64,000 nucleotides of DNA, taken from the NCBI RefSeq assembly GCF_964194155.1, contig NC_135896.1:8184001-8248000 (forward strand), in the 5' to 3' direction. The translations under genes and the position numbers were made by a program. Origin of the DNA: Cetorhinus maximus. Lineage: Eukaryota. The notes under the pieces were generated by a model, which saw only the letters and a list, made by a program, of their open reading frames with translations, did no database searches and was not told the origin of the DNA. Positions 1 to 64,000 of this stretch are shown here, one piece after another (positions within the stretch are counted from its first letter, which is position 1; the number at the start of each line of letters is the position of its first letter).

Positions 1-83
1 AGGGCACTGTAACAGAAACAAAACTCCAAAGGAAACTTATCTGACTAAATCAAAATGTCATTTTGTGGGGTGAGGAAGCACAC

Positions 84-176
84 CAGCCAGTCTCTCTTTA
101 TATGTGTTCTAAGTACTTAATTAAGCAATGCCCTTCCTCTGTGTATCTTAACAATATAATTAATATGCCATTAACA
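84..176 (-). mobile_element. partial short LTR, same family as the outer LTR at 52894/54980
   Basis: Reverse complement TGTTAATGG..TTAATTATA..GCATTGCTTAATTAAGTACTTAG..ATAAAGAGAGACTG aligns to 52894-52925 joined to 54802-54860. Confidence 0.7.
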
Positions 177-439
177 GGCAGCTGCTGGGAATGATTCTGC
201 AGTTACCCATTAAGCCGCCTCCTCCAGACACGTTTCTTTACTTGTCCCATTACCACCTCAGTTTTCCTTACGTCATCTCTTTTCCTCATATTCCACCCTA
301 TTGCTTTTGTTCTCCCCTTTCTCTGCCTCTGTACTTGCTTAAAACCTGTTTCATCAAAATTGGAAAAAGTTGGAGATATAATGTCAGCAACCTCATGTTA
401 ACTCTTCTTTCTCCACAAACACTGGCAGACCTGCTGAGA

Positions 440-1410
440 ATCATAGAATAGTTACAACACTGAAAGAGACTGATTCTGCTCATGATCATGCCAGCTCTCT
501 GCAAGAGCAACTCAGCTCACCCCACTCCCCTGCCTTCTCCCTTAGTCCTACAATTTTTTCCTCTTCAGATAAATATCCAATCCTCTTTTGAAAGCCACAA
601 ATAAATCTGCCTCTGCCACACTCTCAATGCATTCCAAACCCTGACCACTTGTTGCGAATAAAGGTTTTTATTCATCTCATCTTTAATTCTTTTGCTATTC
701 ACTTTCTGGTTCTAGATCCTTCAGCCAATTGGAACAGTTTCTCCTAATCTACTTTGCCTAGACCCCTCATGATTTTGAACACCTGTATCAAATCTACAGC
801 CCCAGCTTCTCCAATCGGTCCATTTAACTGAAGTTCCTCGTCACTGGAACCAATCTCATGAATCTTTTCTGCACTCTCTTTAAAGCCTTTACATCTTTCC
901 TGAAGTATGGTGTGTAGATTTGGACTCTGTACTCCAGTTGAGGCTGAACCAGTGTTTTGTAAAGGTTCATCATAACTTCCTTGCATTTGTAATCTATGCC
1001 AAAATTTATAAAGCCCACAATCCCATACGTCTTTTTAACCACATTCTCAACTTGCTCTGCCAACTTCCAATGATTTTTGCACATATACCCCAGGTCCCTC
1101 TGATCCTGCAACTCCTTTAGAATTGAACCCTTTATATTGCCTCTTCTCATTCATCTACCAAAACTTACTACTTTACACTGCATTAAATTTTATCTATCAT
1201 GTGCCACCCATTCCAACAGACTGTTTATGTCCTCTTGAAGTCTAACATTACCTTTCTTGTGGTCTATCTGTATCATCTGAAATTGTGGCCTGCATACTCA
1301 AGTCTAGGTAATTAATATATATCAAGAAAAGCAGTGGTCCTAGTTCCAATTCCTGTTGAAGCCCACTGTATGTCTTCCTCTGTTCCAAAAAGCAACCATT
1401 AACCACTACT
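440..1410 (-). mobile_element. decayed CR1 LINE 3' part (RT C-terminus and tail)
   Basis: ORF 824..1150 contains LYKTLVQPQLEYRVQ...RVQKRFMR, the CR1 RT C-terminal motif. Confidence 0.85.
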
Positions 1411-1414
1411 CCAA

Positions 1415-1800
1415 TACAAAAGCAAAGTAACGTGGGTACAGGAAACCTGCAATTAAAAATAGAAAATGCTCATCAGATCTGGCAGCATCTGTGGAGAGAG
1501 AAACAGAGTTAACGTTTCAGGTCTACAACCATTCATTGAAACTGGGTAAAGGTAGAAATGTAATAGGTTTTGAGTAGGGGAGAGGGAGCAGAGGAAAAGA
1601 ACAAAGTGAGAAAAATTTCCAGCAAAGAAGAAAACAAAGTGGGAGCAGAGGTTGCAACCTAAAATTGTTAAATTCTATGCGGGGACCAAAAGGCTGTAAA
1701 GGGTCCATTCAGACAATCAGGTGCTGCTGTTCTTCTAGTTTGCATTGAGCTTTATTGGAACGCTGCAGCAAGCCAAGGACAGAAAGGTCGAGTGGAAACA
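1415..1800 (-). mobile_element. Penelope-like element 3' remnant (ORF C-terminus plus pseudo-LTR end)
   Basis: Minus strand reads LSVLGLLQRSNKAQCKLEEQQHLIV*MDPLQPFGPRIEFNNFR, resembling the C-terminus of vertebrate PLE GIY-YIG ORFs, followed by the GAAACGTTAACTCTGTTTCTCTCTCCACAGATGCTG terminal sequence. Confidence 0.7.
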
Positions 1801-2049
1801 AGGTCACACCTGTCTGCTTTTCTAACTATGGAATCCGAAATTATGTGCTTTCCCAACCTTCCTCCTGAGCCACTTGTGGTGCCATTGACTTGGCTATGCC
1901 TGTACTCCACAGAGGAACCATGAGCCTTGCCAGTATTCAGAACTGAATATTGGTTGAAGAGTCAGATACACAAGGTACCCCTGCACGTCCTGTCTGGTTC
2001 TGTTTGACTGTCTGACGGTCAGTCACCCATTTCCACGTAGCTCTCGGCC

Positions 2050-2215
2050 TCAAATGCACCACAGTGATGTCAGCTGCTGCTCAGGCTCCAAAGCCTCAAG
2101 CTGAAGTTCAAGCTCCTCCAGCTCATGACACTTCCTGCACATGTTGTCCAGGACTCGGGAAGCGTTCTGGAGTTTCCACTTGGAACAGAATATGCATTGC
2201 ATAGTTGTAGGTGTT
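2050..2215 (-). mobile_element. CR1 ORF1 N-terminal zinc finger/leucine-zipper fragment
   Basis: MQCIFCSKWKL...MCRKCHELEELELQLEALE: CxxC..CxxC followed by heptad leucines. Confidence 0.7.
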
Positions 2216-2351
2216 TTTACATTAGGGCAGAGTAGGGAGAACACCCTGACCTGTGCTGATTGAAATGAAAAGTATTTCATTCCCCAGTGCTAACGTCCCA
2301 GACCCGGATTAGCATAAATTAAATACATGCTATTGCAGGTGATAAGACATA

Positions 2352-3613
2352 GGGTGGAATCATGCAGTCCTGTTGGTGGGAGGGGGGAGCATCATGTCGG
2401 GCGTGAGCAGGCAATATAGCAAGAAGACCAAAAATCAATTTTATGCCGTTGTGAAACCAATTTGCGATCGTCCGCTCCACCTGTCAATGGCAGGCCGCAT
2501 TTCCAACCGTCACACATCAGGAACCTAATTTCAATACTTTGGCATCTCATTATAAGCCCTGCTTGCCAGAATCATCCCTCCCATGCTGGATCACCTGGGA
2601 TTCAGCCAATGTGTTTCACAACTGTACATAAACAACGTGCACCTGATGAGCTGCCCTTTGCTTGGAACTTCGAGGTTTGTTTGCCTATCTTGCTTCGGGC
2701 AGCACACACAGTCTTCAGAGCCAGGTTTCACAGGCATTACCTCATTTTTGTTTGGGGGGGGCGGTTGCAGTTTGTGGGCAAGTCTCTACCTACCAGACCA
2801 GCTGTAAGGTGGGGGTGTCCTTTCAATGGCTGCAGGGCCAGGACTTGCTTGGGGAAGGGAGAGAAGTGGCCTCAGGCAAGGGAAAAGACTGCAGGGTGAG
2901 GACTGCACTGGGGAAGAGGGGTATCTCAGTGTGTGTGTGGGGCACAAGTTGATCTGTGCAAGTGGCCTTAAGATAGGACTGAGGAGGCAGTCTCCAGAGG
3001 AGATGAGGCCAGATGGATACCTGAGGGTGTGTGTGAGAGACAGAGTGTGGTGATGTCTCTTGAGCTGGCAGTGAGTGAGATGCTAGTGAATGTGTGATGG
3101 CCTTGTGAGTGTGTGAGTTTAGAGTGATGAGATGGTTGCCTTACCCTGGTGGCACGGATGAGATCATCCTCTTTCTGCACTGGATGGCAAACATCTGTGC
3201 AGCATTGGCACTGATCACCGCTGCCGCTGCCTCCTAAGCCGGAGTGGTGAGATTGCTGGACCTCCTATGGCCCGAGAGGGGGCGGAGGACATCATGGTGG
3301 ATCTCCAAAAGGCATTCCAGTGACGGGTCACTGAACTCTTTCAGGACCATGTCTTCACTGGAGCAGTTCTAAGCTGTAAGCATTGCGAACCTTGTTGCGG
3401 CTGCAGTTTAGATATGGCACCTGGAGTGAGGTAATGGTGTAGCAGGCGGGTCAGAGGCTGCCCTGCCAGCAAGATGTCGCGTTTCCTGTGGCTGTATAAT
3501 TAATGATGTGGGAAGTGGATATGGCATGAAAAGCTGCCATTGCAGCTGGTGGGTAAAATGTCGTTTTTCACGCCTGCTACCGCACTTAGTGCAAATCTGG
3601 GACGATTCTGCCC
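2352..3613 (-). mobile_element. PIF/Harbinger-type DNA transposon derivative carrying a broken Myb/SANT-like exon (3145-3350)
   Basis: Imperfect TIRs GGGTGGAATC / GATTCTGCCC; minus strand gives MVLKEFSDPSLECLL...TPA*EAAAAVISANAAQMFAIQCRKRM-(frameshift)-DLIRATR|gtaagg. Confidence 0.7.
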
Positions 3614-3735
3614 ATTGTCGCAATATGTTTGGAAGTACAGTTATCAGTACAGTCTGTATGTGTGAAAAAAGAAAAATCTAGGCTGCTGTAAAATGGCAAC
3701 AACATCACCTCTTATAAAAACTAAGCATTTCAGGG

Positions 3736-3949
3736 GCACAAAAGCAGAATACTGCAGATGCTGTAAATCTGAAATAGAATGAGAAAATGCTAGAAATACT
3801 CAGTAGGTCCTCTGATCAGAGGAACTGAGCTAATGTTTCAGATCAGTGACCTTTCATGAGCTCCAAGGTCATTGACCTGAAACGTTAACTCTTTCCTTCC
3901 CCACAGTTGCTGCCAGACCTGAGTATTTCCAGCATTTTCTCTTTTTATT
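3736..3949. mobile_element. palindromic Penelope-derived short insertion
   Basis: Inverted arms of the PLE terminal sequence; flanking direct repeat TAAG(C/T)ATTTCAGGG at 3722-3735 and 3950-3963. Confidence 0.75.
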
Positions 3950-4529
3950 TAAGTATTTCAGGGAATTCAGGGCTAAAGTGATCTGGACCAGTATTGATTG
4001 CTGGAGAAGATTTTTCCTCCCCAAACTGTCCTTGGATTGTTTTGCTTCTCCCAGGAGATAACATTGTTTTTGGGTGGAATGGGGAGTGTATATATTGTAA
4101 TAAGGTATCTCAATTGTATGGGGCAGATTGGATAGACCAGAGGGTCCTTTACTTGCCAGTCATTTCTCATTGGTTATCTGAACAATTTCCCATCTGGATA
4201 TTTATTGTATTGGTCAGTGTGGTTATTGTTTTAGCCAGTTGCAATACTGACTTACTGTCGCTAGATGGGACCAGCACATCAAGTTCTGCACCAACTTGCA
4301 TGCTGAAAATTTGTTATAAAACGCTGGTATATTTGCCAAAACTTTTTGTCAGGTGAGTTGGTGCACGTAACGACATGTTACAAGCTAGGGAAAATACTTG
4401 TTGCTTGGCAGACGAGACTAGTAAATGCTGAGCTATCTGAGATGATTGCATTGAATGTAACTGAAGTGTTAGTTGCATTCCTGGCTTAGGATGGATAAAA
4501 TGGTTCATTACACAATCCACAGCCTATTT

Positions 4530-5095
4530 CAAAGAACAAAGTAAAGTACAGCACAGGAACAGTCCCTTTGGCCCTCCAAGCCTGCGCCGATCATATTGCC
4601 CGTCAACTAAAACATTTTGCACTTCCAGGGTCCGTATCCCTCTATTCCCATCCTATTCATGTATTTGTCAAGCTGCCTCTTAAACACCACTATCGTACCT
4701 GCTTCCACCACCACCTCTGGCAGCAAATTCCAGACACTCACTACCCTCTGTGTAAAAAAAACTTGCCCCGCACACCTCTATAGTTTTCTCCTCTCACCTT
4801 AAATCTATGTCCCCATGTAATTGACTCTTCCACCCTGGGAAAAAGCTTCTGACTATCTACTCTGTCCATGCCACTCATAATTTTGTAAACTTCTATCAAG
4901 TCGCCCCTCAATCTCCGTCGCTCTAGTGAGAACAATCCGAGTTTCTCCAGCCTCTCCTCATAGCTAATAACCTCCAGACCAGGCAGCATCCTGGTAAACC
5001 TCCTCTGCACCCTCTCCAACGCCTCCATATCCTTCTGGTAATGTGGCGACCAGAATTGCACGCAATATTCCAAGTGTGGCCTAACCAAGGTTCTA
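4530..5095 (-). mobile_element. 5'-truncated CR1 LINE
   Basis: ORF 4741..5088 [15 protein letters not shown]...RRLRGDLIEVYKI. Confidence 0.93.
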
Positions 5096-7643
5096 TTCTT
5101 TAGGTCTTTTTTAATAGTTTAATAAAGATATTACCCTTCCCACTCCCTGGGTTTCTGCCTCCTTTCCTGCTGATGTTTATTCTGGTGAGGTATAATTCCT
5201 TGCTCACACTCTTCTGTTATCTCTCCTGGTGACCATTCTCCATACTAAACCTGGGTGTCTGCTGGCTGGCTATTTGACTGTGCAAGGCAGTATGGCAAAG
5301 GGGGATCCTGTACACCAATAAACTCCTTTCAGCAGGGTTTACTGGATTGCAATCATTAGAAATCCTTGCAACCCCAGGATTGCTGAGGCCAATTGTAGCA
5401 CATCCAACGTTTTTGAAATCTGCAAGTTCAGCACGAATCGCAGAACTTCCTGATCTGTATAACTCAGTTATACGCTGTGCAATGAGCCATTGTAGGTGTC
5501 GAGGAGATCTGTCTTAATAGGTGCAGGGAAACAGCAGCGAAGAAAGTGAGTCGTAAGAAAGAGTTCAGGATAATTAAATAAAGCAAAAGAATAGGAGAAA
5601 GGCAGGTTGTAGTTAACAGAAAGAAGCTGGAGTGTTAACAGGAGAGCTGGTTAAAAATGTTATATGGTGTTAAATAGATATTAAATGAATTCTTCACGGA
5701 TGAAGGCAGTAGACAATAGCCTAGATGCAATCAAATTAACTTAAGATATGTGGAGGTTAGTACAATCTTTTGCAAAGGAGATTTCAGTCATTTAAATAGC
5801 AGCAGAGCTCATATCACAAAATATGCTCCTGTAACTCTTAAGGAAATGGCAATGGAGTTAGTTAATCCAGGAGCTACATTTGAGGTCCTAAGGATGGCAC
5901 ATATTATTCTGATATTTAGCAGAGGAATGACATGGGGTATTTCCCAGCTCTGAGGGGGAAAATAAACTACCTTATGAGATACAATCGATGTTCATCTAAT
6001 TGCATGGCAAGTCAAATTTAACACTGATAAATATTGCACTTAGATTGTAAAATTGTAGGGCAGAAAGTATAGGATGAATGAAATCCATTTAGCACAAAGA
6101 CACCTGAGAATAATATTAAAAATGTCACTTTCAATGTCTAGTCAATATATCAAAGCAATTAAAACAAACAGAATCCAGTCACTCAAAACCAGGATCATAG
6201 AGTAGAAGTTTTACTTGTCATACCACATTGGGAGTACTGGGTTTAATTTGCTCACTCTCCCCTTTCCTCCTCCAACCTCACCAAATCCTTGACCATTCAA
6301 GGACCTCAGGCCCTCATGTTAACGTAGCTGCTATACTCTTTCTTCTCAAAATAACTTTCTTTCCCCCTGTCCTCATTAAAAACTATCCTTGCCCTATCTG
6401 TATTTTCTGTTTACCACTGCATGTCTAACCTCCTTCCCTTCTCAACATCCACAAATGCATTGTCGCCTCTCAGCTCCAAGCTCATCTTCATTTCAGATTC
6501 CTTGTTTCAATCTCTCCAGTGCACCTGCTGCCCTTTGAGCCATCCTTGGTGACTGGTAAATTATTCCTCCTTGTCCACCCTTCAATAGTAGATATGGTAG
6601 GCCACAACATCCTGACAAATTATAGTTGAAGCACAGCTTCTTTCAACTGAACGTTGGGAAAACTGAAGCCATTGTTATAAACTCCACTCCCTTGCTGCAG
6701 ACAGTTCATCCCCCTCCTCGGCCATTTGCAAATACAGTGATCCTGATGGGGATTGGTCCCTTGTCTCTAGACTCTAGAAAACGGCGGAAACTGTAAATTC
6801 AGAGCAACCCAGAGCTGTTTCAGAGTTGTGGGACCTTGAGGAAACTACCTTAATTGCTGAGAAAATACATCCTCAGTCACAGATCAATCTTGGCAAATCT
6901 CAGCTAGGATGTTGGAAGTATATATTTGGTTTCAGTATTCCTGGGCTAGGGAAGGGATAAAAGAGCCGGGCTTTCTGCTCCAATCTATTGTGGATGTAGT
7001 GCTATCTAGTAAGCCCTGCTGGAAAATGAGAGCATGTGTTGTCATTGGCTGTGAATAAGTTTGGGTCCAGTTCCAAGTGATCAAATGACCTTTTGGCACC
7101 CAGAGTCCAGCCTCCTATTATGAACTCTCACTTGAGGGATGTAGTGAAGGGTAGAGAGCAAATGGAACCATACACCTGCACCTTCAGGAGGGGAGAGAAA
7201 GCTGTTCTTGGTGGAACCAAACCAGTGAAGAAAGCCAACGTATATACCATGTCCTGCTAAAAGCACTCACTTTGTGGGTTCGGAATAATAGTGCAATTAA
7301 GAGGTTGATCACAGGAAGGGTATTTTTGCACTTAAGTTTAAAGCTAGTAGTATGAGGCAGTGACTTTCAAAGGGCCCTAGGAAGATGATGGATGAGGCCT
7401 ATGTTCCTTTGCTCCTAAAACAGGGAACCTACCCAAGATTATTCACCTGCATTGTAATTCACTCCTACTGGACTGTTATACAAACAGGTATCTTTTTAAA
7501 AAAAAACCTTATGTTAAGGAACAGCTTTCAATGGAAATAGCTAACTAATAATAAACTAAGACTAAAAGTGGGGTAATTTATTTTAGTTCTCACTTTTTAA
7601 ACTTCTAATTTTCTTTTTCTTTAATTTTTCCTTATTTCTCTAG

Positions 7644-7745
7644 CCTAAACTCTACAGATCAGTGATTGAAGATGTAATCAATGATGTACGAGAACAGTTC
7701 CTCGATGATGGAGTGGATGAACAAGTTCTTATAGAATTAAAAACG
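7644..7745 (+). CDS. GTF2A1: TFIIA alpha/beta precursor, coding exon 2 (first exon in window)
   Basis: tag|CCT...ACG|gt, 102 nt; translates PKLYRSVIEDVINDVREQFLDDGVDEQVLIELKT, the conserved TFIIA-alpha N-terminal helices. Confidence 0.97.
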
Positions 7746-8315
7746 GTACTTTTTTTAACCCAATCCTAATTTTCAAGCAAAAACTATGTAGACAAATGAA
7801 TATGCAATGAATGTTTACATTGAGTCACAGCTTACATTCTAATGATGATCTGTTCTCACAGCTTGGCAGCACCGTGTGTTGACATGTTAGGTGTTGGCTA
7901 ACAAAACACCCACCACCAGAATCCTAACACATGAAATTGATTCTCTATATTTTGACTTCTGTTTGGAGGTTATTTATTTTATGGTAACAAATTACTACTG
8001 CAAAGCAATTTAAATTCTTTTTTGGCAATTCAAAGTGAATGCTAGAATGCACCATTTATTCCATCGACAGTGCAATTTTCCTGTAATTACCAAATTAATT
8101 TCAGCAGTTATTTTAACATTATAAAATGTTTCAAAAGACATTCTTTTGAAATTATTTTGCTAAAATATACTTTAGGTTCTCTATTATTTCCCAGATTTAA
8201 AGCACTAAAAATGTCAGCAGTCACTTCTAATGTATCGTAATCACAAGGCTTGCATAATTTGATTTGTTTAGTGGCACCATTGTAGTTCCAGTGAGGACTG
8301 TAAATACATCTATTG

Positions 8316-8523
8316 GGGAAGAATTTTCCCCCCGTTGGGGGGGAAGGCGCAGGAGCGGGCACAGGCGGGCATGCCTCCGATGGGCACCCCTGATTGAGGG
8401 CGTGCTACGTGGGCGGGCCAATTAAGGCCCACTCAGCATGACATCCGCCAAGAAGCGCTATGTGCTCCCTCTGCGGGTTTCCCTCAGCCCTGCCCCCCAC
8501 TTGCTGACCTAAAAACCCTGGCC
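8316..8523. mobile_element. Harbinger-type MITE (degenerate)
   Basis: GC-rich island in an AT-rich intron, ends GGGAAGAATTTT / AAAAACCCTGGCC. Confidence 0.55.
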
Positions 8524-9132
8524 GTTATGTAATCAAATCTCGGCTTCAATTTGTTCTTCTCAACTTAAATGCCCATGTGAAGCATTGGATCTTTCCATCA
8601 AAATGAGTGTGAATGATGCATTAAAAAAAAACTCTTGCAATTCAGGAAGATCTAAAATTAAATTTCTGTATCCTGGTCTGTTAGTATGCACTGGCTCACT
8701 GATATTACATAATGGTTTACAATGCTTTTCTTTCCAAGCTGAGCTGTAATTTTATAAAGCAAGTGTGGGTTTCATTATTAAGCATCTACCCCCTCATCTC
8801 CATGGAAGGAGCCAATGGTCATTTTCCACAAGTGCCCCCAAGCTTTGGGGAAACTAGAGATCTGCCTGCATTATCTGACTGTATATTTTCTTTTCAGTTT
8901 TCCCTTTATAATTTGCTGTTGCTATTCATGTGCAAGAAAAAATTTTTGTTTCTGATTTTCATCAGAATTTGGCCTTTTGCACTGATGTTTCAGCTATGTT
9001 TTTGGGTGGGATTGTTAAACTGGCCTTATGTAAGGCAGCTTTTCTGTGTCAAATTCTTTGAAGTAGGATCTCTGAGCCAAGCCCCTCACGTTTAAATTAA
9101 AGTTAGATTTTCTTTTTCTTCTGAATTGTCAG

Positions 9133-9210
9133 CTGTGGGAGAACAAACTAATGCAGTCAAAAGCTGTCGATGGTTTCCACTCAGAGGAGCAACAGATTTT
9201 AATTCAGGCG

Positions 9211-9242
<32 letters not shown>

Positions 9243-9258
9243 GCAGCAGCAGCACCAC

Positions 9259-9289
<31 letters not shown>

Positions 9290-9349
9290 ATCAGCACCAG
9301 GCTCAGCAGCAACAGACACAACAAGTGCTCACCATCCCTGCTAATTCAG
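9133..9349 (+). CDS. GTF2A1: GTF2A1 exon 3 (Q/H-rich)
   Basis: cag|CTG...TCAG|gttagt, 217 nt, ends phase 1; LWENKLMQSKAVDGFHSEEQQILIQA followed by polyQ and QTQQVLTIPANS. Confidence 0.96.
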
Positions 9350-9516
9350 GTTAGTGTTACCTTTTAGAAACTGCCTTTCAGTTAGGGAGATTACAAACTG
9401 AGCTTGTGGGGATACAGCAGAGTGCATAAATATGGAGTGGGCATGATGTGAATTGTATGAGGGACATGGGTTCACTCACCCGTTTTCTCCTTCGTTTTAC
9501 TTGAGCTACACCTATA

Positions 9517-9660
9517 TCAGCCGCAGCTCAGGTGTAGCTCTCACCTTTGAGTCAGAAGGTTGTGAGTTCAAGCCCTACTCCAGAGACCTGAACAAATAAT
9601 CCAGGCAGGTGACTTCAGTGCAGCACAGAGAGTGATGCACTGTTGGAGGTGCCACTTTCT
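9517..9660 (+). mobile_element. tRNA-derived SINE head
   Basis: B-box-like GAGTTCAAGCCC followed by the body shared with other SINE copies in the window. Confidence 0.7.
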
Positions 9661-10175
9661 TGCTTGCTTTCTTTAGGATACCAGATATTGTAAAATTTTG
9701 TGATTACTAATAGGTTGTAATTCATATTTTTTTGAAGTTAGTATTACATTTCTTTCTGTGGCACTTGTGACTATTGAGCTGTGGGGTTAATGTGTCAGGG
9801 TAACCACAGAGGTGATGACCCATCCGCACCAGGCCCATAGACCGATGTTATTATCTAACCTAAGGAGGATGGGAGGGAAATAAACGTAAAAAGACCTGAG
9901 GAAGCAAAACACTCCGAAGACACCTTCTGTTTTATTTTTTGAGTAATTATTCCTTAAACAGTTCTGGGGAGGATGGGGGAAGGCAACCTCTTAAAACAAC
10001 TGTTTTTGAGGAAAACCTCTTTGTTGACACTGCTGATATGGTATATGAAAAATTTAAAGCATGAAAACCATAAGTTTAACCTTCTTGTCGCTGAGTTAAT
10101 ATGTTCAAAAAACTAATTACAGTATTTCACTTTGCTTAATTTATCCCATAGTTTTCTCATCTTCTCATAAATCAG

Positions 10176-10234
10176 GACCGCAAGTTATTATGCAAGATGG
10201 GAAGCTAATACAGCATATGAATCCAACTGGCATG
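10176..10234 (+). CDS. GTF2A1: GTF2A1 exon 4 (alternative in-frame acceptor would start at 10152)
   Basis: GPQVIMQDGKLIQHMNPTGM|gtaagg, similar to mammalian APQVIVPDSKLIQHMNASNM; phase fits both flanking exons; which acceptor is used is uncertain. Confidence 0.88.
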
Positions 10235-10244
10235 GTAAGGGTAT

Positions 10245-10246
<2 letters not shown>

Positions 10247-10276
<30 letters not shown>
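10247..10276 (+). repeat. (AC)15 microsatellite
   Basis: Read directly; starts 12 nt after the exon 4 donor. Confidence 0.97.
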
Positions 10277-10282
<6 letters not shown>

Positions 10283-10438
10283 TATATACATATTCCTGTT
10301 TCTTGCCAATTTTCTTCCATCCTCTGAATTTTGCTGGGGTACGTTTCTGCAGGGCAGGTACTGGCCACTCAACTGGTCATTATTCACATGGACCTCAACA
10401 GTAAGCATTGTCAGGCTATTTTGCAGCCCATCAGTTTA

Positions 10439-10662
10439 ATAATTAATAAAAACAGAAAATGCTGGAAAAACTCAGCAGGTCTGGCAGCATCTGTGGAGAG
10501 AGAAACAGAGTTAATGTTTCAGGTCCACATGACTGTGAAAAGCCGTATGGACTTGAAACGTAAATTCCATTTCTCTCTCCACAAGTGCTGCAAGACCTGA
10601 GTTTTTCCAGCATTTTCTGTTTTTATTTCAGATTTCCAGCATCTGCAGTATTTTGCTTTTAT
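10439..10662. mobile_element. palindromic Penelope-derived short insertion
   Basis: Inverted arms AAAAACAGAAAATGCTGGAAAAACTCAG.../...CTGAGTTTTTCCAGCATTTTCTGTTTTT; TSD GCCCATCAGTTTA at 10426-10438 and 10663-10675. Confidence 0.8.
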
Positions 10663-11755
10663 GCCCATCAGTTTATCCCTGTGGCTGCTTTAGGTTGTGT
10701 TTGTATTGTAATGCCAAGCTGCTGTCAGTTTCATAAACCTCTTCCTGTTTGCACTTCAGGATATTCTGTACTCCATGCTGCGTTATAATTACTGCCAGGA
10801 GAGGGCAATTGACCCTAGTTATCCATGTGTGCTGTTGTATTAGCTTTTGAATGTAAAAAGCTCATCAGTTGGCTAATTTGTTTCTGGTTTTCCAGTTTAT
10901 TTGAGGGAGCAATTAACTTATTAATGATCTGTCTCAGACATCAGCTGATTTTATTCCCTCCCTCCCCTTTTAGACCTCCATCCTATTCTACAATTTAAGA
11001 GTGTGGGCTGGTGACTTGTTCCAGAACTGCTGCTGGTCCTGCTCACCAACCATCTTCTAGGAGATGTGCAAGAGCAGGGTTTGCTCTGCCTCAAATCTTC
11101 CTCTGTCTTGGGAGACATTCCCTTTTGTTTGATAGTGGGTTTGAACCCTGTAGGGCTTGTTCTCTGCAGTTTCAGAATGCCCTGGGGTACTATTTCATAT
11201 CACATTGTTCTGTTATTTAGTTCTGAAAAATTACAATGTTTTATTGTTGATATGGAGGTTGGAAGGAGAAAAGGTATAGGTTCTAGAATTCATTTGTGTA
11301 GTGAGTGGCTTGGTTCTTATTAGAAATGCAAAAGCTCATCAGTTGCATCTTAAGCTTCATAATGATAAAAGATGCAATTCATGTTTTCTGCTTTGTACTT
11401 GTGCTTTATAACTCAACAAAAAAGATCAGTAGACTTTTTCTTCAAGTCTAATATCCTGTCACAAGTAATTCACATGACATCAGGTATTGCAATCCTTATA
11501 TAAATATCCTCTTGCCATGAAAAAAGCCTTCTAACCTCTCCCTTACTATCTCTAGTATTAATCCTTAAAAAAATGTTGCTTCCCTTCACAAAACTGAATG
11601 TGGCTCCACTACACTTTACAAGCGTGCATGTCATCACATTACTCTGCGACTGAATTGAAAGGTGATCCTTGTGTTTGTACCTAAGGGCTGAATAAATCTT
11701 TTCATTGTGATTGCTTTTCATCAGTCAAATAAAATTCTTTCTATTTATTTTGCAG

Positions 11756-11846
11756 AGCGCAGCTGCCACTGCAGCAACTCTGGCATTACCAGCAGGTGTT
11801 CCTGCTCCCTACCAGCTTTCGAATGGACCAATACTAACGAATACAG
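11756..11846 (+). CDS. GTF2A1: GTF2A1 exon 5
   Basis: tgcag|AGC...ACAG|gtaaaa, 91 nt; SAAATAATLALPAGVPAPYQLSNGPILTNT, containing the TFIIA SAAATAATLALP motif. Confidence 0.95.
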
Positions 11847-12419
11847 GTAAAAGCAAGTCCTAATTTATAGCCTTTATATTCCAGGAGGGTGCAGGGAGAG
11901 CTGCAAATGCCATTTTACTAAAACCCTTGGACTCTTACTTTTCATTTGTACTGTTCCCTACTTGGTTCATGTTTGATGGCCAGGTCAGAGCCAGTGTTTT
12001 TTCTTGGCTTTACTTCTTTGACCTTCATTCTATATTTTGTAAATCCGCTTCTAGTTTGCAATTTAAATGAATGTTATATGATCAAACTTCCGACTCTGTG
12101 ACAGAGCCTGGCAAGGAATGCAGAGGTGGGTTGGGTTGGATCTGACTGAGGAGATGAATTTTGTAGTGAAGTGTCTGCAGTCAAAGATGGAAAAAATGTC
12201 CCAACACATCTGGAAGACACTGCCTGATAGGGTGATGAAAGCAGGTTCAGTAGTAACTTTCCAAAGGGAATAGTTGGAAAATAAACATATTCAGGTCTAT
12301 GGAGAAAGAGCAAAGAGGGTGGGTAAAATTATTTAGCTCGTTCAAAGAGCTGGCACAAGCATGATAGGCCAGATGCTCTCCTTCTACCCACTGATTTTAT
12401 AAATGCATTTCTTTCTTCC

Positions 12420-12810
12420 ACTGTACTTGGTTAAATTTCAATTCCTAAAATTCTCATCTTTGCTTTTAAATTCCTCTCTATCCTCACCCCACCTTGTCTC
12501 CGTTCCACCCTACAACTCATGAGATATCTGCACTCCTCCAAATCTGGCATCTTTCTCATCCCTGATTTTAATCACATCACCATTAGTGGCTGTACCTTCA
12601 GTTACCATGTGCTTATGCTGTGGAATTCCCTTTTTAAGTGTCTCAGCCTCTCTACCTTCTCTTTAAGATGTTCACTAAAACCTACCTCTTTGTGACCAAC
12701 CTCTTGGTCATTTGCTTTAATATATAATTTTACTTGGAAACATGCCTGTGAAGCACCTTGGAACATTTTATCACGTCAAAGGCACTATATAAATATAAGT
12801 TGTTGCTATA
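12420..12810 (+). mobile_element. L2-type LINE 3' fragment
   Basis: TGGAATTCCC...CTTTAAGA..TAAAACCTACCTCTTTG tail, also seen at 31820-32440 (-) and 44720-44810 (+). Confidence 0.6.
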
Positions 12811-12889
12811 CATATTTGTGATCTTCAAAATCTATCCTGATGTTTTCCATTCATCTATTTTATGTGAGACACTGCTTGTTATTCTACAG

Positions 12890-13038
12890 GGCAACTGCTG
12901 CAGTTTGTACGAGCTCCTAATGGGGCCCACTACTTTATCCAGCCACACCAGCAAGTTGTACTGGCACAATCAGTGACTCAGCAGCAGGTTATTCAACAAA
13001 TGCAGTCCGGTGGTGTGCAGGCACCTGTCATACAGCAG
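12890..13038 (+). CDS. GTF2A1: GTF2A1 exon 6
   Basis: tacag|GG...CAG|gtgcgt, 149 nt; GQLLQFVRAPNGAHYFIQPHQQVVLAQSVTQQQVIQQMQSGGVQAPVIQQ. Confidence 0.94.
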
Positions 13039-14406
13039 GTGCGTACAACTGATTAGTTTTTGTCTAGACCAAGTACCAGTTTATGTTGGCAAGGAAGTGA
13101 ATAATTTCTATATTCAGGACTGTTAAGTGAAGAATGAATTTCCGGATGCTTTTCTTCAAATTGTGCCCACTTCAGACCACTACATGCTGTAAAGAAGAAG
13201 GTGGTAAATATTCTAAGCAGCGAAAGATGAGAACTATAGAGTCGCACCAGGGCAGATGGAGAGGTTTTGGATTGCTGCAGCACATAAATAATTGTGAAAT
13301 GGTTGCCTTTTGCCATGCAATCTTGTATGGCTTTATGGTTCCAACTCTTTTAAAATAAATCAAGAAGGGTGAAATCCTAATGCTTTACAAATGGATATAG
13401 TAAAAACTATATATATATATTTTTTTAAATTTGAAGTTTACAAAAAACTCCTCAGTATTGTGGACAAGAAGAAGTAAGTAGAGAGGGTCAATAAAATTAT
13501 TGCATTTTGTTCCTTATCAAGAGGAATCATAAGTTTTCAACAGGCGCCATAGATAGTGAGCCTGAATTTCCATTTAAGATTTCAGGTTTTCATTTTTCAA
13601 TTTGTTTTTTAACACCACTTTTCACTGGTGCTGTGTAAGCATCTAATTCTGGCAGCTTGCAGGTAAGACGATGCACAGGCATTTCCTTGAGTAGATCCAC
13701 TTGCAGTAAACACTGATAGCTGCTCGTTCGAGAGAGATTAGGGCAGGTTGGCATCTCTCCCCTCACTAGCTATAGAACACAGCCTCAGTTGGTCTGCAAG
13801 TGGCTGACAGAGATTGGTGCCTTATGGTGGGCGCGTCACCCTCATTCCTTACCTGTTGCACAAAGTGCTGCCCGGCAGTGTTTTTATTAGATAGGGGTTG
13901 CAGAACCAAAGAGGGTAGATGGAGTTAAGGTACGGATCAGACATGGTCTAATTGAATGGCTGAACAGGCTCAAGGAGCTGAGTGGCCTATTCCTGTTCCT
14001 GTGTTCTCAATGAATGCTGACAAAGTTTCATGGGTGAGCTTTATGAATGAAAAATACTGTATCATAAGAGAAAGGAGTCAACTCTAAGTAAATTCCTGTC
14101 AGTGATGCTAATTACTTGTGGTATTCATGTGATTTTTCTTGACTAAAACACTGCCCAATCATTTTTTTTTAAATAGTGCACTTTTGATGATGTTTAAATA
14201 CAATATGCTTTTGCTCCAGTTTATTTAATGCTGTCTGTTAAACTAGCAGTCTACAGTTCCAGCCAGATGCATATCAAATGAAAAAAAGAGAGAATCTTCT
14301 GTGAATACCAAAAGAGAGCCTATTTGGTATTTTGTCATTCGAAACATTTGAAGTATTTACACAGGAGATATATGTATAAAGCTTGATTTACTTTCTTGCC
14401 CCGTAG

Positions 14407-14511
14407 ATGCTGGCTCCACTGCCACCTGGAAGTATTCCTCAGCAAACTGGAGTGATCATTCAACCCCAGCAAATTCTTGTTGCAGGAAACAAAGTTCCTT
14501 CAAACACACAG
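14407..14511 (+). CDS. GTF2A1: GTF2A1 exon 7
   Basis: cgtag|ATG...CAG|gtacgc, 105 nt; MLAPLPPGSIPQQTGVIIQPQQILVAGNKVPSNTQ. Confidence 0.94.
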
Positions 14512-14809
14512 GTACGCTGTTCATTAAAAACTGAATGGATGGGACAAGGTGAATCAATGTTATTTACTGGAGCTATTTCATAAATGCAAAAGTAGCATGT
14601 AACTCCACAGTCTGCTTCCAATCTGACTGGGATACATTAAAACCTGATTGAGGAAGTCATCCGGCACCACTTGGCCATGGCACTTTATGACGCCTGACTC
14701 CAATGTTCCCTAACTGCAGGCTTGCCTTGTAGCCTTGCACCAAGTGTCAGCCTTCTCATTGGTGTCACAGTTATCAAGAGTTCTGTACTTTCCCCATAGT
14801 GTACAAGAA

Positions 14810-17800
14810 AGGCTCTGTCAGCATTTTGTCAACTGGTGTCAGCACCAGTACTGGGGAAAGAGGGAGCTATTTCGTTCGGACGGGCTCCACTTGAATCATG
14901 CTGGGACCAGTGTCCTGGTGAATTGCATAACTAGGATAGTAGATAGGGTATTAAACTAAATAGTTGGGGGGAGGGTTCAGTTGCATGGAAATATAAAAAA
15001 TCAAAGTTTAAGGAGAGGGTAAGAGTGCAGGTTAGTGATGAGGCTGATTGTTACCAAAAAGTGAAAGGAAGCGACAGAGTAAGTGAATGCCATATTGCAC
15101 CAAAGAATCATATGAGAGTAGGGAAAATTGACAATAGGGCAAACTTAAAGGCTTTGTATCTGCGCGTAGCATTCGGAATAAAACTAATGTGTTAACAGCG
15201 CAAATAGAGATAAATAGGTATGATTTGGTGGCGATTACTGAGACGTGGTTACAGGGGGAACAGGTTTGGAAGTTGAATATCCAAGGGTACTCAGTGTTTC
15301 AGAAGGATAGGCAGGAAGGAAAAGGAGGTGGTGTAGCTTTGTTAGTAAAGGAAGAGATCAGTGCTATAGTGAGAAATGATGTAGGCACTGGAGAGCAAAA
15401 CGTAGAGTCAGTCTGGGTAGAAATAAGAAATAGCAAGGGAAAGAAGTCCCTGGTGGGAGTAATCTATAGGTCCCCAAACATTAGTTCAGCAGTAGGGCAC
15501 AGTATAAACCAGGAAATATGGGGAGCATGTAAGAAAGGCACAGCAATAATCATGGGTGATTTTAATATGTATATAGACTGGACTAATCCAATTGGCAAGG
15601 ATAGCCTCAAGGGAGAGTTCATAAAGTGTATTGGAGATTGTTTCTTGGAGCAATATGTTGTGGAACCAACCAGGGAGCAGGCTATTCTGGATTTGGTTTT
15701 GTGTAATGAGATGGGATTAATTAATGATCTCATAGTAAAGGATCCCCTAGGGAAGAGTGATTGTAGCATGCTAGAATTTCAAGTTCAGTTTGAGAGCGAG
15801 AAACTTCAGTTCCACACTAGTGTTCTGGACTTAAACAAAGGTAACTACGTAGGCATTAGGGCAGATTTGGCCCTAGTGGACTGGGCAGGAAGACTACAAG
15901 GTAGGACAGTTAATGAACAGTGGCAGATATTTAAGGAGATAGTCAATTCCTCCCAAGTAAAATATATTCCAAAGAGGAAGAAAGATGGTAAGAGGGGGAA
16001 AAAACATCCATGGCTAAGCAAGGAAGTTAAAGATAACATAAAGGCAAAAATTAAGGCATACCAACTTGCAAATGTCAGTGGCAGGCTGGAAGATTGAGAA
16101 ACTTTTAAAGGTCAACAAAGGGTTACTAAAAAAAAATAAAAAGAGTAAAGGTAAATTATGAAAGAAAACTAGCACAAAATGTAAAATCTGATGGCAAAAG
16201 CTTCCAGATGTATATAAAAGGAAAGAGAGTAGCTAAAGTAAATGTTGGCCCCTTGGAGGATGAGACTGGGGAGCTAATAGTGGGGAATACAGAAATAGCA
16301 GGGATGCTTAATCAATATTTTGCCTCAGTTTTCACGGTGGAGGACCCTAGTACCACCCCAATAGTAACAGGTAGTACAGAGGGTATAGAGAAGGAGGAAC
16401 TTAGAACAATCACCATCACTAGAGAAAAAGTACTGAGCAAACTATTGGGACTAAAGGGTGACAAGTCCCCAGAATCTGATGGCCTACATCCCAGGGTCTT
16501 AAAGGAAATGGCAGCGGAGATAGTGGATGCATTGGTTATAATATTCCAAAATTCCCTCAATTCTGGAAAGATTCGAGTGGATTGGAAAAATGCTAATATA
16601 ACGCCCTTATTCAAAAAGGGGGGGAGGCAGAAAGTAGGAAACTATAGACCAGTTGGTTTAACGTCTGTCGTTGGAAAATTGTTGGAATCCATTATTAAGG
16701 AAGTAGTAATGGGGCATTTGGAAAGTCAAAATGCAATCCATCAGAGTCAGCATGGTTTTATGAAGAGTAAATTGTGTTTGACTAATTTGCTAGAATTCTT
16801 TGAAGATGTGACAAGCAAAGTGGATAATGGGGATCCTGTAGATGTAGTATATTTGGACTTCCAGAAGGCCTTTGATAAGGTGCCGTACAAAAGATTAATA
16901 CACAAGATAAGATCATATGGAGTTAGGGGTAATATATTAGCTTGGATAGAGGATTGGCTAACCAACAGAAAGCAGAGTCGGGATAAATGGCCGTTTTTCT
17001 GGATAGCAAGCTGTAACTAGTGGAGTGGCACAGGGTTCAGTCCTTGGGCCCCAACTATTTTCAATCTATATTAATGACTTGGATTCAGGGATAGAAGTTA
17101 CTATAGCTAAATTTGCAGATGACACCAAAATAGGTGGGAAAGTAAGTTTCAATGAAGAAATAAGATATTTACAAATGGATATGGACAGGTTAGGTGAATG
17201 GGCCAAAATTTGGCAGATGGAGTTTAACGTGGATTAGTGTGAGGTTATCCATTTTGGTTGGAAGAATAAAAAGGTGACTTATTATTTAAATGAAGAGAAA
17301 CTTCAGAATGCTTCAGTGCAGAGGGATCTGGGTGTCCTCGTGCATGAATCGCTGAAAGCTAGTATGCAGGTATAGTAGGTAATAAGGAAGGCAAATGGAA
17401 TTTTGGTACTTATTGCTAAAGGAATAGAGTATAAAAATAGGGGCGTGTTGTTGCAACTGTACAAGGCATTGGTGAGACCACACCTGGAGTACTGTACACA
17501 GTTTTGGTCCCCTTATTTGAGGAAGGATGTAGTTGCATTGGAGGCGGTTCAGAGGGGGTTCACTAGATTGATTCCGGAGATGCGGGGCTTGTCTTATGAG
17601 GAGCGATTGAGCAGTTTAAGCCTATACTTGCTAAGAGTATAGAAGGATGAGAGGAGATCTAATTGAGGTATATAAGATGCTAAAGGGGATAGACAAAGTA
17701 GATGTGGAGCAGATGTTTCCCCTTGTAGGGCATTCTAGACCGAGAGGCCATAGTTTTAGGCTAAGGGGTGGTAGATTTAAATCAGAGATGAAGAGGAATT

Positions 17801-18020
17801 ACTTTTCTCAAAGGGTCGTGAATCTGTGAAATTCACTACCTCAGAGTGCAGTGGATGCCGGGACGCTGAATAAATTTAAGGAGGAGATAGACAGATTTTT
17901 AATTAGTAACGGGTTGAAAGGTTATGGAGAGAGGGCGGGAAATTTGAGTTGAGGCTGAAATGAGATCAGCCATGAATTGCTGAATTGCCTACTCCTGCTC
18001 CTAGTTCTTATGTTCTTATG
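14810..18020 (+). mobile_element. long CR1 LINE: ORF1 esterase tail, APE endonuclease, RT and 3' tail; inactivated by stops and frameshifts
   Basis: DGLHLN (about 14880); AITETW, MGDFN, LDLVL and LGKSD in 15189..16097; NYRPV, QHGF and YLDFQKAFD in 16208..17020; QGSVLGP and KFADD in 17025..17237; (TTCTTATG)n tail near 18005-18020. Confidence 0.96.
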
Positions 18021-18271
18021 TTAACATTTGCTGGTATCCAGACCGAGGCAATGGATTCATTTGAACATTCAGGTGGTTACTAGAAGGTTGTATTTCATTG
18101 CCTCTGTTGCTTTACATGAGTTTACAGGATATGAAGCATTAAAAAGCTGCCCAAAATTGCCTGTTTCTCTATGTGACAATTAAGTATGCTCAGAATGAGG
18201 AAGACTATAAAAATGCTAGTCTACCTGTAATTTATTTTTAAAAAAATGACTTTTTAAAATAAACTTTTCAG

Positions 18272-18526
18272 GTTATGCAAGCAACCACTGTAACAGCAAC
18301 CCCTTCAACACAAGTTGGTCAGACAAACAGCTCCGCTCCTGTTCAGCAGCAGCAGCAGCAGCAGCAGCCACAACAACAGCAGCAGCAGCCGCCTTTAGTG
18401 ATGCAAGTAGATGGGTCTGGGGACACTTCTTCAGAGGAAGATGAGGATGATGAAGAGGATGAGTATGACGATGAGGAAGAAGAGAAGGACAAAGAGGAGG
18501 TTGGGGAAGATGGACAAGTTGAAGAG
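18272..18526 (+). CDS. GTF2A1: GTF2A1 exon 8 (taspase-1 site and acidic region)
   Basis: ttcag|GTT...GAG|gtaacg, 255 nt; contains LVMQVDGSGDTSSEEDEDD...EDGQVEE. Confidence 0.96.
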
Positions 18527-18675
18527 GTAACGTAACTTGTGTTTAAAACAGGTTTATACAGAAGTTAATATTCCAAGTACTGAAATTACCCTAGAAATCC
18601 CTTCATTCACCACTTGAAACCTGCTTTAAAAAAGGTCACTGAAACTATAATGTTCTGGTTTCATTATCATTCAGT

Positions 18676-18778
18676 GGCCGGGATTTTCCGGCCCCTTCAC
18701 GGGCGGGACCCGCCATGGGTGAGGCAGTGCCCCAGCCAGAAGTCCATTGACTTGTGGCAGGTGTGGAAAGTCCTGCCC
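18676..18778. mobile_element. Harbinger-type MITE
   Basis: TIRs GGCCGGGATTTTCC / GGAAAGTCCTGCCC; 3-bp TSD AGT. Confidence 0.75.
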
Positions 18779-19029
18779 AGTTTGTCCCTCATACTGGGTT
18801 AGGACACCACACACTAACTGATTCACAGGAGAATTCTCGTGTTTTACTCCACTTCTTATTGTTAAAAAAATGTATGCAATGTCCATTTTGTATCAATGAC
18901 TGACATGTGGCAATTAAGTTCAGCTTAGGGATGCAAGTTGTTTAATAAACTTTTAACAAATTTAAAGTAAAATTGAAAAAATAATAAATTAATAATCAAA
19001 AATGAATAAAAACTCACACACTATGAATT

Positions 19030-19378
19030 GCCAGGCTATACTGAAGGAGCACTGCACAGCTCTGTCCAAATTCTTGTCTTTGGGATGTGATGTTAAACCA
19101 ACTGTTTGCTTGGGTGGATGTGAAAGCTTCCATGTTACTATTTTGAAAAAGAGCAGGGGAGTTCTCCCCGGTGCCCTGGCCAATATTTATCCCTCAATGA
19201 ACATCACAAAAACAGATTATCACATTGCTGTTGTGGGAGTTTTGCTGAGTGCAAATTGGCTGCCATGTTACATATGCTCCAACAGTGACCACACTCTAAA
19301 AGTGCTTAATTGGCTATAAAACGCTTTGAGACATCTGGTGGTCATGAAAAGCACTATATAACTCCAAGTCTTTTTTTC
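19030..19378 (+). mobile_element. Deu-domain-type SINE (SacSINE1/AmnSINE-like), headless
   Basis: GAAAAAGAGCAGGGGAGTTCTCCCCGGTGCCCTGGCCAATATTTATCCCTCA core, repeated at ~37990, 41300, 43620 and 62180. Confidence 0.75.
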
Positions 19379-19544
19379 AGGGAATGAGTATTCTGTTAAC
19401 CATGAAAAGATAACATCATAGTATCTGGTCCGGAGCCACCTGAATTAGAATTCTTGTGGAATTAAGAGACCTTTTATTCCCTAAAGTATCTAGAGAAACC
19501 CTCACCCCGCACAGGGAATAAACTGCAGCTGTAAAGGGTATTGA

Positions 19545-20085
19545 TGAGGCTACACGTGGAGTATTGTGTGCAGTTTTGGTCTCCTTACCTAAGGAAGGAC
19601 ATACTTGCCCTAGAGGGAGTGCAACAAAGGTTCACAAATTTGTGGGATGAAGGGATTGTCCTATGAGGAGAGATTGAGTAGACCAGTCCTATATTCCGTG
19701 CAGTTTAGAAGATTGAGAGATGATCTAATTGGGGTATATAAAATTCTTAAGGGGATTGACAGAGTAGATGTTGTGAAAGATGTTTCCCTGACTGGGGAGT
19801 CTTGAACTAGGGGTCACAGTCTCATAATAAGGAGTTAGCTATTTAATTTTGAGGCAAGTTTTTCTTCACTTTAAAGGTTCTAACTCTTTGAAATTCCCTA
19901 CCCCAGAGAGCTGTGGACGCTCACTTGTGAGTATTTTCATGGCAGAGATTCAATAGATTTTTGGATAATAAGGAAATCGAGGGATATAGGGATAGTGGGG
20001 AAAGGTGGAGTTGAGGTGGAAGATCAGCCATGATCTTATTGAAAGGTAGAGCAGGCTAAATGGCATACTCCTACTCTTGTTTCTT
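19545..20085 (+). mobile_element. 5'-truncated CR1 LINE
   Basis: TGGAGTATTGTGTGCAGTTTTGGTCTCC through GATCAGCCATGATCTTATTGAA 3' UTR. Confidence 0.88.
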
Positions 20086-20731
20086 TGGTCAGTATGAGAT
20101 GTTTCAATATCAGTAGTCATTCCCTAAACAAACGCTCCTGTATGTTAGGCTTGTCCAGCTAAACAGCATGCTCCTACATTACAACAGTGATTACACTTAA
20201 CAGTGACTACTTTATTTGCTGCAGAGTGCTTTGGGATATCCTGTGGTCATGAAAGTTGCTATATAAATGCAAGTCTTTTTTTCATGCTCATATGGATACA
20301 GCAGCGATAAATTGCATTAATGTCACATCTTTAACATAGAAAAAAATGCCTTGAGGTGCTTTCCAGAAGTGTAATTGGACAAAAACTCCCCCTATCAAAG
20401 GAGACATTTGGAGGGGAAGGCTCAATACTTTGTCAAAAGGGAGCTTTTAGAGAAGAGGGAGATGGAAAGGCAGAGAAAATTAAAATGTGAATTTCAAAAT
20501 TTATGGCCTTGGCAGCTGAAAGCACAGCCACCAGTGGAGGCCTAAAAGGAATGAGGGATGCTCAAGAAGCCAGAATTGGAGGAATGTGGAATTCTCTGAG
20601 AATTGTTAGGCTTGTGTGTGACACATGCATGAGTCTGTTTTCACATTTAACCAGGCTTAGCTTGGCTGATCCCTGTAGCTGTTGTACATTTGTTTAAATT
20701 GTACGTTAATTGTTTTTGCCGACTTTCCTAG

Positions 20732-20821
20732 GAACCACTGAATAGTGAAGATGATGTCAGTGATGAAGAGGGCCAAGAACTTTTTGACACAGAAAATGTT
20801 GTTGTATGCCAGTATGATAAG
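20732..20821 (+). CDS. GTF2A1: GTF2A1 exon 9
   Basis: cctag|GAA...AAG|gtgaga, 90 nt; EPLNSEDDVSDEEGQELFDTENVVVCQYDK. Confidence 0.98.
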
Positions 20822-21574
20822 GTGAGAACCTAAAGAATAGAATAGAGCCTTGCACTTGTCCCAGTGCATGGGTCTTATCTAGGTTAAAGTCCTCATCAGT
20901 GTTGTGTGCTTCATTGAAAATCCCTGCGTAAACATTCCCTATGGGAAAATACAAGGTTAAAATGCCTGCCTGCACTTTCCTGTTCTTTTTCTGTGCAAGA
21001 CCAGTAGGTGGCCCTGTAATGAAAGCTAATGTTAATGTCTCCACTAACCTAGAACAGCTTCCTGTCACACCAACTTCTCCATAGCTTGTGAGCCCGTTCT
21101 CTGCTGCTTCTCAGTCCCACTGAAGCCGCTGAGCCCCGAAAATTTCTATTCCTAAATTTAAAGTTTCTACCACCATGACTTTGTGCCACTTCTGATTTGT
21201 GGCTTCATGTTCCCCTTCGTGGCTATCCTAATCACTTCACCCTATTCTCTCTCACTTGTGCCTTCTCATCTTCTGAAATTCCCAATGGCTCAGTCTGGCC
21301 CAGCCATCATCCGTCTTCAGCTTCATGAGCTTCCCCAATCACTGAGAGACTCAATGACAGCGATTCATTCTCCAACCCATCAATTGTCTGCACATGGCTC
21401 TCACAGGCTATCCCTATCCCACATAACTTTTTTTATTATAGTAGCTCTTCTGTCTTCTCGCCCGCGCCCCCACCACCCACCACACGGTTGACTGTTCAAA
21501 ACCTCAACCCTTTATCCAACTGATCTGAATTTCTCCCTCCTCAGTCGCCCCCATCGATTCCTCCCCTTTCCGTA

Positions 21575-21990
21575 CTTCACAGAATTGCCACGGCACAGAA
21601 TGAGGCAATTCGGCCCATCGTGTCTGTACTGACTCTCCAAATGAGCAATGCACCTAGTGCCACTCACCCCACCTTCTCCCGGTAGCCCTGCATATTCTTT
21701 CTTTTCAGATAATAATCCCTCTTGATTGAACTTGCCTCCACCACATTCTCAGGCAGCACATTCCAGATCTTAAACACTTATTGTGTGAAAAGATTTCCCC
21801 TCATGCCTCAATTACTTCTTTTGCCAATTAACTTAAATCTGTGCCCTCTCGTTCTCGATTCTTCCACCAGTGGGAACAGTTTCTTTCTACCTACTTTGCC
21901 TAGGCCCCTCATGATTTTGAATACATCCATGAAATCTCCTCTCAACTTTCTCCAAGGAAAACAGTCCCAACTTCTCCAATCTATCTACGT
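21575..21990 (-). mobile_element. CR1 3' fragment
   Basis: Reverse complement of a CR1 3' end, similar to 440-800 and 25680-26010. Confidence 0.8.
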
Positions 21991-22325
21991 AACTTGCTTC
22001 TTCCTCCCCTCCTATTTACCTTCCCTTCCACCCCCCCCACTTCATTATTACCTGAAATTTCCTCCCATCCTCTAACTATATCTGACTTGAGAAATTCTAA
22101 TTGTTTTTGTCTACCCATATGCAAGAGTAGATTAACAAATGCAAACTAGATTGATATCCTTTTAAACTTGGCAGAGTGCCTCAGCTGCTTAGAATAGTAT
22201 AAATAATTGAGGCCAGAGCAATAGTTTTCAGAAAATCTATATGTGAAACTTATGCAAGTTGGAAAAATAATTTTTTCCAAGTGCGTGGACTATGTTTGGC
22301 CTCCGTCATTTCTCGGCAAATGACA

Positions 22326-22849
22326 GCAATGTTAGCCAAGAGCTTACCGAGCCCACTTCCACCAGTTTTCTGCAGGTTAGACGAAAGGCACAGTGCAGAA
22401 ACCAGGGTGAAGCAAAGGGAAACCTCCTCAGACACTATCAAGTAGCTCTGTCTGAGTGTATAGATCCTGCTATTAACTGAAATGCCTTGGCTGGTCTAGC
22501 CTATCAGAATAACAGTCTATTTTTCTGGCTTGATTATAGTAAATGGGAATTGAAAAACCAACATTTTTTTTTCTGTATCTTATCCTCTGAGCTTTTCTGG
22601 TCATAGCTTACTAAAGAGGATCTGGGTCTTGCTACCCACCAGTCAGCAGAGCCAGGTCCACATGGATCAGAGGAGATCTGACCACACTCTTCCTTCAGGA
22701 AATAGCAGGATCTATACACCCAGACAGAGCTACTTGATAGTGTCTGAGGAGGTTTCCCTTTGCTTCACCCTGGTTTCTGCACTGTGCCTTTCGTCTAACC
22801 TGCAGAAAACTGGTGGAAGTGGGCTCGGTAAACTTTTGGCTAACATTGC
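22326..22849. repeat. long inverted repeat: 156-bp arms (22326-22481, 22694-22849) and 212-bp spacer
   Basis: Arms are reverse complements with about 5 mismatches by eye; the ORF track shows the same peptide IVSEEVSLCFTLVSALCLSSNLQKTGGSGLGKLLANIA on both strands. Confidence 0.95.
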
Positions 22850-24164
22850 ACTAGCACTTAGCAGTCAGGAGCATTGAAACTAGGACTGGAAATTTGGTCT
22901 TTCGATCTCTAAACTGAGATTTCGAATCATATTAATTTTCAGCACCAAAGGAGGCCTGTGCTGACTCTCTGGAAGAGCAGCCATGCTTAAGCCCTATACC
23001 CTGTTTTTGTCTGTAACCTTGCAAGTTCTTCATCCTCAAACACCAGCCCAACTCCCTTTTAAAATTATTTATGGAATCAGCTTTTACTGCCTTTTCAGGT
23101 AGAGCGTTCCAGATTCTGATAATTCTTGAGTGGAAATTTTCTCCTTATTCAGCACCCCCCCCCCCCCCCCAGATCTTTGCCAATGATTTTAAATCTGTGA
23201 CCTCGGGTTCTTAAGGTCAATTTGGTTCACCAGAAACTCTGTGAGGAACTTTTATTTTATCCCAAGCAACCTGCTAACTGGCTAGAGAACAATGTTCTCT
23301 GTTCAGTTCTCATCATGGAGCAAAAGAGGGATTCCAGGTCCCTTGCTAACAGGATGCCATCCACAAACACTTCATAAGGTTGGTCCCTTGCATGATAATG
23401 TTAGGTTTGTGGGTTTGCCCTTAATTCAACAACAAAGTTTTCTAAAGCCAATGTGAATAGCAATGGTAGGCAACACATCTAGTCTCGTTGTCCCCTCAGG
23501 CAATGGGCATGGGGGAGAGCACCATTTGGAGGTGGTATATGGGAAGCATAAGTTTGTTCAAATGTGTCAAGTTGGGAGTAAGACATTTGCAGCGTCTAAA
23601 ATAGGTATGTAATCTGGTTGAAGGCTCCCACAGCATTGAATTACAGAGCCAACATTAGGTAGTATCTCTACTTGTTCTTAGAAAAGTGAAACCTCAAACT
23701 ATCTAAAGGATGTTTCGTCCCTGAAAGACCTTCTGATCCTGGAAGGATCTCTTCCTGACAGTGACGGCAGTATCTCTGCAATCTGGTGCGCTGTTGACTT
23801 TGTAGCTCTCAAAACCCAAAGATTAGTCATAATGCTAGAACTTTATAAACTGTACAAAGTATAAGCAAAAAGTGATGCTTGAATGTAACTTTTATTAACT
23901 AATACACAAAGTACCGTGTTGGTGCAAAAACAGTTACCTAATGCAAATTAGGAAGTGTTCAGTTGAGTGCAGAATATTTTGCAAATATTTTTATGCACAG
24001 AGTTGTTTAATCTGGAACGCACTGCCTGAAAGGCTGGTGAAAGCAGACTTGAAAGTAACTTCCAAAAGGGAATTGAATATAAACTTGAAGGGAAAAAATG
24101 TGCAGAGCTATGTGGAACAAACTAGGGTGTAGGACTAATTGTTAACTCTATCAAAGAACTGCTA

Positions 24165-24847
24165 TAGGCATGCTGGCAAATGGTATGCTGTACTTCGTTG
24201 CAAGAGGACCTGAGTACAAGAGCAAGGATGTCTTACTGCAGCTGTACAGGGCCTTGGTGAGACCACACCTGGAGTATTGTGTGCAGTTTTGGTCTCCTTG
24301 CCTAAGAAAGGATATACTTGCCATAGAGATAGAGGGAGTGCAGCAAAGGTTCACCAGACTGATTCCTGGGATGGCAGGATTGTCGTATGAGGAGAGATTG
24401 GGCTGACAAGGCCGTATTCACGGGAGTTTAAAAGAATGAGAGGGAATCTCATTGAAACGTATGAAATTTTGACAGAGCTGGACGGACTGGATGCAGGGAT
24501 GTTGTTTCCTTTGGCTTGGGGGGTGGGTGGGGTTTCTAGAACAAGGGGCCACAATTTCAGGATATGGGGTAAGCCACTTAGGACTGAGATGAGGAGAAAC
24601 CTCTTCACTCAGAGGGTGGTGAACCTGTGGAATTCTCTACCACAGTGGGCTGTGGAGGCCAAGTCACTGAATATATTTTAATAAGGAAATAGATAGATTT
24701 CTAGACTCTAATAGCGTCAAGGGGCATAGGGAGAGAGCAGGTGTACGTCGTTGAGATAGAGGATCAGCCATGATCATATTGAATGGCAGAGCAGGCTCGA
24801 AGGGCCGAATGACCTACTCCTACTCCTATTTTTCTATGTTTCTATGA
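24165..24847 (+). mobile_element. CR1 3' portion nested in an older CR1 tail (23960-24885)
   Basis: ORFs 24170..24406 and 24436..24681 are CR1 RT C-terminus; (TTTCTATG)n tail. Confidence 0.9.
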
Positions 24848-25014
24848 TGGCCCAAATGGCCTCCACCAATGTTGTATCATTCTGCTTGAAGCAGTTTCAC
24901 AAAACTAGTGTCTGTTTTTAATTTGGTTTATACATTCTATACAATGTCATTTATGGGGGAGCACTTATTTTAATAACATTTATTGTACGATTTATGGAGT
25001 GCTTTGTTTTCATA

Positions 25015-25670
25015 GAATCAACATCCTGGGTGTTACCATTGACCAGGTATTGAATTAGACTAGCCATATAAATACTGTGGCTACATGATCAGGTCAGAGG
25101 CTAGGGATCCTGCGATGATTAACTCACCTCCTGACTCCCCAAAGCCTGTCCACCATCTACAAGGCACAGGTCAGGAATGTGATGGAATATTCTCCACTTG
25201 CCTGGATGAATGCAGCTCCAATAGCACTCAAGAAGCTCAACACCATCTATGTCAAAGCAGCTCACTTGATTCGCACCCCATCCACAAACATTCATTCCCT
25301 CCGCCACTGACAGCAGTGTGTACCCTCTACAAGATGCAGTACAGGAACTCATGAAGTCTCCTTAGACTGCACCTTCCAAACCCACAACCACTACCATCTA
25401 GAAGGACAAGGGCAGCAGATGCACGGGATCACCACTACCTGGGAGTTCCCTTCCAAGCCGCTCACTATCCTGACTTGGAAATATATCACCTTTCTGTCAC
25501 TGTTGCTGGGTCAAAATCCTGAAACTCTCTAACAGCACTGTGGGTGTACCTGCGCCAATGGACTGCAGCAGTTCAAGAAGGCAGCTCACCACCATCTTCT
25601 CTAAGGCAATTAGGGATGGGCAATAAATGCTGGCCTAGCCAGTGACGTCCACATCCCATGAATGAATTCT
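25015..25670 (+). mobile_element. CR1/L2-group LINE 3' fragment, second family
   Basis: Same family as 28045-28360 (+), 42460-43427 (-) and 53120-53990 (-); tail GGGCAATAAATGCTGGCCTAGCCAG..CACATCCCATGAATGAAT. Confidence 0.85.
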
Positions 25671-26288
25671 TGAAAATCAAAGAATGGTAACAGCACAGAA
25701 GGAGGCCATTTGGCGCTTTGTGTCTGTGCTGGCTCTCCGCAAGAGCAACTCATCTAGCCCCACTCCCCTGCTTTTTCCCCGTAGGCCTGCAGATTTTTTC
25801 CCTTCAGATACTAACCCAATTCCCTCTTGAATGCTTCAATTGAATTTGCCTCCACCACACTCTCAAGCATGCATTCCAGATCCTAGCCACTTGCTGTGAG
25901 AATAAGTTTTTCCTCATGTCACTGTTGCTTCTTTTGCCAACTACTTTAATTCTGAACGCTTTGGTTCTTGAACCTTCCGCCAATAGGAACAGTTCCTCCC
26001 AATCTACTCTCCTGTTTATTGTCTGATGTGACTCGCCACCAAAAATATTCCTCCCCATTAGCCCTAATTAGAATACTTGCATGACATGGTGATGCATTGT
26101 CACAACCCCTCTGCAAGCAGAAGGAGCATGCCCAGGCACTGCGCCTTTTTTAATTAAAAGCCTGGGGGAACAATAGCTACCTGATGCATTCTCCATGGTA
26201 GCGCCTCTACCAATAAAGCTGACCAAACAGCACCCTTTTCTCATGCAGTATAAATTGTTGTTTCCTTTAAAATTTGGCATTCTTGTGT

Positions 26289-26324
26289 CTGTCCTGATGA
26301 GTGAAAGATGAAAATCTTTGACAG
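26289..26324 (+). ncRNA. minimal type I hammerhead ribozyme motif (degenerate) inside a Penelope-like pseudo-LTR (~26015-26350)
   Basis: CUGUC-CUGAUGA-GU-gaaag-AU-GAAA-aucu-U-U-GACAG: 5-bp stem I, intact CUGAUGA and GAAA boxes, UH site. Confidence 0.7.
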
Positions 26325-29300
26325 TATGTCTCTTTTTTCAGCAATACCCAAGTAATGATTGTTGGTGTAGACGCTTTTCAATTGAGTATTCATTCATGGG
26401 TGGTTCTACCTCTTGCAGTTTGATGATGTGCCTGCATTTGACTGCTGAGTATTTAGGGCTGTATGTCTTGTTTGATTTATTATATTTATACTGATTTATT
26501 ACATTTATATTAACACAGGGAAACTTAGAACAGAAACTTATACCAAGTAAAACAAACAGACACATCTGGCAGGCAGAGTTTCAACTCATCACAGGCACAG
26601 TTTCAGTCACTATGTGTAAATAATATTGATGGCTCATACTGAGATTCACATAAAATTAATGAAAAACACTTGCAAGTTGTCATTAATCATATTTTTTTCA
26701 GAAGTTGAGAGGAGTTGGTTTATTTTAACACTCTGGCGACAATCTGATTTGGGGGTTTGTGGAATCTAAAATTTTGAAACGTTACCCATTTTCTGGGTAT
26801 CGGCAAAGTTGCTCTGTTGATTTGAAAGAGGTTTGCTTTTGAAAGCAAGCGCTGTGCTCTAGGGTTTGCTGGTGCCTGATTCTAATCAGAATTGACTACA
26901 TTAAGCTTGTTTGCGGTCTGTCCCTGACCGGCTTGCGGTTGCAGCTTTTTGCACGTTAATGGCTGGCATTCTTCTCTCTCTTTTACAAAACTCTGAAATG
27001 TAAACCAACTGGAAAATTGGGTAGTCGTTGAACAAATGCACACGGTTCAAATTTTGTACTTGATCAGATTATTAGCATTTGAAAGGATGCACGTAGCTAT
27101 GGATTATAATACTCAAATTTGGTAAGGAAAATAATAAACTGATGAAAAAAGCCTTTGAGTGCATTAAATCGGTTCCTGTACAAAGTCATAAATATATACT
27201 TTTCCCATCATGACTCATTTGCTGAATTGCCGATAGCGCTGACCAACTACAGGGAAATCTATGAATAATCCCTGTGAAATTTCTTATTGGCCAACAAAGC
27301 TAACTGGGTGAAAACTCAGAATATTGATTTAATTTCTCAACATCTATTTTACAGATCTAACCAGTTAACATAGGCCTTTATCTCTGGCTTGGAATGCAAA
27401 ATTGAGGAAGTAATGCTTCAGTTGTGAAAGGCCTAGCTCTTAATTTTAACATCGGGTCCCCTTGGTCTTGATTTCCTCCATCTTTACCCTGTCAACTCCT
27501 TTTAACAATATGAACTCTTGGATCAAATTAGCCCTTGATCAAACTCCTTTCACACCCTTGAGAGGTTTAACGTCTCAATGAAAAGATATCACCTCTGATA
27601 GACCCTCTGTACCGAATGACTTCTCATCCTCAGTGATTTCAATTTCCATCTGAACTCATCATGCTCTCTGTCCTCTTGAGTTCCCTGCCTTCCTATCCTT
27701 CCTTAATGTAATCCTCCATGTAAAGTCCCCAACTCATTCACACTCACCCCTTGACGTTGCCATCTCACACAACCTTGCTACTGCCATCATATAGATCACA
27801 GATAAGGCTATCTCTGATCTATTCCTTGTGTCACTCACCATAACCCCCTTTCAAATTCCAGCCCTACCTCCTGTGCCCTCACCTTCCCCCCCCCCCCCCA
27901 CCCCCACTTTCCCTGCCCCCTGGAAAAAGACGATGCCCCAATTCTCTTATAACTGTACTTTAAAAATCCCAACTGTCTAGCTTTTGGCTCTCCATTCACT
28001 ACAATATTTTTGCAGCTACTGATTTGCTGAACTGCACACTCTTCTTCCACAGCATCTTCCAAGCCTGTGACCTCTACCACCTGGAGTAGCAAAGGCAGCA
28101 GATAATGGGAACACCACCACCTGCAAGTTCCCCTCCAAGCCACTCCCCATCCTGACTTGGAAATATATCACCGTTCCTTCAGTGTCACTGGGTCAAAATC
28201 CTGGAACTCACTTCCAGACAGCAGTGTGTGTGTACTTACACCACATGGACTGCAGAGGTTCAAGAAGGCAGCACGCCAACATCTTCTCAAGAGCAATGAG
28301 GGATGGGCAATAAAAATGCTGGCCTAGCCAGCGATGCCCACATCACATGAAAGAATTAAAAAAACCTCCACCTTTGATGTCCTAGTCCCCAATAAAACCC
28401 TTATTCTCTCTAACCCTGACTGTTCCCCTGGAACAGCTCTGTTCTGCACTCCCTCAAGTCCAAGAGCACAGACTTGAAAGGATATGGCAGATAAATGGTT
28501 TAGCCATTCACTGCCATATCTGGCTGGACCACATAAAGCACTGTCGATTCATGCTCTCGTGTGCAAAACTGCTCAGTATTCAGTTTCTCAGTAATTTTAA
28601 CAAATTACATTCACATGCTTTTAAAATGTGCTGATTAGTGTTCCTGTGCCCAATGAATCAACTTATTTTTTAGAGCCTCCTTGAAGCCTGCAAACAAGTC
28701 AAATTAGGTGAAACTCCCAATGGTCATCAATTCGTCCAGGGCAGTTTTGTGGGCCAGGTGACTTCTAATGCAATTTGGTTTAAATTAGTGCAGAAGATCA
28801 CGGTAGCTCAATATGCACTGACGCAATTTGCGCTTTAAACATTGCTGTGACCTTTTACATGGGTTGCGACAATTTCAGGCAAACTGTGCCTTGAGAACCA
28901 GCATAACCAAGTAGAAACTCCTACCCGCTGCTGCTTTGTCTCTGGCTGTTCAATTTGCTGGTTCCACTTGAGGAAAATGCTTCACTGAATGTTGAAGTTG
29001 TCTTTATACAAGCAGATATCCCTTAAGAACAGTACAGGGTCTTAATACCTGGATATTGCACTTAATACGTGAGTGAGCCTGTACAAAGGGGTTTTGTGAC
29101 CACTTTAAGTTTTCATAACTCCATGCCCGTACTTGATAAACTGAACAGGAGTATTGTGCGTTGCCTTTGATGCAGACATCTTCCTTGGCTTTTTGGTGAT
29201 GGTGGCTTTTGCTGCAGGCCTCCTAAGCTTCTAATATTTAGGTTCAAGATGGGAATTATTTCAAAACCTAATCGCTCCAAGAAAGTAAAAGGAATAGAAA

Positions 29301-29562
29301 CTAGTTTTTCAAATAGGTGACATTCACAATAAAAATAAAGTCTACTTCAGGAATTTTGAATTAAGGCTCTCTATTCCATGGAAATGTTAAGTCTCATTTG
29401 CCCTGTAACACTATTGTTTTAATGCTGTAGCAGGACAACCTGCCTCCTCTCTCTTGTCCTATGAGTAATGAGACCCATTCTGACAATTATTTTTGCAAAT
29501 GCCATTTTGTATTTTGGCATGTGGGGAGAAAGAAAACCGGCTTTTTGCTTTTGGGTTCTGTT

Positions 29563-29830
29563 GCAAGAGAAACAGCAGGGCCATTTACAGCGAGAGAGTG
29601 TGAGAGAAACAGCAGGGCAATTTACAGCGAGAGAGAGAGTGAGAGAGAAACAGCGTGGTTGTTTACAGTGAGAGAGAAACAGTGTGGTCATTTACAAGGA
29701 GAGAGAGAGAAACAGCGGGGCCATTTACAGCGCGAGTGAGAGAGAGAAACAGTGTGGTCGTTTACAGCGAGAGAGAAACAGCGGGGTCATTTACAGGGAG
29801 AGGGTGAGAGAGGAATGGGGCATTTAACAG
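29563..29830 (+). repeat. about 7 imperfect 30-40 bp monomers (GAGAGAAACAGCGGGGCCATTTACAGCGA), probable CR1 5'UTR
   Basis: Read directly; lies upstream of the ORF1 start at 30109. Confidence 0.75.
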
Positions 29831-30912
29831 TGAGAGAAGAGTGTGAAACTACTAAAGAGCGTGAGAGGGAAAAGAGCGCGGAGAGCAACTGATTGGTGAG
29901 TAGGATTAGTGAGTAGTTCAAGCCTTTAAAGTAAAAATAAGGTCTTTAGTTTGTGTTTAGATCTCTAGTCTTTTTTTCTCTTTTTCTTAAAGATAGCTTC
30001 TTAAGTATAAGATTGATACTGGTGTGTATAAAAAAAAAATTATAGTAAACTGTAAAGAGTGGGGATACTAGAGTAATTAATTAATAAATTTAATAAAATA
30101 CAATAGCGATGGCAGGACGGGTGATGTGTTGCTGCTGCAGCATGTGGGAGCTGCTGGACACCAAGGCGATCCAGAGCGAACACATCGTACCAAGTGTTTG
30201 CAGCTCGAGGAACTTTGGATCCAAGTTAAGAACGTACAAGTTCAACAGATAATAGGGAAGGCAAATGGAATGTTGGCCTTTATTTCAAAGGGAATGGAGT
30301 ATATAGATAGGGAAGTCTTGTTAAAATTATACAAGGCACTAGTTAGACCACACCTAGAATACTGTGAACAATTTTGGTCCCCTTATCTAAGGAAAGATAT
30401 ACTGGCATTGGAGGCAGTCCAGAGAAGGTTCACTAGGTTGATCCCAGGTATGGAGGGATTTTCTTATGAGGAGAGGTTGAGTAGGTTGGGCCTGTACTCA
30501 TTGGAGTTTAGAGGAATGAGAGGCAACCTTATTGAAACAAATAAGATTCTTAGGGGGCTTGACTGGGTAGATGTTGAGAGGTTGTTTCGCCTTGTAGGAG
30601 AGTCTAGGACCAGAGGGCATAATCTCAGTGTAAGGGGTCGCCCATTTAAAACAGAGAGGAGGAGGAGTTTCTTCTCTGAGGGTAGTCAGTTTGTGGAGTT
30701 CTTTACCACAGTGGGCTGTAGAGGCTGGGTCGCTAAGTATATTCAAGGCTGAGATAGACAGATTTTTAATCAGTAAAGGAATCGAGGGGTATGGGGAAAA
30801 GGCAGGAAAGTGGAGTTGAGGATTATCAGATCAGCCATGATCTCGTTGAATGGCGGAGCAGACTTGATGGGCCAAATGGCCTCCTCCGTCTTATGGTCTC
30901 ATGGGCCTTATG
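29563..30912 (+). mobile_element. internally deleted CR1: 5'UTR and ORF1 zinc finger joined to RT C-terminus and 3' tail
   Basis: ATG 30109 MAGRVMCCCCSMWELL...HI-(frameshift)-TKCLQLEELWIQV, then at ~30228 directly VQVQQIIGKANGMLAFISKG...RPHLEYC. Confidence 0.8.
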
Positions 30913-31819
30913 CCAGTCATTGTGATGTGGGCACATGGATTTAGATTTGAGCAACTGTTTTTTTTTAACCAAGAAAGGAACTAAGAGGAGACAGAATGCT
31001 GGTAATCTGGAATGAAAATAATATTTCAGACAGCCCAACATCAGAAAGAGAAAGGCTAGTTAATGTTTGTTTTGTTCAGCTTTGCCTTTGTGTTGTCATC
31101 TTACTCCACTAACATGCTTGTTGTTAGCTGTAAATATGAACAGTGCATCATCTGCAAGGATTTTTGTGGTCAATGGGGAAACAGTGGGAGTCAGCACTGG
31201 CAACATTTACTCTCTTCAGCGATTGGAGCTGGCGCACAACATGGTTAAGAAGCCAAGCTGCTGTTGAAGTTGGCAGCTGAGGTTAAGGTTAAGTGGAGTC
31301 ACTTCTGCTCCTCTTTCCTCTTATCCCCCAAGCACCCGATAATGGAAAGGAGCAATTGGAGGATTAAGACTGAGGGGTAGGCTGAGTAGGTTCATTTCTA
31401 TTGTTACTAGAAACAAATAGGCCGCCAGGACAAGTAGCTGATTAGCAGTTTGTGCCTTGTGGGTGTGGCAATAAAGATTTGTCGGTGCAGTTTTTCAGAG
31501 ATTTTTTTTGCATCCAGATTGTCATTGTACCCTGACTATAAACCAAAGTATATTTAAAAAGAAAAGCTAAGGGCATTTATCTGAAGTATGTGTGGTTAAA
31601 ATAGGGTATTTGGTTTATTTTGGCAGATGCTTTGCTGAATGAATAGTAATGAGTCTTGGCATGGCATTCCATTCAGCACATATATTTATTTAAGGTATTT
31701 ATAAAGAAAAAGGAGACAATATCCCTTTTGCTGGCTTCTCGAGCAGCATCCTGGACTGTCCAAAACTCTGGCATGTACTTCAATCATCTTTGCAAAAATA
31801 ATTTGTTAGTGGCTGGAAA

Positions 31820-32440
31820 CAACAACAGCTTGCATTCATATAGCACTTTTTATTGTGGTAAAACATCCCAAAGGTCTTTAGAGTAGTATTATCAAATTAA
31901 AATTTGATATTGAGCCACTTAAGGAGACATTAAGGCAGATGACCGGAAGCTTGTTTGAAGACTTAGGCTTCAAGGAGTGTCTTAAAGGAGGAGAGAGAGG
32001 GAGAAATTTATGGAGGGAATTCCAGAGCTTAGGGCCTAGGCAGGTGAAGGCACAGCTGCCAATGGTAGAGTGATTAAAACTGGAGGTGCACAAGAGGTCT
32101 GAATTGGAGGGCACAGAGATCTTGGAGGGATCTTGCTGCACAGGGGGAGCTTTCAGAGACTGGGAGGTGCAAGGCCAGGGAGGGATTTTAAAATTGAGAA
32201 ATTGCTGGACTGGGAGCCATTATAGGTCAGGAATGGGTGAATGGAGCATGTTGCAAGTTAGGATACAACAACAGAGTTCTGGATGAGTTGAAGTTAATGG
32301 AGAGTTGAAAATGGGAGTCTGACCAGGAGAGCATTGGGATAGTCAAGTCTAAATATAATAAAGAGATGGATGAGGCTTTCAGCAGCAGAAGAACTGAGGC
32401 AATAATGAAGTTGCTTGACATTGCAGGGGTGGAAGTAGGT
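31820..32440 (-). mobile_element. L2-type LINE 3' fragment
   Basis: ORF 31878..32141 has AFTCLGPKLWNSL, a LINE C-terminal APxLWNxLP-like motif. Confidence 0.7.
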
Positions 32441-33902
32441 GAAATGCACATTATTGAAGAGTTGAAAAGACAGATGAGAAAAAAAAATTGCACGTAAAGA
32501 CAGCAGATAGGCTTATAGTTTCAACTGTAGACGATGTTCTGATCAAAATGACACCCTGTTTTTCAGACACTGATGGATCTTGTATGTACTACCATCTTTT
32601 CCTAATATAAAATATACTTGTTTATTGTTTGGGAGAGGTTGGGAAGGTGATGTATTGATGTGCCTGTCTTGGAGAAAAAAAAGATGTACTGTTCACTGCA
32701 GGAGCAGGCCGTTCAGCCCCTTGATCTCATTCAGTCATTGAATTAAATCATGGCTGATCTACACCTCAATGTTATTTACCTGCCTTAACTCCATATTCCT
32801 TGATATCCTTGCCTAACAAAAAAAAAAATCCCATTAAATTCAGTCTTGAAGCCTTTAATTGACCTAGCATCCACATATATCAAGTTCTCTTCCCTCTAAC
32901 TCCAACAGAAGGAGTACCTAGCTGTAAATAAGGCTGGAGCTAAATTTGATTTCTGCTTTGTATTGAGTTAGCTGTTCTTAGCCAGAGAGACAGTTTGGAC
33001 AGTGCACTGGGACCCTGTGTTAACAAGGGAAATAAACTGGTGACAGTTTTTGCTGTTGTTAACTTTCCAGCAGATTCTTTCGAGTTATCAACAGTCACAG
33101 ATTGCAACTCTTTCGAGTACAATCACAGTTCTTGGTTTCCGGGAGTGGGACATGAACCCACAACCCTCTGATTCAAAGGCGAGGGTGCTATGAACTGAGC
33201 CACAGCTGACACCTCCCTACTTTCCAGCAGATGATGCTGCTTGTGTCACTCTCTCCTGATGACAGGAGTGGCTTGGATGTGATTCCATCCATAGATTAAT
33301 AGCTCCCTGATATTCAATGTTTAGGTTCATACACAGACATATGGAAAAGTCCAAGGACAAGCAAAGATCATTGATCCCAGCCTTCTAATATCAGAACTTT
33401 CTGCTGCCATTTATTACATATCAGATGAACATTTAACGAAAGGGGAAAATGGGGAGGATTTTGAGAGCTGCCAACTGAATTCAGAATGTGGGTGATGATG
33501 GCAAAGCACATTTGCTGCCTACTGTTAGTTATTCTGAGAAGGCGGGGCGAGCTTTCTCATTGCACAGCTGCAGTCCTGGTGATGGTTGTGCTGTGGGTGG
33601 TAGTGATGCTTTCACAATAATGCTGTGTAGGAAATTCCAGAATATTGATCCAGGAAGGTTGAAGCAACAGTCAGTGTAAGTCCCATGTAAGGAATGCATG
33701 TAACTTGGGGGCGATGCTGTTCACACAGCATTGTTTTCCTAGCCTTTGTCAGTGGTAGGAACTACAGGGGAGCGAGCTGTTGTCACTCAACCAGCATCAG
33801 TCAGCACCTTCGGAAGGCGAGACAATTGGAAGAGCAAAGCAGTGTATATATTACCTTAGCAGCACTGTTCATCTGCCTTAATGGTGTTTGTTGTATGTTT
33901 AG

Positions 33903-34010
33903 ATCCACCGGAGTAAGAATAAGTGGAAGTTCCACCTGAAGGATGGGATCATGAACCTGAATGGGAGAGATTATGTGTTTTCCAAAGCCATTGGAGATGC
34001 AGAGTGGTAA
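33903..34010 (+). CDS. GTF2A1: GTF2A1 last coding exon (TFIIA-beta barrel)
   Basis: tttag|ATC...TGG TAA, 108 nt; IHRSKNKWKFHLKDGIMNLNGRDYVFSKAIGDAEW*. Confidence 0.98.
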   Translation: MHRSKNKWKFHLKDGIMNLNGRDYVFSKAIGDAEW

Positions 34011-35880
34011 GAATTGAGATCCTCTTGAGAAAGGACAGGCTCATCAGACTGGACTAATGTGCGCTTAAACTGAAGTGCGAAGCCTGCAACTGAAAAGAAT
34101 ACAGAACTACTGGAACCCAAGCTACTGAGTTGTACAACACTACGTTATGTGGGGAAAAGCCTTGCCACTGAAATGGCTAACATTTTACAGAGAGAGAAAG
34201 AAAACAATATGCTTAACTATCAGTCATACCATAATACAGTCACTGCTTGCTGATTGATGAATTACCATCTACAGAACTAGCGAGTTTACAAAACATCAAG
34301 CAAGACTCTTCTAAGGAGAAAGTGTTTAGAGGACCCAGTCACTGTGCTTTGTGCTAAGTGCTGTAATTTGAACTGCATAGAAACTGAAATAAATAAAAGT
34401 TTTAAAAAAAAAAGGTTCTTTTATAGGGGAGGTTTATAGCTGGGGAAGAAAGACCTTGTAAATTCAAGTCTCTTCACGTTTGTGTAGCGATTGAATAACT
34501 TCCTGACCCAGGACCAACACATTCTTAAGGTGTAACAATGGCTCTTATATTTTAAAATAAAAGTAAAACAAAGTTGATAGATGACTCTGAATTGCAAACG
34601 GTTTGATAACCTAGACACATATTCCGTTTACCTTTTTTATGCTGTGATTTTATTACGGTATGCAATATAGTTGAGACGGACTCTTCGAAACTCTTGTCTT
34701 CACACCATACCTGTGATAATTTTGAAAATCAGCCGGATCCCAGAGGCTGAACATACCAAACTGTGCTCTTATATATAGTGCTTCTATCAAGTGTTCCTTT
34801 TGCAGACATTTTTTATAGTTTAAATTTTTCTCCGTTTCACCTATGTGGCACATCACACTATACTGTAGATCAGTGCTCGTCTAATTTTAATTGACGATTT
34901 TTACTTTTGAGTGTAACAGACCATTATATTAGGTTTTGATAGAAATCATCATGCCTGTTTTGGGATTTTTTTTTTTTCCTTTTCCTATCCCCATCGGTTT
35001 CATGTAATGGTTTTCTAATCTTGTGAAAGACTGGAATTTAAAACAACAAGTTGAGGGAAATTTGCCTTTTTAAAATGACGAGAGTGACATCACGTTTAGC
35101 TACGTTTTCAACGAGACAGTATTATGCGATTAGTGAAATGATTATCAAGAATGAGGGGAAAGAAATGGCAAAGTTTGCACATGGAGCGGTGAAATTTGAG
35201 GAAAAAATTGAGCGCCTTTTAAAAGAAAAAGAAATACAAAGCCAACCATTTACAAGTTTTGCTTTTGTAAAATTAAAACTAAAACCACATGGCAATTTGG
35301 AAGAAAAAAAAACAATTTTCATTTGCTGATCTGTTTTCTATTACCCACAGCTACTTAGTCACCTGGTGTTGTACATACGTGTAAGAGGGAAATCTATTTA
35401 TTATGTTTGTATAATTCATCTTGTACCATTTAAATCAAGGTTCTTAATAAAATAGTCACCTTCGTTTAAGGCCCTGCTTGTAAGACAATTAGAGAACTTA
35501 GTATTTTGTTGTACTAAGATCTATTTTAAGTTACTTAAAAGTATTTTGCCTTTGCAAAAATTTTAATTAAAAATGCCCTTAAAGTTTGTGTTTATTGCTT
35601 TAATTTACTAGATTTCATGTAATTTCGCCTGGGAAAATGAGTTGCAAACACAAGATGTGGCTCTTGTTTAACTCTGGTCATTGTAGGTTTCAATTCAGAT
35701 TGATGTTTGGGTGGGTGTGTATATATGTATATAATTAACCCCAGCTTCAACATTTTAAACTGAGTGAGAATGAATGCTTTGTTATAATTTATATTTTTCA
35801 TTTCAAATATATTGTGAATCGCTCAAATTGGATAATTCATTGTACAAAAATTAAAAGTTCAGTATTTGTAATGCTTTGCA
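34011..35880 (+). other. GTF2A1: probable GTF2A1 3'UTR with several poly(A) signals
   Basis: AT-rich and free of recognisable repeats; AATAAA at 34388/34392 and 35446, ATTAAA at 35850, the distal two with upstream TGTA; true 3' end unknown. Confidence 0.7.
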
Positions 35881-37229
35881 ATAGACTATTTCAACTTTCA
35901 TTGAGCAAATATTACCAAAATTACACACACTATATTCAATTAATAGCCCTATATATTAGTCACTAACCAAGAAGCCAACTCCAAGATGGACCGATGAAGA
36001 ATTGTATTTGATACAATGATTTTGCCAAATTGTTCACTGGTGGAGAGTTCAAATAGCACGAAGACTAAGGTTGTCAGCACTGAGCAGTGACATTGGGTAA
36101 AACTTTTTCAGCCAACAGATAATGGTGTTGGTGAAATACATTACAAGAGGAAGAGTGATTATTTGATCCGGAAAGGGAAAATGAAGGACCGTAGTGTGAA
36201 GATGGGAAGTGAGGCTGATTTCTGGAAAAAAAATGAGAGAGACTTGTCTTATTTATTGGTTTTTTGCTGATTTTTAAATTCTGCTTTTGTTTCCAATAAG
36301 TTTTCCAACTGGAGCAAAAAGTGTATGTAATCTCAACTCCCCTGGAAATTAATGGTATCAATCTTCCACATTGAGCTGGTTATGTATGTAAAGAAGTCAA
36401 GCTCTGATTATCATTGCAGACCAAATGAAACATTGGCCTATTGAAGGCCAAAAATAAGTTATGCACCGGGGAAATTTGCTACGGAAGTTACTTTCTGAGA
36501 TGAAAAAAATTGAACATTGAATTTAGTTCGGGTTGTGTTGGGAAGTTTCAGGCTAGACTAAATCTGGCACGATTTAATAGATGATGCAGGGAAGCACAGT
36601 AGTCCTGAATGACAACATTATTCTTAGCGCATGCAAAATATTGCAGATGCTGGAAATAATGAGTTCGTGGAGTATCGGGGGGAGTGAGAGTTGAGAGGGA
36701 AAAACAATTAATATTTCAGGTTGATGACCGTTAATCTTTTTGAGATCAAGAGGATGGAAAAAATAGAGAGCATTCCTTTATATAAGGCAGACCACTCAGT
36801 TCTGTGCTGCACAGGTAGTGAACACAATAACCAGTGAACTGTGACACAATTGCCAAACCTGTTCTTTAAAAAAAAAAGCAACTTCAGGACTGATGCTTTT
36901 CCTTGTACTGATAAGATATTACAGCCTAAAGATTTCCAATCTTATTTATTATCGAACCCTGCTTTCAAATGGAGCTTCAAATCCTTGTTTGAAACTGGGG
37001 CAGTTTGAGTCTTGTCAATTTGGGTTTCCTGCTACCCTCACCCATTCTATACTAATCACAGCAGTGCCTCTAGGCTGCCTAATTCCTGAACTCTGGAATT
37101 CCCTTCCTAAACTTTTCCACCTAACATCTCTCCCTCTCCACATCTCTATTCCAGATCATAACTTACTGCATTAAAAAAACTTCCCACTTCCTCTCTGCTT
37201 CTAATGGCAATTATTTAAAACTTAACTAG

Positions 37230-39545
37230 TCCCACTGCCCCACCCTTTTTTCATAGCCCTACACTTTTTATTTCCCATTAAGTGCTTATCCAATTCCCTT
37301 TTGAAAGACACTCACTGGGTTAAAAAGATTTTGCTACTCTTGCTTTTGATTCTTTTGACAATGTGCCCTTGATTCTCGATGCTTCCACCATGGGGAACAG
37401 CTTCCCTCTACTGCCTAGAGCCTTTGTGATTTTGAACACCTCAATCAATTCCCTCCTCAGCCCCTCTAAGGAGAGCAACTCCAGCTTCTCCAATGTATCC
37501 ATTTAACTAAAGATATTGTCCCTGGAACCATTCTTGTAAATCTTTTTTTGCGCCCTCTCTAAAACTTTCATTCCTAAAGTGCAGTGCCCAGAATACTCCA
37601 TGTAAAGCCAAATCAGCGTCTTATAAAGGGTCGTCATTGCTCCCTTACTTGCAGTTTACACCTCGATTTATAAAGCTGAGGACCCCATATGCCTTCTTAA
37701 CCACTTTCTCAACCTGTCCTGCCGCTTTCAATGAATTGTGCACATTTGCCTCCAGGTCCCGTTAGCATTATACTGTATATTGCCTTTTGTTCTTCCCATG
37801 AAAATGTATCACTTCAGTGTCAGTTGTGAGTAAGCTGATAGCATTCTTGCCTCTGAATCACTACATTCTGGTCTCAAGTCTCATTCAAGGGCTGTCATTC
37901 CACTGCAGTACTAAGCGAGTATTTTCAGGTGAGATGTTAAACTGAGGCCCCCATCTGCCAGCTCGGGTGGATGCAAAAATTCCCATGGCATTATTTTGAA
38001 GAAGAGCAGCAGAATTATCCCTGGTGTCCTGGTCAATGTTTATCCCTCAATCAACACCACACCAAATAAACGACTGATGATTATGGCATTGCTGTTTGTG
38101 GGAGTTTGCTGAGTGCATATTGGCTGCGTTGTTTCCTACATTACAACTTCATTGGTTCTAAAGCACTTTTGAGATGCCCAGTGTTGTGAAAGTGCTGCAC
38201 AAGTGCAAGTGTTGCTTTGTGCTTCATACTTCTTTGTGTTGCTGTCCATTCCACCAGCCTGTCCATGACCTTTTGAACTCCTCACAGTTCACAATATTTC
38301 CTAGTTTTGCCTTATCTGTAAAATTTGAAATTGTGCCCTGTACATCCAAGTTTAAGTTAATATATATTCAGAAAATCAGTGGACAGTAAAAATGTTGCTC
38401 AATAGCACTTTCCCAAATTACACCCGCCCACTCCCAACCCAACATTTGTGTCTCTTAAAATTCCATTTCCAGAGCCCTCCAATCTCATAAATGTGGCAAA
38501 ATTCATCTTCCAGGCTGGAAGAATCTACTGCAAAAGTAATCAAGCCTAGAATCTGAACCCAAGTATTTTTAGGTTTTGGGATATGATTAAAACCCCCTCC
38601 ATGGAGAATATGTAATGTAATTAACCTCGGGCATTTGACTTTAAGTTCAGCTTAAACTGAATGGGATAAAAGCCACCTTTGTCCTAGTACTGACCCTTAG
38701 GGAGCCCCACTGTATACCAACTTCTAGTCCGTAAAACAACCGTTCACCATTATGTTTTTGTCATCATCTAACTTCGTATCCATGCTGCCACCATCTCCTC
38801 TATTCTGTGGGCTTCAAGCTTGCTGGCAAGCCTGTTAAGTGGCACTTTATCAAAAGTTTCTTGGAAGTTCATATAAACCACATCAACTGCATTACTCACA
38901 TCAACTGTCACTTTATCAAAAACCTCAATCAAGTTAAACATAATTCACCTTTAACAAATCTGTGCTGGCATTCCTTAAGTTGCACTTGTCCAAGTGACTT
39001 AATTTTGTCCCGGATTACCATTTCTAGAAACTTTCCCACAATAGAGGTTAAACTGACTGGCTTGTAGTTGCTGAGTTTATCCTTGCACCCTTTTTTGCTT
39101 AACGAGGTTGTAAGCTTTGCAATTTTCTAGTCCTCTGGCACAAAGCCTGTACCTAAGGAAGATTGGAAGTTTATGGCCAGTACTTCATAAATTTCCACCC
39201 TTACAGTATCCTTGGATGTGTTTCATCTGGTTCTGGTGACTTATCAACTTTAAGTACATCCAGCCTTTCTAATACCTCCACTTTATCAATCTTTAGCCCA
39301 TACGGTATCTTAACTACCTCCTCTTTCATTATGACTTTGGCAAAATCCTCTTCCTTGATAAAGACAAATGCAAAGTACTCATGTAATATCTCAGCTACAT
39401 CCTCTGCCTCCATGCATTGGTCTCCTTTTTGGTCCCTAATTGGCCCCTCCCCTCCTCTTACCACCTTTTTACTATTTACATGACCATAGAAGACTTGGAT
39501 TCCCTGTTACATCAGCTGCCCATCTCTTCTCATACTTTCTCTTTG
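37230..39545 (-). mobile_element. old fragmented CR1 interrupted by a SINE (37825-38220) and other DNA
   Basis: ORF 39201..39464 LHEYFAFVF...KVDKSPEPDETHPRIL; ORF 37320..37502 LRRELIEVFKI. Confidence 0.8.
37825..38220 (+). mobile_element. Deu-domain-type tRNA SINE, near full length
   Basis: tRNA-like head TAGCATTCTTGCCTCTGAATCA, then Deu-like core and tail. Confidence 0.75.
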
Positions 39546-40109
39546 TAACTTGGCTTAACCTTAGGCACCGGTGTGACAATTTTCACTCCCAATACCAGTC
39601 CTGTCCATTATTACTTCATTTAGAACTATTAAGTAAATTCAATTCAATTAGAAATTGGTTTGATCTCTCAAACTATTTCATTAGGGGCCCTTACTGCAGT
39701 AGACAAAGACGAATTTTATCCATCAGTTTGAGCTGAACACAAAACCAACCTGAGGTGAAACAGCGTGATGTTCCTGATGGAGGGGATATTATTTGTTACG
39801 TATTAATAAAGCTGGAAATACTCAGGTTCGAATTCCAGGCTGGGCTACTTTCGCAGTAGGTTCTTCTGGCCTGAAAGATGAGATTGCAGGGATAGGTGCC
39901 TGTGGAAGATGGAGTCTTAAGAGGCACAAAATGTTGGTAATTCAGTGTGCTTATTTTTGGGGAGTTGCGATTGGACAACATTTTTATTATAGGAAGCCAT
40001 CTTTGACCATACAAGCTGATCACTTACTACTGACCAAATGTATATGAACAGATTTGTGGCTTGCAAGTTAAAAACACCCAATAACTATATTTAATAAATA
40101 TAGTAGCCA

Positions 40110-40800
40110 TCAGATCTCTGAAGGCAGAGGGGCATGTTAGTGGGGTGGTGAAAAAGGCATATGGGACACTTGCCTTTATCAATCAAGGCATAGATTACAA
40201 AAGTAGGGAGGTCACGTTGGAGTTGTATAGAACCTTGGTGAGGCCACAGCTGGAGTACTGTGTGCAGTTCTGGTATCCACATTATAGGAAGGATGTGATT
40301 GCACTGGAGGGGGTGCAGAGGAGATTCACCAGGATGTTGCCTGGGATGAAACATTTAAGTTATGAAGAGAGGTTGGATAGACTTGGGTTGTTTTCGTTGG
40401 AGCAGAGAAGACTGAGGGGTGACCTGATCGAGGTGTACAAGGTTATGAGGGGCATGGACAGGGTGGATAGGGAGCAGCTGTTCCCCTTAGTTGAAGGGAC
40501 AGTCACAAGGGGGCATAAGTTCAAGGTGAGGGGCAGGAGGTTTAGGGGGGGTGTGAGGAAAACTTTTTTTACTCAGAGGGTGGTGACAGTCTGGAATGCA
40601 CTGCCTGGGAGGGTGGTGGAGGCGGGTTGCTTCACATCCTTTAAAAAGTACCTGGATGAGCACTTGGCACGTCATAACATTCAAGGCTATGGGCCAAGTG
40701 CTGGTAAATGGGATTAGGTAGGTAGGTCAGGTGTTTCTCACATGTCGGTGCAGACTCGAAGGGCCGAAGGGCCTCTTCTGCACTGTGATTCTGTGATTCA
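40110..40800 (+). mobile_element. young 5'-truncated CR1 LINE
   Basis: Uninterrupted 190-aa ORF 40145..40717 running to the natural stop (GYGPSAGKWD*); (CTGTGATT)n tail. Confidence 0.95.
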
Positions 40801-41124
40801 TTGATGTGAACTAAATCCTTTTCCTTCTGTTTTGCCTCTGCTTTTGCCTATGGGTGTAGGTAATTTAGCAAGTGCGTATTCTTCATATGCATGTCTATAA
40901 ACTGAGTACAAGTAATCTATCCGTTCATGAAAGGGCACCTCTCCCTATTCTAGGGGCATTAAGGCAGATTGTTACACCTCAACCAGTCAATCTACCTTGG
41001 AGTCAGCTGACTCTGCAAAGATTGGGAATTGAATCTGGTACCTTTTCCATGGGTCAGTCACTTGTGGGGGAGTGGATTTGCACAGAAATTTGTGAAAGCT
41101 TTCAGTTCCTTTTGAAAAGATAAA

Positions 41125-41545
41125 AATAACTTTTATAGTGCCTTTTGCTACCTCAGGATGTCCTGAAGCACTTTACAGCAATAAAATCCTTTTGAAATGT
41201 TGTAGTGTAGGAGACATGGCAGCCAATCTGTGCACAAGCTCTCAAAAGCAAGAATATGATAGTGACCAGATAATCTATTTTTGTGATGTTGATTGAGATA
41301 TAAACATTGGCCAGGATACCGAGAGCTCCCGTGCTCTTCAAAATAGTGCCATGGGGACTTTAACGTTTACTTGAGAGTAGAATGGATTTTGGTTTAACAT
41401 CTGATTTGAAAGGCAGCGCCTCTGACAGTGCTGCACTCCCTCAGTACTGCACTGGAGTGTCAGCCTAGATTTTCATGCTCAATTATCTGGAGTTAGACCT
41501 GAACCTACAACCTCTGACCCAAGAAGTGAGGGAGCTACAAATTAA
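41125..41545 (-). mobile_element. Deu-domain-type tRNA SINE
   Basis: Reverse complement of the SINE at 37825-38220, including the head. Confidence 0.75.
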
Positions 41546-41648
41546 GTTTAAACAAGAAAATTGGTCAAATCTCCAACCATGTATGGTGATCAAGTCCGTC
41601 AAATTCACTTTCCTTATGTGGTATTTTTACCTATAGTTCGGAGACTGG

Positions 41649-41765
41649 GGGTGGAACTTTACGGCCCTGTTGTGGTGGGGGTAGGGCTGTAAAATACAGC
41701 GAGCTGTTCAAAAGTCCATTGATTTCGGTGGGACCATAAAATCCCACCGGCATAAAGTTCTGCCC
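41649..41765. mobile_element. Harbinger-type MITE
   Basis: TIRs GGGTGGAACTTTA / TAAAGTTCTGCCC; 3-bp TSD TGG. Confidence 0.75.
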
Positions 41766-42459
41766 TGGGTGTTGTCATTTACTGTATTTTTAAACTTGCA
41801 GGTTTAGGTTGATTGATTTAAGTGAAATTCTGCTTTTATTCCGATAAGGTTTTCTGAAATGTTTTGCCAGTGATTGGGACATCATATTCCACAACTCAGA
41901 CCTTATGCTCCACCCCACTGAACACTGAATCAGTGACAATAGTACACTTTGACCACTTTCCAAAGAAGCAAGCATTTTAAAAGCCCATTTTAAAATTCGA
42001 TGCTTCTCAGTTCCTTTGGTTCAAGTCCAGTCATCCAACATCCATTTGTTCTGGTGCAAAGCCAGCGTGTGCTGGATCAGACCAATCTTTAGTCCCCAGA
42101 CTGACTGCTCAGAAAGCGTCTGCTGTTTATTTAATCCTTTATTACAATAACAGAGAACCAAAATACATTTTAAGACAGAACACATCACTGGATCACGACT
42201 ATTAAATTCAAACAGTTCTTCAGCAAATATTTTCTTGGTTTTACAGTCCAACTCTTCTGGTATTTAGAATTGGGAATATAATCTTTATGTTTAACAAAGT
42301 TAAACAGTAGAAAGTACAGTGGCTACTCATACAGTAAAGGAATGGGTAGGGCTAATTATGACATTGAATGCCATGGATTTAGTACGGTTGGAAAGAGCCA
42401 CAGAAGCTACTGGCTTGCTGCAAAACCCAATGGGTTCACTAAAGAAAGGAAGCTTTTTA

Positions 42460-43427
42460 AAGTTCATTTATGGGATGTGGGTGTCGCTGGCTAGGCCAGC
42501 ATTTATTGCCCATACCTAATTGCCCTTCAGATGGTGGTGGTGAGCTGCCTTCTTGAACCACTGCTGTCCCATCATAAGATCAGAAGTGGGGATGTTCGCT
42601 GTGCTGTTTGGGAGGGAGATCCAAGATTTTGACCCAGCGACAGTGAAGGAATGGCCGATATATTTCCAAGTCAGGATGGTGAGTGGCTTGGAGGGGAACT
42701 TTCAGGTGGTGGTGTTCCCATGTATCTGCTGCCCTTGTCCTTCTAGATGGTAGTGGTCGTGGGTTTGAAAGGTGCTGTCTAAGGAGGCTTGGTGAATCCT
42801 GCAGAGCATCTTGTAGATGGTGCACACTGCTGTTACTGTGTATTGGTGATGGAGGGAGTGAATGTTTGTGGATGTGGTGCCAATCAAGCGGGCTGCTTTG
42901 TCCTGTACGGTGTCCAGCTTCTTGAGTCTTGTGGGAGTTGCACTCATCCAGGCAGGTGGAGAGTATTCCATCACACTCCTGACTTGTGACTTGTAGATGG
43001 TCAGGCTTTGGGGAGTCAGGAGGTGAGTTACTCGTCGCACGATTCCTAACCTCTGACCTGCCCTTGTAGCCGCAGTATTTATGTGGCTAGTCCAGTTCAG
43101 TTCCTGGTCAATGGTAACCCCCAGGATGTTGATAGTGGGGGATTCAGTGATGGTAATGCCATTGAACATTAACGGGCAATGGTTTGATTCTCTCTTGTTG
43201 GAGATGGTCATTGCCTGGCACTTGTGCGGCGCAAATGTTACTTGCCACTTGTCAGCCCAAGCCTGGATATTGTCCAGGCCTTGCTGCAGTTGGACATGGA
43301 CTGCTTCAGTATCTGAGGAGATGCAAATGGTGCTGAACATTGTACAATCATCAGCGAACATCCCCACTTCTGACCTTATGATGGAAGGAAGGTCATTGAT
43401 GAAGCAGCTGAAAATGGCTGGGCCTAG
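42460..43427 (-). mobile_element. CR1/L2-group LINE RT fragment
   Basis: ORF 42702..43484 LGPAIFSCFINDL...MFADDC...W..KWQVTFAPHKC...ILGVTID. Confidence 0.92.
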
Positions 43428-43959
43428 GTACGTGCATTTATCCAGCACTTTTCGCGTCCCCATCACAAAGCACTTCACAGTCAATGATGCACTTTTGAGG
43501 TGTATTCACTGTTGTAATGTAGGACATGTGGTGGCCAATTTTGTGCACAGCAAGCTCCCACAACAAACAATTTGATGACCACTAGGTAATCTTAATGATG
43601 TTGGTTCAGGGATAAATATTGGGCAGGATACCAGAGAGAGCTCTCCTGCTTTTCTTCAAAAGAGTGTCCCAGGAACTTTTACATCTTCCTGAGAGGGCTG
43701 GGGGCACCCATCAGTGAAGTAGTCCTGTCAACCCCACCCAGTCTCGCTTACACATGATTGCAGACAAACTCTCTATGGTTGACTCTTGTTGCTTCATTGA
43801 GCTATTCAGTTGTGCAAACAATTGCTGCAGAGCAGTAGACCCACTGCCTTTACATTTGAAGGTGGAGTGATATAGTTCACCCATGGGGACGCAGCAGAAA
43901 CATGCACATTTACATGCATGTTGCGGTCTGGGGCTGTGGATGGTGATGGTCAAGGTTCC

Positions 43960-44175
43960 AACATTCTTTCTAACACTTGGCTGAGCAGGAGTCTCTCCCA
44001 CTCTTACCACAAGTCAAGTCATTGGCATGTGTTAGAATGATTTGCAGGTTGACAGTCAATCTTTTTGGCTGCATGTTGTACCTTCCAGGGCCACCAAGCC
44101 CTGGAGTGGGACTTGAACCCAGAGCTCCCCTTGGCCCAGAGGTAGGGATGCTATCCACTGCACCACAAGACCTCC
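43960..44175 (-). mobile_element. tRNA-derived SINE
   Basis: Minus strand has A box TGGTGCAGTGG and B box GGTTCAAGTCC; similar head at 49725-49785. Confidence 0.7.
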
Positions 44176-44327
44176 AGTAGAAGGTCTTCATAGGGCATCT
44201 AACGTGGTCTTGGCAGTCTCGATTCAATGCTTTCAAGTTAAATCTTTTCATGAAGGCTGTAATTTCTAGTGAGATGTGCCTGTCTGTAATACCTATCTCC
44301 CTGTCACATGCTGCAAGTGCCGGTAGG

Positions 44328-44700
44328 GTTATGGCAGCATAACGGTAATGTTGCTGGGCTGGTAATCCAGAGGCCAGGACTGAGTTGATCCAGAGACATG
44401 AGTTCAAACCCCACCATGGCAGCTGGGGGATTTAAATTCAGTGATTAACTAAATCTAATGTCAGTAATAGTGATCATGAAGCTACCAGATGCCCTTAAGG
44501 GGAGGAAACCTGCTGTCCTTACCCAGTCTGGCCTGTTCGTGACTCCAGACGCACGGCAATATGGTTGGCTTTGAACTTTCTTCTGAAATGACCTAGAGTG
44601 ACTCTCAGTTGTATTCAAGAAGGGGGAGCTCATCATCAACTTCTGAAGGGCAATTAAGGATGGTTAGTAAGATGCTCACATCCCATGAATGAATAAAAAA
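44328..44700 (+). mobile_element. tRNA-derived SINE sharing its 3' tail with the second LINE family
   Basis: B box GAGTTCAAACCC; ends CACATCCCATGAATGAAT; related copy at 47075-47375 (-). Confidence 0.7.
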
Positions 44701-45582
44701 TAATTAGGCAACGTCAGCTCTGGAATTCCCTCCCTAAACCTCTGTCCTCCATTATGTTCCTCCTTAAAACATACCTTTTTGACCGAGCTTTTGGTCACCT
44801 ACCCTAATACTTGCTGTGTGCAAATTGGCTGCTGCCTACCTTACAGCAATGACTACACTTCAAAAGTACTTCATTAGCTGCAATGTGCTTTGGGGCATCA
44901 TGAAATCATGGGAGGCACTATATAAATGCAAACATTTACGTGGCTCGGTATTAAAGCTTGTTTGATAATGCCTTTATGAAGCACTTTGGGACATTTTGCA
45001 ACATGAAAGGTGCTATAGAAATACAAGTTGTTACTATAGAAGGACAACATCCTGGACCAAGGCACATATGTCGGCATTTGAGGCTCCTCACAGAATTCAC
45101 AGAATCACACAGTGCAGAAGAGGCCCTTCGGCCCATCGAGTCTTCACCTCCCTCACAAAAGCTTTACATGTTTGCGTTCTGGTGTCAACTGAGAATAGAC
45201 ATGATTAATTCTACTGTTCTTTTGCGCGATAGCTGTCAAACTCCAAACTCCAGCACTTGCTGTCCACAGGTGGCTACCAGCTACAGGACGCAGAACAACT
45301 AACTGAATTAAGATGTAAAACAGTAACATTTAAGAATAGTCCCATGCCACATCTCACCCGCACAATGAATGAACTCTAATGATTGTTAAATTTTGATCCT
45401 GATAAGGTAAAAATCATAATCTAATAATCAATACATTATTTTAATTTGCTTCATCTATCTTTTTTGTATATTTGTATTTTACTTGGAAAAATTATGGATT
45501 GTAAAACTTTACCCCAAGTTGGACCCCGTGGCTGTGATGGAAGTTGGTTTTAAATAAATAAACATTTAATGAAAATGAACAT

Positions 45583-45675
45583 CTCCTCCTCCTTCTCTTC
45601 TTTCTCCTCCCCCACTCCTCCTCCTCATCCTCTTCATCCTCATCCTCTTCAACCTCATCCTCATCCTCATCCTAC
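45583..45675. repeat. (TCC/TCA)n low-complexity tract
   Basis: Read directly. Confidence 0.85.
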
Positions 45676-45841
45676 TCACATTCAAGGAGAATCTGGGAGC
45701 ACTAATCGCAGAGGGGTTGAAGAGTTTTTATAATGCTTTTTCCAGCAGATGCCACTTCACAGGAGCAGGCAAGTTAACGTAGAAGGGAAGTGAGTGACCA
45801 ATCTGAAGGAGAATACAGGAAGTAAAAGGATAATTGAAGAG

Positions 45842-46595
45842 TGTCATGGAGCTATTAACATTATTGGAAATTATTTTTCTTTTAGTCTGTGGGTGTGTCT
45901 TAATTGGATTAAAGCCAGCTAGACTGGGTGCTTTGATGTATACTAGTTTTGAGATGTAAAAGATCTAGAGTGCATTTGCATTTTGTTGAATTGAGCATTC
46001 AAGAAGTGGGGTGAAATCTGGCACCTAGCTAGCAGGGACCAAGCAATATATTTATATTACTAATAAAATTGTTACTATGAAAAGGGTTTTATTGTTAAAA
46101 GAGGTGGAGTTAAAAGGGGCTGGTGATACAGTTAGAATTTACGTTCAATGAGCTGCGTTGGGAATAACAGACAGCAATTGTGTGTGTGCAGGGCAGAGGC
46201 AATGTAAGATCAAGGCAGCTGTAAGCCTATAACTGACTCCACAGGAACCAAAGTGAAAGGAACCTCATTTTGAATTTGTAAGGTGAAAATGCTTTGCCTG
46301 GTGTCTGGTTAAGTCTGTGGGTTGCTATTGCCTTAATGGAGATTAGTTTGGGAATTTGTTAAAAGTTATGATCATAGTAATTTGTAGCCATGTGTATGTG
46401 TTTAATGTGTTGTAACTTAATAAAATGTTTCATTTAGTTTAACATAAAAACCTCTCGAGAACTGGTGGTCTGATTCCTGAATTTAGAGTTGCATCTCATA
46501 CACACCACTTAAAAATATAGGTTATGACAGTTGTTTAAAGTTTCCCTCTGGGATTTTTAAATAACTCAGCTTTTACCAACTGCTGGGTCAAAACA
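45842..46595 (+). mobile_element. solo LTR (754 bp)
   Basis: TGT...ACA termini; exact 5-bp TSD AAGAG at 45837-45841 and 46596-46600; internal AATAAA near 46419. Confidence 0.85.
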
Positions 46596-48198
46596 AAGAG
46601 GGACTGCTCGGGGAGGAATAGGAGAATTATTGAAGGTGGGGTTATGAAGCAAATGATGTGGGAAGTGAGATTATAGCTGTTCTGGAGGAGAATGAGGAAA
46701 AATTGTTAAGGTTTGTCTATCCAAAATCCCCAGAAGAAATCAGCCGAGCTCAAAATGGAAAAGTCACTGTGAATCCCAGGCAGTTGAAGGAAGTTGGAGG
46801 GGAGACTCTTAGCATGGATTATGACCGTAGTAATCCAGTTCTGCAGATTGCGAATAATGCTGGGGGGGTGGGGGGGGTGGGGGGCGGGAGTGGACAGTGG
46901 CCATGACTGTTTAATTAAGGGGAGAAGAATAATTTAGATAAGGAGAGACCAGTCAGTCTAATGTCAGTTGTAGGCAAACTCCTGGGATTCATAACTTGAG
47001 GCTGAAATAGTGAAGAGTTTGAGATACTTGGGGAAATCCAAGACAACCACCCAGCATAAGGAGTTCTTTATTTTTCTTTCTTTATTCTTTGATGGGATGT
47101 GGCTGTCAATGGCAAGGCCGGCATTTGTTCCCCTAATTGCCCTTGAACTGAGTGGCTTGCTAGGCCATTTCAGAGGGCAGCTAAGAGTCAACCACATTGC
47201 TGAGGGTCTGGAGTCACATGTAGGCCAGACCAGGTAAGGACAGCAGATTTCCTTCCCTAAAGGACATTAGTGGGTTTTAAACAACAAACAACCTTAGTTT
47301 CATGGTCACCATTACTGAGGGAAACTTTTATATTCCAAATTTATTAATTGAATTTAAATTCCACTGGCTGATCGTGTAGAAGTAGTTTATCCAGCTTTTC
47401 AGCAACTTTGATAAAGTGTCTCACAGAAGACTTGGCACAAAATTTCAGGCATGTGATATGAGGAAAGGTAGCAGTATGAATAGAGAGTTGGACGGAAAAC
47501 AAAGGGGGAAATAGGGTTAATTTGGCGCCAGGGTGGTGCTGTAAATAGGAAAGAGAGGCAGCTGAAACTGCTTCATGCATTCTGTCTAAATAATCAATGG
47601 CAAAATCATAGAAATCAGAAAATCTATGACACATGAAGGAGGCCATTCAGCCCATCATGTCCGTGCCACTCGACAAAGAGCTACCCAGCCTCATCCCACT
47701 TTGCTGCACAAGGTCTGTAGCCCTACAGGTCACGGCCCTTCAAGTAGATGTCCAAATAATTTTTAAATGTGGTGAGAGAGTCTGTCTCTACCACCTTTTC
47801 AGATCCCCCTAGCACCCTCTGGGTAGAAAATGAGGATCTACGAGTTTTAGTATTAAGTAGAATTGGATGCAATTATTGCACAGAAACAGTTCATTCATTC
47901 TAACAGCTCTGAGTTCCCCATAAACCTCCTGCTACCCCTCTTCATCAAACCCTATTAGCATATCCTTCTTTTTCTCTCTCCCTCATGTTCCTGCCTAGCT
48001 TCCCCTGAAGGTAACAATGCACTTCAATTCACTTCAACTTTGGAGTGGCAAAGTTCCACCTTCAACCGCTCTCTGGGCAAAGAAGTTTCTCCTGAATTCC
48101 TTATTTGAATTTATATCAGCCTCCTCTAGTTCTGGGCACTCCCTAAAAGTAGGGGCATCATTCCAGTTAGTATTCAGAAGGTTTACCTTGGAGTATAA

Positions 48199-48395
48199 AA
48201 AGCAGAAAATGCTGGAAAAGCCCAGCAGGTCTGGCAGCATCCGTGGAGAGAGAAACAGAGTTAATGTTTCGAGGAGTCATATGGACTCAGAACGTTAACT
48301 CTGTTTCTCTCTCCACAGATGTTGCCAGGCCTGCTGAGTTTTTCTGGCATTTTCTGTTTTTTATTTCAGATTTCCAGCATCCCCGGGATTTTGCT
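48199..48395. mobile_element. palindromic Penelope-derived short insertion
   Basis: Inverted arms; 17-bp flanking direct repeat TTTACCTTGGAGTATAA at 48182-48198 and 48396-48412. Confidence 0.82.
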
Positions 48396-48404
48396 TTTAC
48401 CTTG

Positions 48405-49240
48405 GAGTATAATGTGGGAAAATGTGAACTAGTCCACTTTGACTCATGACCCTCTTGAGAGAAAAAGTCTCACCTCTGTCTTAAATGGGAGACCTCTTAT
48501 TTTTAAACTGTGCCCCCCTAGTCCTAATCTCTCCCACAAGTGGAAACATCCTCTCAGCATCCACCCTGTCAAGTCCCCTCGGGATCTTAATAAGATCACC
48601 CCTCAATCTTTTAAACTCCAATGGGTACAGGCCCAGCCTGTCCAACCTTTCTCATAGGGTAACCCCCCCACCCCCACCCCCATGTCAGGTATCAGTCAAG
48701 TGAACCCTCTCATGTGTTTATGCCCTTTTGTAAGTAAGGAGACCAAAACTGTACACGGTACTCCAGATGTGGTCTCACCGACACCCTGTACAACTGGTGC
48801 AAAACATCCCTACTTTTATATTCCAGTCCCCTTGCAATAAATGACAACATTCCATTTGCCTTCCTAATCACTTGCTGTACCTGCGTACTAACACCATGTG
48901 ATTCATGTACTAGGACACCCAGATCCCTCTGTACCGCAGAGTTTTCCAATCTTTCTCCATTTAAATAATATGCTGCTTTTCTATTCTTCCTGCCAAAGTG
49001 GACAAGAGGTCTCCCATTTAAGACAGAGGTGAGACTTTTTCTCTCAGAGTGGTCATGAGTTTTTGGAACTCTCTTCCCCAGAGACTGGTGGAGACAGGGT
49101 TAATGAATATCTTTAAGGCTGAGTTAGATAGATTCTTGACTAATAGGGGTTACCAGGGGTAGGCGGAATGTGGAGTTGAGGCCACAATCAGATCAGCCAT
49201 GATCTTACTGAATGATGAAACAGGCTCGAGGGGCCGAATT
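48405..49240. mobile_element. CR1 3' portion with an internal inversion (48442-49003)
   Basis: Flanks read CR1 on +, while ORF 48710..48949 (QRDLGVLVH...RPHLEY) reads on -. Confidence 0.88.
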
Positions 49241-50099
49241 CATATGGGTAATTTTGTATATTTGCTGAGTGAGAACTGTGTGTGTGGAAAGGCTGTTCTT
49301 GGATTCTGGACTCAGATTGTTGCTTTAGGCTCCGGTAATGATTGACAGGCTAATTAATGTATTTCTCTGTCCTTGTTGCATGGGGCTACTGGGCCTGGAG
49401 GATAATGGGACTGTCCAATTGACGGATGGTGAGCAATTCTCCTGCTAATGTTGTGTCATTCTTCGTAACACCTGACAGCTGGTCCAGCCATGAACAAAGG
49501 CATCCTGCATAAAGGTGCGCCCCCCATTAATATACTTAGAAGCTTCTCATGTCTGATGTCCCATGCAGACAAAGTGCATGCTCGTGGCTGGATTTTCCTG
49601 GGAAGAGGTTGCCAGAGGCTATAGATTGCATCAAGCATAGCTGATCAAAATTGTTCCCACTCCTAGTGCCATAGGCCGGTATAGCTGCATGTATAAACAC
49701 ACCTTTTATGGTTATCAAGTCCTGGGCTGGGACTTGAACCCAGAGCTTCCAGGCAGGGATACTAACCACTGTGCCACAAGTACTCCCTTGTTAATAGGTA
49801 GTACAGCTAATGTGTTTGTTCTTGAAGCTGTACTTTTCCTCTAAGAGGGGTCCTTATAAAGCTTCTTATCTTTAAAGTGATGAAGAAATTTGAAGAGAAA
49901 CTGTTTTCATTTTTTAAAAATGTATTCTTTCATGGGATGTGGGCATGGCTTGCTAGGCCAGCATTTTTATTACCCATCCCTAAGTGCCCTTGAGAAGGTG
50001 GCAATGAGCTGTCTTCTTGAACCGCTGCAGTCCATTTTGTGTGACTCCAGAACACGGGACATTCAAAAAAGCTCGTTATTAATGAATCCAACAGGGAAT

Positions 50100-51970
50100 T
50101 AAGAAGAGAACTTTCTTGATCAGTTTGTTAACAGCCCAATGAGGAATGAAGCAGTGCTGGATCCAGTTCTGGAGAAGGAAGTCAGGCAAGTGGAGCATGT
50201 TTTAGTGGTGGACCATTTGGGCAACAGTGATCATAACATCATCAGGTTTAGTGTAGTTACGGAAAAGGTGAAATGTGAGAGTATCTAAGTGGAGGTGCGC
50301 TAATTTCAAACAGTTGAAAAGGAATCTGGCCCATAAGACCATAAGACATAGGAGCAGAAATTAGGCCATTCGGCCCATCGAGTCTGCTCCGCCATTCAAT
50401 CATGGCTGATAATTTTCTCTACCCCATTCTCCCGCCTTCTCCCCGTAACCTTTGATCCCCTTACCAATCAAGCAAGCAATCCAGCCCAGGTGAATTGGAA
50501 TCAAAGTTTGGATAGTGAGATAGTAAATGAGCAATGGGAGGCCTTCAAAGGGGAGATTGTTTGGGAGCGGGCTAGATACATTCTCACAAGGGGGATAGGG
50601 AAAGCATTGAAAGCTGGATCTCCCCGGACCACTAAAGACATAGAATTTCAAATGAATAGAAAAATGATGAGGCAAATGATAATTTGTTAGAAAATCAAGC
50701 TGAATAAAAAAAAATTACAGGTGAGAACTAAAAAAGGAAATAAGAGGGGCAAAAAGAGTGCATGAAGAGAGAAAATGGTTAACATAAAAATGAACCAAAA
50801 AGTATTTTATTAACATATAAATAAAGTAACCAAAAGGAAGTGCGGAGCCGATTAGGGGCTAAAGCAAGAGATTTTCTTGTGGAGGCAGAGGACATGGCTG
50901 AGGTACTGAATGAGTATTTGGCATTCATCTTCGTTAAAGATGAGGATGCTGCTAGTGCCACATTAAAGAGGAGATAGTGGAGAAATTAGACAGGATAAAA
51001 ATAGATAAAGGTGAGGTACTTAAATAGCTGGCAGTGCTCAAAGGGGAAAAGTCACCCGGTCTGGATGATGCACCTAAGTTACCTGAGGGAAGTAGAGACG
51101 GAAATTGAGGCTCTGGCATCAAATCATCCAATTCTTCCGAGGTGCCGGAGTAGTGCCAGAGGACTGGAGAATTGCAAATGTTACACTCATCCTCAATAAG
51201 CATGCTAACTATAGGCCAGTTGCCCTGACGGCAATAGAGACAACATTCCATGACAAAATTAATTCTCTCTTTGGAAAATATGGGTTAATAAATGAAAACT
51301 AGCATGGATTTGTTAAAGGCGACTTCTGTTTGACTAACTTGACTTCTTTGATGATGTAATGGAGAGGGCTGGTGAGGGTATTGCAGTTGATGTCATGTAC
51401 AAGACATTTAAAATGGTGTTTGACTTGTCAGCAAAATCGATGCCTATGGAATGAAAGGGGCAATGGTTGCAGGGATACTTTATTGGCTCAGCAACAGACA
51501 GCAGAGTGTAGCGCTGAACGTTCATTTTGCAGACGGGTGTTTCCCATGGGGTCAGTGTTAGGACCACCACTCATGTTGGTATATATATGACCTGGATTTG
51601 GGTGTACAGTGCACAATTCCAACATTTGCAAAACGACAGGAAACTCAGAAATGTACCACACATTGAGCAGGATAGTTTCAGACTCCATGAGGACATAAAC
51701 GGACTAGTGAAATAAGCAGACACAGAGCAGATCAAATTTAATGCAAAGAAATGTGAAGTGTTTCATTTTGGTCGGGAGAACGGGGGATGGGGGGAGGCAA
51801 TATAAACTAAACGGTGTAATTGTAAAGGGGGCACAAGAGCAGAACTACCTTGGAGTATATGTACACAAATCTTTGAGGGTGGTAGGATAAGTTAGAAGGT
51901 GTTAAAAATGCATATGGAATGCTTAGCTTTATTAATAGCGAAATAGAGTAGCAAAGCAAGCAAGTTATGC
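50100..51970 (+). mobile_element. old CR1 ORF2 remnant with a nested CR1 tail (50333-50470, -)
   Basis: Fragments VNEQWEAFK, VPEDWRIANV and NYRPVAL, plus GGGTCAGTGTTAGGACC (GSVLGP). Confidence 0.82.
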
Positions 51971-52893
51971 TAAGAACATAAGAAATAGGAGCAAGAGTAG
52001 GCCATTTGGCCTTTTGAACCTGCTCCAACAAACAATAAAATCATGGCTGATCACTTACCTCAACTTTGCCTTTCCACATTATCTCCATGTCCCTTAGTTC
52101 CTTGCGTGTCCAAAAATCTATTGACCTCTCTCTTTAGTATGACTCAGCATCCACTCTCTGGGGTAGAGAATTCCAAAGATTCACAACCCTTTAAGTGAAG
52201 AAATTTCTCCCCATCTCAGTCCAACATGGCTGACCATGGCTCCTAGTTTGAGACTCCCATTATCGGAGGAGCTAGGAGGGCAATCAGTTCCCAGGCAAAT
52301 GGCACTGATGGCCGCCTCCGTTCATTAGGAATTGGCCTTGGAATGACGCATCATCGGAGTTTTCTTCCCTCCCTATTGGGAAGCATGTAGACTCCCCACA
52401 GCACAGTACCCCACCAAGATGTTAGAGGTGAGGAGCTCTGTGTGGGGATCATCCCTCTCTCTGTGGCTTTGCGAGTTGAGATTCGAACAAAGTTGCGACA
52501 CCACACCACTGGGCTGTGGGAAAAAATATTAAAACAACCAAAGAGTAGCACAATATAAACTTTGTCTAAAAGCAACAAAGGAGGCTCCTGTGGTAACAAA
52601 AGACATTTTGTGGTCAGAATAGCTTGTTCAAGTTGATATTTATTGTAAATATTGAGAAAGCAGCCCCTGTTCCAATGTAAAGGGCAGAGCGTGATGCTTG
52701 CAGTAATATGTACTTGTTTTGTGTTTGTACTGGCAGATAATTGGTTCAACCTGGATACAGGTACTCAAGATGCCAATAACAACGTTGCTTAGCAACTTAA
52801 CAGCATGTACATTGTGGTGTAGGGGGGTTCAGCTATTGTGAAACCAGAGGAGTTACGAGAGAAGAAGCAATGTCCCTCTTCTTGGGCGGTCAT

Positions 52894-54980
52894 TGTTAAT
52901 GGTAAGTTAATTATACTGTTAACATTGTTATGAATACATATCTCCAAGAACTATATGTATTTTAAAATTGGAAGGACATTGAATTATTTGGACACTTCTT
53001 TGAGAACTGACCTGGGTATTTTTAAAAGGTTATAAGTTCACTTTGCGCTGTGAGCAAACTGCCTTTTCCAATAAGTCACATGACTTCAGCTAAAGGAACA
53101 AGCAAGGCACCCTTTTTTTTATTCATTTTCAGGATTGGGGCATCGCTCTCAAGGCCAACATTTATTGCCCATCCCTCATTGCCCTTGAGAAGGTGGTGGT
53201 GAGCTGCCTTCCTGAACCCTGACAGTCCATGTGGTGTAGGTACACCCACAGTGCTGTTAAGGAGGGAGTTCCAGGATTTTGACCCAGCGACAGTGAAGGA
53301 ACAGCGATATATTTCCAAGTCAGGATGGTGATTGGCTTGGAACGGAACTTCCAGGTGGTGATGTTACCATGTATCTGCTGCCCTTGTCCTTCTAGATGAT
53401 GATGGTCATGGGTTTGGTAGGTGCTGCCTAAGGAGCCTTGGTGGGTTTCTGAGTTGCATCTTGCAGATGGTATACACTGCTGTTACTGTGCATCGGCGGT
53501 GGAGGGAGTGAATGTTTGTGGTAGGGGTGCCAATCAAGCGAACTGCTTTGTCCTGGATGATGTCCAGCTTTTTGAGTGTTTTTGGAGCTGTACTCATCCA
53601 GGCAAGCGGGGAGTATTCCATCACACTTCTGACTTGTGCCTTGTAGATGGTGGACAGACTTTGGGGATTCAGGAGGTGAGTTACTCATTGCACGATTCCC
53701 AGCCTCTGACCTGCTCTTGTAGCCACAGAATTTATGTGGCTAGTTTAGTTCAATTCCTAGTCAATGGTAACCCCTAGGATGTTGATAATGGGGGATTCAG
53801 TGATGGTAATGTCATTGAATGTCAAGGGGCAATGGTTAGATTCTCTCTTGTTGGAAATGGTCATTGCCTGACACTTGTGTGGCATGAATGTCACTTGCCA
53901 GTTGTCAGCCCAAGCCTGGATATTGTCCAGGTCTTGCTGCATTTGGACATGAACTGCTTCAGTATCTGAGGAGTCGCGAATGGTGCTGAGGAGAAAAGAA
54001 CTATTTGTTTACTTGAACTTTAATTGTTGGAGAGAAAAAAACAACTGTTTTCAGGCTGTGAGGTCCTGGTGATTTTCTGGAAACCACTTGACTGAGAGCG
54101 GTTTCTGTTTTGTGTTTTGGACTCAGTTTTGGGACTCAACCGGAAAGGAGAAGATTGCCCAACTCGCTCTCTCCCTGCCTTGTCTGAACTTCAGTGTTGT
54201 TATCAGTATCCGGCTAGAAATTCTCCAGTCAGTATAACTTGGCTATATTTGGAAACCTGAGAAGCTGAGACGAGAGAGAGATCCGAAGGACATTGATTCT
54301 GCCCTGTTCTCCTCCACACTGGAAAGAACCTCCAGACAACTACTGTGACCAGCAATCCCTCTCTGTACACAGGAACACCAGATCGACAACATCAAAACCC
54401 TCCAAACTTTATCCTTTTTGATAAAGTTTTCCCATTGGCCAAAAGGTGCTTTTTCCCTCCTTAAATGTCAACCTCTGCAGACCTCTGTTTTGTCCTTTGT
54501 GTGTGTGTGTGTGTGTTGGGTTTAAAGGGGTATATAGTTACACTTCTGGATTACAAATTGTATGTTAACCAGTTTTTGCAACTTGCTTTTAAAAATAAGT
54601 TTTGTTTCATAATAAGTCAATCATTCTAAGTTTATTGAAAGAAGCCTGGTTAAAGTCTCTTTTATTATGGGTCTAACAACAGCAGAAGTAAGCTATTGGC
54701 CATTTTGGTGAGTGAATTAAACATTTACACTAATGGTGCGACATGTGGAGTAGTGGGGCTAGAGAAACTGCACACTCCTCCCATCCCGGTCATAACAACA
54801 TTCACACGTGAAGTGCATTGCTTAATTAAGTACTTAGAGCACTTATAAAGAGAGACTGCTGGGACACTGGGTTGGGAAGCAGACATCTGTAATGCTACGT
54901 TCTGTGAATAAACCCATTATCAACAAAAATACTCGTGTCTAGTTTCATACTTCACTAACTGGCTTGGTATCAGACTATCA
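52894..54980 (+). mobile_element. short solo LTR (~210 bp) split by a second LTR
   Basis: TGT...TCA termini; near-TSD GTCAT/GTAAT; TATAAA at ~54844 and AATAAA at ~54907; the rejoined halves align with the copy at 84-176. Confidence 0.7.
52926..54797 (+). mobile_element. solo LTR, itself interrupted by a LINE fragment (53120-53990, -)
   Basis: 8-bp inverted termini TGTTATGA...TCATAACA; 4-bp TSD ACAT at 52922-52925 and 54798-54801. Confidence 0.85.
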
Positions 54981-55688
54981 GTAATACTTAGCACAAAACA
55001 CCAAAGATCATGGGTCCAAATGTTGGTATTTCAAGTGTTTGGTAAATTCTGAGTGTTTTACATGTTAGGGTTTGTTAAAGCATGCACAGATGTGACAGGG
55101 AATGAGATAAGATCATTAAATCACTGACTATGCCTGCCACAAAGTTTTATTGATTTCTATAAAAGAGTTAAGACATCAGAAAGGTCTTACACCTTTCACA
55201 ACCACAGGATGTCCCAGTGCGCCCTACAGCCTTTCTGAAGTGTAGTCACTGTTGCAATGCAGGAAACACTGCTGCCAAATTTGCACACAGCAAGATCCCA
55301 CAAACAGCAATGACTGATTATGGCACACAATCTTGCTTAATGACTCTCTGCGCTCCATGTGAAACAGATTTGGGAACTGCCAAGCCATTTCTTTATAGGT
55401 CAGAGTACACAACACAATTGATTACTCGGCATTAATTGGGAATCTCGTATGGTGATACCACAAGGACATGTGGCATGGGAAATAGGTGAAAGAACACATC
55501 CTGATGCACCTCTCAACTTATAATAAAGACCATTAGTGAGTTGGGAATGCTTGACATTGTCCCTGGGTGGCAGAAGTAGATTTTCCTAACATTTCACAAG
55601 ATCACAGGATGATTAGAGGTGAGGAAATCTGTTCGGCCAATCTGAATTCATCAATCCAGAATGGTTTTACACTTGCCGTGTGGCAGGG

Positions 55689-58600
55689 GAGTACTCTAGC
55701 TGAGAAGCGCTGAGAGTGCTGAGTACTCTAGCTGAGAAGCGCTGAGAGTGCTGAGTACTCTAGCTGGGAAGTGCTGAGAGTGCCCAGTACTCTAGCTGGG
55801 AAGGGCTGAGAGTGCCCAGTACTCTAGCTGGGAAGTGCTGAGAGTGCTGAGTACTCTAGCTGGGAAGCGCTGAGAGTGCCCAGTACTCTAGCTGGTAAGC
55901 GCTGAGAGTGCTGAGCACTCTAGCTGGGAAGCGCTGAGAGTGCTGAGTATTCTAGCTGGGAAGCGCTGAGAGTGCTGAGTACCCTAGCTGGGAAGCGCTG
56001 AGAGTGCCCAGTACTCTAGCTGGGAAGCGCTGAGAGTGCTGAGTACTCTAGCTGGGAAGCGCTGAGAGTGCTGAGTACTCTAGCTGGGAACTGCTGAGAG
56101 TGCCCAGTACTCTAGCTGGGAAGCGCTGAGAGTGCTGAGTACTCTAGCTGGGAAGCGCAGAGAGTGCCCAGTACTCTAGCTGGGAAGCGCAGAGAGTGCC
56201 CAGTACTCTAGCTGGGAAGCGCTGAGAGTGCCCAGTACTCTAGCTGGGAAGCGCAGAGAGTGCTGAGTACTCTAGCTGGGAAGCGCTGAGAGTGCCCAGT
56301 ATTCTAGCTGGGAAGCGCTGAGAGTGCTGAGTACTCTAGCTGGGAAGCGCTGAGAGTGCCCAGTACTCTAGCTGGGAAGCGCTGAGAGTGCCCAGTACTC
56401 TAGCTGGTAAGCGCTGAGAGTGCCCAGTACTCTAGCTGGGAAGGGCTGAGAGTGCCCAGTACTCTAGCTGGGAAGCGCTGAGAGTGCTGAGTACTCTAGC
56501 TGGGAAGCGCTGAGAGTGCCCGGTACTCTAGCTGGGAAGCGCTGAGAGTGCCCAGTACTCTAGCTGGGAAGGGCTGAGAGTGCCCAGTACTCTAGCTGGG
56601 AAGCGCTGAGAGTGCTGAGTACTCTAGCTGGGAAGCGCTGAGAGTGCCCAGTACTCTAGCTGGGAAGCGCTGAGAGTGCCCAGCACTCTAGCTGGGAAGG
56701 GCTGAGAGTGCCCAGTACTCTAGCTGGGAAGCGCTGAGAGTGCCCAGTACTCTAGCTGGGAAGCGCTGAGAGTGCCCAGTACTCTAGCTGGGAAGCGCTG
56801 AGAGTGCTGAGTACTCTAGCTGGGAAGCGCTGAGAGTGCTGAGTACTCTAGCTGGGAAGCGCTGAGAGTGCCCAGTACTCTAGCTGGGAAGCGCTGAGAG
56901 TGCTGAGTACTCTAGCTGGGAAGCGCTGAGAGTGCTGAGTACTCTAGCTGGGAAGCGCAGAGAGTGCCCAGTACTCTAGCTGGGAAGCGCTGAGAGTGCT
57001 GAGTACTCTAGCTGGGAAGCGCTGAGAGTGCCCAGTACTCTAGCTGGGAAGCGCTGAGAGTGCTGAGTACTCTAGCTGGGAAGCGCTGAGAGTGCCCAGT
57101 ACTCTAGCTGGGAAGCGCTGAGAGTGCTGAGTACTCTAGCTGGGAAGCACTGAGAGTGCCCAGTACTCTAGCTGGGAAGCGCTGAGAGTGCTGAGTACTC
57201 TAGCTGGGAAGCGCTGAGAGTGCCCAGTACTCTAGCTGGGAAGCGCAGAGAGTGCCCAGTACTCTAGCTGGGAAGCGCTGAGAGTGCTGAGTACTCTAGC
57301 TGGGAAGCGCAGAGAGTGCCCAGTACTCTAGCTGGGAAGCGCTGAGAGTGCTGAGTATTCTAGCTGGGAAGTGCTGAGAGTGCCCAGTACTCTAGCTGGG
57401 AAGCGCTGAGAGTGCCCAGTACTCTAGCTGGGAAGCGCTGAGAGTGCCCAGTACTCTAGCTGGGAAGCGCTGAGAGTGCCCAGTACTCTAGCTGGGAAGC
57501 GCTGAGAGTGCCCAGTACTCTAGCTGGGAAGCGCTGAGAGTGCCCAGTACTCTAGCTGGGAAGCGCTGAGAGTGCTGAGTACTCTAGCTGGGAAGCGCTG
57601 AGAGTGCTGAGTACTCTAGCTGGGAAGCGCAGAGAGTGCCCAGTACTCTAGCTGGGAAGCGCTGAGTGCGCCCAGTACTCTAGCTGGGAAGCGCTGAGAG
57701 TGCTGAGTACTCTAGCTGGGAAGCGCTGAGAGTGCTGAGTACTCTAGCTGGGAAGCGCTGAGAGTGCTGAGTACTCTAGCTGGGAAGCGCTGAGAGTGCT
57801 GAGTACTCTAGCTGGGAAGCGCTGAGAGTGCCCAGTACTCTAGCTGGGAAGCGCTGAGAGTGCCCAGTACTCTAGCTGGGAAGCGCTGAGAGTGCCCAGT
57901 ACTCTAGCTGGGAAGCGCTGAGAGTGCTGAGTACTCTAGCTGGGAAGCGCTGAGAGTGCCCAGTACTCTAGCTGGGAAGCGCTGAGAGTGCTGAGTACTC
58001 TAGCTGGGAAGCGCTGAGAGTGCCCAGTACTCTAGCTGGGAAGCGCAGAGAGTGCCCAGTACTCTAGCTGGGAAGCGCTGAGAGTGCTGAGTACTCTAGC
58101 TGGGAAGCGCAGAGAGTGCCCAGTACTCTAGCTGGGAAGCGCTGAGAGTGCTGAGTATTCTAGCTGGGAAGTGCTGAGAGTGCCCAGTACTCTAGCTGGG
58201 AAGCGCTGAGAGTGCCCAGTACTCTAGCTGGGAAGCGCTGAGAGTGCCCAGTACTCTAGCTGGGAAGCGCTGAGAGTGCCCAGTACTCTAGCTGGGAAGC
58301 GCTGAGAGTGCCCAGTACTCTAGCTGGGAAGCGCTGAGAGTGCCCAGTACTCTAGCTGGGAAGCGCTGAGAGTGCTGAGTACTCTAGCTGGGAAGCGCTG
58401 AGAGTGCTGAGTACTCTAGCTGGGAAGCGCAGAGAGTGCCCAGTACTCTAGCTGGGAAGCGCTGAGAGTGCCCAGTACTCTAGCTGGGAAGCGCTGAGAG
58501 TGCTGAGTACTCTAGCTGGGAAGCGCTGAGAGTGCTGAGTACTCTAGCTGGGAAGCGCTGAGAGTGCTGAGTACTCTAGCTGGGAAGTGCTGAAAGTGCC

Positions 58601-61564
58601 CAGTACTCTAGCTGGGAAGCGCTGAGAGTGCCCAGTACTCTAGCTGGGAAGCGCTGAGAGTGCCCAGTACTCTAGCTGGGAAGCGCTGAGAGTGCCCAGT
58701 ACTCTAGCTGGGAAGCGCTGAGAGTGCTGAGTACTCTAGCTGGGAAGCGCTGAGAGTGCCCGGTACTCTAGCTGGGAAGCGCTGAGAGTGCCCAGTACTC
58801 TAGCTGGGAAGGGCTGAGAGTGCCCAGTACTCTAGCTGGGAAGCGCTGAGAGTGCCCAGTACTCTAGCTGGGAAGCGCTGAGAGTGCTGAGTACTCTAGC
58901 TGGGAAGCGCTGAGAGTGCCCAGTACTCTAGCTAGGAAGCGCTGAGAGTGCCCAGTACTCTAGCTGGGAAGCGCTGAGAGTGCTGAGTACTCTAGCTGGG
59001 AAGCGCAGAGAGTGCCCAGTACTCTAGCTGGGAAGCGCTGAGAGTGCCCAGTACTCTAGCTGGGAAGGGCTGAGAGTGCTGAGTACTCTAGCTGGGAAGC
59101 GCTGAGAGTGCTGAGTACTCTAGCTGGGAAGCGCTGAGAGTGCCCAGTACTCTAGCTGGGAAGCGCTGAGAGTGCTGAGTACTCTAGCTGGGAAGCGCTG
59201 AGAGTGCTGAGTACTCTAGCTGGGAAGCGCAGAGAGTGCCCAGTACTCTAGCTGGGAAGCGCTGAGAGTGCTGAGTACTCTAGCTGGGAAGCGCTGAGAG
59301 TGCTGAGTACTCTAGCTGGGAAGCGCAGAGAGTGCCCAGTACTCTAGCTGGGAAGCGCTGAGAGTGCTGAGTATTCTAGCTGGGAAGTGCTGAGAGTGCC
59401 CAGTACTCTAGCTGGGAAGCGCTGAGAGTGCCCAGTACTCTAGCTGGGAAGCGCTGAGAGTGCTGAGTATTCTAGCTGGGAAGCGCTGAGAGTGCTGAGT
59501 ACTCTAGCTGGGAAGCGCAGAGAGTGCCCAGTACTCTAGCTGGGAAGCGCTGAGAGTGCCCAGTACTCTAGCTGGGAAGCGCTGAGAGTGCTGAGTACTC
59601 TAGCTGGGAAGCGCTGAGAGTGCCCAGTACTCTAGCTGGGAAGCGCTGAGAGTGCCCAGTACTCTAGCTGAGAAGCGCTGAGAGTGCCCAGTACTCTAGC
59701 TGGGAAGCGCTGAGAGTGCTGAGTATTCTAGCTGGGAAGCGCTGAGAGTGCCCAGTACTCTAGCTGGGAAGCGCTGAGAGTGCTGAGTACTCTAGCTGGG
59801 AAGCGCTGAGAGTGCCCAGTACTCTAGCTGGGAAGCGCTGAGAGTGCCCAGTACTCTAGCTGGGAAGCGATGAGAGTGCTGAGTACTCTAGCTGGGAAGC
59901 GCTGAGAGTGCTGAGTACTCTAGTTGGGAAGCGCTGAGAGTGCTGAGTACTCTAGCTGGGAAGCGCAGAGAGTGCTGAGTACTCTAGCTGGGATGCGCTG
60001 AGAGTGCTGAGTACTCTAGCTGGGAAGCGCTGAGAGTGCTGAGTACTCTAGCTGGGAAGCGCTGAGAGTGCCCAGTACTCTAGCTGGGAAGCGCTGAGAG
60101 TGCTGAGTACTCTAGCTGGGAAGCGCTGAGAGTGCTGAGTACTCTAGCTGGGAAGCGCTGAGAGTGCCCAGTACTCTAGCTGGGAAGGGCTGAGAGTGCT
60201 GAGTACTCTAGCTGGGAAGCGCTGAGAGTGCTGAGTACTCTAGCTGGGAAGCGCTGAGAGTGCCCAGTACTCTAGCTGGGAAGCGCTGAGAGTGCTGAGT
60301 ACTCTAGCTGGGAAGCGCTGAGAGTGCTGAGTACTCTAGCTGGGAAGCGCAGAGAGTGCCCAGTACTCTAGCTGGGAAGCGCTGAGAGTGCTGAGTACTC
60401 TAGCTGGGAAGCGCTGAGAGTGCTGAGTACTCTAGCTGGGAAGCGCAGAGAGTGCCCAGTACTCTAGCTGGGAAGCGCTGAGAGTGCTGAGTATTCTAGC
60501 TGGGAAGTGCTGAGAGTGCCCAGTACTCTAGCTGGGAAGCGCTGAGAGTGCTGAGTACTCTAGCTGGGAAGCGCTGAGAGTGCTGAGTACTCTAGCTGGG
60601 AAGCGCTGAAAGTGCCCAGTACTCTAGCTGGGAAGCGCAGAGAGTGCCCAGTACTCTAGCTGGGAAGCGCTGAGAGTGCTGAGTACTCTAGCTGGGAAGC
60701 GCTGAGAGTGCCCAGTACTCTAGCTGGGAAGCGCTGAGAGTGCTGAGTACTCTAGCTGGGAAGCGCTGAGAGTGCCCGGTACTCTAGCTGGGAAGCGCTG
60801 AGAGTGCCCAGTACTCTAGCTGGGAAGGGCTGAGAGTGCCCAGTACTCTAGCTGGGAAGCGCTGAGAGTGCTGAGTACTCTAGCTGGGAAGCGCTGAGAG
60901 TGCTGAGTACTCTAGCTGGGAAGCGCTGAGAGTGCCCAGTACTCTAGCTGGGAAGCGCTGAGAGTGCTGAGTACTCTAGCTGGGAAGCGCTGAGAGTGCT
61001 GAGTACTCTAGCTGGGAAGCGCAGAGAGTGCCCAGTACTCTAGCTGGGAAGCGCTGAGAGTGCCCAGTACTCTAGCTGGGAAGCGCTGAGAGTGCCCAGT
61101 ACTCTAGCTGGGAAGCGCTGAGAGTGCCCAGTACTCTAGCTGGGAAGCGCTGAGAGTGCCCAGTACTCTAGCTGGGAAGCGCTGAGAGTGCCCAGTACTC
61201 TAGCTGGGAAGCGCTGAGAGTGCTGAGTACTCTAGCTGGGAAGCGCTGAGAGTGCCCAGTACTCTAGCTGGGAAGCGCTGAGAGTGCCCAGTACTCTAGC
61301 TGGGAAGTGCTGAGAGTGCCCAGTACTCTAGCTGGGAAGTGCTGAGAGTGCCCAGTACTCTAGCTGGGAAGCGCTGAGAGTGCCCAGTACTCTAGCTGGG
61401 AAGCGCTGAGAGTGCCCAGTACTCTAGCTGGGAAGCGCTGAGAGTGCCCAGTACTCTAGCTGGGAAGCGCTGAGAGTGCCAGTACTGTAGCTGGGAAGCG
61501 CTGAGAGTGCTGAGTACTCTAGCTGGGAAGCGCTGAGAGTGCCCAGTAGTCTAGCTGGGAAGCG
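55689..61564. repeat. 32-bp tandem array (minisatellite/satellite), about 183 copies
   Basis: Unit AGTACTCTAGCTGGGAAGCGCTGAGAGTGC[TG|CC]; 5876 bp / 32. Confidence 0.99.
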
Positions 61565-61974
61565 AGACTTTATGTAGTGGTAGGCATCTTGCCTCCGTGT
61601 TAGAAGGTGATGAGTTCAGGCCCCACTCTAGACAGCTCCTGTGAACAGAGACTAGAACATGATGTTTATATGTGGAGTCCTTATGTCCAGATGGGGTAGT
61701 ATGGCTCTTTGCTACATTGTGTTCAATGATTGATATCTTCCTTGCTTATTGGTGAACAGACTAGGACAAAATACTCAAGGCATGGTCTGACCAGGGCTCT
61801 GTGTAGTTTGGACAGGAAGTCCTCTGTCCTCTACTGCTCTCTCTCTATAGTTCAACGTTCCATTAGCTTTGTTGATTGACACGCTGCAGTGGTTGAATAC
61901 ATTGAGGTGGAAATAGCAATTTGCCACTAGTGCAAAATGGGATCATAGTAAATCTGCAGCCCATTATAGAAAGA

Positions 61975-62375
61975 AAGACTTGCATTTATTAGCCTCTTAC
62001 TTGCCCTCAGGTCATGTCAAAATTGGCTTTACAGCCAATGAAGTACATTTATTTGAAGTGTAGTCGCTGTTGTAATGTAGGAAACGTAATGGGTAATTTG
62101 CGCACAGCAAGATCCCACAAACAGCAATGTGATAAATTACTGGGTGACCAGTTTTAATGATGGTGACTGAGGGATAGAGGTTGGCCAGGGTACCTGGGAG
62201 AATTCATTTGCTGTTCTTCTAAATTATGACCGTGGGTTCATTAGCATACTTGGTTCAAAATGTCTCATCTGAAAAAGGGCACCTCCTACAATGCAGCGCT
62301 CCCTCAGTACTGCATTGGGAGAGCCAGCCTAGATGATGTGCTCAGGCCTTTGGAGTGGACCTTCCACCAACGACA
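61975..62375 (-). mobile_element. Deu-domain-type SINE
   Basis: Aligns by eye with 41125-41545. Confidence 0.72.
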
Positions 62376-62380
62376 TCACT

Positions 62381-62512
62381 GGCCGGAATTTTCCAGCCCC
62401 TTATGCCGGTGGGATCTTCCGGTCTCACCGATGTGAATGGAGATCTCAATGGCTCTCCGGCCCTGCTGCTAGGTGGGGTGGGGGTGGGGGGGGTGTTTGG
62501 AAAATTCCGACC
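62381..62512. mobile_element. Harbinger-type MITE
   Basis: TIRs GGCCGGAATTTTCCA / TGGAAAATTCCGACC; flanks ACT/ACA. Confidence 0.72.
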
Positions 62513-64000
62513 ACACTACAGTTTACACCACACCTTCCTTCATCTCCATTAATGTCAGTAAAACAGAAATTTGGTGGCCTACAAACGTACTTCATACTAA
62601 TAATGGAAACCAATTTCACCCTCTTGAGTATCAAGTTTAAAAGACACCCCACAGTCTCAACTTCATCCTTAGCTGTTTGTCCCCTTGACAAGCAGCGGGG
62701 GGAAATCACCAATGAACAAGTTTGAAAGACAGGCTAAAATGATAGGTTAAATTTTCCTGGTGCCACCCCAAGGTGATTTCACTGTCCCAGACCCTCTCCA
62801 GATAACGCTGTTCTCACATGACTGACCTTTGTCCGCTCTTTTCAGCTGACATCCGAGATGCTGCCTGCTGTCACTGACGGTCAGGAGTGGTTTTGAAAAG
62901 GGAAAGTCAATTTTAAACCCTGGGTAAGAAAATCTTTGTGCTCTGTCTCAATTTGACTGAGCCAGGGTGGAGTTTTAGGAAGGTTATTGTTGCCTGTACG
63001 AGTACTCGAGTGGGTTATCTTTAGATTAAATCAATGGATATGGTAGCGAGATGGTTACAAGACAGGACTAACTATCGAGAGGATCGAACTACAATCCAAA
63101 AAAAAAAACTGAGTTCATAACTCACCGTGACAATTCAAGAATTTGAACTCAGTTTAAAACAATTCTGGCTATAAAATGCTGGTATCAGAAAAAGTGGCTG
63201 TGGAGCTGCCCCCTTTCCTTAAAATGGTTCAGAACTGTCCTTGAGAGAAGGGAATGTGCCATGCTCACCGGGTCTGGTCTACATGGGACACTGGTACCGG
63301 TTTCACAGGTCACACTAGGCTTGACCTGCGCCCTGACGCCCGGTGAGTTTTAAGATGATGGCGGGAGTGTCGCGGAAAACGTTAAAGTGGTTTCTTTCTC
63401 AATGCTTTGCATGCCTGCCTGTAATTGATAGGGTTTTCAAATTCACCAAGGAAAGAAGAGGCTTTACTGGAACGTCATGGCCAAAGGAAAACTGGGATAT
63501 TCATAAGCACCAGGAGCAGCTGGAACACATGCAAGGTTACTTTAGGAAATTAGTCTAGAGATAGGGGAATGTGTGGCCGAGTATTTTTCACACATCATTA
63601 ACTAGTGAAAGTACCACAAAATTGAAAAATAGCTAACCTTCCAATTTTTCAAGGACATACAATCCTGGGAACTGTCGACCCATTCGGACTGACATTCAGC
63701 AGGAGAAAAATATTGGCCGATTTAAAAAAAAGCCCCAACTCATGCCCGGTAGAGGCGCGTCCTATCCATAACCTTAAAAACACAAACTGTAACTGGTTTG
63801 GAATTTTCTGGAACTTTTTAGAGGAACGGACACTGAGAGGATGTTAAGATGGCTGCCGAGGGTCACCTGACTTGATTCATGGATTTAAAGTACCACACTG
63901 ACTTGGAAAGACAATGGGACCCATTTCAGAGGAAGAAGTGTCAACACCCATATCCCGAGACCATCCAGAACTATAATCCTGACTTGAATGGGTCTTATCA

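What the first reader, a model, noticed from the sequence alone, without database searches (positions are those of the whole stretch)
55689..61564. 5.9-kb array of a 32-bp unit with an irregular two-state (TG/CC) pattern
Seen: about 183 copies of almost constant length (one 1-nt deletion near 61480). The main variation is a linked dinucleotide switch, GTGC-TG-AGTACT versus GTGC-CC-AGTACT, with no intermediate TC or CG forms noticed. Rarer variants include GCGCAG, AAGGGC, GTATTC and CCGG. Most units retain their CpG (AGCGCT) although the flanks are CpG-poor, which suggests recent expansion or ongoing homogenisation. Each unit carries TGGGAA (RBPJ/Ikaros-like core). CTAG puts stops on both strands, so the array is non-coding. 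It lies ~20 kb downstream of GTF2A1 amid decayed LINE/SINE sequence.
Basis: seen in the sequence. Interest (0 to 1): 0.7.

Follow-up and report, generated by a model that had tools for sequence, protein, structure and literature searches.

The report
Ordinary minisatellite between GTF2A1 and TSHR
A 32-letter DNA unit is repeated about 184 times at one spot between the ends of two genes, in two main spellings mixed at random; this is the familiar layout of a minisatellite, similar-sized arrays occur elsewhere in this genome, and it most likely has no function.

Summary
The array is real: 55690-61564, 183.6 copies of 32 bp; 104 CC and 78 TG units, no TC/CG. It is single-locus: 179 of 180 genome-wide motif matches lie in it. 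It sits between the convergent 3' ends of GTF2A1 (stop 21.7 kb away) and TSHR (stop 7.4 kb away). TG/CC order is statistically random (runs z 1.19), but the unit map holds imperfect block duplications of 25 and 35 units' offset, a degenerate left edge and linkage that breaks down over 9-12 bp: the standard picture of an interspersed-variant minisatellite. Contigs from another species label run from an orthologous flank (7% diverged) into the unit, so the seed is older than this lineage. Four other arrays of 1 kb or more, one over 9.6 kb, turned up in 720 kb sampled. No coding frame, RNA family, unusual fold, repeat-element source or full RBPJ site was found. Allele-length variation and methylation are untested. 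Verdict: new member of a known kind; low interest.

The parts
55690..61564 (.). Minisatellite, 183.6 x 32 bp; two major unit types differing at one dinucleotide (CC 104, TG 78)
55690..56105 (.). Degenerate left edge: 10 of the first 13 units differ from the 30-bp core, against 48 of the next 167
56874..58761 (.). Imperfect block duplication, period 25 units (800 bp): 34 units from 56874 match 34 units from 57674 at 29 places, with an exact run of 15 units
   Evidence: diagonal score 27.0 against a maximum of 11.1 in 300 shuffles
59018..59401 (.). First copy of an exactly repeated 12-unit block (second copy 60138-60521, offset 35 units)
   Evidence: score 19.8, reached by 0 of 300 shuffles
60138..60521 (.). 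Second copy of the 12-unit block
61450..61564 (.). Right edge: the 31-bp unit, two single-copy variants and the partial last unit; run X1 holds 61519-61960 with no difference
33903..34010 (+). Context: last coding exon and stop of GTF2A1 (TFIIA alpha/beta family PF03153)

Best explanation
This is a single-locus, GC-rich minisatellite of 184 x 32 bp in the intergenic DNA between the 3' ends of GTF2A1 and TSHR, and it is likely a functionless product of repeat turnover. Shown: anatomy, single locus, random TG/CC order, block duplications, partial linkage of minor variants, degenerate left edge, presence of the unit at the same place in another species label. Inferred: the TG and CC forms arose once, early, when the array was short (one double substitution, or two changes in one unit lineage); both were then amplified and intermingled by unequal exchange, slippage and gene conversion; because the two bases are adjacent they are almost never separated, whereas variants 9-12 bp away sometimes are; turnover replaces units faster than CpG decay can erode them.
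For: 179 of 180 genome-wide matches to a 20-mer (1 mismatch) lie in the array; 153 of 155 exact 16-mer matches do, with 1.9 expected by chance. Runs test on TG/CC: 98 runs, 90.1 expected, z 1.19; only lag 25 stands out. Two block repeats beat all 300 shuffles and the longer one is imperfect. T22A is linked to CC (17 of 19, Fisher p 0.003) but not fully; C19G 6 of 8, C19T 9 of 10. The CpG is the most varied site by kind (C>T 10 units, C>G 8, G>A 1). Run X13 (organism C) has a flank contig with 30 differences in 426 bases that runs to 55719, through the first unit's core, and a 62-base CC-form unit contig at depth 55 against 11 for the flank; run X5 (organism B) has 10 contigs 95-99% alike on the stretch with summed depth up to 4195 on the units against about 44 on a flank contig. 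In 72 stretches of 10 kb from this genome TRF found 4 other arrays of 1 kb or more (period 10-100), one of at least 9.6 kb. PMC2599865 (introduction read) and PMC2674676 (passages) describe 9-100 bp units, intermingled variants at autosomal loci and block duplications.
Against: Length variation between alleles, the defining property of a VNTR, was not measured. A crude uniform-breakpoint model expects 1.7-4.3 TC/CG units (chance of none 0.013-0.18; units are not independent), so the absence of intermediates is mildly more than the simplest model gives. None of five other sampled arrays showed a comparable clean adjacent two-base switch; the sixth gave a signal that is a register effect of mixed unit lengths. 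The seed persists, with an apparently unchanged core, across about 7% flank divergence (about 2 changes expected in 32 bp, so not significant). Run X15 (organism C, 48% of the run read) laid no contig on the units and X1 laid none inside the array; the tool warns that holes prove nothing. Absence of function was not tested.
Confidence: 0.85

Rival explanations
1. The array is a length-variable regulatory element (enhancer, silencer or insulator) for TSHR or GTF2A1, working through multiplied factor sites such as TGGGAA.
For: 7.4 kb from the TSHR stop, between convergent genes; TGGGAA in 177 of 184 units; unit present in three species labels. Regulatory VNTRs such as the insulin VNTR are known (recalled).
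Against: GTGGGAA, the longer RBPJ form (recalled; term co-occurs with RBPJ in 66 papers, search listing only), occurs 0 times; TGGGAA is common background, 0.88 per kb; the array lies 3' of both genes; apparent copy number differs widely between species labels (depth ratios of roughly 5 and 95, rough); the TG/CC order carries no period.
Confidence: 0.07
2. The TG/CC switch is made repeatedly by local template copying: TG completes a 6-base direct repeat of the unit's own sequence 9 bases upstream, CC completes a 5-base inverted repeat, so the two states interconvert in one step.
For: TG has a 6-base direct template and CC a 5-base inverted template inside the unit; 16 and 39 of 288 possible double substitutions reach those lengths. 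No intermediates in 182 units. The first two units carry a G>A change that yields the same direct-repeat word.
Against: The test is after the fact; AG at the same site would have an 8-base inverted template and is never seen; folding of 3-unit stretches is no more stable than shuffled units (39% and 9% of 300 shuffles as stable); strong linkage of T22A to CC argues against frequent switching. As a one-time origin it fits inside the best explanation.
Confidence: 0.05
3. The 5.9-kb length is partly an assembly expansion of a shorter array.
For: No read or contig spanning the array was seen; X1 contigs covered only the right junction; a 25-unit block is duplicated.
Against: No N in the window; the duplicated 34-unit block differs at 5 units and 20 unit types are singletons spread along the array; X1 agrees with the assembly over 61519-61960 including the terminal variant, though X1 may be the source sample.
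Confidence: 0.03

Closest known systems
Human autosomal hypervariable minisatellites mapped by MVR-PCR (MS32/D1S8, MS31A, insulin VNTR)
   Same: Single locus, GC-rich unit of 9-100 bp, kilobase array, base-substitution variants interspersed along the array, block duplications (PMC2599865 introduction; PMC2674676 and PMC3510502 passages). MS32's 29-bp unit and two-state typing are recalled, not read.
   Different: No shared sequence claimed; the major variant here is a linked two-base change; mutation rate, allele diversity and a flanking recombination hotspot are untested; the locus is 8.2 Mb from the end of a 102-Mb contig rather than subterminal.
MSY1 (DYF155S1), human Y minisatellite
   Same: Constant unit length with substitution variants (25 bp there; PMC2599865).
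   Different: MSY1 is 75% A+T, haploid, its variants sit in blocks and its unit is predicted to form a hairpin; here the array is about 58% G+C, variants are intermingled, and folding is no better than shuffles.
Satellite DNA (centromeric or subtelomeric, multi-locus)
   Same: Head-to-tail homogenised units.
   Different: One locus of 5.9 kb in a 4-Gb assembly.

Membership tests
Minisatellite / VNTR with interspersed variant repeats | Tandem unit of about 9-100 bp, array of kilobase size | tested here: met
   32 bp x 183.6, 5875 bp
Minisatellite / VNTR with interspersed variant repeats | Single locus with non-repetitive junctions | tested here: met
   179 of 180 motif matches in the array; flanks match elsewhere only as short 68-82% pieces
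Minisatellite / VNTR with interspersed variant repeats | Sequence variants intermingled along the array, with signs of block duplication or conversion | tested here: met
   runs z 1.19; block repeats above all 300 shuffles; partial linkage
Minisatellite / VNTR with interspersed variant repeats | Allele length and map vary among individuals | not testable with these tools
   Only collapsed contigs were laid; depth differences between species labels are a rough hint
Hypervariable (MS32-type) minisatellite | High germline mutation rate by inter-allelic conversion next to a recombination hotspot | not testable with these tools
   Needs sperm or pedigree typing
Multi-locus satellite DNA | Many copies at several loci or megabase blocks | tested here: not met
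   (assembly only; unassembled arrays cannot be excluded)
Clustered RBPJ/CSL response element | Full GTGGGAA site (motif recalled) | tested here: not met
   0 occurrences in the array; binding itself not testable
Transposon-derived minisatellite | Unit matches an interspersed repeat family | tested here: inconclusive
   Best blastn hits in about 780 kb (72 stretches plus the window outside the array) were 22.6 and 25.4 bits against a 95th percentile of 26.8 for 100 shuffled units; the sample is 0.02% of the genome
Coding tandem repeat or structured RNA array | Open frame through the array, or a match to an RNA family | tested here: not met
   Stops in all six frames; no Rfam match at E up to 1 in 54500-56500

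The most novel reading that the evidence does not exclude
A minisatellite kept at the TSHR 3' end across several shark-like species, whose units flip between two dinucleotide states in one step by copying from templates inside the unit, and whose length or TG/CC make-up tunes TSHR expression.
Probability: 0.04. Interest if true: 0.5.

Novelty: new member of a known kind. Interest (0 to 1): 0.12.

Why it matters
As found, it matters little: it would make a good digital (MVR-style) marker for individual identification or population work in this group of animals, and a tractable locus for watching minisatellite turnover in a slowly evolving vertebrate lineage, since the seed is shared between species labels. 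Only if array length affected TSHR expression, or the two-base switch were shown to be templated and recurrent, would it say something new.

Tried and rejected
Other loci of the unit: none beyond chance (the C10 hit is an isolated 16-mer). Periodic or higher-order code in TG/CC: none except the lag-25 duplication. Coding potential: rejected. Rfam: no match in 54500-56500. Special hairpin: not above shuffled units. SINE or other repeat as source of the unit: a resemblance I recalled was not above shuffles. RBPJ reading: rejected on motif grounds. RNA: no RNA holder listed, which is no evidence on expression. Runs X1 and X15 laid no contig inside the array and X5 none over 55356-55595; these holes are uninformative. 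The TG form was not seen in other species labels; contigs drop alternative paths, so the ancestral state stays open. Literature: searches for TSHR + GTF2A1 + VNTR (1 paper, on human thyroid autoimmunity, listing only), shark genome + minisatellite terms and elasmobranch + VNTR/minisatellite/satellite listed nothing on this locus; only listings were seen for these, apart from passages of PMC10620051. A search on multinucleotide mutation and template switching was seen as a listing only. Earlier scan notes by sequence: none.

Full report
Observation. The sequence and TRF show one array at 55690-61564: period 32, 183.6 copies, 94% matches, 0% indels. It is the only long array among the 19 TRF rows of the window. 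Parsing gave 184 units of 31 types; two types that differ only at the last two bases make up 123 of them. Of 182 full-length units 104 end in CC and 78 in TG; none in TC or CG. One unit (61450-61480) is 31 bp. All six frames are closed (longest 31 aa on +, 52 aa on -). G+C is about 58% against about 41% around it.

CpG. The CpG is kept in 165 of 184 units, but there is only one per unit: observed/expected 0.37, against 0.28 left, 0.39 right and 0.25 for the window without the array. It is also the site with most kinds of change (C>T in 10 units, C>G in 8, G>A in 1). I infer a methylated CpG that decays and is replaced by turnover; methylation was not measured.

Internal structure. TG/CC order does not depart from random (98 runs, 90.1 expected, z 1.19), and no lag below 60 other than 25 exceeds 0.6 agreement. 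The full unit map is not random: 34 units from 56874 match 34 units from 57674 at 29 places, and a 12-unit block recurs exactly at 59018 and 60138; weighted scores 27.0 and 19.8 against a maximum of 11.1 in 300 shuffles. On exact runs alone the signal is weaker (longest 15 against a null maximum of 13 in 500 shuffles). Minor variants are linked to CC but not fully: T22A 17 of 19 (p 0.003), C19G 6 of 8, C19T 9 of 10. The left edge is degenerate (10 of 13 units off the core, against 48 of the next 167). These are the expected marks of unequal exchange and conversion: PMC2599865 (abstract, introduction and part of methods read) describes 9-100 bp units and highly interspersed variants at autosomal loci; PMC2674676 (passages) describes intermingled variants and block duplications; PMC3510502 (passages) describes MVR mapping of MS32.

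Why no intermediates. Two adjacent bases are seldom parted by an exchange. Scaling the breakdown seen at 9-12 bp to 1 bp predicts 1.7-4.3 TC/CG units; the chance of none is 0.013-0.18 under a crude model that treats units as independent. So the absence is at most a mild excess, and exchange points need matching sequence on both sides (established knowledge), which lowers the expectation further. A one-step origin is plausible: TG completes a 6-base direct repeat 9 bases upstream and CC a 5-base inverted repeat, lengths reached by 16 and 39 of 288 possible double substitutions; but AG would have a longer template and is absent, and the test is after the fact. Three-unit stretches fold no better than shuffled units repeated three times.

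Genome context. The window is G000:C19:8184001-8248000 in a 3.99-Gb assembly; C19 is 102 Mb. PF03153 places GTF2A1 exons on +, the last at 33903-34010. A 480-aa frame on the - strand at C19:8252922-8254361 matches thyrotropin receptor best (2e-196; LHCGR 5e-157, FSHR 1e-153). The array therefore lies between convergent 3' ends, 21.7 kb from the GTF2A1 stop and 7.4 kb from the TSHR stop. Three of six frames scanned carry LINE-type endonuclease or reverse-transcriptase domains, and parts of the left flank are highly multi-copy in all four runs laid. The label 'shark' comes from earlier scan notes and my recall of a SINE tail; I did not test it.

Copy number in the genome. An exact 16-mer has 155 matches, 153 in the array, 1.9 expected by chance (the C10 hit is isolated). 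A 20-mer with one mismatch has 180, 179 in the array. It is a single-locus array in this assembly.

Other species labels. Of 24 runs listed, 20 hold part of 55000-57000; five were laid. X1 (organism A, possibly the source sample) has a contig identical over 61519-61960 that begins 30 bases before the terminal variant, as expected where reads enter a repeat. X13 (organism C) has a 432-base contig over 55294-55719 with 30 differences, ending at the end of the first unit's core, and a 62-base contig that I read as core-CC-core at depth 55 against 11; X9 (organism C) has a flank contig ending at 55692. X5 (organism B) has 10 contigs 95-99% alike on the stretch, with summed depth up to 4195 over the units against about 44 for a flank contig, but no contig joins flank and unit, so the same locus is not shown. 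X15 (organism C) laid nothing on the units. Summed depth is not a copy number, but the seed clearly predates the A/C split and appears expanded to different degrees.

Baseline. TRF on 72 stretches of 10 kb (20 upstream, 12 downstream, 20 interior, 20 near contig ends) found four other arrays of 1 kb or more with period 10-100: 1160 bp (28-mer, 13 kb downstream), 1790 bp (30-mer), 1325 bp (27-mer, low complexity) and at least 9613 bp (39-mer). Arrays of this size are therefore a recurring feature here; this one is more homogeneous (94% against 72-89%). PMC10620051 (passages) reports simple tandem repeats varying with chromosome size and ends in sharks but nothing on this locus in the passages seen.

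Function. No Rfam match, no frame, no repeat-element source above shuffles. TGGGAA is in 177 units but the longer GTGGGAA never, and TGGGAA occurs 0.88 times per kb outside the array. A regulatory role for TSHR is not excluded, only unsupported.

Verdict. A real, single-locus minisatellite with interspersed variant units; works like the human MVR loci; membership as a polymorphic VNTR awaits allele data. New member of a known kind, interest 0.12.

Noticed in passing
L024:497-1656 (G000:C19:8258497-8259656): A second minisatellite, 28 bp x 41.8, 89% matches, about 4 kb upstream (in gene direction) of the TSHR last exon, so probably intronic; it leaves long Pro/Ser/Thr-rich open frames on the + strand.
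   Followed up: partly
L087:388-10000 (G000:C3:3000388-3010000): A 39-bp array of at least 248 copies and 9.6 kb, running off the stretch, 96 distinct unit types among 211.
   Followed up: partly
L085:7018-7876 (G000:C1:3007018-3007876): A 33-bp x 26 minisatellite whose unit resembles the interspersed repeat at window 62290-62330, so probably SINE-derived (resemblance by eye).
   Followed up: no
L085:5726-6446: An array of 18-20 bp units around a palindromic core, in mixed unit lengths.
   Followed up: partly
window 9210-9315: A CAG/CAA/CAT tract of about 35 triplets inside the GTF2A1 span that reads as poly-Gln with His in an open frame; probably a coding exon, a candidate polymorphic polyQ.
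   Followed up: no
G000:C14:91206866-91266475: A second TFIIA alpha/beta family gene, probably GTF2A1L.
   Followed up: no
window 61570-61640: Directly after the last unit lies a short multi-copy piece (82-87% alike to many contigs) that looks like a decayed tRNA-derived SINE head (recalled resemblance).
   Followed up: no
window 29566-29849: A decayed 29-41 bp tandem repeat in the last GTF2A1 intron.
   Followed up: no
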